Under the pieces are notes generated by a model. It had not been told where the DNA came from, did not search any database, and was given only the letters and a program-made list of their open reading frames with translations. From contig NC_058368.1 in the NCBI RefSeq assembly GCF_018350175.1, positions 91,514,001 through 91,578,000 on the forward strand: DNA of 64,000 nucleotides. Reading direction: 5' to 3'. Below, one piece after another: positions 1 through 64,000 of this stretch. Every line of letters begins with the position of its first letter. Position 1 is the stretch's first letter. The position numbers and the translations under genes were made by a program. The DNA comes from Felis catus (taxonomy: Eukaryota).

Positions 1-10
1 AGACATCACA

Positions 11-3000
11 ATGACTCTAAACCTGTATCTTTCTATAATAACACTGAATGTAAATGGATTAAATGCGCCAACCAAAAGACATAGGGTATCAGAATGGATA
101 AAAAAACAAGACCCATCTATTTGCTGTCTACAAGAGACTCATTTTAGACCTGAGGACACCTTCAGACTGAAAGTGAGGGGATGGAGAACTATTTATCATG
201 CTACTGGAAGCCAAAAGAAAGCTGGAGTAGCCATACTTATATCAGACAAACTAGACTCTAAATTAAAGACTGTAACAAGAGATGAAGAAGGACATTATAT
301 AATAGTTACAGGGTCTATCCATCAGGAAGAGCTAACAATTATAAATGTCTATGTGCCGAATACCGGAGCCCCCAAATATATAAAACAATTACTCATAAAC
401 ATAAGCAACCTTATTGATAAGAATGTGGTAATTGCAGGGGACTTTAACACTCCACTTACAGAAATGGATAGATCATCTAGACACATGGTCAATAAAGAAA
501 CAAGGGCCCTGAATGAGACATTGGATCAGATGGACCTGACAGATATATTTAGAACTCTGCATCCCAAAGCAACAGAATATACTTTCTTCTCAAGTGCACA
601 TGGAACATTCTCCAAGATAGATCATATACTGAGTCACAAAACAGCCCTTCATAAGTATACAAGAATTGAAATTATACCATGCATACTTTCAGACCACAAT
701 GCTATGAAGCTTGAAATCAACCACAGGAAAAAGTCTGGAAAACCTCCAAAAGCATGGAGGTTAAAGAACACTCTACTAAAGAATGAGTGGGTCAACCAGG
801 CAATTAGAGAAGAAATTAAAAAATATATGGAAACAAACGAAAATGAAAATACAAGAATCCAAACGCTTTGGGATGCAGCAAAGGCAGTCCTGAGAGGAAA
901 ATACACTGCAATCCAGGCCTATCTCAAGAAACAAGAAAAATCCCAAATACAAAATCTAACAGCACACCTAAAGGAAATAGAAGCAGAACAGCAGAGGCAG
1001 CCTAAACCCAGCAGAAGAAGAGAAATAATAAAGATCAGAGCAGAAATAAACAACATAGAATCTAAAAAAACTGCAGAGCAGATCAACGAAACCAAGAGTT
1101 GGTTTTTTGAAAAAATAAACAAAATTGACAAACCTCTAGCCAGGCTTCTCAAAAAGAAAAGGGAGATGACCCAAATAGGTAAAATCATGAATGAAAATGG
1201 AATTATTACAACCAATCCCTCAGAGATACAAACAATTATCAGGGAATACTATGAAAAATTATATGCCAACAAACTGGACAACCTGGAAGAAATGGACAAA
1301 TTCCTAAACACCCACACTCTTCCAAAACTCAATCAGGAGGAAATAGAAAGCTTGAACAGACCCATAACCAGTGAAGAAATTGAATCGGTTATCAAAAATC
1401 TCCCAACAAAGAAGAGTCCAGGACCAGATGGCTTCCCAGGGGAGTTCTACCAGATGTTTAAAGCAGAGATAATACCTATCCTTCTCAAGCTATTCCAAGA
1501 AATAGAAAGGGAAGGAAAACTTCCAGACTCATTCTATGAAGCCAGTATTACTTTGATTCCTAAACCAGACAGAGACCCAGTAAAAAAAGAGAACTACAGG
1601 CCAATATCCCTGATGAATATGGGTGCAAAAGTTCTCAATAAGATACTAGCAAATCGAATTCAACAGCATATAAAAAGAATTATTCACCATGATCAAGTGG
1701 GATTCATTCCTGGGATGTAGGGCTGGTTCAACATTCGCAAATCAATCAACGTGATACATCACATTAATAAAAGAAAAGACAAGAACCATATGATCCTGTC
1801 AATCGATGCAGAAAAGGCCTTTGACAAAATTCAGCACTCTTTCTTAATAAAAACCCTTGAGAAAGTCGGGATAGAAGGAACATACTTAAAGATCATAAAA
1901 GCCATTTATGAAAAGCCCACAGCTAACATCATCCTCAATGGGGAAAAACTGAGAGCTTTTTCCCTAAGATCAGGAACACGACAGGGAGGCCCACTCTCAC
2001 CGCTGTTGTTTAACATAGTGTTGGAAGTTCTAGCATCAGCAATCAGACAACAAAAAGAAATCAAAGGCATCAAAATTGGCAAAGATGAAGTCAAGCTTTC
2101 GCTTTTTGCAGATGACATGATACTATACATGGAAAATCCGATAGACTCTACCAAAAGTCTGCTAGAACTGATACATGAATTCAGCACAGTTGCAGGATAC
2201 AAAATCAATGTACAGAAATCAGTTGCATTCTTATACACGAACAATGAAGCAACAGAAAGACAAATAAATAAACTGATCCCATTCACAACTGCACCAAGAA
2301 GCATAAAATACCTAGGAATAAATCTAACCAAAGATGTAAAAGATCTGTATGCTGAAAACTATAGAAAGCTTATGAAGGAAATTGAAAAAGATATAAAGAA
2401 ATGGAAAGACATTCCCTGCTCATGGATTGGAAGAATGTCAAAATGTCAATACTACCCAAAGCTATCTACACATTCAATGCAATTCCAATCAAAATTGCAC
2501 CAGCATTCTTCTCGAAACTAGAACAAGCAATACTAAAATTCATATGGAACCACAAAAAGCCCTGAATAGCCAAAGTAATTTTGAAGAAGAAGACCAAAGC
2601 AGGAGGCATCACCATCCCAGACTTTAGCCTCTACTACAAAGCTGTCATCATCAAGACAGCATGATATTGGCACAAAAACAGACACATAGACCAATGGAAT
2701 AGAATAGAAACCCCAGAACTAGACCCACAAAAGTATGGCCAACTCATCTTTGACAAAGCAGGAAAGAACATCCAATGGAAAAAAGACAGTCTCTTTAACA
2801 AATGGTGCTGGGAGAACTGGACAGCAACATGCAGAAGGTTGAAACTAGACCACTTTCTCACACCATTCACAAAAATAAACTCAAAATGGATAAAGGACCT
2901 GAATGTGAGACAGGAAACCATCAAAACCCTAGAGGAGAAAGCAGGAAAAGACCTCTCTGACCTAAGCCATAGCAATCTCTTACTTGACACATCCCCAAAG

Positions 3001-3567
3001 GCAAGGGAATTAAAAGCAAAAATGAATTACTGGGACCTTATGAAGATAAAAAGCTTCTGCACAGCAAAGGAAACAACCAACAAAACTAAAAGGCAACCAA
3101 CAGAATGGGAAAAGATATTTGCAAATGACATATCGGACAAAAGGCTAGTATCCAAAATCTATAAAGAGCTCACCAAACTCCACACCCAAAAAACAAATAA
3201 CCCAGTGAAGAAATGGGAAGAAAACATGAATAGACATTTCTCTAAAGAAGACATCCGGGGGCGCCTGGGTGGCGCAGTGGTTAAGTGTCCGACTTCAGCC
3301 AGGTCATGATTTTGCGGTCCGTGAGTTCGAGCCCCGCGTCAGGCTCTGGGCTGATGGCTCAGAGCCTGGAGCCTGTTTCCGAGCCTGGAGCCTGTTTCCG
3401 ATTCTGTGTCTCCCTCTCTCTCTGCCCCTCCCCCGTTCATGCTCTGTCTCTCTCTGTCCCAAAAATAAATAAACGTTGAAAAAAAAAAAAAAAAAGAAGA
3501 CATCTGGATGGCCAACAGGCACATGAAAAGATGCTCAACGTCGCTCCTTATCAGGCAAATACAAATC
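11..3567 (+). pseudogene. Disabled L1 ORF2 (endonuclease/reverse transcriptase)
   Basis: TAG at 1718-1720 in PGM(Q)GWF, a short deletion/frameshift near 2435, in-frame TGA near 2563 and 2662, and a SINE insertion at 3257. Confidence 0.93.
3257..3492 (+). mobile_element. Can-SINE (SINEC_Fc-like), young, inserted in L1 ORF2
   Basis: GGGGCGCCTGGGTGGC head, (CT)n, AATAAA, A-tail. TSD AAAGAAGACATC at 3244-3255 and 3493-3504. Internal 19-bp tandem duplication at 3362-3399. Confidence 0.95.
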
Positions 3568-3724
3568 TCAATGTGTCTTTCATTAAAATTTCCCTAATGA
3601 TTGGTGATATTGTTCATTACTTCGTGTTCTCATTAGTCATTTGTACACCTTCTCTTCTCTACCCACGTTCTCTGCAATTTTTGAAGTGGGATGTTTGTTT
3701 TTGTTGTTGTAAGGTAATACAGTG

Positions 3725-3853
3725 GGGTTTTTTGTTTTTTAAGTCAGCTTCATACCAGCACGGAACCCAATGTGGGGCTGGAACTCATGACCCTGAATAC
3801 AACATCTGAGCTGAGATCAAAAGTCACTTAACCAACTGAGCCACCCAGGCACC
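3725..3853 (-). mobile_element. Short/older Can-SINE
   Basis: CAACTGAGCCACCCAGGCACC end and T-rich tail. Confidence 0.8.
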
Positions 3854-5973
3854 TTGGTTGTAGAGTTTTTATATATTCTGGATATTAATGCCTTATCAGA
3901 TACGTCATTTCAAATATATTCTTCCATTCTGTGGGTTGCTTTTCTGCTCTCTTGACAGTGTCCTTGGAAGCACAAAAGTTTAATTTTGAGCAAGTCCAAT
4001 TTATTTTTTTTCCCTTCACTGCCTGTGCTCTGGTGTCATAACCAAGAAATCACTGTGAAATCCAATGTTGTGAAGCTTTCCTTCTATGTTTTATTCTAAT
4101 AGCTTTATAATTTTGGCTCTTAAGTCTTTGATCCATTTTGAGTTAATTTTTGTATATGGTGCAAGGTAAGGATCCAACTTCATTCTTTTGCGTGTGGTTA
4201 TCTAGTATCTCAGCACCATTTGATAAAAAGATTGTCCTTTCTCCACTGACCTTAACACTGTTGTTGAAAATCATTTGACTGTGTATGTGAGGGCTTATGT
4301 CTGGATGCTCTATTCCATTCCATTGAACTACATCACTATCTTTATGCCACTAAAACACTGTCTTGATTACTATAGGTTTGCAGTAAGTTTTTAAATCGGA
4401 AAGTGTGAGGCTGCCAATTGTGTTCTTTTTGAAGGTATTTTCGGCTGGCTGAGGTCCCTTAATATGAATTTTAGAATGGACTCTTCTATTTCTGAAAAAA
4501 AAAAAAATCTGTTGGATGCTGACTGAATTGCATCGAATCTATAGATCACTTTGGGTAGTGTTGACAACTATAATAAGTCTTCTGTCCACACACAAGATGG
4601 TGCATTTATGTGTATCTTGTCTAGTTAACTTCACCAATGTTTTATAGTTTCCACATACAAGTCTTCCACCTCTTTGGATAAATTTGTTTCTAAGTATTTT
4701 ATTCTTTTTGATGATACTGTAAATTGAGTTTTTAATTTTGGATTGTTCATTGTTAGCATATAGAAACTCAATTTTTACATGCTGATTTTCCATCCTGCAA
4801 CATTGCTGTATTTTTAGTAGTTCTAATAGTTTTGGTGGAATCTTTAGGGTTTTCTGCATATAAGATCATCTCATATGTGAACAAAGAAAATTTCACTTCT
4901 TCCTTTCCAATATAGATGTTGTTTATTTCTTTTTCTTGCTTCATTGCTCTAGTTAGGACTTCCAGGACCAAAATGAATAGAAGTGGCAAAAACAGGTCTC
5001 TTTGTCTTGTTCCTGATCATAGGAGAAAAGCTTTCCATTTTTTCACCATTGAGCAGGTATTTCAACATTGAGCATGATGGTTTTTTTTCATATAAGTCAT
5101 TTCATTAATGACATTTTCTACTTTCTATTTCTATGTTTCTATATTCTATTTTCTATATTTCTATTTTCTATTTATAGTTTGTTCATTTTTTTCAATCATG
5201 AAAAGGTGTAGAATTTTGTCAAATGCTTTTTATCAACTGTGATAATCACATGGGTTTTTTTTTCCTTTGTTCTATTAATGTGGTATATTACACTGGTTAA
5301 TTTTCACATGGCAAACCATCCTGGAATTAATGCCACTTGGCTATGGTGTCTAATCCTTTTAATATGCTGCTGAATTTGGACTACTATTTTATTGGGGTTT
5401 TGCATTTACTCTCATAGGGAATATTCATTGGTCTGTAGTTTTCTTACACTGTTTTCGGTTTTGCTGTCAGGGCAATGCTAGCCTTACAAAATGAACTTGG
5501 AAGTATTCCTTCCTTTTCATTTAAAAAAAAAAAAAAAACTTTGAGAAGGATTTTTTTTTAATTCTTTTTAACTGTTGGTGATATTCACTGGTGAAACCAT
5601 TTGGTCCAGGGCTTTTCTTTGTTGGGAATTTTCAGTTACTGATACAATCTACTTATTAGTTCCAAGTCTGTTAAGATTTATTCCTTTATAATTCAGTCTT
5701 GGTAGATGTTATCTTTCTAGGGATTGGTCCATTTCATTAGGTTATACTATTGGTGAATAACTGTTCACAGTATTCTATCATAATCCTTATGAGTAAAATC
5801 TGTAGTAATGCCCCCATTTTCATTTCTGATTTTAGTATTTAAGTCTTCTTTCTTTCTTTGTCAATATAACTAAAGGTCGGTCAATTTTATTGCTCTTTTC
5901 AAAGAACCTATTTTTGGCTACATTGATTTTCTCTACTGTTTTTCCATTCTCTATTTTATTTATGCCAACTCCC

Positions 5974-6356
5974 TTTTCTAATTTTATTTTTTATTTTTTA
6001 AAATTTACATTCAAATTAGTAGCATATAGTGAAACAATGATTTCAGGCGTAGATTCCTTAATGCCCCTTACCCATTTAGCCCATCCCCCCTCCTACAACC
6101 CCTCCAGCAACCCTCAGTTTGTTCTCCATATTTATGAGTCTCTTCTGTTTTGTCCCCCTCCCTGTTTTTATGTTATTTTTGTTTCCCTTCCCTTATGTTC
6201 ATCTGTTTTGTCTCTTAAAGTCCTCATATGAGTGAAGTCCTATGATTTTTGTCTTTCTCTGACTAATTTCACTTAGCATAATACCTTCCAGTTCCATCCA
6301 TGTAGTTGCAAATGGCAAGCTTTCATTCTTTTTGATTGCTGAGTAATACTCCATTG

Positions 6357-6415
<59 letters not shown>

Positions 6416-7021
6416 TGCATCTTCTTCATCCATTCATCCATCGATGGACATTTGGGCTCTTTCCATACTTTGGTTATTGTGGATAGTGCTGCTATAAACA
6501 TGGGGGTGCATGTGTCCCTTCGAAACAGCACACCTGTATCCCATGGATAAATGCCTAGTAGTGAAATTGCTGGGTCGTAGGGTAGTTCTATTTTTAATTT
6601 TTGAGGAACCTCCATACTGTTTTCCGGAATGGCTGCACCAGCTTGCATTCCCACCAACAATGCAAGAGAGATCCTCTTTCTCCGCATCCTTGCCAACATC
6701 TGTTGTTGCCTGAGTTGTTAATGTTAGCCATTCTGACAGGTATGAGGTGGTATCTCATTATGGTTTTGATTTGTATTTACCTGATGATGAGTGGTGTTGA
6801 GCATTTTTTCATGTGTCAGTTGGCCATCTGGATGTCTTCCTTGTAGAAGTGTCTATTCATATCTTTTGCCCATTTCTTCACTGGAGTCTTTGTTTTTTGG
6901 GTGTTGAGTTTGATAAGTTCTTTATAGATTTTGGATACTAACCCTTTATCTGATATGTCGTTTGCAAATATCTTCTCCCATTCTGTCGGTTGCCTTTTAG
7001 TTTTGCTGATTGTTTCCTTGG
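5974..7021 (-). mobile_element. 5'-truncated carnivore L1 (ORF2 C-terminus plus 3'UTR) nested in the old L1
   Basis: Minus ORFs [16 protein letters not shown] and ELPYDPAISLLGIYP, T-rich tail at left, TSD CCAACTCCC at 5965-5973 and 7024-7032. Confidence 0.92.
6361..6412. repeat. (TA)n microsatellite inside L1
   Basis: About 26 uninterrupted TA units. Confidence 0.97.
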
Positions 7022-7571
7022 CACCAACTCCCATCTTAATTATTTCTTTTCTTCTGTTTGTTTTGGGTTTGAATTGTCCTGCTTTCCTTAAAGTTATTGA
7101 TTTGAGATCTTTCTTCTTCCATTTTTTTTCTTTTTTTAATGTAAGTTTTTACAGTGATCAATTTCCCTGTTAGCACAGCATTTCCTATAGAGCAGATGTA
7201 GCTTTTGTTTATCTGGGAATGTCTTAATTTCTCTCTCATTTTTGAAGGACTGTTTTTGCTGCATATAGAAATCTCGGTTGACAGGTTTGTTTGTTTTCAG
7301 CACTTTAAATATCTTATTCCTGCCTTCTGGCCTCCAAGATTTCTACTGAGAAATCAGTTAATAGTCCTATCAAAAATCTACTGTATTTGATGAATCATCC
7401 ATTTCTTCTTGCTGCCTTCCACGATTCTCCTTTTATCCTTGGCTTTCAATAGTTTAATTATAATGTATCTCAATGTGGATCTCTGTGAGTTTGTCCTACA
7501 TGGAGTTTGCAGAGTTCCACGGATTTGTAAATTCGTGTCTTTAATTGAATTTGGGAAGTTTTCAAGCCATT

Positions 7572-7795
7572 CTTTTTTCTTTTTTTTTTTTTTGTTAATG
7601 TTTATTTAGTTTTGAGAGAGACAGAGACAGAATGTGAGTGGGTTAGGGGCAGAGAGAGGAGACACAGAATCCAAAGCAGGCTCCAGGCTCCGAGATGTCA
7701 GCACAGAGCCCGACATGGGGCTTGAACTCACAAGCTGTGAGATCATGACCTGAGCCGAAGTTGGACACTCAACTGACTGAGCCACCCAGGTGCCC
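7572..7795 (-). mobile_element. Can-SINE
   Basis: Full body; TSD CAAGCCATT at 7563-7571 and 7796-7804. Confidence 0.93.
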
Positions 7796-8131
7796 CAAGC
7801 CATTATTTTTCCAAATAATTTGCCTCTTTCTCTCATTTCCTTCTGAGACTCTCATAATGGATATATTGACCTATTTGCTAGTAATTTCAAATGTTCTATC
7901 TTCACATTTGCTAATTCTTTCTTCTGCTTGCTGAAATCTGGAGTTGAATCCCTCTACAGAATTTCCAATTCATTTTCTTTCTTTTTAAGCTCCAGAAGTT
8001 GTTTGGTTCCTTTTTATAAATTGCTATCTTTTTGTTGATACCATTTTTTCCACTTCCTTTAGTTCTTTGCCCATATTTTCCTTTAGCTCTTTGAACATAT
8101 TCAAGACAATTTTTTAAAAATGTCTTTGCCT

Positions 8132-8352
8132 GGGGCACCTGGGTGGCTCAGTCAGTTAGGTAGCCAACCTCAGCTCAGGTCATTGTCTTGTGGTTCGTGA
8201 GTTTGAGCCCCACGTCGGGCTCTGTGCTGACAGCTGCAGCCTGGGGCCTGCTTTGGATTCTGTGTCTCCCTCTCTCTCCCTGTCCCACCCCCTCTCACAC
8301 TCTGTGTCTGTGTCTCAAATGTTAAAAAAAAATTTAATAAAAATAAATAACT
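8132..8352 (+). mobile_element. Can-SINE
   Basis: Full body; TSD AAAATGTCTTTGCCT on both sides. Confidence 0.93.
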
Positions 8353-8404
8353 AAAATGTCTTTGCCTGTCTGATGTCTGTATTTTTCCAAGAACAGTTTC
8401 TGCA

Positions 8405-8772
8405 GCCTTAGTCTGGTCAGACTATTATAAGAAAATACCATAGACTGGATGACTTAAGCAACAAACTTGTACTTCTCAAGGTTGTAGAGGCTGGGAAGTC
8501 CAAGTTCAAGGTTCCAGCAGATTCAGTTACTGGTGCGGCCCTCTTTGTGAATTATAGATACAACCTTCTTGCTGTATCCTCATATGGTGGAGAGAAAGCG
8601 CTTATTATTCTCTTCTTATAAGGATACTAACCCCATCATGGAGGTCCCACTCCCATGGCCTCATCTAAACTTAATTATTTCCCAAAGGCCTCACCTCTAC
8701 ACCTTCATATTGGGGATTTGAATTCATATATGAATTGCGGGGGCAGGGAGGGAACAGATTCAATCCCATAAC
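8405..8772 (-). mobile_element. MaLR solo LTR (MLT1A-like)
   Basis: AAAATACCATAGACTGGATGACTTAAGCAAC...GGCTGGGAAGTCCAAG...CCCATAACA, recognised as an MLT1 pattern. Confidence 0.8.
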
Positions 8773-8865
8773 ACTACCAATTTATTTCCTTCCCTTGAAT
8801 GAGCCATGTTTTCTTGTTTCTTTAGGTCTTGTGATTTTGTTGTTGCTATTGAAAACTGGGCACTT

Positions 8866-9087
8866 GGGGCGCCTGGGTGGCGCAGTCGGTTAAGCGTCCG
8901 ACTTCAGCCAGGTCACGATCTCGCGGTCCGTGAGTTCGAGCCCCGCGTCGGGCTCTGGGCTGATGGCTCGGAGCCTGGAGCCTGTTTCCGATTCTGTGTC
9001 TCCCTCTCTCTCTGCCCCTCCCCCATTCATGCTCTGTCTCTGTCGCAAAAATAAATAAACGTTGAAAAAAAAATTTTTTTAAAAAAA
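8866..9087 (+). mobile_element. Very young Can-SINE (SINEC_Fc-like)
   Basis: CpG-rich, near consensus; perfect 15-bp TSD GAAAACTGGGCACTT at 8851-8865 and 9088-9102. Confidence 0.96.
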
Positions 9088-11530
9088 GAAAACTGGGCAC
9101 TTGAAAAAAGTCACATAGATGCAGTTTCTGGATCTGCATGTATAGAGCCTGGAAGTTGCCATTCCAATATAACAACAAGTAAAAAACTGGACAGAACAAT
9201 CATCAATTCTTCTAGGATCTGCAAGACAGGTGAGAACACAGGACAAACCATTACTCCCAAGACTGGAGAAACCAAGAGGTGATTACAGAAAATGACTTAT
9301 TGAAGCAGAGACTCAGCAGCAGAAACTGCTGCAGGAACAATTGCAGGGTAGAAAAACTCAACAGTAATTGACAGTTACTGGAGGCTGGGTGGGAACAATT
9401 CTGAGAGTTAAAAGTTCCAGGAGACCTCATCCTAAGAGGGGTGCCAAAATTTTGTGAGATTTTCAGGAGCTCTATGAGATTTTCTCAGTAAATACTAGAG
9501 GAAAATCTCCTGTGTTTCCAGGAAGGAAAAAGAAGAAGGAACAATCTTGAAATATAACACAGCACTCTGTTCTTAACAAGGCCTGCCCTCAGAAGAAACT
9601 AGTTAACCAGTGCCTAAATTGCTACAGTATTATCAGAGCCTAACTATCCCAGAGGAAGGGAAATGCCCAACTCTACTCAGCCCTACCCTTCCATATGGGG
9701 GAAGAAGTAGCCAACTCTAGCACATCCAAGCCATCCTGTCTCACTTACAAAGTTAGGAGAAAAAAGATTTTAAAACACTTGTAAAGTTCACGGTCACGAA
9801 GCATAAGCTTACTAAAAAACTGACACCTAATCACAGAACTATAGAAAATTTTCCTGCCACTCACAACTTACCACTGCATTACTAAAGGCCCATTTATAGC
9901 AATTCCCTTTGTCCTGTTCATCATTTCCACCTACAAAGAAAAAACACAATACATGCCAAAAGGCAGAACATACAACCTGAAGAGACAGAGCAAGCATCAG
10001 AACTAGACATGGCAGGGAAGTTGGAATTTTAAGACTGGGAATTTAAAACAACTATAATTAATAGGCTAAGGGCTCTAATGGATAAAGTAGACAGCATGCA
10101 AGAACAGATGGGCAGTGTGAGGAAAGAGACAGAAATCCTAAGAAGGAACAAAAAAAAATTGCTAGAGATCAAAAACACTGTAACAGATATGAAGATTGCC
10201 CTTAATGGACTTACTAGTAGACTGAACATGGCTGAGAAAAGAATCTCTGAACTTGAGGATATCTCAGTAGAAACCTCCAAAACTGAAAACCAAAGAAAAA
10301 AGCCTAAAACAAAACAAAACAAACAGTAACTGTAGGACAACTACAAATGGTGTAATATTCAGGTAATGGGAATACCAGAAGGAGAAGAAAGGAATGGAAG
10401 ATTTGAAACAATAGTAACTGAGAATTTTCCCAAATTAACATCAGACACCATACCACAGATCCAGGAAGTTCAGAGAGCATTAAATAATTTGGATGAATTC
10501 TAAAAACACTAAAATACTACACCTATGCATACCATTTTTAAATTATAGAAAAGCAAAGATAATGAAAATATAGTGAAAGAAACCAGAGGAAAAAACACCT
10601 TAGCTATAGAGGAACAAAGATAAGAATGCCACTATTATACCCACAATTTATGAGGCCACCATATGTCTAACATCTCTTCAGAAACCATGCAAGCAAGAAG
10701 AGAGTGAAGTATTTAAAGTGTTGGGGAAAAAAACACTACCAATCTAGAATTCTGTACCCTGCAAAATTATCCTTGAAAAGTGAAGGAGAAATAAAGACTT
10801 TATCAGACAAACGAAAATGAAGGGAATTTGTTGCCAGTATATCTGCTTTGCAAGAAATGTTGAAAGAGCTTCTTTAGAGAGAAGGAAAATAATATAGGTT
10901 AGAAACTCAGATCTTCATAAAGAAAGGAAGGGCACCAAAGGAGGATTAAAACTTTTATCTTCCTTATTCTTAATTGATCTAAAAGACAACAGTTTGTTCA
11001 AAATAATAGCAACAATGTATTTGACTACCTATGCTAATATATATCATAGATATGTTTATAGCAGCTAACTGAATGACAGCAATGATACATGGCAAAAGAG
11101 GGAGGAATTGAGATTATATTGCTCTTATTAGGTACTCACAAAACCCATGAAGTAGTATAGTGTTACTTAAAAGTAAACTTATATTAGTTATAGATTTATT
11201 GCAAACTTTAGGGCAACCACTAAAGAAAGTAATAAAAAGAAGTATAATTGATATGCTACAAATAAAAGGATATGCTACAGAGTAAAAGGAATCATATAAG
11301 ATGCTCAATTAAAACATAAAAGGTAAAAAGAACATGGAAGACAAATATAGGAACAAAGAGCAAGGACAACAAATAGAAAACAGTAAAAAATATGGTAACA
11401 TTAATTCAATTATATCAATAATCACTTTGAACATCAGTGCTTTAAATACACCAAGTGAAAGACAAATTGTCTGATGTATCAAAAAACATGACTCAACTAT
11501 ATGTTGTCTACAAGATACCCATTTTATAGA

Positions 11531-11736
11531 TTTTTTAATTTGTTGATGTTTATTTTTGAGAGAGAGAAACAAAGAGAGTGTGGTCGAGGGAGGGACAGAG
11601 AGAGGGAGTCACAGAGCAGGCTCCAGGCTCCAAGCTGTCAGCACAGAGCCTGGTGTGGGGCTCACACCCATGGACCAGAAGATCATGACCTGAGCTGAAG
11701 TCGGATGCTTACCTGACTGAGTCACCCAGGCGCCCC
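11531..11736 (-). mobile_element. Can-SINE
   Basis: Reverse-complement SINE body ending CACCCAGGCGCCCC. Confidence 0.9.
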
Positions 11737-12680
11737 ATGATTCCCTTTTAAATAAAAAGACACCTATAGATTAAAAGTAAATGGAGAAAAATAGACTATG
11801 CTAACACTAACCAAAGAAAGTTGGAATTAACTATATTAACTTCAGAAAGAACAAGTGTTAATGCAAGGAAAGTTATCAGGGATAAAAAAGGGAATTAAAG
11901 AATGATAAAGGGGGCAATTCTCCAGGAAAACATAACAATCCTTAATGTGTATGTGCCTAACAATGGATCATCAAATTGCATGAGGCAAACTGACAGAACT
12001 GTAAGGAGAAACAGAAGACTCAACTATCAGAACTGGAAACTTCAATACCCCTCTATCAGAAATGAGTAGATTGAGCAGACAGAAAGCCAGTAAGGATGTA
12101 ATTGAACTCAATAACACCATCAATCAAGTAGATATAATGGACATTTATAGAATACTCCATCCAACAACAAATACACATTCTTCTCAAACTCATATGGAAT
12201 ATTCACCAAGATAGACCACGTTCTGGGCCATAAAACACATCTTAACATATTTAAAGTTATACCAGTCATACAATATTTGCTCTTGGATCACAATGGAATT
12301 AAACTAGAAATCAATTACAGAAAGATAGCTAGAGAAATCCCAAAATTCTTGGAGATTAAACAATATACTTCTAAATATCACATGGATCAAAGAAATCTTA
12401 AGATAAATTTTAAAATATTTTGAACTAAATGAAAATCAAAACACAACTTACCAACTTATCACTTGTCAGGTGTAGTGAAAGCAGTACTTGGAGGGAAATT
12501 TATAGCATTGAATACATACATAAGAAGATCTAATATTAATAATCCAAGTTTCCACCTTAGGAAACTAGCAAAAAAGAGCAAATTAAGCAAAGTAAACAGA
12601 AGAAAAGAATAACAGAGCAGAATGAAGTTGAGAACAGGAAATCAATAGCAAAAAATCAATAAAACCAATAGCTGGTTCTT

Positions 12681-12892
12681 TTCTTTTTTAATGTTTATTT
12701 ATATTTGAGAGAGAAAGAGAGACAGTACATGAGTGGGGGAGGGGCAGAAAGAGATGGAGACAGAATTCAAAGCAGGCTCCAGGCTCCAAGCTGTCAGCAC
12801 AGAGCCCGATGTGGGGCTCGAACCCACAGACCGGGAGATCATGACCTGAACCGAAGTAGAACACTCAGCTAACTGAACCACCCAGGCGCCCC
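12681..12892 (-). mobile_element. Can-SINE
   Basis: SINE body flanked by AATA(G/T)CTGGTTCTT repeats. Confidence 0.92.
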
Positions 12893-13040
12893 CAATATCT
12901 GGTTCTTTGAAAAGATCAACAATATCAAAAAGCCTTGAGCCAGGTTAAGAAAAAAAGAGACAGCCCATGGATTACTAATATGGGATATGAAAGAAAGGAT
13001 ATCACCACAGAACCCAGGGACAATAAAAGTATAATAAAGG

Positions 13041-13230
13041 AGTTGCACCTGCGTGGCTCAGTGGGTTGAGTGACTGACTCAGACTCAGGTCATAACCTCA
13101 TGCATCATGGGTTCGAGCCCTGCATCGGGCTTGGCATGCTGCTGTCAGCTCACAGTTTGCTTCGGATCCTCTATCCCCCTCTCTCTCTGTCCCTTCCCCA
13201 CTAGTGCTATCTCAAAAATAAATACATACT
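13041..13230 (+). mobile_element. Can-SINE (older)
   Basis: Diverged head GTGGCTCAGT, (CT)n, AAAAATAAA. Confidence 0.85.
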
Positions 13231-13965
13231 TAACTATAATAAAGGAATACTATAAACAACTCTAGGAGAACTAGTTTGATAACTTAGATGAAATAAGTCA
13301 ATTCCTTGAAAATCACAATCAACTAAAACTCATGCAAGAAGAAGCAATCTGAATAGGTCTGCATTTATTAAAGAAATAGAATCAACAATTAAAAAGCTTC
13401 TAGAATAGAAAGCACCAGGCTCAGATGGGTTCTACCACACATTGAAAGAAGAAATTATACCAATTCTCTACTATCTCTGCCAGAATTAATATAGAAGCAG
13501 AGGATATACTTATAAATTCATTTTATGAAGACACCATTACAATACCAAAACCCAACAAAGGAAACATAAGAAAACAAACTACACACCAATATTTCTCATG
13601 AAGATAAGATATCCCAGATATGCAAGTCTAGTTCAACATTTGAAAAGCAATTAATGTAATCCATCATGTCAACAGTCTAAAGAAAAATTATATAAGTATA
13701 TAAATAGATGCATAAAATTCATTTGACAAAATCCAATACTCATTCATGATAAAAACTACTATCAAACTAGTAACATACTTCCTCATTTAATAAAGAGTCT
13801 CTATAAATCCCCTACAGACAATTCACTTAAGGGTGAGAAACTCACAGCTTTCCCAGGCTCAAGACCAAGAGGTCTCCTCTCACTACTGCTTTTCAACACT
13901 GTATTGGACAAGAAAAGGAAACAAAAGGCATACAGATTGGGAAGGAATAAAACTGTCTTTGTTCA

Positions 13966-14172
13966 GGGGCGCCTGGGTGGCTCGGTCGGTTAAGCGTCCG
14001 ACTTCGGCTCAGGTCGTGATCTCGCGGTCCGTGAGTTCGAGCCCCGCGTCAGGCTCTGTGCTGACAGCTCAGAGCCTGGAGCCTGTTTCAGATTCTGTGT
14101 CTCCCTCTCTCTCTGCCCCTCCCCTGTTCATTCTCTGTCTCTGTCTCAAAAATAAAAAAAAAGTTTAAAAAA
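13966..14172 (+). mobile_element. Young Can-SINE
   Basis: CpG-rich; TSD AAAACTGTCTTTGTTCA at 13949-13965 and 14173-14189. Confidence 0.95.
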
Positions 14173-14197
14173 AAAACTGTCTTTGTTCACAGATGAG

Positions 14198-14668
14198 TGT
14201 TGGTTCACAACTTCAGGAGGTATTCCGGTGAACTCTGAAACTGGCCCCACTTACATAAAAGGCAAGAAGAGACTGAAGACAGAGGCAGACCCCCCACCCC
14301 AGATTGGTAGGTGACAGTTTTAATATGCAAGGTAACTTACATACAAGGCTTGTCTTGGGCAGCCACAAGACTAGTAGATCTCTGTATCTTAAAAGTTTAC
14401 ATACTTAAACTTAAAAGTTTAAGTACATAGACTTAAAAGTTTACATACAGGCCTTACAGGCCTTAACAGCGTTCAGTCACATATCCAGTCCAGAGGGTCT
14501 CAACAACACATTACTCTCTTAAGGCTATATACTTAAAATGGCTGCTCACATGGGAATAGTAGGCATAATTTACATTCCAAAGACAGGGGAAAGAGTAAGA
14601 GGCCTCAGATTGCCTGGGTCCAGCTCATGAATCAATCAGTGGCCATGTCCTCTCAATGACCTCCAACA
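14198..14668 (-). mobile_element. ERV solo LTR (471 bp) inserted in the L1 RT motif
   Basis: Termini TGTTGG...CCAACA; 5-bp TSD ATGAG/ATGAC; flanks rejoin as L1 SLFTDDMI. Strand inferred from an ATTAAA on the minus strand. Confidence 0.8.
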
Positions 14669-15486
14669 ATGACATGATACTCTATATAGAAAACCCAAAA
14701 GAACTGACCAAGCAACTCCTAAAACTAATAAGAAATTATAGCAAGATTGAAGGATACATGGCTCATATACAAAAGTCAATGTCCTCTATACCAGCAATCA
14801 ACAAGTGGAATTTGAAATTAAAAACACAATATCATTTACATTAACACCACCCAAAATGAAATACTTAGCTAAAATATGTACTATATCTATATGAAGAAAA
14901 CTATAAAACTTTGAAAAAATGAACAAAACCAAGGGAGAACCAAATAAATGGGGAAATATTCCATGTTCGTGGAAAAGGAAGACTCTATTGTCAAAATGTC
15001 AGTTCTTCCCAAATTAGTCTACACATTCAATGAAATCCCAACCAAAATCCCAGAAAATTATCTTGTGGGTATTGACAAACTGATTCTAAAGTTTCTACGT
15101 AGAGGCAAAAGGGCCAGAAGAGCCAACACAATAATGAAGAAGAACCAAGTTGGAGGACTCATGCTCCTAACTTCAAGACTTACTATAAAGCTACAGTGAT
15201 CAAATTAATACAGTGTTGTGAAAGAGCAAACAGATCAATGGAAGATAACAGAGATCCCAGAAACAGATAAATATAGCCAACTGATCACTAACATGGAGCA
15301 AGGACAATACAATGGAGAAATGAAAGCCCCTCCAACAAATGGTGCTAGAACATCTGGACCTCCACAAGCAAAATGATGAGTATAGGCACAGACCTTGCAC
15401 CCTCCACAAATATCAACTCAAAATGGATTTCACAGAACTAAATGTAAAACACAAAATGATAAAACATTAAAAGATAACATAGGAGA

Positions 15487-15600
15487 GGGGTGACTGGCTG
15501 GCTCAGTCAGTGGAGTGTGTGACTCTTGATCTCAGGGTTGTGAGTTCAGGGCTCACACTGACCATAGAGATTACTCAAAAAAATAAAATATTTAATATAT
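15487..15600 (+). mobile_element. Short tRNA-derived Can-SINE
   Basis: GGCTGGCTCAGTCAGTGGAG...GTGAGTTCA head with A-rich tail. Confidence 0.8.
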
Positions 15601-15740
15601 AATTGATTAGTTAATTAAAATAAAGATAACATAGGGGAAAAGTAACATGACCTTGGGTATGGTGATGACTTTTTAGATACATTATCAAAAGCATGATTGA
15701 TGAAAAAAATAAATGATAAGCTGGACTTCATTAAAATTTA

Positions 15741-15775
15741 TTTTTTTATTCTTTTTTTAATGTTTTTATTTATTT

Positions 15776-15820
<45 letters not shown>

Positions 15821-15987
15821 AGAACACAAGTGGGGGAAGGGCACAGAGAGAGGGAGACACAATCTGAAGCAGGCTCCAGGCTCTGAGCTGTCAGCACAGA
15901 GCCCAACAGGGGGCTTGAACAATCAAACTGTGAGATCATGTCCTGAGCCAGTCAGATGCTTAACCGACTGAGCCACCCAGGTGCCCC
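15741..15987 (-). mobile_element. Can-SINE with (GA)n expansion
   Basis: 20-bp TSD CTGGACTTCATTAAAATTTA at 15721-15740 and 15988-16007. Confidence 0.94.
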
Positions 15988-16190
15988 CTGGACTTCATTA
16001 AAATTTAAAACTCTGCTCTGTGAAACACACTGTCAAGAGAATGAGAAGACAAGTCACAGACCAGGAGAAAATATCTGCAAAAGAATATACAGCATTTGAT
16101 AAAGGACTGTTATCCAAAATATTCAAAGAACTCTGAAAACTCAGGAGTAAGAAAACAAACAACTGCATTAAAAAATGAGGTGGGGGGAGG

Positions 16191-16413
16191 GTGGGTTGCT
16201 GGGTGGCTCAGTCAGCTGAGTATCCGACTCTTGATTTCAGCTCAGCTCATGATCCCAGGGTCATGGGATCCAGCTCCATGTTGGGCTCCACACGGAGCTT
16301 GGCGCCTGCTTAAGATTCTCTGTCTCTCTTTCTCTCTGCTGCCTCCCCCACTTGTGCTCTCTCTCTAAAAAATAAAAATTAAAAATAATTAATTAAAACA
16401 AAACAAAACAAAA
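16191..16413 (+). mobile_element. Can-SINE
   Basis: SINE body with (CAAAA)n tail. Confidence 0.88.
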
Positions 16414-16417
16414 TACT

Positions 16418-17040
16418 AGTCACCTCTCCCAGTCTTTGTAGACTGATTCTTAGCTATAGCAGTTCTTTATGGATTAGCTGGCTTGCTGTCAGCCTAGGGA
16501 TCAGACACAGGTGAAAACTTAGAAACTCTTAGGTCTTTTCTGAACGTGCATCTCAGTGGGGCCTCATGTTGCTTTACCAGCTGGTTTTAAATGTCTTGAT
16601 TTTTCCAAGAGTCTCACCCCCAGCCCCTCCTGGGGGCCTTAGATGATGTATCTTGCCTGTATCCTTCATTTCTTGCCCCAGGTATCTGTGGGACTGTAGT
16701 CCACCTACAGATTTTATGAGCAATGCTCCCAGCTTCCCCCCACAGGAGATCGGAGTGAGGCAAGACAGAGCCCAGTACTTCTGGCAGCCCCCAAACCGGC
16801 CAGAACTTTATAAATAAAGGCTGCTCTGGTCTCTCCCTGTTGGAGAGAAGGAATTGAGATCTCCACTGCCTCCTCTCCAGACCAAGACCTGCACTGGGGA
16901 AAGGGGAGGGGTGAGAGGACAAGTAAAAATGCCACAAAACTTCCCACAGTCTCAAATGTGGTTTTTACTTTGAGTGTTTGGTTGCTGTAGATCTTTTACT
17001 GTTTGCCAGAGCCTTTCTAAGGCTATTTTGGTTCATTTCT
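16418..17040 (-). mobile_element. Old L1 5'-region fragment, continuation of the 3565-9114 element
   Basis: AGTCACCTCTCCCAGTCTTTGTAGACTG continues ...GGCACTTGAAAAAAGTCAC at 9114. Confidence 0.6.
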
Positions 17041-17049
17041 AGAAGGTTG

Positions 17050-17268
17050 TTTTTTTTTTTTTTTTAGTTTTGAATTTTTTTTTAATGTTTACTTATTTTT
17101 GAGAGAGAAACAGAGTGCGACTGGGGGAGGGTCAGAGAGAAAGGGAGACAGAATCTGAAGCAGGCTCCAGGCTCCCAGCCATCGGCACAGAGCCTGACAC
17201 AGGGCTGGAACTCACAAACCGCAAGATCATGACCTGAACCGAAGTCGGACACTTAACTGAGGCACTCC
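17050..17268 (-). mobile_element. Can-SINE
   Basis: Reverse-complement SINE body. Confidence 0.9.
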
Positions 17269-17834
17269 TAATAGGTTTTGTTTTTTGTTTTTTGTTTTTT
17301 GTTTTTTGTTTTAATGTTCCCAAAGAGGACTGAGGGCTTGGAGCTTTTACTCTCATTTTGACAACTTCCCTCTGCTTTGACTAGAAATCATAGACCACTC
17401 AATATAGGAAAGAAAATATATAAACGAAAGAAGCAAAACTGTCATTCATGTGTTTTAAAATACTATATAAAAAGCCCCAAACAACAAATTCATTATTGTA
17501 ATTTATAAGGGACTTTAGGCAGTCAGCTGTAGACAAAACCAGTACTTTACGAATAAAAATTTTAAAGAGATACCATTTACAATAGCTTAAAAAGTAGGAA
17601 AGATCTAAAATTAAACTCAAAAATATGCAATAATGCCATGGAGAAAAGACGTGAAGTTATTTATTAGACCCTCAGATCAGAGGACTCAGAGCTATCTGCA
17701 GAGGAGGAGCATGAAGGGACAAAGGCAGGGAAAGAATGTGTCCGTTTTGCAGAACAAGTAGCTCCCACCAAGGAGACCTAAGGCCAGGTGTTCCAGGATA
17801 TTCCCTTGCATGAACCAGTTTGGAGCTGAGCAAC

Positions 17835-18952
17835 TGTGCAGAAGCCCCAAATTGCCCTAAAGTTACCTTTAGGTCGTTATACTACTATCATCTCCTCCCA
17901 ATGCGGGAAACAAAGGCAAAAGAAAAAAAAACTCAATTTCCTTACAACTTACAGCCCACTGACAGGTCCTTGGGACAGGCAGAATGACTTTCCCCTAGGA
18001 GCTCAGCTGCCTGGATGTTGTCACTTTGCCAAGGGCAAAGGGCAATCTTAGCCAGAACCCCCAGGATCCTGTAAGTCTACTTTAACATAAAAATTCCTTT
18101 GGAAACTTCACATCTATCCCCACCCCCAAATATACGTTAGCAATCATCCTCCAAGCATATGGCCCACTGATATGCATCTGAAGGGTCTCATGACTGGGGT
18201 TTTATTAGACAGTAACAAATTACCTTTTCCTAACAAGCACCTGTAAACCTTGCTTCCAAAATTCCTTACAGACTTACTCTATCCCTGACCCCCTCCCAAC
18301 TTGAAAGTATATAATCAGTCACCTGTCACAACCCCAGTGCAGCTTTCTGCCCATAGGTTCTATTCCATGCTTTAATAAAACTACCTTTTGGGGGCAAATG
18401 GGTGGCTCAGTCGGTTGAGCCTCTGACTTCAGCTCAGGTCATGATCTCATGGTTCCTGGGTTCGAGACCCACATTGGGCTCTGAGCTCTCCGCACAGAGA
18501 AGAGCTCTCTGTGCAGAGAGCTCAGAGCTTGGAGCCTCTGTCAGATTGGGTGTCTCCCTCTCCCTCTCTCTTTGCCCCTTAATTTGCATTGTCTCTGTCT
18601 CTCTGAAAATAAACTTAAAAAAACTTATTTTTATTTTTTAAGTTTATTTATTTTGCGAGACAGAGAAAGAACAGAAGTGGGAGAGGAGCAGAGGGGGGTT
18701 GGAAGACAGAATCTGAAGCAGGCTCCTGGCTCTGAGACATCAGCACAGAGCCCGATGCAGGGCTTGAACTCACAAACCATGAGATCATGATCTGAGCCAA
18801 AGTCAGATGTTTAACTAACTGAGCCACCCAGACAATGCAATAAACATCTTTAAAAAAATTTTTTTAAATAAAACAAAAAAATACCTTTTTGCACCTAAGA
18901 CATCTCAAGAATTCTTTCTTGGCCATTGGCTCAAAACCCCAACATTTCCACA
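17835..18952 (+). mobile_element. Carnivore ERV1-like LTR interrupted by two SINEs
   Basis: TGTG...CACA termini, TATATAA near 18309, AATAAA near 18374; sequence resumes after the SINEs at TACCTTTT. No clear TSD. Confidence 0.65.
18390..18835. mobile_element. Two Can-SINEs in inverted arrangement (+ 18390-18622; - 18625-18835)
   Basis: Both SINE bodies are recognisable; outer direct repeat TACCTTTT. Confidence 0.88.
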
Positions 18953-19849
18953 TTGACGTACTCCTGTGGGCAGAGTCTTGGGCCTTTTTTAAACATACAA
19001 CATTTGCACTAGCATGTTGACAAGCTATTGACAAGGTAGGTATTCTAGTTGAACAAAAGTGCCTAACAAAATATGTGTTAAGTTCCCTAATGTATCAATC
19101 ACTCTGCCCCTGCCCCCTAGCACACTGAATAAAAAGCTTCCTGCACTAGCCCCAAAGGGAGACAGTGCTTTGAGATTTATCCTCCTGTCTGCTTACTTGC
19201 TGGAAGTGGTGAAAACTTTCTCCAACCAAGAGACTTGGGCTGGCCTATTGACTCACGCACTGCAATGGGGCAAAACGTTTGTGACAGGTAATGATACCAC
19301 AGTAATGGATTGTGACAATCAATAATGGGAAACCATCAATTTTCCCAATTTATAGATTCAATCAATCCATTGTCTCAGAATTTTTATTTACAAATTGGCA
19401 TATTATTCATGTGAGTTGATTATAGCCAAAACACTTGAACAAAAATTCATAGGATACTAATTCTATCTTATCAACATTTCATTTCCTGCTATATTAACAC
19501 AGGGGGGTACCCGTGACCCTATTCTTTCCTATAACTGCCTCCATACATACCTGAACCTGCTCTTTCGCTTTTTCCCATAACACTTACCTTCTAAAATGCT
19601 ATATAATTGTATTCATGGTTTACTGTCTGCACCCTCCTGCCCCCCACCCGACCAAAAAACAAAAATGTTATTGAGAGCAATTAACTTTGTTTCGTTCACT
19701 GACATATTTCCAACCACTTCCAGTGGCATTTGGCACATACCAGGAACACAATAACTTTGGTTGAATCAACGAAGGGAAAAAAGGTTTGTTCTCGTGGTTG
19801 TCTACTTGCCTTACTATCATAAGGCACCACTCTCAGCGAACTTCAGTTT

Positions 19850-21050
19850 CCTTCCCCAGGAACCCAGAGCCACGGCCTCGCAGCCCAAGGAGTGTCACCC
19901 CAAGCCCGGAAGTGAGAGCTGGGCACGTGACAAGCTCGCCTGGGCCCCGCCTCACCGACCAGCGCGGAGAACTACACCTCCCAGAATGCATGAGTCCTCG
20001 CGTGGACTACATTCCCCAGAAGCTTTGCGGCCATTGCTAACCCGCCTCCTTCCCCACCTCTCCGGACCTGCGCGGGACTCTGGGTATTTGCTGCCAGAGC
20101 TAACAGCTACGGGGCTGGAAGTCGGTCCAGTATCGCCCGGGGACAAGTCCCCTACCCGGGCTGCTTTCCGCTGGGGCAGCGTCGGAGCCTCCGCCTGCGG
20201 CGCACGGCCGGAGAGGCGCGGTTCCTGGAACCTCCGAGGCAAGGGCGAGGTGAGCGGCCGAGGGTCGGCCGAATGCGGGAGGGAGGGAGGGAGGACCAGG
20301 GCCTCGGGAGGATGCGGCGCCAGGGCGCGGGGCACAGGCCCGGGAGGCGCGAGCGGGGCCTTTGTGGTTGCAGGCGGGACAGGGGCCGGGCACCCCCTAT
20401 GTGCCCGCCCGCCCAGCACCGGCCGTCCCGCGGTCGTGCCCGTGACCGCGGCAGGTCGGGCACTTGTCCCCACTGGCCCAGGCCCCCCTCCCGCTCCCTC
20501 CCAACCGGTTCCCGGCACGCTACCTGCCCGGCTACCGGCTGACGGCTGTCAGCGAACGTGAGGAATTGTGTTTCCGCCCCTCACCGGCGGCACTGCCCTC
20601 TGGACGGCGGGCGCAGAGATGCGTTTTCCGCCAGAAGTGAGTTGTCCGCTTCCCCCCACGGCAGATCCTCGACGGGAACCGAGGTTTTCGGTTTCTGTGC
20701 CTGTTTTCCAGATAGCAGCCATAGGAAAACTGATGTCATCCCATTCCGAAGCAGTTTTCTCCAAAAATCTGAAGATTCCTTGACAGGAGGGGAGTTGGGT
20801 GGGGAAAGTTTGAGGTGGAGAAAAGTTGTCCCGTGCAGGCAGCGAGGTTGGGGCAGGTGTTCTGGAGGCGCGTGGTATAGATCCCGGTGCACCCTCCCTG
20901 GCTGTGTGAACTGGGGCAAGGTGCTCCCGCTCTACCCTCGATTTCCTGATCTGTAGAATGGGGGTGCTGACAATGGCAGCTGTGCTGCGGGACTAAACCA
21001 GTGTTGGCAGTCCCTGGCATGCGGTGAGATTCAGTGAGTCGCTGCGGCTG
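19850..21050 (+). promoter_or_regulatory. CpG-island promoter of ZNF354A
   Basis: Dense CpG/GC. ETS site CCGGAAGTG 19906-19914, E-box CACGTG 19924-19929, GC box ~19944, and two ACTACA-n2-TCCCAG-type (ZNF143/THAP11) motifs at 19971-19990 and 20006-20023. Confidence 0.9.
20030..20249 (+). other. ZNF354A: Probable non-coding exon 1 of ZNF354A (start approximate)
   Basis: Lies just downstream of the promoter motifs, contains no ATG, and ends at a strong donor GAG|GTGAGC at 20249/20250. Confidence 0.6.
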
Positions 21051-21308
21051 CTGATAAAGTCCTACACCCTTTTTTTCTCTGAGCCAGAGCGACCTGGCAC
21101 TTCTCTGGTCCTTTCTGCTCCCAGCTCCTTACTTCCCTCTCTGAGGGCACATGGGGTCATTCTCAGGTGGTATGAGGATTTCAGATTTGGTGATTCTTAG
21201 GGGGTTTGAAAGCAGAAGGGGCTTCTCCCTCCTGGCTCCCTTTTTCTTCTTTCAGATCTGCCTTCTGGAGACTCCACCCATCCTAAGGGAAGAGCCCAGA
21301 AAGAAGAT

Positions 21309-21341
21309 ATGGCTATTGGACAGAGGGAAGCAAGGTCTCAA
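21309..21341 (+). CDS. ZNF354A: ZNF354A coding exon 1 (exon 21256-21341), MAIGQREARSQ
   Basis: Acceptor TTTCAG|A at 21255, ATG at 21309, donor CAA|GTGAGT. Matches the recalled human N-terminus MAAGQREARPQ. Confidence 0.9.
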
Positions 21342-22059
21342 GTGAGTTCATTGCTACCTAAGATTTAGAAACAGATTTTTTTTTTTTTTTTAATCCTCAA
21401 ACTGAAATTCTCTACTCAGTACAATCTTCTGCAGGACCTGGAACTCAAGCCCTTTTTCCTGGCCCACCTTGTTAGATGGTGGATTATTTAGGGAATGCTA
21501 ACCTCCTCCCTGCCAATGCATGTCTAATGTTTCTCTTTTCTTTTCCTAACAGACACTACTTTTTATTCATTAATCTCAATTGAGTGTATGATTACTAACT
21601 TGACAGGTAAGATGCCACGTGGGGGCAGAACAAACAAATGTGCACATTTGGCAGTTCCTTTCTGGCCCTGCTTCCTTGGCTTACTCTGGTCTCCCTCCCT
21701 ACCTTGGCTTTTTCTTTCCATTCCTGAGTTTCCCATTATACCTTCCCTAGGTTTCTCCAACCCATTATTTATAGTGTTTTTTCTCCCTCTTAACCTTGTG
21801 GATCATGTGCCTTGCTTCCGCATTCTCTTGAAAACTGTTCTTGACCTGCCATTTTCATCTTCATGTTGTGGAACGGGGGAGGGACCCCATCCCAGGAGGC
21901 CCGTGCATGAACAAGGAATAGCCGTGTTGGAGGGGACACAGTTGGAGAGGTCTCTTGACTGCGAGGGCAGAAAGATGACTCCTCAGGAAGCAGCAGGGAG
22001 GATTTCGTGGGGTATCAGTAGTGGAGAGGCAGGGTATCCAGAGGCTGACAAGTGGGGCT

Positions 22060-22270
22060 TTTAAGCCAGACTGCTGGGTTTGAACCCATCTCCTTGGTTG
22101 TTGTCTCTGGGCCTTGGACAAATAGCTCCATCTCTCTGTGCCTGTTTCCACACCTGGAAAGTGGGGATCACAACCATGCCTACCTCATAGGGCAGGTGAG
22201 AGGATCACGTGAATTCAAGTGCATGGAAAGTGTTTAGATCGGGCCAGGCCCTCGCAGACGGTCACTGTGT
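22060..22270 (+). mobile_element. MIR fragment
   Basis: CCAGACTGCTGGGTTTGAACCC...TCTCTGTGCCTGTTTCCACACCTGGAAAGTGGGGAT core. Confidence 0.65.
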
Positions 22271-23242
22271 GGCGGCTGTAGGAGGTGATGATGTTACTGC
22301 AGTAGTAACATCAGTGCTGACAGACGGGAACTGCCATCCAGTGTTTCCAGGACCCGGGAGATACGGGTCCTTCCATGACTCACCTTCACCTGACAGTAGC
22401 AGTTAATGTCCCGTGGGGGGACCTCCTGAGGGCTTTGCCTTTGTTCTCACTCTCCTGCCTGCGCAGCAATTATCATACCCATTTTACATATGGGGAAATG
22501 GAGGCTCAAGGAAGCCCAGTGACCTGAATTCAAACCCAAGTGGGTCTGGCCTCTGGGTTCATGCTCATTACTGTCCAGCCATTCCCCTGGTGCCTTTCTC
22601 AGAACTCAGGGCAGACCCAGCCCCCGTGTGACCGCCCTTCACTGTGACATTGTGTTTCGGACCCATGAAACTCGCTAGTGTCTGATCTTTGGGCCCAGGC
22701 CTGCCATTGCACGTTCCGGCTGCTTTTCTCTAAGGCTTTCCTCTTCCATTCCATTGGAGCCATGTTGCTCTCTTGGCCAGAATCTTCTCCATCCCTGCGT
22801 GTGAGTGAATCCTCGTGGCATTCTCCCTAACCTCACCTGCCACCCTTTTGTCACCTGCACGGGCTTGTGTATAAAAGTCAGTGACAGGGTGTTTAAGAGC
22901 AGAGAGAGAATATACCGAGTGCTGGGTTAAAGGCAGACTTGAATTATTGTCCTGCCTCTGCTACTAAGAAAGTATGTGACCTGGGTCTTGACTGCCCTGG
23001 ACCTTCTGGTTCTCGTCTCTAAACTGAGGATTGAACTGGGAAACGGCATACAGGCCTGTCCAGCTACACAATTTCATTGAGCAAATCATTGCACACGGTT
23101 TTCTTCTGGTCTGTCAGTTGGATCGTAAATTCTTATGAGGGCTAAGATTATTTCTATATTAACTATTTCTAACTATATTAACTATTTCTAAGTTACCTTA
23201 TTATACATGTATTGCATGCTCATGTTTAAAATTTCAGAGAAT

Positions 23243-23465
23243 AGGCATGCCTGGGTGGCTCAGTCGGTTAAGACTCCAACTTCGGCTCAGGTCATGATCT
23301 TGCAGTTTGTGAGTTCAAGCCCCACGTTGGGCTCTGTGCTGACAGCTCAGAGGCTGGAGCCTGCTTTGGATTTTGTGTCTCCCTCTCTGTCTCTGCCCCT
23401 CCCTGCTTGTACGCTCACTTGCACTCTCTCTCTCTCAAAAATAAATAAACTTAAAAAAAATAATT
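23243..23465 (+). mobile_element. Can-SINE
   Basis: SINE body flanked by AAATTTCAGA(G/A)AATA repeats. Confidence 0.92.
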
Positions 23466-23885
23466 AAATTTCAGAAAATAAAAAATATATACATAAAGAA
23501 GAAAGTGAAATCGCTCTTAACCCAGCATCAAGAGATAGTTGCTGTCACCCCTTTGGTATATGTCCATCAGAATCCTTTTCTATTCACTTTTTGTGTGAAT
23601 ACCTATGTACATAGGTATGCATCTGTTTTACCATTTTAGCTTTTTTATTGTGATAAAATATACATGACATTATCATCTTAGCCCTTTTTGCATGTATAAT
23701 TCAGTGGCATTAAGTACATTCACATTATTGTGCAACTATCACCACCATCCATCTCTGTTGTATAGATTATCCCACTTATTTCTTAACCCCTTGAGGTAGA
23801 CATTGAGAGGCAGTTTTGCAGAATGGTTAAGAATGGAGCCTTGGACGTCCTCCAAATTGCAGTTTTACCTCTACCCCTGACCAGC

Positions 23886-24791
23886 TGTGATATTGTGATT
23901 CATAGTATGAAATATATATTTGGTCTTCATTCCTGTTCCTGACACATAGGAGATTATAAGGGCTTGGAAGCTAAATGATGAATAATAGTTGGTTTTTATT
24001 CTTGAAATAACTTCAGAGCAATAAAGATGAAATTGCTGTGTTTTGTTACTCATAACACGTCATTTCAACCAAGCCAAAGTTGATATGAATGAGGTGACTT
24101 TTGAAAAGCCCCTAAGGATCCAATCCAATCAGGGGAACCAACCTTGATTAGAGGGTTTGATCTTTCAGGCTCTCTACCCCAGCCCGGGGCCATTCATGCC
24201 TATCTAATGGCCAGTGATTTGATCCATTGTGCCTATGTAATGAAGCGGCCATAAGAATCCAGAAGGACAGGGTTCGAAGAGCTTCTGGGTTGGTGAACAG
24301 TTGTCGGTGGGGAGAGTGGTGCATCCAGGGAGGGCGTGGAAGCTCCACACCCTTCCCACATACCTTTCACCTCTTTCCCGGGTCTGTTCTCGATAATATC
24401 CTTTTGGAATAAACCAGTAATCTATAAGTAAATGTTTTCCTGCATTGTGGCACTTTCCCTGCATTTACCACTTGAGCAAGTTAATTAAACCTGAGGAGGG
24501 GGGTGGTGGAAACCTGTGCAATTTATAGCCACTTGGTAAGAAGCACAGGTTACCATCTGGACTTGGGATTGGCATCTGAAGTTGAGGCAGTTTTGTGGGA
24601 CTGAGCCTTAACCTGTGGAATCGGGCTCTCTCTCCAGGTAGATGGCATGAGAATGGAATTAAATCGTAAGACACCTAGCTGGTGTCACACAATTGCTTGG
24701 CGTGTGGAAAACACACATGTCTGGTGTCAGAAGTAAAGCAGTATTGTAGTATTGAGAGTCCATACACAGGGGGAGTGAGTCTTCCTCTATA
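23886..24791 (+). mobile_element. MER21-like ERVL solo LTR inserted in a MIR
   Basis: Starts TGTGATATTGTGATT...ATATATTTGGTCTTC; AATAAA near 24408; 5-bp TSD CCAGC at 23881-23885 and 24792-24796. Confidence 0.82.
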
Positions 24792-25418
24792 CCAGCTGTT
24801 TGGTTTGGACAAATTTCTTTTTTTTCTTGTGTAAGATGGGGGCAATATAGTACCTATTTTATAGGGTTGTTGTAAAGATAAGTATTTACACTAAAAGTTA
24901 ATACAAATCTCTTAAGAGCTTGGTCCAAAGAAAGCTTTCAATAAATAATATTGTCCATTATTATTGTCCTCTGGCTTCAAGATAGTGTCTCAAGTTAGTT
25001 AACCTAACTTAAGCCTGCAGTGATTTTATCAGTAACATCATGATAAACACCTTGGAGGTGCATTTTTGCACACTGTTCATTGTGATGCAAATATAGTAAT
25101 TGGTAAGTTTAAAGATCCATACATTTTAAGTCTTTAAATATCTATTATTAAATTGTCATCAGAAATGTTATTCTAATTAACATTCCCACTAATGTCCTTA
25201 ATTCCTCCCCACATCTCCTTACATACAGTGTTTAACACAGGGCCTGGTTAACAATTCATGCTTTCATGAACACTTCAGTATATATTTGTCACTGTCCAAT
25301 TGTTCATTAAACAAATGACCTGAAACCTTCAGAAACCAGAATAACATCAGAAGCATTCATGGGAGCCCATCTACCCCCCACTGCCACCTTCTTCACTCTG
25401 TGTGATGGGAGGTCCTAG

Positions 25419-25595
<177 letters not shown>

Positions 25596-25676
25596 TAAAA
25601 AAAAATTCAGAAATTAGGATAAGTCAGCACCTGCTTCCTTGGATAAAAGGCATGGGTCATCAGAAACTTCAGTTGA

Positions 25677-25875
25677 GGGGCACCTGGGTGGCTCAGTCAG
25701 TTGAGCGTCCCAACTCTTGATTTCGATTCAGGTCATGATCATGATTTCATCATCAGGTCATGGCATGGAGCCCACACTCAGCATGGAGCCTGCTTGGGAT
25801 TCTCTGTCCCTCTTTCTGCCCCCTACCCCATTCATGCTCTCAAAAAAAAACAAAAAACAAACAAACAAAAAAAAC
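25677..25875 (+). mobile_element. Can-SINE
   Basis: SINE body with A-rich tail. Confidence 0.88.
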
Positions 25876-26150
25876 CTTTAGTTGAGTTTTACCCTTAGGT
25901 TTGTGTCAGATCACCATAAATAAATGTTAAACACATTTTCCCCTCTTATAGGCATGGAATTACCCCACACATGGAAATGAAGGAGGTGGTATTGATAATC
26001 CTCCCCTTTCCGGTCTATAATTGCACATTAGAAGTTTCCTCACAGTTTGGGAGTCATTTCACTGATTGTTCTGGGGTTTGTTTGCACCCCTCTCAACAGA
26101 GGGCTTTGTTCATTGGACCTACCATTTACCTTTCTTGCTTGGCTTTCCTA

Positions 26151-26304
26151 GGGGTCAGCAAGCTTTTTCTGCAGAGGGCCAGCTAAAAGATATTTTAGGC
26201 TCTGTGAACTACATTTGGTTTCTGTGACATATACCACCATGCTCAGAGGGCCATACATAAATAAACAGTGGTCTAGACTTGGCCTATGACCCATAGTTTG
26301 CTGA
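26151..26304. mobile_element. MER58A-like hAT-Charlie MITE
   Basis: Inverted termini GGGGTCAGCAAGC...TAGTTTGCTGAC. Confidence 0.75.
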
Positions 26305-26398
26305 CGGCTACCATCGTAGAAAGGGAGTCAGTGTTTCCTCATCTTCAGCAAGCTACTTTGTTCATAATCCTTTCCATAGGTACCTGTTTATAAGTATT

Positions 26399-26487
26399 TT
26401 TACGAAATACTTATAAAGTTATGAAATTTATCATCAAATTGGTTTCCATACAATACCCAGTGCTCATCCTAACAGGTGCCCTCCTCA
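26399..26487 (-). mobile_element. Tiny (~70 bp) felid L1 3'-end insertion
   Basis: ATGAAATTTATCATCAAATTGGTTTCCATACAATACCCAGTGCTCATCC; 14-bp TSD TGTTTATAAGTATT at 26385-26398 and 26488-26501. Confidence 0.85.
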
Positions 26488-26792
26488 TGTTTATAAGTAT
26501 TAGCTTAGTGTGTACATCTAACATATTCCCTCTTCTATGGAAAGCTAATGTTATTAAAGCTGCAGATTTATCATGTTTCCCTAACATACAACTATTGCAC
26601 AGCCATGTCCTACAGGTCCCTTGCCTTTCCCCGCGCTATGCCCTCAACATCGTGGGGGCACAGCTGGAGCACCCCCAGAAGCTCTTTGTAACATACCCTG
26701 AGTTTTCTGCTCAGGTCTATGATGCCTCTTTGAGTCAAAACAAAACCAAGTCTTTTTTGTCTCTCTCTCTCTTTTTGTTTGTGTATGAGCAG

Positions 26793-26888
26793 GACTCCTG
26801 TTTTCCAAACCAAAAGTGATCTCCCTGTTGCAGCAAGGAGACGATCCCTGGAAGGTAGAGAAAGAAAGTCCTGGAGGCCCCTCTCTAG
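26793..26888 (+). CDS. ZNF354A: ZNF354A KRAB-B exon (96 nt)
   Basis: GAGCAG|GA...CTAG|GTGAGT; encodes [31 protein letters not shown]; phase matches neighbouring exons. Confidence 0.96.
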
Positions 26889-27746
26889 GTGAGTGGCTGG
26901 GACAGAGGAGCCCGGGAACTGCTTTGGGCAGCAGTCTGTTTACTAAGTGATGGTGGGGCTTGGAGATGTTGGTTGGGGAAGCTTCTCTGTCCTCAAGAAG
27001 TGGCAGGGAGGGGACACTAAGGCCCCAGACAGGAGCCTCCTCTTATTCTGCAGGAATCACTTCCCAAGTGAATCTCTCGGGATCTCCTCTTATTCTTTCC
27101 TGTTCTCAGAGGAGGGCGGCACATCAGGTATTCAGTCAGCATTCAGTCAGTATTTGAAGAATGGCAAAGAATTCATTCTGATGGAGGCTCAGGGGATGCA
27201 TGTGAGGCAAGGAGCTGAGAAAGGAAAGGGTGTCAGAAAGCTAGCAGGGGCCATGTTACAATGTGCTTTAACAAGATTCTTGGAGATGGACTGTCCCATG
27301 GAAAGAAAGGATTTTAAGCAGGAGAATGATATGGTCTTGGTGTTTTAGAAAAATTGGCCTAAATCTGAAACAACGTAGAGGTCTTCCAATAAAGGCATGG
27401 CTTAAGAAGCTGTGGCAAGTCCCTTGCCCTGGCATAGAGCACCATGTCAGACAAGAGCACGCTGGTATGGCCAGAGCTCCAGGGCAGGTCACAGAGCATG
27501 ATGGTGATGTGCCCCCATTTGTGTTTAAGGAAAATTACGTGGCTGTTTGTATGTATAATATGTGTGGAAGTGCAGGGAGAAAGGTTAGGGGACACACCTT
27601 AGCTGGTAACAGTAGTCCTACTTGGAACGGAATTGAGAATGGGGGCGGGGGTGGGGATCAAGAATGGGCAGGATGAAAGAGGGCTTTATTTGTGTGGAAT
27701 CTGAATATTTCACAGAGAATATATTCATGGAGTCCTTATGTAATTT

Positions 27747-28133
27747 TGTTACTGAACCAAAGTGGGCCGACTACTTGGTGAGGTGTAGACAGACTACACC
27801 AGGTGGTACTGGCTCACAGGGTCAACTTTATTTGTACAAGCAAGGAGATTGTGGAAAATAATTTACAAAGCCACATCTCCAGGAACAAGGGAAATAAGGC
27901 TGCTTTTATTAGGGCTTGGGATGGATATAGAGAAAGGGATTCTAGCGCCATAGAGAGATCAAGGTCACTTCTGGCACTGTGGATTGATCTGCTCAGGTGA
28001 TCTGCTCAGGCAGCCTCCTCAAATGTTTCTTTTTCTGTTCCAGCAGTTAGTTTGTCTCTAAAAGGTAAGCAGGCAGGCAGGCAGAAGCTTTTAGGAGTTT
28101 AGTTCCTAAGTTCAGGGGGTCAAGATGGTAATA
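27747..28133 (-). mobile_element. ERV1-like solo LTR
   Basis: Termini TGTTAC...GTAATA, near-TSD ATTT/ATTG, and TTTATT (minus-strand AATAAA) near 27827. Confidence 0.65.
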
Positions 28134-28142
28134 ATTGGAGTT

Positions 28143-28357
28143 TATTTTTTTTAATTTTTTTCAATGTTTATTTTTGAGAGACAGATAGAGACAGAGCATG
28201 AGTAGGGAAGGGCAGAGAGAAGAAACAGAATTCAAAGCAGGCTCCAGGCTCTGAGCGGTCAGCACAGAGCCTGACGTGGGGCTTGAACCCACAAACCGTG
28301 AGATCATGACCTGGGCCAAAGTCGGACGCCCAACTGACTGAGCCACCCAGGCACCCC
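28143..28357 (-). mobile_element. Can-SINE
   Basis: TSD AATTGGAGTTT on both sides. Confidence 0.93.
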
Positions 28358-29659
28358 AATTGGAGTTTAATAAGAATGGTCACTTTGGAAGCATTGTGGG
28401 GGATAGATTTAAAGTGAGGGAAAACCTGATGTGGAACCTTTCAGAGACACTTGCAGTCATGTTGGCAAGATGTTTCTAAGGTCTGTGCAGTGGGGCCCAG
28501 GAGGAAAGACAAGGGGCCCCTCTTGCAGGTGTAGCCAAGTTCACTGTGGGGTGGGTCTCACTTGAGATGGGAGTGGAATGCTCCAGTAGAGATGCTGGTG
28601 GATAGTCCTGTGAGGTGTGTAGGGACTGGCAAGTGCCATGGGTACAAAGGTGGCGTTTGAAACCTTGAACTGACCCAGGTAAGGGCAGAGGAAATTTCAC
28701 CATTTATAAGGTGGGTTAGGAAAGAAGAATGTGTCTGAGCCTGAGAAGTCATCAGAGGAGAGGAATAGGAGAGGCTGCTGTCATTAAAGTTGGGAAAGGA
28801 GAGCTGATGAATGGGAGGGGGTAGGCTTGGGCTCTGGAGCATCCAGGTGCAAACCCTCACCCATGGCTTTCCTGTCCCATAATAAAGGGTGAATGAGCTC
28901 TGCGCTGGGCACTGGCAATGCGACATCGGACAGAAAGACATAGGTCCTGCCGGCTGGGGGTCATGTTCCAGTGGGGACACAAGTGCTCAGGAACTGAGTA
29001 AAGAGAGGGTATGGAATGACAGCTGGTCAGGACCCCACGGGAAAGATGCAAAGTGCTTTGAGAGCACGTGGCAGGAGGGGGAGCAGAGGGAGGAGAGGGG
29101 TGGGAGGCCCGGGGGTGCAGCCAGAGTGGGGCAGGTGCAGCAGGAAGGGATGGGCCTAGCAGCAGGAGAGGTGAAGGCGTGGAGGGAGGGGGGCCTCATA
29201 GGCAAAGACTTCCCGAGAAGGTGGGATCTGAGGATGCAGAGAAATAGTCCAGGCACAGAAAAGGGCATGTGTGTTTGTGCAGACAAAGGAAGCCAGCAGG
29301 TGCTGATGGGAGCCAGTAGAGAGCAGCAGGGACCAGATCCCACTGAGCCAGGGAAGCCCGGACACAGGATTTGGACTGTGTCCGAGAGCCACACACAGTG
29401 CATGAGGAGTCGGAAGTACCTGGCCACGGACCCGGGTTTACCCTCTGCAGAGATCAGCCTGCAGTGGACAGGGAGCCTGTTGGCATGGAAGTGGGGACTG
29501 GTCCCGGCTGTCCTCAGGTCCACACGAGTCAGTGACAGCCCCCCACGCTGTGGGCCCCACAGAGGACCCGTGGGATGGGCAGACGCATTCCCCAGCCCCC
29601 AGGCCCTGGTAGCTTTATTCCTACAGTAAGTTGAGGTTTTTGATGTGGGAACTACCTTT

Positions 29660-29905
29660 GTTTTTTGGTTTTTGTTTTTTGGTTTTTTAGTATTTATTTA
29701 TCTGAGGGAGACAGAGAGTGTGTGAGGGAGGGGCAGAGAGAAAGAGAGATTGAGAGAGAGACAGAACCCGAAGCAGGCTCCAGGCTCCAAGCTGTCAGCA
29801 CAGAGCCCCACCAGGGCTCAAACCCACCAACCGTGAGATCATGACCTGAGCCCAAGTCAGATATTTAGCCAGATGTTTAACCAATTGAGCCACCCAGGAG
29901 CCCCC
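29660..29905 (-). mobile_element. Can-SINE
   Basis: Reverse-complement SINE body. Confidence 0.9.
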
Positions 29906-30971
29906 GGATTTCTTTTTTTTTTTTTTTTTTTTTTTAACACTGACTTATGGGATCAGAGTTCTCTGGAAGCTGGTAGAGGCCACCACGAAGTGATCAGAGA
30001 ATGCAGGCCATCAGGGAACCAGGTGGGGTTGAGGAGGGTCCTCAGTCCCACTGTTGGGTGTGAGCCGGGTCTGGCATGGAAGGTCAGAGGAAGAGCAGGG
30101 CTCCCTTTGCCCTGACCTCAGGAGCCTCTGATCCATTAATGAATCTGAGTGAAGTGAGTATTCATTCAGTTAAGGGAAATAGTGTGACTGGAGTCCAAAG
30201 CTGTCCTGAGAGGCTCTGGGGCCACCGGGTGGTGGGGTAGGAGTCCAGTCAGCCTCCTCCTCCATTCTGGGGAGACGTCCCTGAGGGTAGACCATGGGTG
30301 GACGTCGGACGGACATAAGGACATCACAGCTGACCAGTATGTGAGTGTCTCTGGATGGAATGAACTCCCTCTCTTCCCTCAGAGGTGGAAGTCACATGGG
30401 CCACCCTGGGAGTCCGGGCATGTGGCTGTGTCTGTCCTGTACCCCTGTGGGATTTGGGGGCTCCATCTGCCTGGACTGAGGGGACTTCAGAGCAGCTTCC
30501 CCTCCCAAGGGCAGCTCACTCCCCTGCGAGTACGGGTGAGGGAGCCGGTATTCATGGGAGTGCCTTGGCTTGTTCACTCTAGACCCAAACCAAAACCTTC
30601 CCCTTGGGCAGCCAGTGATGGAAAAGCCCGTGCTCCCGGGGTAGGACTCCTAGAACCTCTAACTGCCTCCAAATATCCTCTTTTAAAAAAAAATTACTTT
30701 TATTTCAATACTATTCACAAATAGGAAAAACAAAAAGAACAAAAACGAACTGTCATCCCAGGTATGTAGGCTTTAACTTCAGAGATGGAAGGAGATGGCA
30801 CGCAGGGTGTGTGTCTCTTCTGAGTCTCTTGCCTAAGAAATGAGCCTAAACTGTAATCACTGAGGTTGTGCTTTTCTGGAAGAGTTGTAATAAGGTGATA
30901 CACATCATGAGTTTGCTTTACACCCAAAAGTCGAACTATTCTGGAAATCTAAAACTCAAAAAATGCAGGGA

Positions 30972-31150
30972 GGGGTACCTGGGTGGTTCAGTTGGTTGAG
31001 TGACTGGCTCCTGATTTCAGCTCAGGTCCTGATATCATGGTTGTGAGATCGAGCCCTGCGTGGGGCTCCTTGCTGAGTATGGAGCCTGCTTGGGATTGTC
31101 TCTCTCTCTCTCTGCCCCTCCCCTGCTCACTCTTTCTCAAAATAAATATT
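30972..31150 (+). mobile_element. Can-SINE
   Basis: SINE body flanked by AAAATGCA repeats. Confidence 0.9.
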
Positions 31151-31616
31151 TTTTAAAATGCAAGAATGATCTAGGTAAACAATTACCTCCAATGAAAATA
31201 TGTTCTTTCTCCATCATTTTCTCTTCCTTTGTTATCTGAACGCAAGAAGCCTTGTAGGGTGGACTGAACCTGGGCCATGTGGTCAGCCAGGGGGCCACCT
31301 GGGAGTTGCCTTCCACCCACCAAGCTAGGACTTGTGCTAGGACTGCCCCTGCACAGGGGGCAGGGGTCTTCTAATTTGCACGAAAGTGCTGCCCTTAGCA
31401 GCCTAGTGACCCAGCAGGTGGTAGTTTAAAGAGTGAATATCTTAAGAGGTGAAAGCAGAGCCCAGGTGCTCTGGAGCCGTGTCCAGTATGTTCAGGTCAG
31501 TCTTGTCCTTGTCCGTTTCACTCCCCAACAAGACCCCTGCATGGCCCTGCACCTCCCTACTGCCACCAGCATCTGTTCTTGTAGCTGCCAGAATGCTCTA
31601 TTAAAAAGTAAATTAT

Positions 31617-31832
31617 GGGGCAGCTGGCTGGCTCAGTCAGTTGAGTGTCCAACTTTGTCTCAGGTCATGATCTCACAGCTTGTGGGTTCGAGCCCTGTGT
31701 CCAGCTCTGTACTGACAGCTCTGAGCCTGGAGCCTGCTTTAGATCCTGTGTCCCTCTCTCACTCTGCCCCTCCCCTGCTCATGCTCTGCCTGTCTCTCTC
31801 AAGAATAAATAAATGTTAAAAAAAAAAAAAAT
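31617..31832 (+). mobile_element. Can-SINE
   Basis: SINE body with A-tail. Confidence 0.9.
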
Positions 31833-31839
31833 GTAAAAA

Positions 31840-33600
31840 TGTCAGGTCATCTCACTCTCATGCACAAACTGCTCATGGCTTCCATCACATGGAGCACAAT
31901 TCAGAGTCCCCAGAGTGGCATCTGGAGCCTACATGGTCTAGCCCTGGCTGTCTCTTCACCTTCCCCTCCTTCTGCTCTGCCCTTCATCTGAGGACTGTAA
32001 TCACTGTGGCCACCCTGCAGGGTCAGGCAGGCCAGGCAGACTCCCACCCCGGGGACTCTGCACTTGTTTTTCCCTCCCCATTCTTCTTCCTGATGTCCAC
32101 AAGCCCACTGACACTTCCTTGAGGTGGTACTTTCTTGAATAGATCCAGCTCAATTCTTGTTGCCCTCCCTCCACATCCTGTATCCCCTCACCATGCTCTG
32201 TTTTCCTCAGGGTGCTTTTCATGGCATGATAGTACATATTCATTCATTATCCCTTCTCTGGACCATCAACTCCCTCAGGCGGGATTGTCTGATTTGCTGC
32301 CATTTCCCCAGTACCGAAAACAGTGTCGGTCAGAGTAGGCTTCCAGTTAATGAATACGTGAATGACTCAGCTAGGCTGGTGGTTATGGAGACACAAAGAA
32401 GTGAGCGAATCTCAGAGACACTTGGGAGATAAGAGAAGCAGGGCTTGGAGATGGATTCGATATGAAGACAAAGGAAGTGGGTTATCAGGGGAGCTTGGTT
32501 TGTGGCTCTTTCTGGGATGGCTAATGATTTCATTCACTGAGATAGTGACCCTACAAGGAGATCAGATTTGGGGGGTGGTAGAAATAAGGTTTTGGATGAA
32601 TTAAGTTGCTTTTGATTGACCCAGTTATCCCAGGGGAGAGGTCAAATAACCTGTTAGATTTGGAGTACTACCCCTCAAAATATAGACTGGGTGTGAAATA
32701 TAAATTTGGGAAATCCTGGTCGTTACTGGGTAATTGAAACAGTGGGTGAGTTTGAATTAGTCTATGGACTGGGTGCAGAGTACAGTAAGAGCAAGAAAGG
32801 GCCAAGAACTCAATCTCGAGGAACTCGAGGAACTCTGGCATTTCATGGCCAGGTGGAGAAAAATGGGCCCACAGGGAAGACAAATGTAGGTATCCTGCAG
32901 AAGGAAAAATTAGGAGGCCTGGTGTCCTTAAGGTCAAGGCTTACAGCAGGTTGGTAACAGTAGAGGTGGGGAGAAGTAGAGGAGTGTGAGACCCATTTAG
33001 ATGGTAGAATGAACAGGTCTTGGAAATTGATTAGCTGCGGGAGAGGGGTTAAGGATGCCTCTTAACAGTTTTGATTACAGAGACAAGGGTTTATACAGCT
33101 TGGAGGGAATGATCACGAATTCAGTTGTAGGCATGATGAATTTGAGGAGTCTTTGAACCCTCTAAGTTACTATGTTCAGTGGGCTCCTGTATAATTGGGT
33201 GTGGAGAACGGAAGTCTTGCTTAGCATATATATTTGGAATAGAAGCTGACCTGTGGAAAGGGTGCAGAGCAGGGAGAATTGAGGTCCAAGGACTAAGCCC
33301 TGAGGAACTCCCAAGGATTGAACATCACTAGGACAACGAGTACACAAAGGAGACTGAGGCTGGAATGTGTAGCTTAGGAAGAGAGCGTCTCCAGGAAAAC
33401 AAGGGGTCACTGTCAGACACTGCTGAGAAGTAAGTTAGGTGGGAACTGCAGAGAACATTTTGTCTCAGCCACATGGAGGTCATGGCTGCCTTAGCGCGGG
33501 TGGCGGTGAGGACAGAAGCCAGAACAGAGCCCCTGAGGGGTGATGGGCAGGAGGAAGTGAACAGGTGCAAGGTACTGTAGAAGATCAGATTTGAAGAAGA
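31840..33600. mobile_element. Ancient LINE-2 fragments (mixed orientation)
   Basis: L2-like phrases such as AATGAATACGTGAATGA 3' end and GAGGTCCAAGGACTAAGCCCTGAGGAACTCC. Boundaries are fuzzy. Confidence 0.5.
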
Positions 33601-34163
33601 GATAGCAACAGCATTGAAAGAGCCCTCCTGTGCATGTAAACAGACATTTCTCTGTATACTTCCGTTTTCCTTTGTCCACTCTGGTTAGAGCACACAGCAC
33701 ACGTTATTTTGCCCTTTCACCTGATGTGTATTGAAACCCTCCATGGCAGCACATAGAGGGCTTCCTCGTTCCGGGGAGTAGCTCTGGATGATGTTGGCCC
33801 AGCAGGTCTAGTTTGGACTGCGATTTGATAGGTGGTATGATTGCTGATTTGCATGATGGGTACCACTTTAAAGCTGTAAAGCTGTACCTTTACCGCCTAC
33901 CCGTGTAAAGTCCATGATGTATTACAGTGAGAGCCCAAATGTCCTTCACAGCAATCTGGTTGAATAAACTGTGGCACATTCACACAGACTTCTGTGAGGA
34001 AGACTTCTGTAAATTCCACTTTGGGGTGATCTCCCACAATTTATTAAGAAGTGGGAGAAAGTGTAGGAAGTGTAGAAAATAGTACTTTTAGCTAAGGAAG
34101 AAGGAGACACCAAAACAGAAGTGTCTATTTGATTAGGTTTTTTTTTTTAAGGAGGGAAAAGCA

Positions 34164-34931
34164 GGGCACCTGGGCGGCTCAGTCAGCTGAGCGTCCAACT
34201 TCGGCTTAGGTCATGATCTCCCGGTTTGTGGGTTTGAGCCCCGTGTCAGGCTCTGTGCTGGCAGCTCAGAGCCTGGAGCCTGCTTCGGACTTTGGGTCTC
34301 CCTCTCTGTCCCTCCTCCATTCGCGCTCTGTCTCTCTCTCTCAAAAATAAACATTAAAAATAAATAAAAAATAAAAGGAGAGAAATGCCCCTTCCCCACC
34401 CTCCCCCCACCAAAAATAAAAAAAGTAAAAGCAGATCAATAAAAGTGATTATCTATAAGATGAAGGCAAAAAAGAAGAAAGGATGAACAGAACTTAGAAT
34501 TTTAAAAAAAGGGTTTTTTTTTATTTTTTTTGAGAGAGAGAGACAGAGTGCAAGCTGGAGAGGGGCAGAGAGAGAGGGAGACACAGAATCCCAAGCAGGC
34601 TCCAGGCTCTGAGCTGTCAGCACAGAGTCCGACATGGGGCTTGAATTCACGAACCATGAGATCATGACCTGAGCCGAAGTCAGATGCTCAGCCAACTGAG
34701 CCATGCAGGCACCCCTTATTTAGATTTTTTTTAATGTTTATTTTTGAGATGGAGACAGAGCCTGAGTGGGGGAGGGGCAGAGAGAGAGGGAGACACAGAA
34801 TCAGAAAGAAGCAGGCTCCAGGCTCTGAGCTGTCAGCATCGAGCCCAACGCGGGGCTCAAACTCACGAACTGTGAGATCATGACCTGAGCTGAAGTCGGA
34901 CACTTAACCAATTTAGCCACCCAGGCGCCCC
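34164..34931. mobile_element. Three Can-SINEs: + 34164-34375, - 34512-34715, - 34722-34931
   Basis: Three recognisable SINE bodies; the first is inverted relative to the other two. Confidence 0.92.
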
Positions 34932-34972
34932 TATCACAGCAGTTTGAATAAACATCCTTAGTGATTTCGAGG

Positions 34973-35742
34973 TGTGATATTTTAATTTATAACAATATAT
35001 ATTTGGTCTTCGTCCCTGTTTCTGGCATAGAGCTCCCAAAACTCTCAGAATTTCCTATTGATGAGAGCAATAATGATCACTTGTTATGTTGGTGAGGTGA
35101 CTTTGTGACCCCACCTAAGAATGGGCTCTGGTTGCCAGGAGAGCCAGCTGTGATTAGAGGGTTGGCATTTTCAGTCTCGTCTCCCTGACCTCCGGGGAGG
35201 GGAGAGGACTGGAGGTCAAATCAATTGCAACGGCCAATGATCCAATGATTTAATCAATTGTGGCTTTGTAACAAAGTCTCCATAAAAACCCAGAAGGACA
35301 GAGTTCAGAGAGCTTCCTGTTTGGTGAACATTTGGAGATTTAGGAACAGTGGTGCACTCAGGGCATGGAAGCTTCGCTTTCCCCTGAATACTGCCTTATG
35401 CATCTCTCATCTGGCTTTTCCTGAGTGACATCCTTTTGTAATAAACGAGTGATCTAGTAAGTGAAATATTTGAGTTCTGGGAGCCATGCTAGGCAATTAA
35501 AACTAAGGAGGGGGTTGTGGGAACCTCCCAACTTATAGCCCATTGATCAGAAGCACAGATGAAAATTTGGACTTGCAACTGGTATGTGAAGGGGTCAGGG
35601 GACAGTCTTGCAGGACTGAGCCCTCAACCTGTAGGGTCTGATGTTGTCTCCAGGTAGCTCGTTGAACTGAGTTGAATTCCTAGGTTGTTGCTTATTGGTA
35701 GTGTGGGAACTGCCCCTCTCCCCCCACGGGAATTAGTGCACA
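34973..35742 (+). mobile_element. Second MER21-like ERVL LTR
   Basis: TGTGATATTTTAATT...ATATATTTGGTCTTC; visibly homologous to 23886-24791. Confidence 0.8.
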
Positions 35743-35784
35743 GCTTTTAGTTAGCTTATAGGCAATAATAACTTCAAACAATAG

Positions 35785-36332
35785 GTAGGGCAGATCTGAG
35801 GACCCAGAGGTGGTCCTGTGGGACCAAGAGGGTTGTTGGCTTCACACAAGATAGAAATCAAACTCAAGCAGAGAGGAAGTGAGAGCAAAAGTTATTGAAG
35901 ATACAGAGAGCGCACAGATACAGAGTGTCTGGGAGACTCAGGGAAGAAGAGTGTCTCATCTTTGCTTGGGGTGCAAGGCTTCTACTAAGGACAGTGGTCT
36001 GGCGTGTGTGTGCTTTTAGGCAGCCAGGAACTGGTCGAAACAAGGACAAGTGCTCAAGTGCCCTCTGTGAGTCACTTATTCCCTGGAGCCAGGAGTCTTG
36101 GGTCAAGGTGTCTCAAGTCAGTGGTCTTTAAAGTACCTGAGGACTCTGCCCCATCTCTCCTGAGATGTTACTTGTTGTGCTGGAAGACTCCAAAGATAGC
36201 ATTAACTCCTTGACCTTTACAAGGAGGACATACATTAAGGCACATGTAAGGTGGGGGTGCAGGTCATGGCAAGAATAGAGGCAGGAAAAAAAAGGCAGTC
36301 CTTAACGGGGTCCCTTCAGTTTCCCGATCTCA
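35785..36332 (-). mobile_element. Carnivore ERV LTR-like element
   Basis: Ends ...GTTTCCCGATCTCA (TGAGA on the minus strand) with LTR-like composition; TSD unclear. Confidence 0.5.
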
Positions 36333-36477
36333 GTAAGCTTAAGTGGTTATGTTTACAAGTAGAGTTCTTATCTTTGAGAAGCACGTTCTGACATAGGATG
36401 GGTGAAATGATAGAGTATCTGGGACCTACCTGGTCCCCCCGCAACACACTGGAAGAGATGTAGGGGGGTGTGCAGTA

Positions 36478-36918
36478 CTGTGTTCAGCCTGCTCTAAGAA
36501 TCCCACACTGCATGGCTTCACCAGAGATTTAGCATCTCACAGTTCTTGAGGCTAGAAATCCAAAGTCGAGGTATTGATGTGGCCGCGCTCTCCCTGAGAC
36601 TCTGGTACATTCCCTCCTTGCTTCTGGGGGTGGCCCAAAATCCTTGTTCCTTGGTTTACAGCTGTGCCACTCTGGTTTCTGCTTCTCTTGACACTTGGTG
36701 TTCTTCCTTTGTGCCTTCACACGGTCTTTTCTCTGCGCATGCCTGTGTCCACACTTCCCTTTTATAAGGACACCAGTCATACCGGATGAGGACTCAGTGA
36801 TTGCATCTTAACTTGATTAACTCTTCAAAGACAGTTTCCAAATAAGGTCACACTCTGAGTTACTGAAAGTTAGGACTTCAGCCTATCCTTTTGGGGGACA
36901 CAGTTCAACTCCTAACAA
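36478..36918 (-). mobile_element. MaLR solo LTR (MLT1B/C-like)
   Basis: CTCACAGTTCTTGAGGCTAGAAATCCAAA...TTATAAGGACACCAGTCAT...CCAAATAAGGTCACA...CCTAACA. Confidence 0.8.
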
Positions 36919-37234
36919 GGCAGTAGATGAAACAGCATTGGTGATGGTTGAAGGCGGCTTGGAAATTCACTGTACAGTTCGCTCTACTTTTGGTATATGT
37001 TGAACATTCTCCACAGTAAAAAGCTTTAAAAGTTGGAATTAGCAACAAAATTTTGAGAACAGCATTTCTTTTTCACCAACACAGACATGGTGGAGGTGTA
37101 CGGATGTGTATACTACCCCGTCGTGGTGTTCTGTATAATTCCTGGCATGTAGTTCCCTCAGTCCTTGGATTTTAGTAGAAAGTCTCTGAGACTGCAGTGT
37201 GTATGATGTTTTTATAGGAATAACTTTGAATCTG

Positions 37235-37450
37235 GGGGAGCCTGGGTGGTTCAGTCGTTAGGCATCCAACTTTGTCTCAGGTAATGAACTCACTGCTTGT
37301 GGGTTCCAGCCCCATGTCAAACTCAGCTGACAGCTCGCAGCTCAGAGTCTGGAGCTTGCTTTAGATTCTGTGTCTCCCTCTCTCTCTCTGTGTCCCTCCC
37401 CCTCTGAGCTCACTCTCATATAAACATTTAAAAAAGTAAAAAGAAAAAGA
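37235..37450 (+). mobile_element. Can-SINE
   Basis: TSD GAAATAACTTTGAATCT on both sides. Confidence 0.92.
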
Positions 37451-37876
37451 AATAACTTTGAATCTGTCCACCTACAGGATAAGGTGGGAACAAAGTCTGG
37501 AAAGCTGGTTTGAGTTCAAAGATTTTGATGGTGCTTTAGGCCTCACAGTATCCAGCCTATATCTAAGCCTTTAAAATCCCATCTTATATGTTTCTGCCAA
37601 AAAACTAACCACCACCTGTACCCCTTCCCTACTGGCACCCTCCACTAAGGGTAGTTTGGGTGGTGCTCTAAGCTCACATTCATGTCCATTTCTACCTTGT
37701 AATTTTGTTGTAGAAATTATCACATGATGTGATATCCTATTTCTTCTTTGTCTCTAATAGCAAACTGGGAACTCCTGAACTGTTTCTTTTCATTACTGGA
37801 TCTGGGATGTCTTATGGATCACCAGTGCCTAGGATAGAGGTATATTATAGGTGCTTTTTAACTTTTTGATAAATGA

Positions 37877-38145
37877 GGCACCTGGGTGTCTCAGTCAGTT
37901 GAGCATCCGACTCTTGATTTTGGCTCAGGTTATGATCCCAGGGTTGTGCAGTCGAGCCCTGTGTCTGGCTCCATGGTGAGCGTGGTGCCTGCTTGGGATT
38001 CTTTCTCTCTCTCTCTCTCGTCTCTCTCTCACACACACACACCCTCTCTCCCCTTCCTTCTCTCCTCCTCCCTCCCTCCTTCCCTCCCTCCCTCTGCCCC
38101 TCTCCCCACTCACATGCTCTCTCTCTCTAAAAAATAAGTCAATAA
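37877..38145 (+). mobile_element. Can-SINE with expanded pyrimidine tract
   Basis: SINE head followed by (CT)n(CA)n(CCCT)n. Confidence 0.88.
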
Positions 38146-39378
38146 ATCCATCCATCCCATGTCCAATTTCTTGTTCGGCTTTAAACAAGACGTTTCAAGA
38201 GCATTTCTCTACTTGATGTTTCTATTTTATCACCTCCCCTTGTTTCCTGTGTACACCCCAGTGGGGCTTTCTTCCTCGCTCTCCACGAAAAGCATGGTCA
38301 CTAAATCCCATACTGTTTCCATCTTGGCACAAGCAGGGTTAAGTTTATAGTCCCCACATTATTTGCCAGAGTTGCTCACATACTCCTTCCCTGAAGTACT
38401 TTCTTCCTCTGGCATCTGCTTTTCCTCCTTTTCTTGACTTGTAATGTTGCCATGCCTAAGTGACTTCTCAGTTCTTCAGCTTTAAGTAAAATTTATCTAT
38501 GGAGGACTCCCAAATACCTGACTAGCTCTGACCTTTTCTTCAGGCTCCAAAATACATAACAACTGAATGCCTCAGCATCTTCCTTCAGGGTCTGTGAAAG
38601 CATCTCAGCCACAACACACACATCTGAAATAGAAGGCCCCCTCAGACCTGCCCCTCTTCTGGTCTTCTGGTAGCTTGTGCAGCATTCATCGTTTTCAAGC
38701 CAGAAACCTAGGCGTAATCTCTTAGCTGCTTCATTCCTATTCAGCACCCCACACATCATCCATCAGCAAGCCTGGTCCTGCTACCAGTTCCTGAAATGAT
38801 ATCCTGCTGCATTATCTGTGCCTCCTCTATCCCCTGCTCAGCTGCCTAACTACAGCAGCCTCCCGAGTGATTTCTCTCCTCCCTGCCTCCACTTAGGCCC
38901 CACCAAGTATTAGATACTCGACCTCACATGTGAATTGTTGAAGATAAATTTGGAGGATCTTAAGGAAGTTGGCAGCATGCTAGAATGTGGATTTTAAAGA
39001 GATTACTCTGGCTACGGCATGGAGATTAAACTACTAGATACCAAGACTTGAGGCCAGAAGACTAGGAGACCATGGCACAAACAGTGAGACATGAGAAACA
39101 AAATACCATTTAGGCATCTGACCTAGTGCTCAGGGCTCCAGTCTTAAGTTAGCAAGACTGAGTTGGAGAAGGGATGAGGAAGGTGTTGGCAAAAAGTAAA
39201 AATGCTCCTCTTTCCCTTACAATAAATAATAAAGACACGAGTGCAGGTAAAATTCATCAAGAAGGTTGTGCAGAGTGGGGGGGGGGCGGATTCCAAACCA
39301 TTGGGGATACCAAATATTAAAAAGGGAACAGAAAAAGTTATTCATGAAGGAGACTGAGAAGTAAAACTAGTAGAAAAG

Positions 39379-39600
39379 AGGAGCACCTGGGTGGCTCAGT
39401 CGGTTAAGCATCCGACTTCGACTCAGGTCACTGTCTCATGGTTCATGGGTTCAAGCCCCACGTCAGGCTCTGAGCTGACAGCTCGGAGCCTGAAGCCTGC
39501 TTCGGATTCTATGTCTCCTCCTCTCTTTGCCCCTCCCCTGCTCATGCTCTGTCTCTCCCTGACTCTCAATAATAAATAAATGTTAAAAAAAAAAATTTTT
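39379..39600 (+). mobile_element. Can-SINE
   Basis: TSD AACTAGTAGAAAAGA on both sides. Confidence 0.93.
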
Positions 39601-39717
39601 TTAACTAGTAGAAAAGAAAAAGCAGAATATATTATGTTCACCAAGCAGAGAGAATTTGTACACAGGTGAGAAAGGGAATGTCAGATAGGAATCTCAGACA
39701 CAGTGAGATGCAAAGGA

Positions 39718-40400
39718 TTTTTTTTTTTTTAATTGTCAAGTTGGCTAACATACAGTGTATACAGTGTAATCTTGGCTTCGGGAGTAGATTCCCATGATTC
39801 ATCACTTACAACACCCAGTGCTCATCCCAACAAGTGCCCTCCTCAATGCCCATCACCCATTTTCCCTCCCCCATCAACCCTCAGTTTGTTTTCTGTATTT
39901 AAGAGTCTCTTATGGTTTGCCTCCCTGTTTGTAACTTATTTTTTCCTTCCCTTCCCCCATGGTCTTCTGTTAAGTTTCTCATTCCACATACAAGTGAAAA
40001 CATAGGGTATCTGTCTCTCTCTATCTGACTTACTTCACTTAGCGTTAATACCCTCCAGTTCCAGCCACATTGTTGCGAATGGCAAGGTTTCATTCTTTTT
40101 CATTGCCAAGTAGTAAAAAGATTTTTCTTTTTCATTGCATATATAAACCACATCTTCTTTATCTATTCATCTGTTGATGGACATTTGGGCTCTTTCCATA
40201 ATTTGGCTATTGTTGATAGTGCTGCTATAAACATTGGGGTGCATGTGCCCTTACGAATCAGCACTCCTGTATCCTTTGGATAAATTCCTAGTAGTGCCAT
40301 TGCTGGGTTTTAGGGCAGTTCTATTTTTAATTTTTTGAGGAACCTCCACACGGTTTTCCAGAGTGGCTGCACCAGTTTGCATTCCCACCAAGAGTACAAG
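39718..40400 (-). mobile_element. 5'-truncated carnivore L1 3' end
   Basis: Poly-T, 3'UTR and ORF2 C-terminus homologous to 5974-7021. Confidence 0.9.
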
Positions 40401-40843
40401 GGAATTCCCCATAGGAGCCTTTTAAATAGTTACCTCTAGCCCAGGAGAAGATGCCAAACTAAATGCACAGCCATTCCCCTGGCAAAATTTAATATTCTCA
40501 ACTGCATCCTCTCCCAATTTTAAGATTTGTTGAGTTCAATTCTGTTTTGTTTTTTTTTTCACCACTTTAGCACATTAGGTCTCTTTTACCTTTTTACATT
40601 TATACCTGCCTTGTTTATCTTTGACTCTTTTCTACACTGTCTGCATAGCCTCTTTTGCTTGATGCATGAGCAAGGCTGCCTTCCCAGCTTCACACACCTT
40701 TTTGGCATCATGCCTATCTCTGGCACCTCTGGATTAACTATAACATGTTTCTATTTGGACTGGCCACGAGTGTAATCACCCACTGATGAACTCCCATCAC
40801 CCATGTAATGTCCTGTCCGGGAAGGTAACTTCAAGTGCTTAAA

Positions 40844-40845
<2 letters not shown>

Positions 40846-40918
<73 letters not shown>
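40846..40918. repeat. Compound (TG)n(AG)n microsatellite
   Basis: About 23 TG units followed by about 13 AG units. Confidence 0.97.
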
Positions 40919-40922
<4 letters not shown>

Positions 40923-41138
40923 AATTGAGAATATTTGACATTGTTCAAATCAGGAATATGTAAGTAATTAAGGAAAATTAGCAACATTTCATATATAATT
41001 CAGATGCCATCAGGAGTTTCTGTAATTGGGCATGTTAATCTGCTTGTTGCAGAGAACACTTATGGTAGAAAAGAAAGTCTTATATTTAGCTGTAGGTAGA
41101 TATATAATTATATCTAATACAAAGGTATGTAAGAATAA

Positions 41139-41340
41139 GGGCTCCTGGGTGGCTCAGTTGGTTAACTGTCTGACTTCGGCTCAGGTCATGAGCTCACGGT
41201 TCATGGGTTCAAGCCCCATGTCGGGCTCTGTGCTGACAGCTCAGAGTCTAGAGCCTGATTCAGATTCTGTGTCTCCTTCTCTCTCTGCCCCTCCCCTGCT
41301 CACGCTCTGTCTCTCTCAAAATTAAACATTAAGAAAATAA
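41139..41340 (+). mobile_element. Can-SINE
   Basis: SINE body. Confidence 0.9.
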
Positions 41341-41871
41341 AGAGGTATAGAATACATATTTTTAAATCCTGTGGTAAATGCTATAATAAGGGGAATGGAG
41401 TGTGGAAACTCAGTCAAGAAAGGACTCCGTTAACTTCTGAACTGAATCTGAAGTATACAAAGGAATTTGGCATGAGGCAAAGTAGAAAGGACTACAGATA
41501 TAGATTCAGATATAGATTATGCACAATGAAGAGAAAGGTTATGAAAATAATTTTGGAGTCTTTCATGGCTTTGGACTCTGATCCTAGACTACCTTTCTGA
41601 ACTCATGCTCCCCTGGTCACTCCTACACTCACCTTCTTTAAATAGGTTTGTTTTATTCTTTTCTCCACCCTAGTACTTCAGTTCCCATTGATTCTTTTTC
41701 TATATTGCTTAAATCTTAACGTTTTCCTCTTCTTATGTTTTCCTCTTATGTTTGGCCAGATACCAAGACCTTATTTAAATACCATCAATACTTATTTATT
41801 CTCTACGGTTGGTCTCAGTAACCAAATACTGTATCACAAAAAAACATCTTTAGTTTTTTCTTCCCCTCCAG

Positions 41872-43424
41872 GGTGGAAGGGCAGTCACAAAACCACGAAG
41901 TCAACTCAAACACAAGATTCTTCCTTCCAAGAGCTGATAATGAGAAGATCCAAAAGGAATGGACCCTGGGACTTTAAATCAGAAAAACCCTGCATTTATG
42001 AATACAGAGTAGAGAAAAGGCAAGAGAAAAAAGAAAGTGTCCCGACAATTTTAGTCACCCACAAAAAAATCCTTGCTGTAGAAAAAAGCCATAAAAATGC
42101 TGAATTTGGCCAAAACTTCAGTCCAAAGTCAGTCCTTGTTAAGCAACAGATGGTCCCCAGAGAAGAAACACCACCAAAATGTGAAATACAAGGAAACCGC
42201 TTCAAACAGAATCCGTATTTACTTAATCAGCCAAAAATCAACACAGCAGAGAAACGCTATAAATGTAGTATATGTGAAAAAACCTTCATTAACACTTCAT
42301 CCCTTCGCAAGCATGAGAAAAACCACAGTGGAGAGAAATTATTTAAATGTAAAGAATGTTCAAAAGCCTTTAACCAAAGTTCAGCTCTCATTCAACATCA
42401 AATAACTCATACTGGAGAGAAGCCCTATGTGTGTAAAGAATGTGGGAAAGCCTTCACTCTTAGCACATCCCTTTATAAACACCTAAGAACCCATACTGTG
42501 GAGAAATCCTATAGATGTAAAGAGTGTGGTAAATCCTTCAGCAGGAGATCTGGCCTTTTTATACATCAAAAAATCCATGCTCGAGAAAATCCCCATAAAT
42601 ATAATCCAGGTAGGAAGGCATCCGGCCTTCCTGGATGTCAGAGAATTCACCTCAGAAAGAAGTCCTATTTATGCAATGAATGTGGCAACACCTTCAAGTC
42701 TAGTTCATCCCTTCGTTATCATCAGAGGATTCACACAGGAGAGAAACCTTTTAAGTGTAGTGAATGCGGGAGAGCCTTCAGTCAGAGCGCATCTCTTATT
42801 CAGCATGAAAGAATTCACACTGGAGAAAAGCCCTATCGATGTAACGAATGTGGAAAAGGTTTTACTTCGATTTCCCGACTGAATAGACACCGAATAATTC
42901 ATACTGGTGAGAAGTTTTATAACTGTAATGAATGTGGTAAAGCCTTAAGTTCCCACTCAACACTGATCATCCATGAAAGAATTCACACTGGAGAGAAACC
43001 GTGTAAATGTAAAGTGTGTGGGAAAGCCTTCAGGCAGAGTTCAGCCCTCATTCAACATCAGAGAATGCACACTGGAGAAAGACCCTATAAATGCAACGAG
43101 TGTGGGAAAACGTTCAGGTGTAACTCATCCCTTAGTAACCACCAGAGAATTCACACAGGAGAGAAACCATATCGATGTGAGGAATGTGGTATATCTTTTG
43201 GCCAAAGTTCAGCTCTTATTCAGCATCGCAGGATTCATACGGGAGAGAAGCCCTTTAAATGTAACACATGTGGGAAAACTTTCAGACAGAGCTCATCACG
43301 GATTGCCCATCAGAGAATTCATACTGGAGAGAAACCCTATGAATGTAACACATGTGGGAAACTCTTCAACCACAGGTCATCCCTTACTAATCATTACAAA
43401 ATCCACATTGAAGAGAACCCCTAG
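41872..43424 (+). CDS. ZNF354A: ZNF354A final exon: linker plus 13 C2H2 zinc fingers (4+9)
   Basis: Acceptor TTCCCCTCCAG|GG at 41871; open to TAG 43424. Spliced CDS is 33+127+96+1553=1809 nt (602 aa). Ends [18 protein letters not shown], like recalled ZNF354A (..HIEEDP). Confidence 0.95.
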
Positions 43425-43972
43425 AAAGTAGATTTGCATGTGCGAAAGCCTTAAACCAAAGCTCAGCAGAATACATGCGTAAAATACAAATGTAATAGAT
43501 AGGAAAAATCTTCCTGTAACCTAGGCCTCATCAGATTCCGGATTCCAAGGATAAGCCTTGACTATGTAATAGATAATGAGGAAAATAGAAAGTGTTCGTG
43601 CCTATCAGGCACTTTTAAAATAACCTAAAATGAAGAATTCACAACCGGAGACCCTTCCGGCATTTGTAAAATAATTGTTCTCTTTCTACAGCAGTGTATG
43701 CTAGAGGTCATATGTGATTGTCATAAACATCTGGGTGAGGGGAGGTGTGCCCTGGATTTTTCATTAAAAAGACATAAATCAGTAATACTTTTTTACAACT
43801 AACACATAATAGCATATAAAAGATGCGATCAAATTATACCCTTCTAGAGGAAAGGACCAAATAAAAGATAAAAAAAGAAGAAAAAACTATAAACTACCTC
43901 TTAAGTTTCTGGGGTTTGTCCTTTTCCTGACCTGATGTCAAATTTTGTGCATGGATTTAATTTACAAATAGA

Positions 43973-43978
43973 AATAAA
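43973..43978 (+). terminator. Probable ZNF354A polyadenylation signal (alternative AATAAA at 43860-43865)
   Basis: AATAAA about 550 nt after the stop, followed by U/GU-rich sequence. Confidence 0.6.
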
Positions 43979-44419
43979 AGTCTGTTCTCTTCATCCTTGG
44001 TCCTTCTAGTAATTGCTGTGAATTGGGAATTTTCTAACCAATCACTCATTCTGTTCTTAGAATTTATTATTTATTTATTGTGAAGTCGTTTATCATGAAA
44101 GTATACCTGCTATACACGGAGCTGTCATCCTAGGTACATTAATTAAGCAATTATTTCAAATTTAAAGCTATTAAATATACATGAATTCATAGTGGAAAGA
44201 GCTATCCAAAGAAGTTTCATGAATCTAATACCTGTGCCAAAAGATTGAAAGATATGTCAATGATTTCATGACATAAGGTTTTCCACTTAGTATGCTCACG
44301 TGTCACACAATTTCAGGAAAACAAAAGGCAATTATAAACAACTCTGTTTTTGTTTTTGTTTTTGTTTTTGCCCTAGTTCTGGGGCAGCTACTATACTGCA
44401 CACTGGTAGTCTTTAAAAA

Positions 44420-44610
44420 AATTTTTTTAATGTTTATTTTTTGAGAGAGAAAGAATGCGAGCAGAAGAGGAGCAGAGAGAGAGACAGAGGATCCAAAGCA
44501 GGCCCTGTGCTGAGAGTGGAGAGCCCAATGCAGCCCTCAAACTCACAAACCATGAGATCATGACCTGAGCCAAAGTTGGACACTAAACCAACTGAGCCAC
44601 CAGGTGCCCC
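44420..44610 (-). mobile_element. Can-SINE
   Basis: Flanked by ACTGGTAGTCTT repeats. Confidence 0.9.
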
Positions 44611-45136
44611 TACAGACTGGTAGTCTTAAGAAGAAAGACACAGCTCTTAGAGATGCCATGAATTTGGGGGAAGGGGCTGGAATGGAGTTGAGAGACTAGC
44701 AAACGAGGAAGCAAATTATGTCACAGTATGTAAATATAGCTTTAACAAGCAAATTGATAGATTATGACTGTATTGCAATGCAGATATGTTAGGGGTTTGC
44801 ACAGGTTGAAGAAAGAGAAGATGGAACCTAGCCAAGGAAACCTGGAGACAAAGCTTTCCAGAGGCAGTGTGCCTAAGCCAGGCTTTGGAAGAATAGGAAC
44901 TCTCCAGAGGGGGAAATGACAATTCTAAATAAGAGGGACTATGCATGTGTAAAGGTACAGGTTGGTAATAATCAGGAACTTTGTGGGAACTCAAGTACAG
45001 AACTGATGAGTAAGAGAATGATCTGTTACAAGTTTGAGGCAAACACAGATGCCAGATAACAAAAGGCTTATTTGCCATGTGAAGAAGTTAAAATTTTATC
45101 CTAAATTGATGGAATCAATTAAAAATGCTGAAGGAA

Positions 45137-45335
45137 GGGGACCTGGGTGGCTCAGTTGATTGTCTGACACTTGGTTTTGGCTCCAATCATGATCTCATGA
45201 GTTTATGGGATGGAATCCTGCCCTGGGCTCTGTGCTGATAGAGTTCAGAGCCTACTTGGGATTTTCTCTCTCCCTCTCTGCCGTCCCCCTACTCTCTCTC
45301 CCTCAAAATACATAAACATTTAAAAAAAATTTTTT
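45137..45335 (+). mobile_element. Can-SINE
   Basis: SINE body. Confidence 0.87.
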
Positions 45336-45905
45336 TTAAGATATTAAAGGATATTGTTCTGGCAATGATGTGTGGGAGATGAATTGAGGGGGTTGAAGAA
45401 AGCTGTACAGATGGACGCCTAGAAATCTGGGCTGTGTTAATTCACGTGATCTATGAATGAGAGACCAAACTTCCTGCAAGGCAGACGGATAGAGAACAGG
45501 AGACAGATATAGCATTGAATTAATAATACGTGGTGTTCCAAGCAAATAAATGAGGTTGGTGAGTGAGAAGAGGCTAAGCTGACCCAGGTAGTATGGCCAG
45601 GTGTGTTGTATATAGGTCTCACGTTTAATGATGTTGTCCTGCATCCTGGATTGACTTTGTCAGGGCAGCTTTAACATAATCAGTTGTGGTGTGGAGGGTT
45701 GGGGTTTTTTTTTCTTCCCCCAATAATGAAAATTCAGCTCTTTTTCTGCTTCAGTAATTGGTACTTAAGTTAAACAGCAACACTAGCTGAAATTCATATT
45801 TCCACAAATAAAGATCTGAACAACCCTTTGTAGCCTCCTGTATTTATGGCTGAGGGAAGAACACAAGGGGGGACAGAGAATGGCAAGTCTTGTGTCCCAT
45901 ATTAC

Positions 45906-46112
45906 ATTTTTTTCTAATGTTTATTTATTTTTGAGAGAGACAGAGTGTGAGTGGAGGAGGGGCAGAGAGAGAGGGAGACACAGAATCCGAAGCAGGCTCT
46001 AGGCTCTGAGGTGTCAGCACAGATCCCAATGCAGGGCTCAAACTCACGAACCGTGAGATCATGACCTGAGCCGAAGTCAGACATTTAACCAACTGAGCCA
46101 CCCAGGTGCCCC
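45906..46112 (-). mobile_element. Can-SINE
   Basis: SINE body. Confidence 0.92.
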
Positions 46113-46732
46113 TCTTGTTTCCCACATTAAAGAAAAGATAAGGCTTCTTTGTGCCAAAGTCTCAAACTGTAAACTAGTAATCACTATTAGAGATAACTTC
46201 GGATCAGTACACATGCTCTGAAGATCGGCATGCCTCTGAAAGTGAGCAGTTAATGACAGACTCCACCTTCTGAAAGTCAACCAGTTAGCAGACCGTCCCA
46301 TGCCTCTAGACAATCAGCAAATGCCTCGCTCCAGTGACCATAGAAAGTAAGCCACTCAATAACAGCCTTATTCCAGTGTTCACACTAGCAGTTGAATTTC
46401 TGTTAATCTATAAACAGGTACTTTTGAAAATCCACCAGTCCCTAGACCAAGTTTTCCAAAACCTTGCCTAAGATCAACTCTGACTTTCTTCAGGGAGGCT
46501 GTTCTTTCCAACTACAGCTTTTTCTTGCAGGCATGCATGAAGTTTACCTTTTCTGCCTTATATATCAAGTTCAATTTATTGTTAGTGTGCAACCATTTCA
46601 ACAGCTGAATCACAAGTTATCACCTCAGTCACATGAGTGACAAAGGCACTCATGAGGCCGAGAAGTTATGATAGTCAACATTTTCTGCTTCTTAAGGTGA
46701 CTGCTATCATCTGTGTTTTATTTATGTGTTTG

Positions 46733-47637
46733 AATCCCAAAGGCCAATGTAAATTTCATTAATTCTCAGAACAGTGGGTGTCTATTAAATGAGGGGAAAG
46801 TCCTTTTGAAACTTTTATAGTATGAAATTATTCAGTGTCAAAAATGGTGGAAAGGCATATATAAACCAGCATATATTAAACACTAAATCTAAGAGATTTA
46901 TGATTACCTCAACTATAAAGGGATAAAGTAACAAATTTTCGAATTAAAAGAAATTCAGATGGAAATAATCATAGAAGTTAAATGATTATTCACACTGTGT
47001 ATCAATCTTCTTAGTACCAAGGACTGATTTCACATACAGGAGTATTTTCTGGTTCTAAACTTGCAAACAAGTTTTCAAGTGTCAGGATAAAATACTGCAA
47101 TAATAAACATGTACTTGCTCCTTATACTATTACAGGGATTATTAAAGACCTAAAATGCTTCATCTTATTATGGCCCAAGATGCAAGTAATCACAATGCAG
47201 GAAAAAAGTCCCTTTGCTTTTGCTAGGTTTTTCTCACGAAAAAGGCTTGCTTAGAAGGCTATTGCAAGTAAAATCCCTTCCCAAAGGAGACTTCAGAAAT
47301 AGAAAATTTTTGCAGAAACTCACTAGTGAGGGAGGAAAAGTGTAATGTTTTGGGTAGAGATAATACCAACGCGAATTTTGGCGAATGTGCTGAAGTGCAG
47401 ACAGTTTATTCGAAGTTGAAACAGAGTACCGTGGATTCTATGGAAGGTGTTGGTTGGCCTGCTCATACTCTGCATTTCCACATAACGCTGCACAGACAAC
47501 TGATACCCTTTATAATGACGCTGAATTATGAAATTGTTGCATCTCACTTCAGCATTTAGACATTTGAGCAGTTACGGGATTTTTGTGATTTTGTTTGCAT
47601 TCGATAATCATCAAGTATCTAGCATTGAAAAACTCGG
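46733..47637 (+). mobile_element. Decayed hAT-superfamily DNA transposase coding fossil (Tip100/Blackjack-like)
   Basis: Translation across frameshifts gives PKGQCKF..FSVKNGGKAYINQHI..SKLANKFSSVRIK..VLAPY..DASNH..ETSE..DNTNANFG..WPAH..HFSI..LRDFCDFV..KTR, in hAT motif order. Confidence 0.8.
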
Positions 47638-50380
47638 ACTTCCAGTGTCAGCTAGGACATGTAAACAACTTACAATCATCACTTCTAACAAGAAAAAGCT
47701 GCATGAGCAGAAAAATCAAGGACTCCTCTTTCTGAGAACTTAGGTTACTGGCAAATCACAACACTGATCTGGAGAGACACACCTATCCAGAGAGAGACAC
47801 ACCTATCCAGAGAGAGTCACAGCCAAGGTCTGCTTACCTGGAGCTGAAGCTGCTGGAGACACAAACATCTGGGGCCATTTGAGTGAGAGTTTTGGTGAAT
47901 TGCTGGGGGTTGAGTGTGGACCAGCTTGAGAATGAGGAACTTCTATCGGCCACAGTTTTAAGAGGTGCCCCACATCTCCAATGCCATAAGCCCCAGAAAC
48001 CCATTTGGATTTCCATGGTAGTGACCCGAGAAACATCCCCTTAGGGCTCTGGTAGGAGAAGGGTCACCATTGTGAAAAACACCTAGAGTCTTTTCCACCA
48101 AAAAACCTATTCTCCTGGGGAAAAGAGTTTACTCGAGTCTTATGCTAGTGGGATTGGGACATTCCTCCCACTTTAGTGCCCTCTAACCTTTCTGTCTTGC
48201 TAAGGAGAAAATAGACAACAGGAGCCAGGGCTTCAAGGAAACAGATTGGGATGCTGCAACCAGGGGAGGGAGTATAGGGCATGGAGGCAAAAAGTTACAC
48301 CACCAAAGAAACACTCGGGTCACTCCCAGCCCTACACACAGGCCCACTGAAACTGAGACTTTAAAAATGAGATTTAACTGGGGCAACTGCATGACTCAGT
48401 TGAGCATCCAACTTGATCTCAGTTCAGGTCTTGATCTCAAGGTCATGAGTTCAAGCCCTATATAGGACTCCACGCTGGGTGTGAAGCCTACTTAAAAAAA
48501 ATTCTTTTAAAGATTTGAGGCACCTGGGTGACTTAGTGGGTTAAGTGTCCAACACTTCATTTCAGCTCAGGTCATGATCTCAAGAAGCCCCGTGTCAGAC
48601 TCTGCACTGAGCATGGAACCTGCTTAAGATTCCCTTTCTCCCTCTCCCTCTTCCCCTCCCCCACTTTCACTCTCTCGAAAATAAAAATAAAGTCTTTAAA
48701 AAAATAGATTTAATTGGAAGATTGTAGAATCACCCACCCACCCTCAGCTTGCCACCATAGCAACAGGATTTTGGTATAATAACACTAGTAGAGCAGACAG
48801 AGCTCCAAGACAGACGCCTTGAGGAGTGTTCAGGAAAGCCAAATTCAAGAGTAGAGAAAAAAATAAGATACAAGCAGAATGTGAAGCCTCTAGTACCTAT
48901 GGTTGCCCAACTCCTAGCCACATTAACATAAACATATCAGTGGATTAAAAAGGACAATATACCGTGACCAAGTGAGATTTATCCCAGAAGTCAAAAATTT
49001 GTACAACATATGAAAAATATACTAACCTGCAATAGTATAATGAAGGCAAAATAAACACCATTATACAAAATCTTGATGCATAAAAAGCATTTCACAAAAC
49101 CCAACACTCTTTCACGATTCAAAACACTGGCCTAGGAATAGAAGGGAATATCCCTAACATAATAAAGTACATTTATGAAAAACCCACAGCCTGCATCATA
49201 CTCAATAGTGAAACACTGAAAGCTTTCCCCCTAAGATTAGAAATGAGACAAGAGTGCCTGCTGTTGCCACTTCTATTCAATACTGTACTGGAAGTTCTAG
49301 CAAGAACAATTAGAAAGAAAAGAAGTAAAAGGCACCCAAAATTTGCCTTTTAATTTTAGAATTAAAAATCTCTATTTGCAGATGACAGGACTCTGTATGT
49401 AGAAAATCCTAAGTAATTCACACACACACACGAAAATATGTTAGAATTCATAAAGTGAGTTCAGCAATGTTTCAGGATGCAAGATTAATATGCAAAAATT
49501 CATTTTACTTCCATGTGCTGGTAATGAAAAATCTGAAAAGTAAATTAAAGCAATTTAATGTATAATAGCATCAAAAAGGATAAAATGCTTAGGGATAAAG
49601 TTTAACCAAGGAAGCTAAGACTTGTACAAGGAAAACTCTAAAATATTGCTGAAAGAAACTGAAGAAGGCATAAGACCTAAATGGAAAGACATTTGATATT
49701 CCTAGATTGGAGGACATTGTTAAAAATGGCAATAGTTCCTAAATGATCTACAAACCCAATACAATCACTACCAAAATTCCAATGACTTTTTTGCAAGAGT
49801 GGAAGAGCAGAGTCTAAAATTCATATGCAGAGGCGCCTGGATCAGTTAAGCACCTGACTCTTGATTTTGGCTCGGGTCATGATCTCACGGTGCGTGGGAT
49901 CGCACCTCATGTCAGGCTCCACACTAACAGCACAGAGCCTGCTTGGGATTCTCTGTCTCCCTCTCTCTGCTCCTCCCCAACTCATTGTCTATCTCAATAA
50001 ATAAACATTTTAGAAAAGAAAAAAAAGAAAAAAACAAAATTCATATGCAATTGTGTGAGACCCTACATAGTAGAAACAATTTTGAAGAAGAAAAATTTGG
50101 AAGACACACTCCTCAACTGTAAAACTTACTACAAAGCTACAATAATCAAAACAGTATGGTATTGGCATATAAGCACAGAGTAATGGACTCAAATTCAGAG
50201 CCCAGAAATAAACTTACATATCTATGACAATTGATTTTCTGACAAGAGTAAAAAGATCACTGAATGGGAAACAATGGTCTCTTCAAGGAATGGTGCAGAG
50301 ACCATAGGATGTCCACATGCAAAAGGATGAATCTGGACCCCTACCTCACACCACATATAAAAGTTATTAAATATCAAAAT
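47637..50380 (+). mobile_element. Old L1 (5' region ~47640-48900 plus ORF2 fragment ~48920-50380) containing SINEs at 48380-48500, 48517-48695 and 49830-50035
   Basis: 5' region resembles 9120-9300; ORF2 remnants (TTTGCAGATGAC RT motif, NGLFKEWC...KRMNLDPYLTP). Confidence 0.82.
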
Positions 50381-51084
50381 CTCTCCCTGGTCCCGAGTGG
50401 GAGAGTGTGTCAAGTACAGGGGTGGCCAAGGTACCCAGAAGAACAGGTGGAATCTTCTGTGAGAGCACAGAGGAAAGGCCTACAGAAGAGGAGGTAGCAT
50501 TAACCCTGAATTGAAGAACCAAAGTGGGGGGAGAAACAACCCCCCATTCATGCTGTCCCCCTAGGGTCACCTCCCTCATCCCCTGACTCGCTTAATGGGA
50601 CCTGACAAAGACTGGAGGGCAGGAGAAGGAGTGTGGAGACTGGGGTTGGGCTTCCCTGAGACTGTGGCCTCTGCAATATGAGGAGAAGGGGGACAGGGAT
50701 GGCTTACAATTCCTGAGCCTTCCAGCTGCTTCAGCTCCTTGCTAAAAGTTGGGCAGGATGTTGGTCAGAGATACCCTCAAAGGGCCTAGAGGTGGAGGGA
50801 GCCTCCTGGACTACCAAACATAAGATTCCCAGGGGGCTTATCCCCAAGACTCCAGGAGGAAACCTGGAGATCCCCACAAATGCCCCCAAGAAGGTGCTAA
50901 TGGGGTTCTGGGGTTCTGTTCCAGCTGGTGTGTGTTTACGGCTCCCAACATCTGGGAAAATGAGGTGCTTCCTTTCTGCACTTTGAGGCCTGGAGCCAGC
51001 AGGTGAGAAAGAGCCAAAGGCAACAGGGAGCTGCCACCTCTCCTCAGACACATCTGGAAAGCATCCTTCTAGGTAGCCCCAAAG

Positions 51085-51281
51085 CAGTCGTTCTTGACTG
51101 GGGTATTTTGTACCCCAGGAAACATTTAGCAATGTCCAGAGATGTATTTGCTTGTCACAGCTGAGGGGGACCTACTGGAGAGATGTAGGATGCTGGTAAA
51201 CATTCTAACATGGACTAAACAGCCCTCCCCAGCAAAGAGGTGTCTGGCCCAAATATCAGTAGTGCCGAGACTGAGAAAACA
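51085..51281. mobile_element. MER20-like hAT-Charlie element
   Basis: CAGTCGTTCTTGAC...GGCCCAAATATCAGTAGTGCCGAGACTGAGAAA pattern. Confidence 0.78.
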
Positions 51282-52017
51282 GCCCTAAAGGAAGGGGCTT
51301 TACTTAGCAAGCCCAGCCCTGAGCTAGGAATCTGGAGGCAGGCTCTGCCATCTGTCCCCTGTACAGAAAGGCAAACAGCTTCCTGTCTGAGCTGCCCTCT
51401 CCTGGAGACAACCACATCTTCTCTCCTGGCCTCTCTCGCTACTTGCTCCCTACCACATGCACCTGCTACACAGTGGCTCTAAGGGTCTTTGTTCCTGGCC
51501 ATGTCCTGGCCTGTCATGTTAAGACAAGATCAAAGCAGTGATATGGATAGAGGGTCTGTGATAACCTAAGGCATCACCATGTGCCACCTCTATCCCCTCT
51601 GTTTTCCCTTCTCAGTTGCCTGGACCTCCCTCTTCCCAAGTGCCAGCTCTAAGATTGGTGCATCCATGCTCACCCCAGGGGCTGTGATGGGCCCTCCCAC
51701 TGAAGAGCTACACTGAGGACGCTCAGGCCCCAGGATGGGTGCTCTGGACTGAGTCCTCTGTGGTCACCTCCACACTTGTTTCCTGCATCTCTCCAGTCGG
51801 GCCTCTCTTCCCGGCAGCAGTGGTTGAAGCCCAGAACTGCGAACCAGATACAGAGCCATCACACGGTTTTGACTTTGGTCCCCAAGTCCATTTGAAAGAA
51901 AATGAAGATCATGGTTCTAAATAATGACTTGCTCTCCCTTCCACAAATCCAGTAAATACAGTCCTCAAAAAACAAAGTATCAAAACCAAGTAGATGTCCC
52001 TTACACTTGCCAGTGGT

Positions 52018-52219
52018 ATTTTATTTATTTTTGAGAGAGAAAGACAGGGTGTGAGCAGGAGAGGGGCAGAGAGAGGAGGGGGAGACACAGAATCTGAAGC
52101 GGGCTCCAGGCTCCGAGCTGTCAGTCCAGAGCCCGACACGGGGCTCGAACTCACAAACCGGAAGATCATGACTGGAACCCAAGTTGGCCACTTAACCGAC
52201 TGAACCACCCAGGCACCCC
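52018..52219 (-). mobile_element. Can-SINE
   Basis: TSD CTTGCCAGT(G/A)GTATTTT on both sides. Confidence 0.93.
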
Positions 52220-52591
52220 TTGCCAGTAGTATTTTAGTTACAAGCAACAGAAATAGGGGGATCTTGTTATCACAAGAATCAAGGGGACCACATGGATGGC
52301 CCCACAGGCCTGCTGTGGAGCAGCAGGAAGAGGTGAACAACCAAGAAAGAAGGAGACAGGGCTGCTCCAGGCAGCATTCCAGGGGCCCCACTCCAGTGGA
52401 GACTCCCCTGCAGGTGCAGCCTCCTTTCCTGGGGGCACTGGGCCTCGGCTATTGCACAAAGGGGAAGGTTTCTGCCACTAAGGTCTTGGGCTCCCTCTAG
52501 GTCAGCTATTCACTTCCTGGGTTGGGAAATACAGCTAAAAACAAGCTCTGTCAATCAGACAATCTCTCCACATAAGGTAGAAATTCAACAA

Positions 52592-53008
52592 GTTTTTTAT
52601 TTTTTTCATTTTTTAGAGAGAAAATGCGTGTGCGCGAGCAGGGAAGAAGGGGAGAGAGAAAGAAAATCTTGAGGTTCTACGCTCAGCACAGAGCCCAATG
52701 CAGGGCTTGATCCCACGACCCTGGGATTAACATTGAAATCAAGAATTGGACGCTCAACCGAGTCACCCAAGCGCCCTGAAACAAGTTTTTAAAATTTTTT
52801 TTACATTTATTCATTTTTGAGAAACAGAGAGAGACAGAGCACAAGTGGGGGAGGGGCAGAGAGAGAGAGAGGGAGACACAGAATCTGAAGCAGGCTCTAG
52901 GCTTTGAGCTGTCAGCACAGAGCCCAACGCGGGGCCTGAACTCACAACCCGCAAGATCTGACCTGAGCCAAAGTCGGATGCTTAACTGACTGAGCCACCC
53001 AGGTGCCC
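52592..53008 (-). mobile_element. Two tandem Can-SINEs (52592-52776, 52790-53008)
   Basis: Two reverse-complement SINE bodies. Confidence 0.88.
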
Positions 53009-53949
53009 CAAGTTTTTAAAAATTGAGTAAGCATTAAGCCAGATTGTGGTACCCATCACAGACCATCCGCTAACAAGCTCACAGAGACAGAAGGAAACTC
53101 ATCCTTTCATACAGCCAGGCAGTGACATCACAGAGAATCATATATTCCAGATAAACCACAACGAGTCCTCAAGAAGACTTGAGGGCACCATTTGTCACAC
53201 ATAGTTCACCTTAAATTCACCTGGTCATTGGGTTGCTACTTGTTTCCTGGTTGCCTTTACCCAAAGGAAAAATCTAGTATTGTATTGCAAGAGGTAGATT
53301 TGGAACTTAGAGACACTCGCCTGCTGAAGTTGCTTCCTACTTTCCTAGAGAGACTGGGAGTTAGGAGATCCACCTTCCTCCATGATTGCAGTTCACAGAG
53401 ATGACTCACAAGTCCTAGTGAAAGCACTCTTGCTCTTTGGAAAGCTAGCAGGAGGCTTACCAGCTTTTTAAGTTCCCCTCCCGGCCCACAGAGCAGCTCC
53501 GTGGATGACAGGCCTAGGACTCCATGTACCTGGAACTTGATCATTGTTCAGAGGCCTGGAAGGTGATCAAGGCCCCTTCTGAAGACAAATCACATTCCCC
53601 AAAATAGAGAAAGAGCCCTCCCAGTCCAGGAAATGCTTAGTTAAAATCCTCTCGTTCTGGTAGTTTTCAGATTTCAATTATTATTCAATGAATATTATTA
53701 TTCATTATTGAACTTGGATAATATCTAGACCCACAGATGCTTCCCAAAACCTGCCTCGGTACAAGGATCAGACGTTACTTCTGCCAGTGACGCTGGTTCC
53801 TGGCCTTCGCATTTAAGGATTTAGTATCTCCCACCAGCAGACATAAAGGTATCTGGGGGCCCCGTCAGTGCAGGAGAATCCCTGAAAACCACTCAGACGT
53901 ACAGAGTGAATCATGCCAAGGTGCCCCCACATTTCTCTGTCCCTTACAG

Positions 53950-54241
53950 GCCAGTCCTTGGAGAGACCAGGAAATCCGGTTTTCTACAAGAATGGGGAAT
54001 CCTTGGAAGGGAGTTTCCTCTTGAGTCAAGGAAGAAGAACCCCATCCTGACAAAGACGATTCTTTTGTGCTCAAGTCCAGGGCCATAGAGAAGAGCTGGC
54101 GACAATGTTCCCAAATGCTGATGTGTTTGCAGGACTTATACTGGACTACATAGGAGGCCAAGAAATGAACCCCGGCCTGTCCTTGTGGAGAAACCATGCA
54201 ACAGACCCTGGGCCAGAACTGGGAGGAACCAATCTCCTCAG
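53950..54241 (+). pseudogene. MSANTD5: Disabled Myb/SANT-like domain exon, MSANTD5-like pseudogene
   Basis: Acceptor CCCTTACAG| and donor TCAG|GTAGGG. Reconstructed as ASPWRDQEIR/FLQEWGILGREFPLESRKKNPILTKTILLC/KSRAIEKSWRQCSQMLMCLQDLYWTT*EAKK*TPACPCGETMQQTLGQNWEEPISS, with two frameshifts and two stops. Synteny next to ZNF354A is recalled, not checked. Confidence 0.78.
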
Positions 54242-54507
54242 GTAGGGTTCTTCTATGTTCTATTTTGTGGCCCTTAATCACTTAAAGGTACAGACCAACA
54301 TGGGCTGACTTAGTCCATCACACTGTACCCTAGCATAGTAGAGAATTAGGAGACAGGCCTCTACCTTATTTAGAGTGGTCATGGCCCCCGTGGAAGGCAA
54401 GTCCAGAGACAGTCACCCAAGGAGAAGGTCTGGGCCACCAACACTGAAGGGGTCTGTTCCACTTGGCTTTTCCCTGCCTCTGCACACCACCACCTCCCAC
54501 TTCCCAG

Positions 54508-54650
54508 AACCAGCTCCATGCCTAGCCCATCCATGTTCCCCAGAGTCAAGCCCTGCGTTCCCCCACAAGTGAACCATATTGAGGACACCCAAGTACTAGG
54601 ATGGGTTCTGGGAGCCTTGGATCCTGTCTGGTCTATCTCTGTGATCATTT
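54508..54650 (+). pseudogene. Probable last-exon remnant of the MSANTD5-like pseudogene
   Basis: PCVPPQVNHIEDTQVLGW resembles the recalled PMWAPTPVIYVENPQVPGW of human MSANTD5; boundaries uncertain. Confidence 0.45.
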
Positions 54651-56444
54651 CCTGTACTTCTTCTGGCACACCTCAGGTCCCAGCAGGATTGAACCTCTGC
54701 AGACTCTGAACCAGGTCTTGAACTTAGATAATCTGAATGTGATCCCTTTTGCACTTTAGACAGTGGACTACCATGGTTCCAAACACTCTTAACTCCTTCT
54801 CTTGCCAAAACCCAATGTCATGAAATAAAATGGGACATTGAAGATGGTTCTCCTCTCTTTCATCCTTGGGACATTGGCTTGGATGGGACCCAGAAAATAT
54901 AGAGAAAAAAATATAGAGAAAAATAGAGGTCAAGGTGCTGGGTGGGAGCTTAGCTTCTAGGTGCCTGGAATCTGCCATCCCTCCCTCCCTGCTATTTTGT
55001 TCATTCTTAGTGCCCAGAGGCCCAATGACCAACATGAGAAAACCTGTACATTCAGAGAGGATAGACATTCAATCCTGCCTTTAGCAATTTCTAGCATTGT
55101 CTATTCATTGACCAGTACCAGATCTCACCCTACTAAAATTAAGCTGAAGTTTCTTCATAGTCAGACTTGGGGGGAATATTTTCTGTGTAGTATATGTATA
55201 CACATATATGGGGTCACTCAGTCATATTTTTCTCCACATTTCTTAAAAGTGTATGAATTTTCTCCCAGTATAGATCCCAGCTTAGTCTAGTCTTGGTCTT
55301 GAAAAACTGTGTTATTACACACAATTCATCGCTCTCCTATTACTAAGAAGATTAGTCAAAATAATTATGATGTCCTTTGATTAATATTGCATATCATGGG
55401 GAGAATGGAAGCTTTAAGAGAACCCAGATGGGTAACTGGTCACTAAAGGGCATCTGTGAGTAGCCACATTTCTAAAAATAAACATGGGGGAGCAGACCCT
55501 CTGTCTTGTGTGCCAAAGCCTAGGTAAAAGGACTCCTACAGGGCATGAGGGTGTGGGCAATCCACCCATAGACTAGTCAGAGACAGGTGTGGGCACAGAC
55601 ATCCTGTCTTGGAGCCCCCCTCTCCCTCCTGGGGCATCTCATGCACATGGAGGCCTTTGTGCCTGAATCAGATTGGGCCTGGGTTCTAGGTAGTCACCTT
55701 CTAAAGACTCTCCTTCAAGGCACAGAAAAGCAGCAACACCCCCAGGCCCACTAGGGCCCATGTTCCCCTCTTAGCTGACAAAGGGTGTCTTGTAATGTGG
55801 CTGTAGGCTGGATACACCCCAACCCAGGCACCCAGAGGCCTCCAGAGACAATATGCTACCCTCAGATTTCAGGAAGCATCCAAGGAGGCAGGACTGAAGG
55901 TGATGATGCTCTGACCCAGGGTCAGATCTAGAGGACCCAACTGTCAGGGCCATCTGGTCCCCACTCTTCCCTCTGAGACCTGCAAGAGGTGCCAATGACC
56001 ACCAGGGGGAACCAGAGACACCAAAAGGCTAGAGGGTCTATAGTGGGGGAGGCAAGGCTCCTCTAGTGGGAGGGGAGGTGGGGCTCTTCTCACCATAGAG
56101 GTGGTTCCTGTCTGTGTCTGAGCCCTCTGTCCCCAGCCCTAGTCTTCATCTTAGTGACTTGTCAGCCTCCTGTCACACACTTGGGTTAAAATGGCCTCTA
56201 ACATCTCTTTAGTTTATTCTCTGCTCCAGTCTCTTCCTTCATAGTCTCTGAACTCAGAGGAGAGGCTCTTCCTCTGTAAACACTTCTGACTCACCTCAGA
56301 AACTGTCCAGGGCTCACCCAGACACCCACAATTCTGGCCTGTGAAGACCTTCCTCCAGGAAAACCCAATATGTTCATTCACTTCAAATACTTTTGCCTGT
56401 AAGATATAAACACAGTGCCCCCTATTTCTTACATTCAGCTGAAA

Positions 56445-57187
56445 ACCTTCAAATTTACCCAGAAAGTATTTTTATTTGAAGTAATATTTCACTGATAAGC
56501 CTGGTTTACATTGAAATATAGAAACCATTGCCCTTACATTGAGGACTTTTCTCTAAGCTTTGAAGCTGAACAACATGTCCTCTAGAAGACAGACAGCCCT
56601 AAAGACATTTGAAAAACAGATTCTCAAATCCACACACCCCTCCAGAGTCAATCTCAAGGAGAGGTTCTAGGTCAGGCTCTGGTCCTCTGTTCCAAGCTGC
56701 AGGGGTTTTCATCAATCTCTCAAGTTCCCCAAGAAATAAAAAACCAAACCTGGCCATTCGAACCCTCTTCACACTGAGGTTCTCTGCCCTGCCTGTGCAT
56801 CAGAACCACCTGGAACCTTCTGAACTCCTGAGGTCCGGGCCCCACCAGGATCATTACGTGAGAATCTCTGGAGAAAGGACTCTCACCCTGTTGTGAATGC
56901 CTTTCTGGGTAGTTATTTTTTTTTTAATATATATGTGTGTGTACATATATACATATATATGTATGTATACATTTTTTTGAGAGAGAGAGAGAGAGAGCAC
57001 GCGTGTGCACAAGCAGGGGAGGGGCAGAGATAGAGGGAGACAGAGGATCCAAAGCGGCCTCCACACTGACAGCAGAGAGCCTAACACGCGGCTTGAACCC
57101 ATGAACCACAAGATCATGACCTGAGCTGAAAGCTGGATGCCTGAGCCATCCATGCACCCCCACCCTTTTTTTTTATGTTTATTTATT

Positions 57188-57250
<63 letters not shown>

Positions 57251-57640
57251 AGATCTGAAGCGGGCTCTGCGCTGACAATAGAGAGCCCCATGCGGAGCTC
57301 ACAAGCTGTGAGATCATGACCTAAGCTGAAGTCAGCTGCTCAACCCACTGAGTCACCCAGGCGCCCCCTTCTGGGTAGTTCTAATATGCAGCCAAGGTGT
57401 GACTCACTTCCCAAGTTTCCACCTCCCTGGAGCACGGGGAGGTGGGAAAGCGCCTAGGAGGCCCTGCTCTCAGGTGTAGCTCATGGTCAAGTGCACCATG
57501 TTCCTGAGGGAGTAGGGCTACCATCCAGGCTGTATGTTTGAATAAGCTGGACAGCTTCACAAACACAAAGTTGTGGGCTCAGCATGCTTTCCCTGAGCTT
57601 AGAGACTAATGGAAAAGCTAGACTTGACCAAGGACTTTGA
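56445..57640 (+). repeat. Copy A of an old local direct duplication (contains a MER5-like element and two SINEs)
   Basis: Several collinear blocks shared with 60131-60840 (see findings). Confidence 0.8.
56915..57368 (-). mobile_element. Two Can-SINEs sharing one outer TSD
   Basis: TSD TTCTGGGTAGTT at 56903-56914 and 57369-57380; bodies 56915-57160 and 57165-57368, with (GA)n at 57190-57245. Confidence 0.9.
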
Positions 57641-59619
57641 TAAGCCATGCTAGTTTTCTAGCTTGAGGCAGGACCTAGAAGCAGTCCTAGACCACTTCTG
57701 ACTCAGATACTGAACCTTACATTTAACCTGGTGCCCAGGTCCATTTGAGAGAGGAGGGAGGTCAGGACTCCTCCTCTTCCTGAAGCCCAATGGAATTTAA
57801 GTAAAATGTGAAATTATCTGGAGGATCCTCTACCTTGGCCACATGACCAGGTCTTGAGAGACCCAAAAAAAGCAGGAAGAGCCAAGGAGCAGGGAGGGAG
57901 CTCAGCTTCTGGAGGTCTTGGGATCTGTAAACTCTCAGGTTAAAAAAAATTTTTTTTCCAGGAATCAGGGGTGTGCATTTTTGAAGAAGAGTCAACTTAG
58001 TTTGCAGTTGAGGGTCTAAGGCCCAGAATCCTTTATAACCACTGCCAGGCACAATATCGAGGCCAGGCACAATATCTCCCAGGTATCCAAGGAGATGCTA
58101 GTTTAGGTGCAAAGGGATTTATGGCAGGTGTTATCAATGTCCTAGTCTTTCAGTGAGTCACAAGGGCTGAACTCTGGATGAGCCTGCCTCAATCGCAGGC
58201 AAGACTTAAGTCCCCTCCCCTCCCCTCCCTTCTCAATGGAGAACACCAGGATTCCCAGAGAATGCAGGATGCACCCAAGATCACAGAGCCAGTGGGAATG
58301 CTGGGGCTCCGTACTTCCATGGAAAACCAGGGCTTCCCAGTGTGGGTGGAGGCAAGTTCTGCCCAAGGGCCTCTGGGTCCCCTCCACCACCATGGCAACA
58401 ACCCCTCTGCCTTCCACTCTCCCCTTATTCCCTCCTCCATCCACTGCTCTTCTCGTGGTTTGGGTAATAGAGTCGAACTCTCTCTCTGCACGCCTCCCTT
58501 CTCTCTGCTCTTGACTTGTGTTTCCTGACACCTTGATGTTCTGCCTAATGGTTACTAATACCCTTCCATGACCCACTGTTAGCTTCAGATACAGCCCTTC
58601 TCATTCCAGCCTAGAGCTCGGCAGACACACCGGCTGGATCCCACACCCACCCATGGTTTCTGGCTTTTTCTCTCCAACATCTTTGTTGACAACCGTTTCC
58701 ACCCAGGCAAACAGCTATCACTACTTATCTGTTGAAACCCCACTTTTACCCACATCCCTCTATTCCTTCCAGATTCCCTAGAACTCCCAAATTTGGGCTG
58801 TGAGAGTTTTTCTAAATTGCATTTCATGTTGGTATTGACAAAAAAATTTAACTGGTGATTTTCTATCAGCTTGCAAGCCCCCCTCCCCCCGCCTTTCCTT
58901 AAAGATAGAAAAATCACCTCTAGATCATAATGAGATGCACTTCCTTTTACAAGACTCCTGTTGACCTTTAAGGGGAAAAGTCAGGGGTCAGGGTGGGAAT
59001 CTTTGCCCTGTGTTTAGGGGGAGGCCCCGCAGAGAATCCCGGACTGTTAATGGAAAGTGTTAATGGAAACCAAGCTTCTCCTGGTTTTCTCGATTTTGTA
59101 GGTCCTAGTGGTTAAAGGAGTGACTTCAAGGTCAGCCTGGTCCATTGTGCCCTGAGCTGAGCAGAGAATTCTGAGCCAGGCCAGCCCATATGTTCCCTCC
59201 GCACAGCAGAAAGAGTCCTTATCTTTCTGGCATAGCCCCTGCTTCTCCCTCCGTTTGCTCCTCAGTAACTGGTGGACCCAAAAGTGGATTTGAGGGACAC
59301 TGTCCTGGCCTCAAAGTCGACATGGCGTCTCCATTAAGGCAGTTTTCTCAGAGACATGGTGCCCTCCTGAAATCTGTTCTCTATCGTCTCTCTCTGCTCG
59401 CTCCCTCTCCCCTCCTCCCAACTATTCTCAGCCTGGAAAGCCTTGGTTCCCCACCCAGTCGGTATTGCAACATGTGTTTGTCCCTGTGATCAACACACCT
59501 CTGGTTTCCCTCTTACCTACTTCAGCTTCTCAGGATACCTTTAGGTAGGAATTGCCATAAATTCTCTCCCATGTTTTTCTTATTTGCCCAAGTTCCCTTA
59601 TCTCCTGATTTTTTTTCCA

Positions 59620-60021
59620 AGGTTTATCTTTTAAATTTTTTTTCCCAGTGTTTATTTTTGGGAGACAGAGCACTAGTGGGGAGAGGCAGAGAGAGAGGGA
59701 GACACAGAATCTGAAGCAGGCTCCAGGCTCCGAGCTGTCAGCACAGAGCCCGACGCAGGGCTCGAACTCAAGAACCGTAAGATCATGACCTGAGCCTAAA
59801 TGGGACGCTTAATCGACTGAGCCACCCAGGCGCCCCTCAATGTTTATTTTTGAGAGAGAGAGAGAGAATGGGAAGAGGAGGGGCAGAGAGAGGGAGAGAG
59901 AATCCCAAGCAGGCTCTGCACTGCTGGCACAGAGCCTGACTCAGGGTTCTATCCCACAAACGGTGAGATCATTACCTGAGCCAAAATTAAAAGTCAGACC
60001 CTCCACCAACTGAACCACCCT
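59620..60021 (-). mobile_element. Two tandem/nested Can-SINEs
   Basis: Bodies at ~59620-59836 and ~59837-60021. Confidence 0.9.
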
Positions 60022-60130
60022 GTGAGGTGTCCTATGACACAGAAACACCATCTCCTTACACTCGCCTCACTTTCTTAGCTTAACTACCTTATCTTCCCAT
60101 ATTCTGTCCCAACAAGAAGGTGGCCTGCTT

Positions 60131-60840
60131 GCTTCAAGAATTCACCCTAAAAACATCATTTTTTTAAACGGTGAAATCTGGAAAGTTTCCCCTAAATTAG
60201 AAGATTTTCCCCCAAAGGCTTAGAACTCAGTATCTAAGTCCTGAGTTTCCACATTCGTAGGAAGACAAGCAGTCCTAAAAGGGGCGACATAATTTCCTTG
60301 AAATCCACATGCCCCTCTGGAATAAGTCTCAAGTCTCAGGAAGGCTTTCCTAGATCAAGCCCGAGTCTTCTGCCCCAAAGAGGTTCTGAGAGCGTCCATC
60401 CCTTCCTCCAAGAAAAAGCAAGAGCTCCGACTCTTTAAAGAGGAGCTTCTCTGCCCGGATTGTGCATTAAAACCACCTGAAAACTTACAGAAGTCTCTGC
60501 CCCGCTGGAGAACCCGGATGTGGGGAAAACCCACAGACGCCCTGCTCTCAGGTGCAGCTCATGGCCGAGTGCGCCATGTTCCTCCAGGGGGCAGCATATC
60601 TCAGCCCAGGTGGCGCCAAGACAATCTCCCAGACAGCTCTCCACAAACGCCGCGCCCGGACTCAGCCCAGGATGATTAAACTCTAACCACAGAGATTGAC
60701 CTTTGAAATGCCTTCCAGCTGATTCCACTGCAGAATCCAGTCTGGGAAGCTGTTTTGCAGCTGAATTCACTTGCAGGCACGATCCACGATTTTGCTGAGT
60801 TTATAGATTAGCGGCGGAGCTAGACTTGACCAGGAAGTTG
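60131..60840 (+). repeat. Copy B of the old local direct duplication
   Basis: Collinear with 56445-57640 and richer in CpG. Confidence 0.8.
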
Positions 60841-60859
60841 CATTAGACTGCACAGAGTT

Positions 60860-61055
60860 GGGGCGCCTGGGCAGCTGAGTCAGTTGAGCCTCTGACTCTT
60901 GATTTTGGCTCAGGTCACAATCTCGTGATTCATGAGTTCGAGCCCCGAGTCACGCTCTGCGCTCACAGAGCAGAGCCTGGGATTTTTCTCTCTCTTGCTT
61001 TCTCTCTGCCTCGCTCCCTCTCTCCCTCTCTCTCTCTCAAAATAAATAAACTTAC
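60860..61055 (+). mobile_element. Can-SINE
   Basis: SINE body. Confidence 0.88.
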
Positions 61056-61591
61056 TTCAAAAATCTGTACACAGTGGAGCCTAGATAACGGGAAGAAATT
61101 CAGCCTGACCTGAAGCTGTCAAGCGGACACGGAGTGAAGCATTTCCTGAAAAGCCACAGAACACACTAGCTGCACACTGAGGGAAATATAAGCTGGATCC
61201 CCCTTCAGTCTCTTGTCCATGGAAATCCCCTTAGTGCCTGGACTATTTTAATTCCCATGTGAGAGAAAACAAGACAGTTAATGGCACATACATATATTTA
61301 GAAGATAGGACAGCAATAATTTCTGCTTCAGAAGAGCTGTCGTTATGGTGATAAAAAGAATCTAGGAACTGTTTTTGCATTTCCGCTTTGGAAACAGCCT
61401 GGAAGCAGCCACCATTTACACAAAGGGAGAGGCCCTGAACAGGGGTTATGTTGAGGGTGACGCTGGGTATGGGTGCCCTGCGTGGGGCCCCACTGGGCAC
61501 GGAGGTGAAAGGTGTCCTGAAGCTTGTATTTATTTGCCTGCTGTATAACAAGGGCACTGACCTGGAGAGGGAAACCTGGTTTTTATTAGCC

Positions 61592-61615
61592 GGGGGGGGG
61601 GGGGGGGGGGGGGGG
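61592..61615 (+). repeat. G24 homopolymer
   Basis: 24 consecutive G. Confidence 0.95.
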
Positions 61616-61784
61616 TCAGGGTGACATGGTCAGGTTTTTGTCTAACGTGGTCCCTTAGGCAATCAGGGTGGGGTGTATAGGACAGGCCTGGAGTGGGAAG
61701 CAGTGTCCCATTAGGAGATTCCCTGGGCATATGGCATCTGGAAATGGAGGTCTGAAATCTGTGGAAATGAAGAGACTGTGATGT

Positions 61785-62009
61785 GTTTTTGTTTTGTTTG
61801 TTGTTGTTTTTAATTTTAGAGAAAGAGAGAGTGTGCGAGAGCAGGGGAGAGAGGCAGAGAGAGAGAGAGAGAGAGAGGGAGAGAATCTGAAGCAGGCTCT
61901 ACACCCAGCATGGAGCCCAACTCAGGGCTCAATCCCACAACCCTGGCATCATGACCTGAGCTGAAATCAAGAGTCAGATACACAACTGACTGAGCCAGCC
62001 AGGAGCTCC
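61785..62009 (-). mobile_element. Can-SINE
   Basis: Flanked by GACTGTGAT repeats. Confidence 0.9.
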
Positions 62010-62607
62010 AGGACTGTGATTTTTTTTTTTTTTTTTTTTTTTTTTAAGGATTCCTCCTGAGCCAACAGACGCTGAACCTAAGTTGACTGGAGAAGTTACC
62101 ACTCCCTGTAAAGCCCCCTTGCCTGCCTTCTGAGACATCATCCTGAGATGAATGCCATAAATCTGAAGGATTGGGTAGCATGGGGTGGATGGTCGCCAAG
62201 ACTCGAGTTTTATTCTGAGTGGGGTCCAGAATTCTGACCTGCAGCTGAGATTCTGAAGTCAAAAGACAATCTAAGGATCACACTCCTGTGTGTTTGTGGG
62301 AGGATGGCTGGGTTGTCTTTCACTTCACTTCATAATCATTTTTACAGCCATTAAATATGATCCCTGCATGTTTCTCTGAACTTCACAAATATTAAACTCA
62401 TTCAGTCCTCAAGGTGTGTGTCATGGAAGGTGTTACTATACTCATTCGGTGGTGCAGGGTGGTACCTGCCTGGACCAGCTGCACGTCTCAGAGCTGGGAA
62501 CAAATACCCAGCCCTGTGGCTCCAAGACGCTGTTAATGCTGCTTCTGAAATATTTCCTGGGACAGTCCTGCAAAATTCCTGATTTGAATGGGACGATGTG
62601 TCTGCTT

Positions 62608-63375
62608 TGATTTTTTATTTTTAAAGCTCACTTATTTATTTTGAAGGGGGAGGGGCAGAGACAGATTGGGAGACAGAGAGAGAATCCCAAGCAGGCTCTG
62701 TCTGTCAGCGAAGATCCCAGTGTGGGACTCAAACTCACGAACCGTGAGATCATGACTGGGGCTAAAGTTGGATGCTTAACCAATTGAGCCACCCAGGCAC
62801 CCCTGGCTAACTGTTTAAAAAGTCTTGAAGTCTGGGTGGCTCAGTCGGTTGAGCGTCCGACTTCAGCTCAGGTCACGATCTCGCGGTCCGTGAGTTCCAG
62901 CCCCGAGTCAGGCTCTGGGCTGATGGCTCAGAGCCTGGAGCCTGCTTCCGATTCTGTGTCTCCCTCTCTCTTTGCCCCTCCCCCGTTCATGCTCTGTCTC
63001 TCTCTGTCTCAAAAATAAATAAATGTTAAAAAAAATTTTTTTTAAAAAGTCTTGAAGAAGGAACGGCAAGGTCAGCCAACTGTCAACTTAAGGCATACTG
63101 TAGAGTCAGGGGTCTCCTACAGCCACAGGAAAGAGTGTGTTGAAAATAAGACTCACTTGGGGCACCTGGGTGGCTCAGTTGGTTAAGCATCTGACTTTGG
63201 CTCAGGTCATGGTCTCATGGTTCTTGAGATCAAGCCTGGTGTTGGACTCTGCGCTGAGCAGGGAGCCTACTTGGGATTCTCCTCTCTCTCCCTCTCTCTC
63301 TGCCCCTCCCCTGCTCATGTTAGCGCTTACTCTCTCTCTCTCCCTCTCTCAAAATAAATAAGCTTTTTTTAAAAA
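62608..63375. mobile_element. Three Can-SINEs: - 62608-62803, + 62831-63043 (young), + 63159-63375
   Basis: Recognisable bodies; the middle copy has TSD AAAAAGTCTTGAAG. Confidence 0.92.
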
Positions 63376-63619
63376 AAATATTGTCTTTTCAGTCTACCTC
63401 AAGTGACCAAATAAGTCACTTATTTAAGTATATACATATCCTTAAAAATATGTACCAAAAAACCAAAAAACAAAAAACATGTACCATAGTTGTGTTTTTT
63501 TTAAAAACGACAAAAATGACATTTTGTTATAAATCACATTTTCTCTTTCACTCAACGTTATCAGGTGTGTATTGCTATATGTCAATTTAGTTCATTGCTT
63601 TTAACTGATGTGTAGTCTA

Positions 63620-63945
63620 CAGTTGACTCTTGAAAACACTAGTCTGAACTTATATGTGTCTGTCTATACGTGGATTTTCTTTCAATAAATAGTCTAGTAC
63701 TATACATGTATTTTCCTTATGATTTCCTTAACATTTTTTCTCTAGCTTATTTTATTGTAAGAATACAGTATATAATATATATATATATATAATATGTTAA
63801 TTGTTTCTGTTATGTTGGTAATGCATCTGGTCAACAGTAGGCTCTTAGCAGTTGAGTTTTGGGGAGTCAAAAGTTACATGCAGATTTTCAAATGTGCAGC
63901 AGAGGTCGGTGCCCCTAACCCCTGTGTTGTTCAAGGATGGACCAT
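63620..63945. mobile_element. Tigger2-like Tc1/mariner MITE
   Basis: TA|CAGTTGACTCTTGAAAACAC...GTGTTGTTCAAGG inverted termini. Confidence 0.8.
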
Positions 63946-64000
63946 ATATGCATTTTACTACTCCCCTAGTGATGAACATCTATCTACATTATAATTTTTC

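Follow-up and report, generated by a model that had tools for sequence, protein, structure and literature searches.

A disabled MSANTD5 Myb/SANT exon among degenerate duplicates behind a ZNF354-type gene in the cat, likely dead long before living cats diverged

The window analysed here is a stretch of 64,000 nucleotides of the cat genome (Felis catus, contig NC_058368.1, positions 91,514,001 to 91,578,000), numbered from its first letter. Its left part holds a ZNF354-type gene, of which two KRAB exons and an intact last exon were recognized (Table 1). The nearest Atlas cluster to the last exon is 'Zinc finger protein 354B isoform X1' (0.99); human gene order would make the gene ZNF354A rather than ZNF354B. 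A CpG island at 19750-21000 is probably its promoter. According to the preliminary description, MSANTD5 lies between ZNF354A and CLK4 with the same orientation. The ZNF354-type side of this arrangement is present: the KRAB gene ends at 43424 on the plus strand, about 10 kb upstream of the disabled exon. An L1 fragment lies at about 49075-50350. The pocket-gopher model KAM4826590.1 continues from the matching KRAB exons into an MSANTD5 exon, and because the same KRAB exons are joined there to this gene, the model supports a conserved adjacency of the two. Three Thomomys bottae models (KAM4826589-91.1; P0009, P0047, and P0048) have ZNF354-type KRAB exons spliced to the MSANTD5 Myb exon; this KRAB-Myb/SANT fusion may be a real read-through or an annotation artefact.

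Table 1. Features of the window, with strand and the evidence for each
Feature	Position	Strand	Evidence
KRAB-A exon, ZNF354-type gene	25443..25574	+	82% over 44 aa to pocket-gopher KAM4826590.1 KRAB box
KRAB-B exon (matched part), ZNF354-type gene	26792..26866	+	72% over 25 aa to KAM4826590.1
Intact last exon, ZNF354-type gene	41872..43424	+	ORF; Pfam zf-C2H2 x13
Unit A: intron remnant, orphan MSANTD5 last exon, 3' flank	51310..51953	+	nhmmer and protein score
Unit B intron end upstream of Myb exon	53855..53949	+	match to unspliced read-through of pig-like P0008
Unit B disabled MSANTD5 Myb/SANT exon	53950..54241	+	292 nt; homology and lesion maps
Unit B short intron	54242..54482	+	GT donor kept; TG at the acceptor position, against AG in unit A
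Unit B disabled proline-rich last exon	54483..54700	+	protein score, lesion maps, profile matches
Candidate poly(A) signal AATAAA, unit B	54824..54829	+	hexamer match
Old direct duplication, first copy, interrupted by SINEs	56505..57646	+	E 1.3e-17, 9e-13, 7e-5 to 60165-60848
Unit C remnant: copy of unit B 3' flank	57652..57936	+	nhmmer E 3.3e-12 to 54659-54983; K2P 0.50
Unit D: heavily decayed Myb exon and following intron	58773..59360	+	AG at 58771-58772; DNA similarity
Old direct duplication, second copy	60165..60848	+	K2P 0.34-0.38 to first copy

The Myb/SANT exon of unit B occupies 292 nt between an acceptor AG at 53948-53949 and a donor GT at 54242-54243, so that the splice-bounded exon first described from the letters is indeed there, as is the Myb/SANT-like peptide pattern quoted with it, whose pieces are spread over the three frames. 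Introns are retained on both sides of the exon, unlike in a processed (retro) pseudogene. In a frameshift-aware alignment with eight intact homologues, the exon reached a mean score of 184, against a maximum of 40.6 for 150 random 400-nt segments. The 57-aa 3' piece, in which stops were replaced by X, retrieved 12 proteins at E 1e-7 to 9e-5 in a full HMMER search among 1.84 billion proteins. All of them carry the MSANTD5 Myb exon, and those with a gene name, tamandua and slow loris included, are called MSANTD5. Further profile and word-based searches (24 and 37 matches), one of them seeded with pieces of the window itself, brought in human, rhinoceros, pig, cattle, cetaceans, hippo, dugong, squirrel, and more primates. 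Over the Myb exon, the window copy has an identity of 53% with the human and 56% with the rhinoceros protein, which share 70% with each other, and the range over human MSANTD5 and its annotated orthologues is 44-56%. The identification as a disabled MSANTD5 homologue is thus borne out by named matches.

The three Myb pieces, read separately, matched no relevant Pfam family, and a word-based protein search with the 57-aa piece alone returned no candidate. With the exon bridged by X, a family-specific profile matched at E 1e-32. Pfam Myb_DNA-bind_4 (PF13837) is matched by all 12 intact homologues, but by only one of them above the curated cut-off. The nearest named Atlas neighbour outside the MSANTD5 family is a ZSCAN20-type cluster (0.88), which serves as a lead only. 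A profile search of the PDB gave no match for the MSANTD5 domain at E <= 1. An exact 19-mer scan for homologue DNA hit 28 loci, none of which extends beyond 21 nt or encodes a relative, and a metagenome scan with a 15-protein alignment yielded 183 pattern matches, none confirmed; neither scan gave DNA of a homologue or of another carnivore.

Five frameshifting deletions were mapped in the Myb exon: about 8 nt near 53956, 2 nt at 53980, 1 nt at 54068, 11 nt at 54148-54160, and 1 nt at 54173. The second and third correspond to the frameshifts near 53980 and 54070 reported earlier, now resolved by the frameshift-aware lesion map. The last two were chosen by three of four guide proteins. The 8-nt deletion comes from the codon count, and both it and the splice phases were derived from proteins rather than from homologue DNA. 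The ends of the intact exon were set by comparing spliced models with unspliced read-through proteins, and reach from within the codon six before the Trp to within the codon after the terminal 'S'. So defined, the exon measures 315 nt in four of the seven proteins compared; the human exon has 312 nt and those of rhinoceros and dolphin have 306 nt. The length of 315 nt is the fitting reference because the window copy aligns ungapped with colugo in the variable stretch; the deletions total 23 nt, and 315 minus 23 gives exactly the 292 nt of the exon. The family peptide E-A-N-x-R-P-R can be encoded with one 8-mer occurring twice, and the window has that 8-mer once. This suggests, as judged from the protein, that one of the deletions arose by slippage between two copies of the 8-mer.

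Two stop codons had been explained in the preliminary description as C>T changes, and neither explanation found support. TGA 54166 is probably out of frame, formed across the N and E codons where an R-N-E-P reading runs in the +1 frame between the 11-nt and 1-nt deletions. R-N-E-P matches the family motif R-S-E-P and itself occurs in 2 of 29 rows; the reading scores 99.4 against 95.5 bits before the frameshift cost, a modest margin. A frame artefact is accordingly the favoured, but not proven, account of this codon. For TAG 54151, a Gln origin is not borne out, as all 10 named laurasiatherian rows have His at that column, and the TAG may be either a real stop or part of the 11-nt deletion. The reading frame is broken in all three entry phases, by stops at 54022, 54048, and 54086, of which 54048 is the first in the native phase. 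The window copy keeps 23 of 31 conserved columns, against 30-33 of 33 in intact rows; put the other way, 8 of 31 are changed in unit B and 0-3 of 33 in 29 intact rows, as under relaxed constraint.

Assembly error or chance resemblance might account for such a broken exon, and the blank Pfam result on separate pieces and the blank first word-based search would agree with it. The alignment score of 184 lies far beyond the null maximum of 40.6, the homologues are named ones, and the 207 31-mers sampled from 53100-55100 reached a share of 1.00 in 14 runs, so that this explanation can be regarded as practically negligible. The runs stem from eight samples and five studies of one organism, and one sample may be the assembly source. 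The words were sampled at a density of about one per 10 bases, at which every lesion is expected to fall within a word. Because every sampled word recurs in 14 runs of five studies, the lesions are fixed in the species and are not assembly errors, as judged indirectly from the presence of words. The RNA-labelled runs X15-X20 (shares 0.07-1.00) were not taken as a sign of expression; X15-X19 are large contig sets that resemble host DNA.

Beyond the Myb exon, unit B keeps the family order of a Myb exon followed by a proline-rich last exon. The last exon scores 57.6 against a null maximum of 36.2 (reached by none of 150 nulls) and carries two to three frameshifts and a stop, the number varying with the guide protein. 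Its acceptor, at 54481-54482, is destroyed, with TG in place of the AG of unit A in the alignment of both units. Upstream of the Myb exon, the stretch 53855-53949 matches the upstream read-through of P0008 with a score of 42 (null maximum 33 of 100). An apparent N-terminal match at 53866-53949 was dropped, as that stretch matches the upstream intron read-through of P0008. Four other intron read-through tests fell within or at the edge of the null. A profile search for the N-terminal exon did not find it, the best score being 3.5 bits. Downstream, a short inverted similarity at 54891-55008 (E 0.006) surrounds an AT-rich repeat. The 8-nt deletion near 53956, the lost last-exon acceptor, and the duplicate units on both sides were all absent from the earlier reading.

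The locus had been proposed as a single-copy, 'unitary' pseudogene. This part of the proposal is not supported, as at least two further degenerate units flank unit B, one of them highly significant and the others fragmentary, none of them intact. Unit A matches 54394-54816 at E 3.6e-18 (nhmmer), with 64% identity and a K2P of 0.50. Its orphan last exon, at about 51616-51830, retains the AG at 51614-51615 and contains at least two frameshifts and a stop. It scores 82.6 as protein (null maximum 36.2, 0 of 150) and so outscores the last exon of unit B itself, yet it is broken as well. A Myb exon was not detectable in unit A, the upstream Myb scores of 25-26 equalling the null. Where its intron and Myb exon would be, at 51085-51290, there is a sequence that resembles a MER20-type DNA transposon. 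Upstream of the unit C remnant, there was no protein-level signal. Unit D matches unit B 54156-54361 at E about 2e-5 and unit A 51310-51512 at 2.9e-5, and its protein score of 38, reached by 2 of 150 nulls, is marginal.

All units lie on the plus strand and none is intact. No intact MSANTD5 copy was found within the 64-kb window, in keeping with the expected absence of an intact syntenic copy. The duplicate pairs are 63-64% identical, with K2P values of about 0.50 that are rough at such distances. Since the flanking units are duplicates of about 64% identity and all dead, the locus is a decayed tandem array of dead MSANTD5 units. The direct duplication 56505-57646/60165-60848 is younger than the other pairs (K2P 0.34-0.38), and a profile of units A, B, and D has no match in it. 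The regions 56400-57650 and 60030-60850 were rejected as further gene units, with one weak link (E 0.013) and no profile support. Intron read-through peptides were likewise abandoned as a means of picking the human-orthologous unit, their downstream scores of 29-39 falling within the null.

The remains might have taken on a new role as regulatory DNA or non-coding exons, such as read-through exons of a ZNF354-type transcript, which would account for the surviving AG/GT of the Myb exon. Both splice sites of the Myb exon and the poly(A) hexamer survive, and the gopher model splices KRAB exons to an MSANTD5 exon. At 0.125 changes per site, however, four given bases would survive by chance in about 60% of cases, the following acceptor has been lost, and the gopher model may be an annotation artefact; co-option thus appears very unlikely, and the locus is most likely functionless now.

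Unit B is the probable counterpart of the working MSANTD5 gene of other mammals. One-to-one orthology is unproven, since the window copy lacks a gap shared by certain other rows and its place in the tree is unsupported. The gap, of three codons, is common to rhinoceros and all cetartiodactyl rows (P0079, P0053, P0058, P0117, and P0134); the window (53996-54030), colugo, lemurs, and tamandua are without it, and it is a possible ungulate marker or a possible sign of paralogy. In the tree, the window copy forms a long end branch (0.7 against a median of 0.16), belongs to no starred group, and does not fall with laurasiatherians. Its position beside xenarthran-like rows was dismissed as an unsupported long-branch placement.

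The dead units could be duplicates of a living sibling elsewhere in the genome, an explanation that would fit the local anatomy and dispute gene loss alone. Two MSANTD5 models on different scaffolds each are found in common dolphin, orca, pygmy sperm whale, Rice's whale, and hippo, and the family is described as expanded in mouse (10.1101/2025.08.21.671216). Protein searches returned no carnivore-named MSANTD5 among the 12, 24, and 37 matches or the members (at most 15 each) listed for 30 expanded clusters, and none of the six unlabelled rows in the tree groups with the window copy. The same searches returned no named horse, bat, or mouse row either, so they were incomplete. On this evidence a duplicated pseudogene with a living sibling seems unlikely, and the presence of an intact MSANTD5 elsewhere in the cat genome is improbable to the same degree. 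The two-model whale and hippo clusters are P0053, P0055, P0058, P0066, and P0124. The MSANTD5 models of sperm whale and white-beaked dolphin include a fused UPAR/Ly6 domain, which a neighbour at a new site probably contributes by read-through. P0128 (322 aa) shows, by eye, two tandem MSANTD5-type Myb/SANT repeats.

The age of the loss was estimated from the 8 of 31 changed columns of unit B, which correspond under neutral decay to 0.125 changes per site (95% 0.05-0.25). The cat mutation rate has been given as 0.86e-8 per generation of 3.8 years (10.1101/2021.04.06.438608), and at that rate the decay would take about 55 My (22-110). Behind this date stand 31 columns and a simple substitution model, together with the present-day cat mutation rate and, among carnivores, the cat copy only. 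Living cats go back about 10 My, and the feliform-caniform split is placed at 45-60 My (PMC4084570). Because about 55 My (22-110) exceeds about 10 My, the loss probably predates living cats. It may predate the cat-dog split as well and be Carnivora-wide. At the same rate, again with a simple model and a modern rate, the duplications would be roughly 100 My old.

A recent date for the lineage-specific loss pictured in the preliminary description is hard to reconcile with these values, as the decay of unit B points to 22-110 My rather than to a recent, felid-specific event. In the strict form of such a loss, the common ancestor of cat and dog still had an intact, single-copy MSANTD5, which then died in Felidae or late Feliformia, and the similarities in the flanks are irrelevant old debris. 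A strong Myb exon in unit B only, the absence of an intact copy from the window, and a lower date bound of 22 My, which allows a feliform-only loss, are compatible with it. Living cats, at about 10 My, are too young for five frameshifts within the 292-nt exon and changes at 8 of 31 conserved residues, no carnivore-named protein, dog and bear included, is among the protein matches listed, and unit A is a highly significant second copy. We therefore hold this strict scenario to be quite improbable, a little more so than a surviving sibling.

Most probably, the locus is a disabled MSANTD5 Myb/SANT exon with frameshifting deletions, set among degenerate direct duplicates behind a ZNF354-type gene, and had been dead for tens of millions of years when living cats diverged. 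The homology, the breaks in both recognisable exons, and the loss of the second acceptor were observed, as were at least one other significant copy and the absence of an intact one from the window. The array would go back to tandem duplication by unequal crossing-over, before the placental radiation or early in its course, as the pairs stand at a K2P of about 0.5. Units A, C, and D might then have decayed or been truncated first, although a simple order in which unit A died first is at odds with its last exon scoring higher than that of unit B (82.6 against 57.6). Unit B, with the best-preserved Myb exon, would have come free of constraint some 55 My ago (22-110) and acquired small deletions from then on, of which one probably goes back to slippage between the two 8-mer copies. 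A transcript entering in the native phase would meet the stop at 54048 and probably undergo nonsense-mediated decay, with no protein predicted.

A broader possibility, which we regard as tentative and somewhat doubtful although less so than any of the rivals above, is that MSANTD5 was lost in the stem lineage of all Carnivora from a tandem array of placental age, with different orders keeping different units. If this were true, cats, dogs, bears, and seals would entirely lack a Dux-linked early-embryo DNA-binding family that has multiplied in mice and whales. Carnivora would then be a natural knockout for the role of the family in zygotic genome activation, a dated one for a family that is expanded and expressed at the 2-cell stage in mouse, and the shared deletions could be used as phylogenetic markers. 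The relic units also suggest that the mammalian locus was once multi-copy, which bears on orthologue calls among the mouse and whale copies. Gene loss by deletions and the birth-and-death of tandem copies are well known, and the locus is in this respect an ordinary old gene fossil. Its value lies in the record, as MSANTD5 is rarely named in the literature and the passages found do not deal with carnivores. A search of the literature on MSANTD5 and its aliases, carnivore gene loss, and ZNF354A with CLK4 found no description of the locus; gene-loss tables such as those of TOGA may list it.

MSANTD5, a mammalian gene for a predicted DNA-binding protein, is little studied and has no established function. 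The Msantd5 family is reported to be restricted to some placentals and to have expanded in mice, where its members are multi-copy genes expressed at the 2-cell stage (10.1101/2025.08.21.671216). One source (10.1101/431890) cites mouse Gm428 as directly targeted by Dux, and Msantd5l is said to have no clear functional role (PMC13672789). Because mouse family members are 2-cell-stage, Dux-target genes, the protein lost here was probably, by analogy, a trihelix DNA- or chromatin-binding factor with a proline-rich tail, active in the early embryo or germ line. The preliminary description had also related MSANTD-type domains to Harbinger transposons. This origin is published for MSANTD1-4 and NAIF1, which date to early jawed vertebrates or sarcopterygians, and so far the statement stands; it is not extended there to MSANTD5, which is absent from the main text of that source (PMC9392472).

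Compared with known systems, the nearest is human MSANTD5 (NP_001382365.1, UniProt A0A3B3IT52), whose Myb/SANT-like exon precedes, as in the window copy, a proline-rich last exon that carries the motif ED/NPQxPxW. The orthologues of rhinoceros (XP_058407894.1), cattle (XP_059744897.1), pig, cetaceans, tamandua, and dugong have the same inferred exon ends. In contrast to all of these, the window has both exons frameshifted, the second acceptor lost, degenerate duplicates, and no recognisable N-terminal exon. The mouse Msantd5 family (Gm428, Gm11487, and Gm11756; Msantd5l/BC049762), linked by its family name in the literature, belongs to the same named family and is likewise prone to duplication; its copies are reported as expressed at the 2-cell stage, unlike the dead copies of the window. 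MSANTD1-4 and NAIF1 share the trihelix Myb/SANT-like class of MSANTD5, in which Myb_DNA-bind_4 is matched by intact homologues. Fixed inactivating lesions at an ancestral locus in a carnivore lineage are also reported for UGT1A6 in cats (PMC3065456) and for PCSK9 (PMC7929951). Those losses concern genes with known functions and phenotypes, whereas MSANTD5 has none and its locus in the window is a relic of several units.
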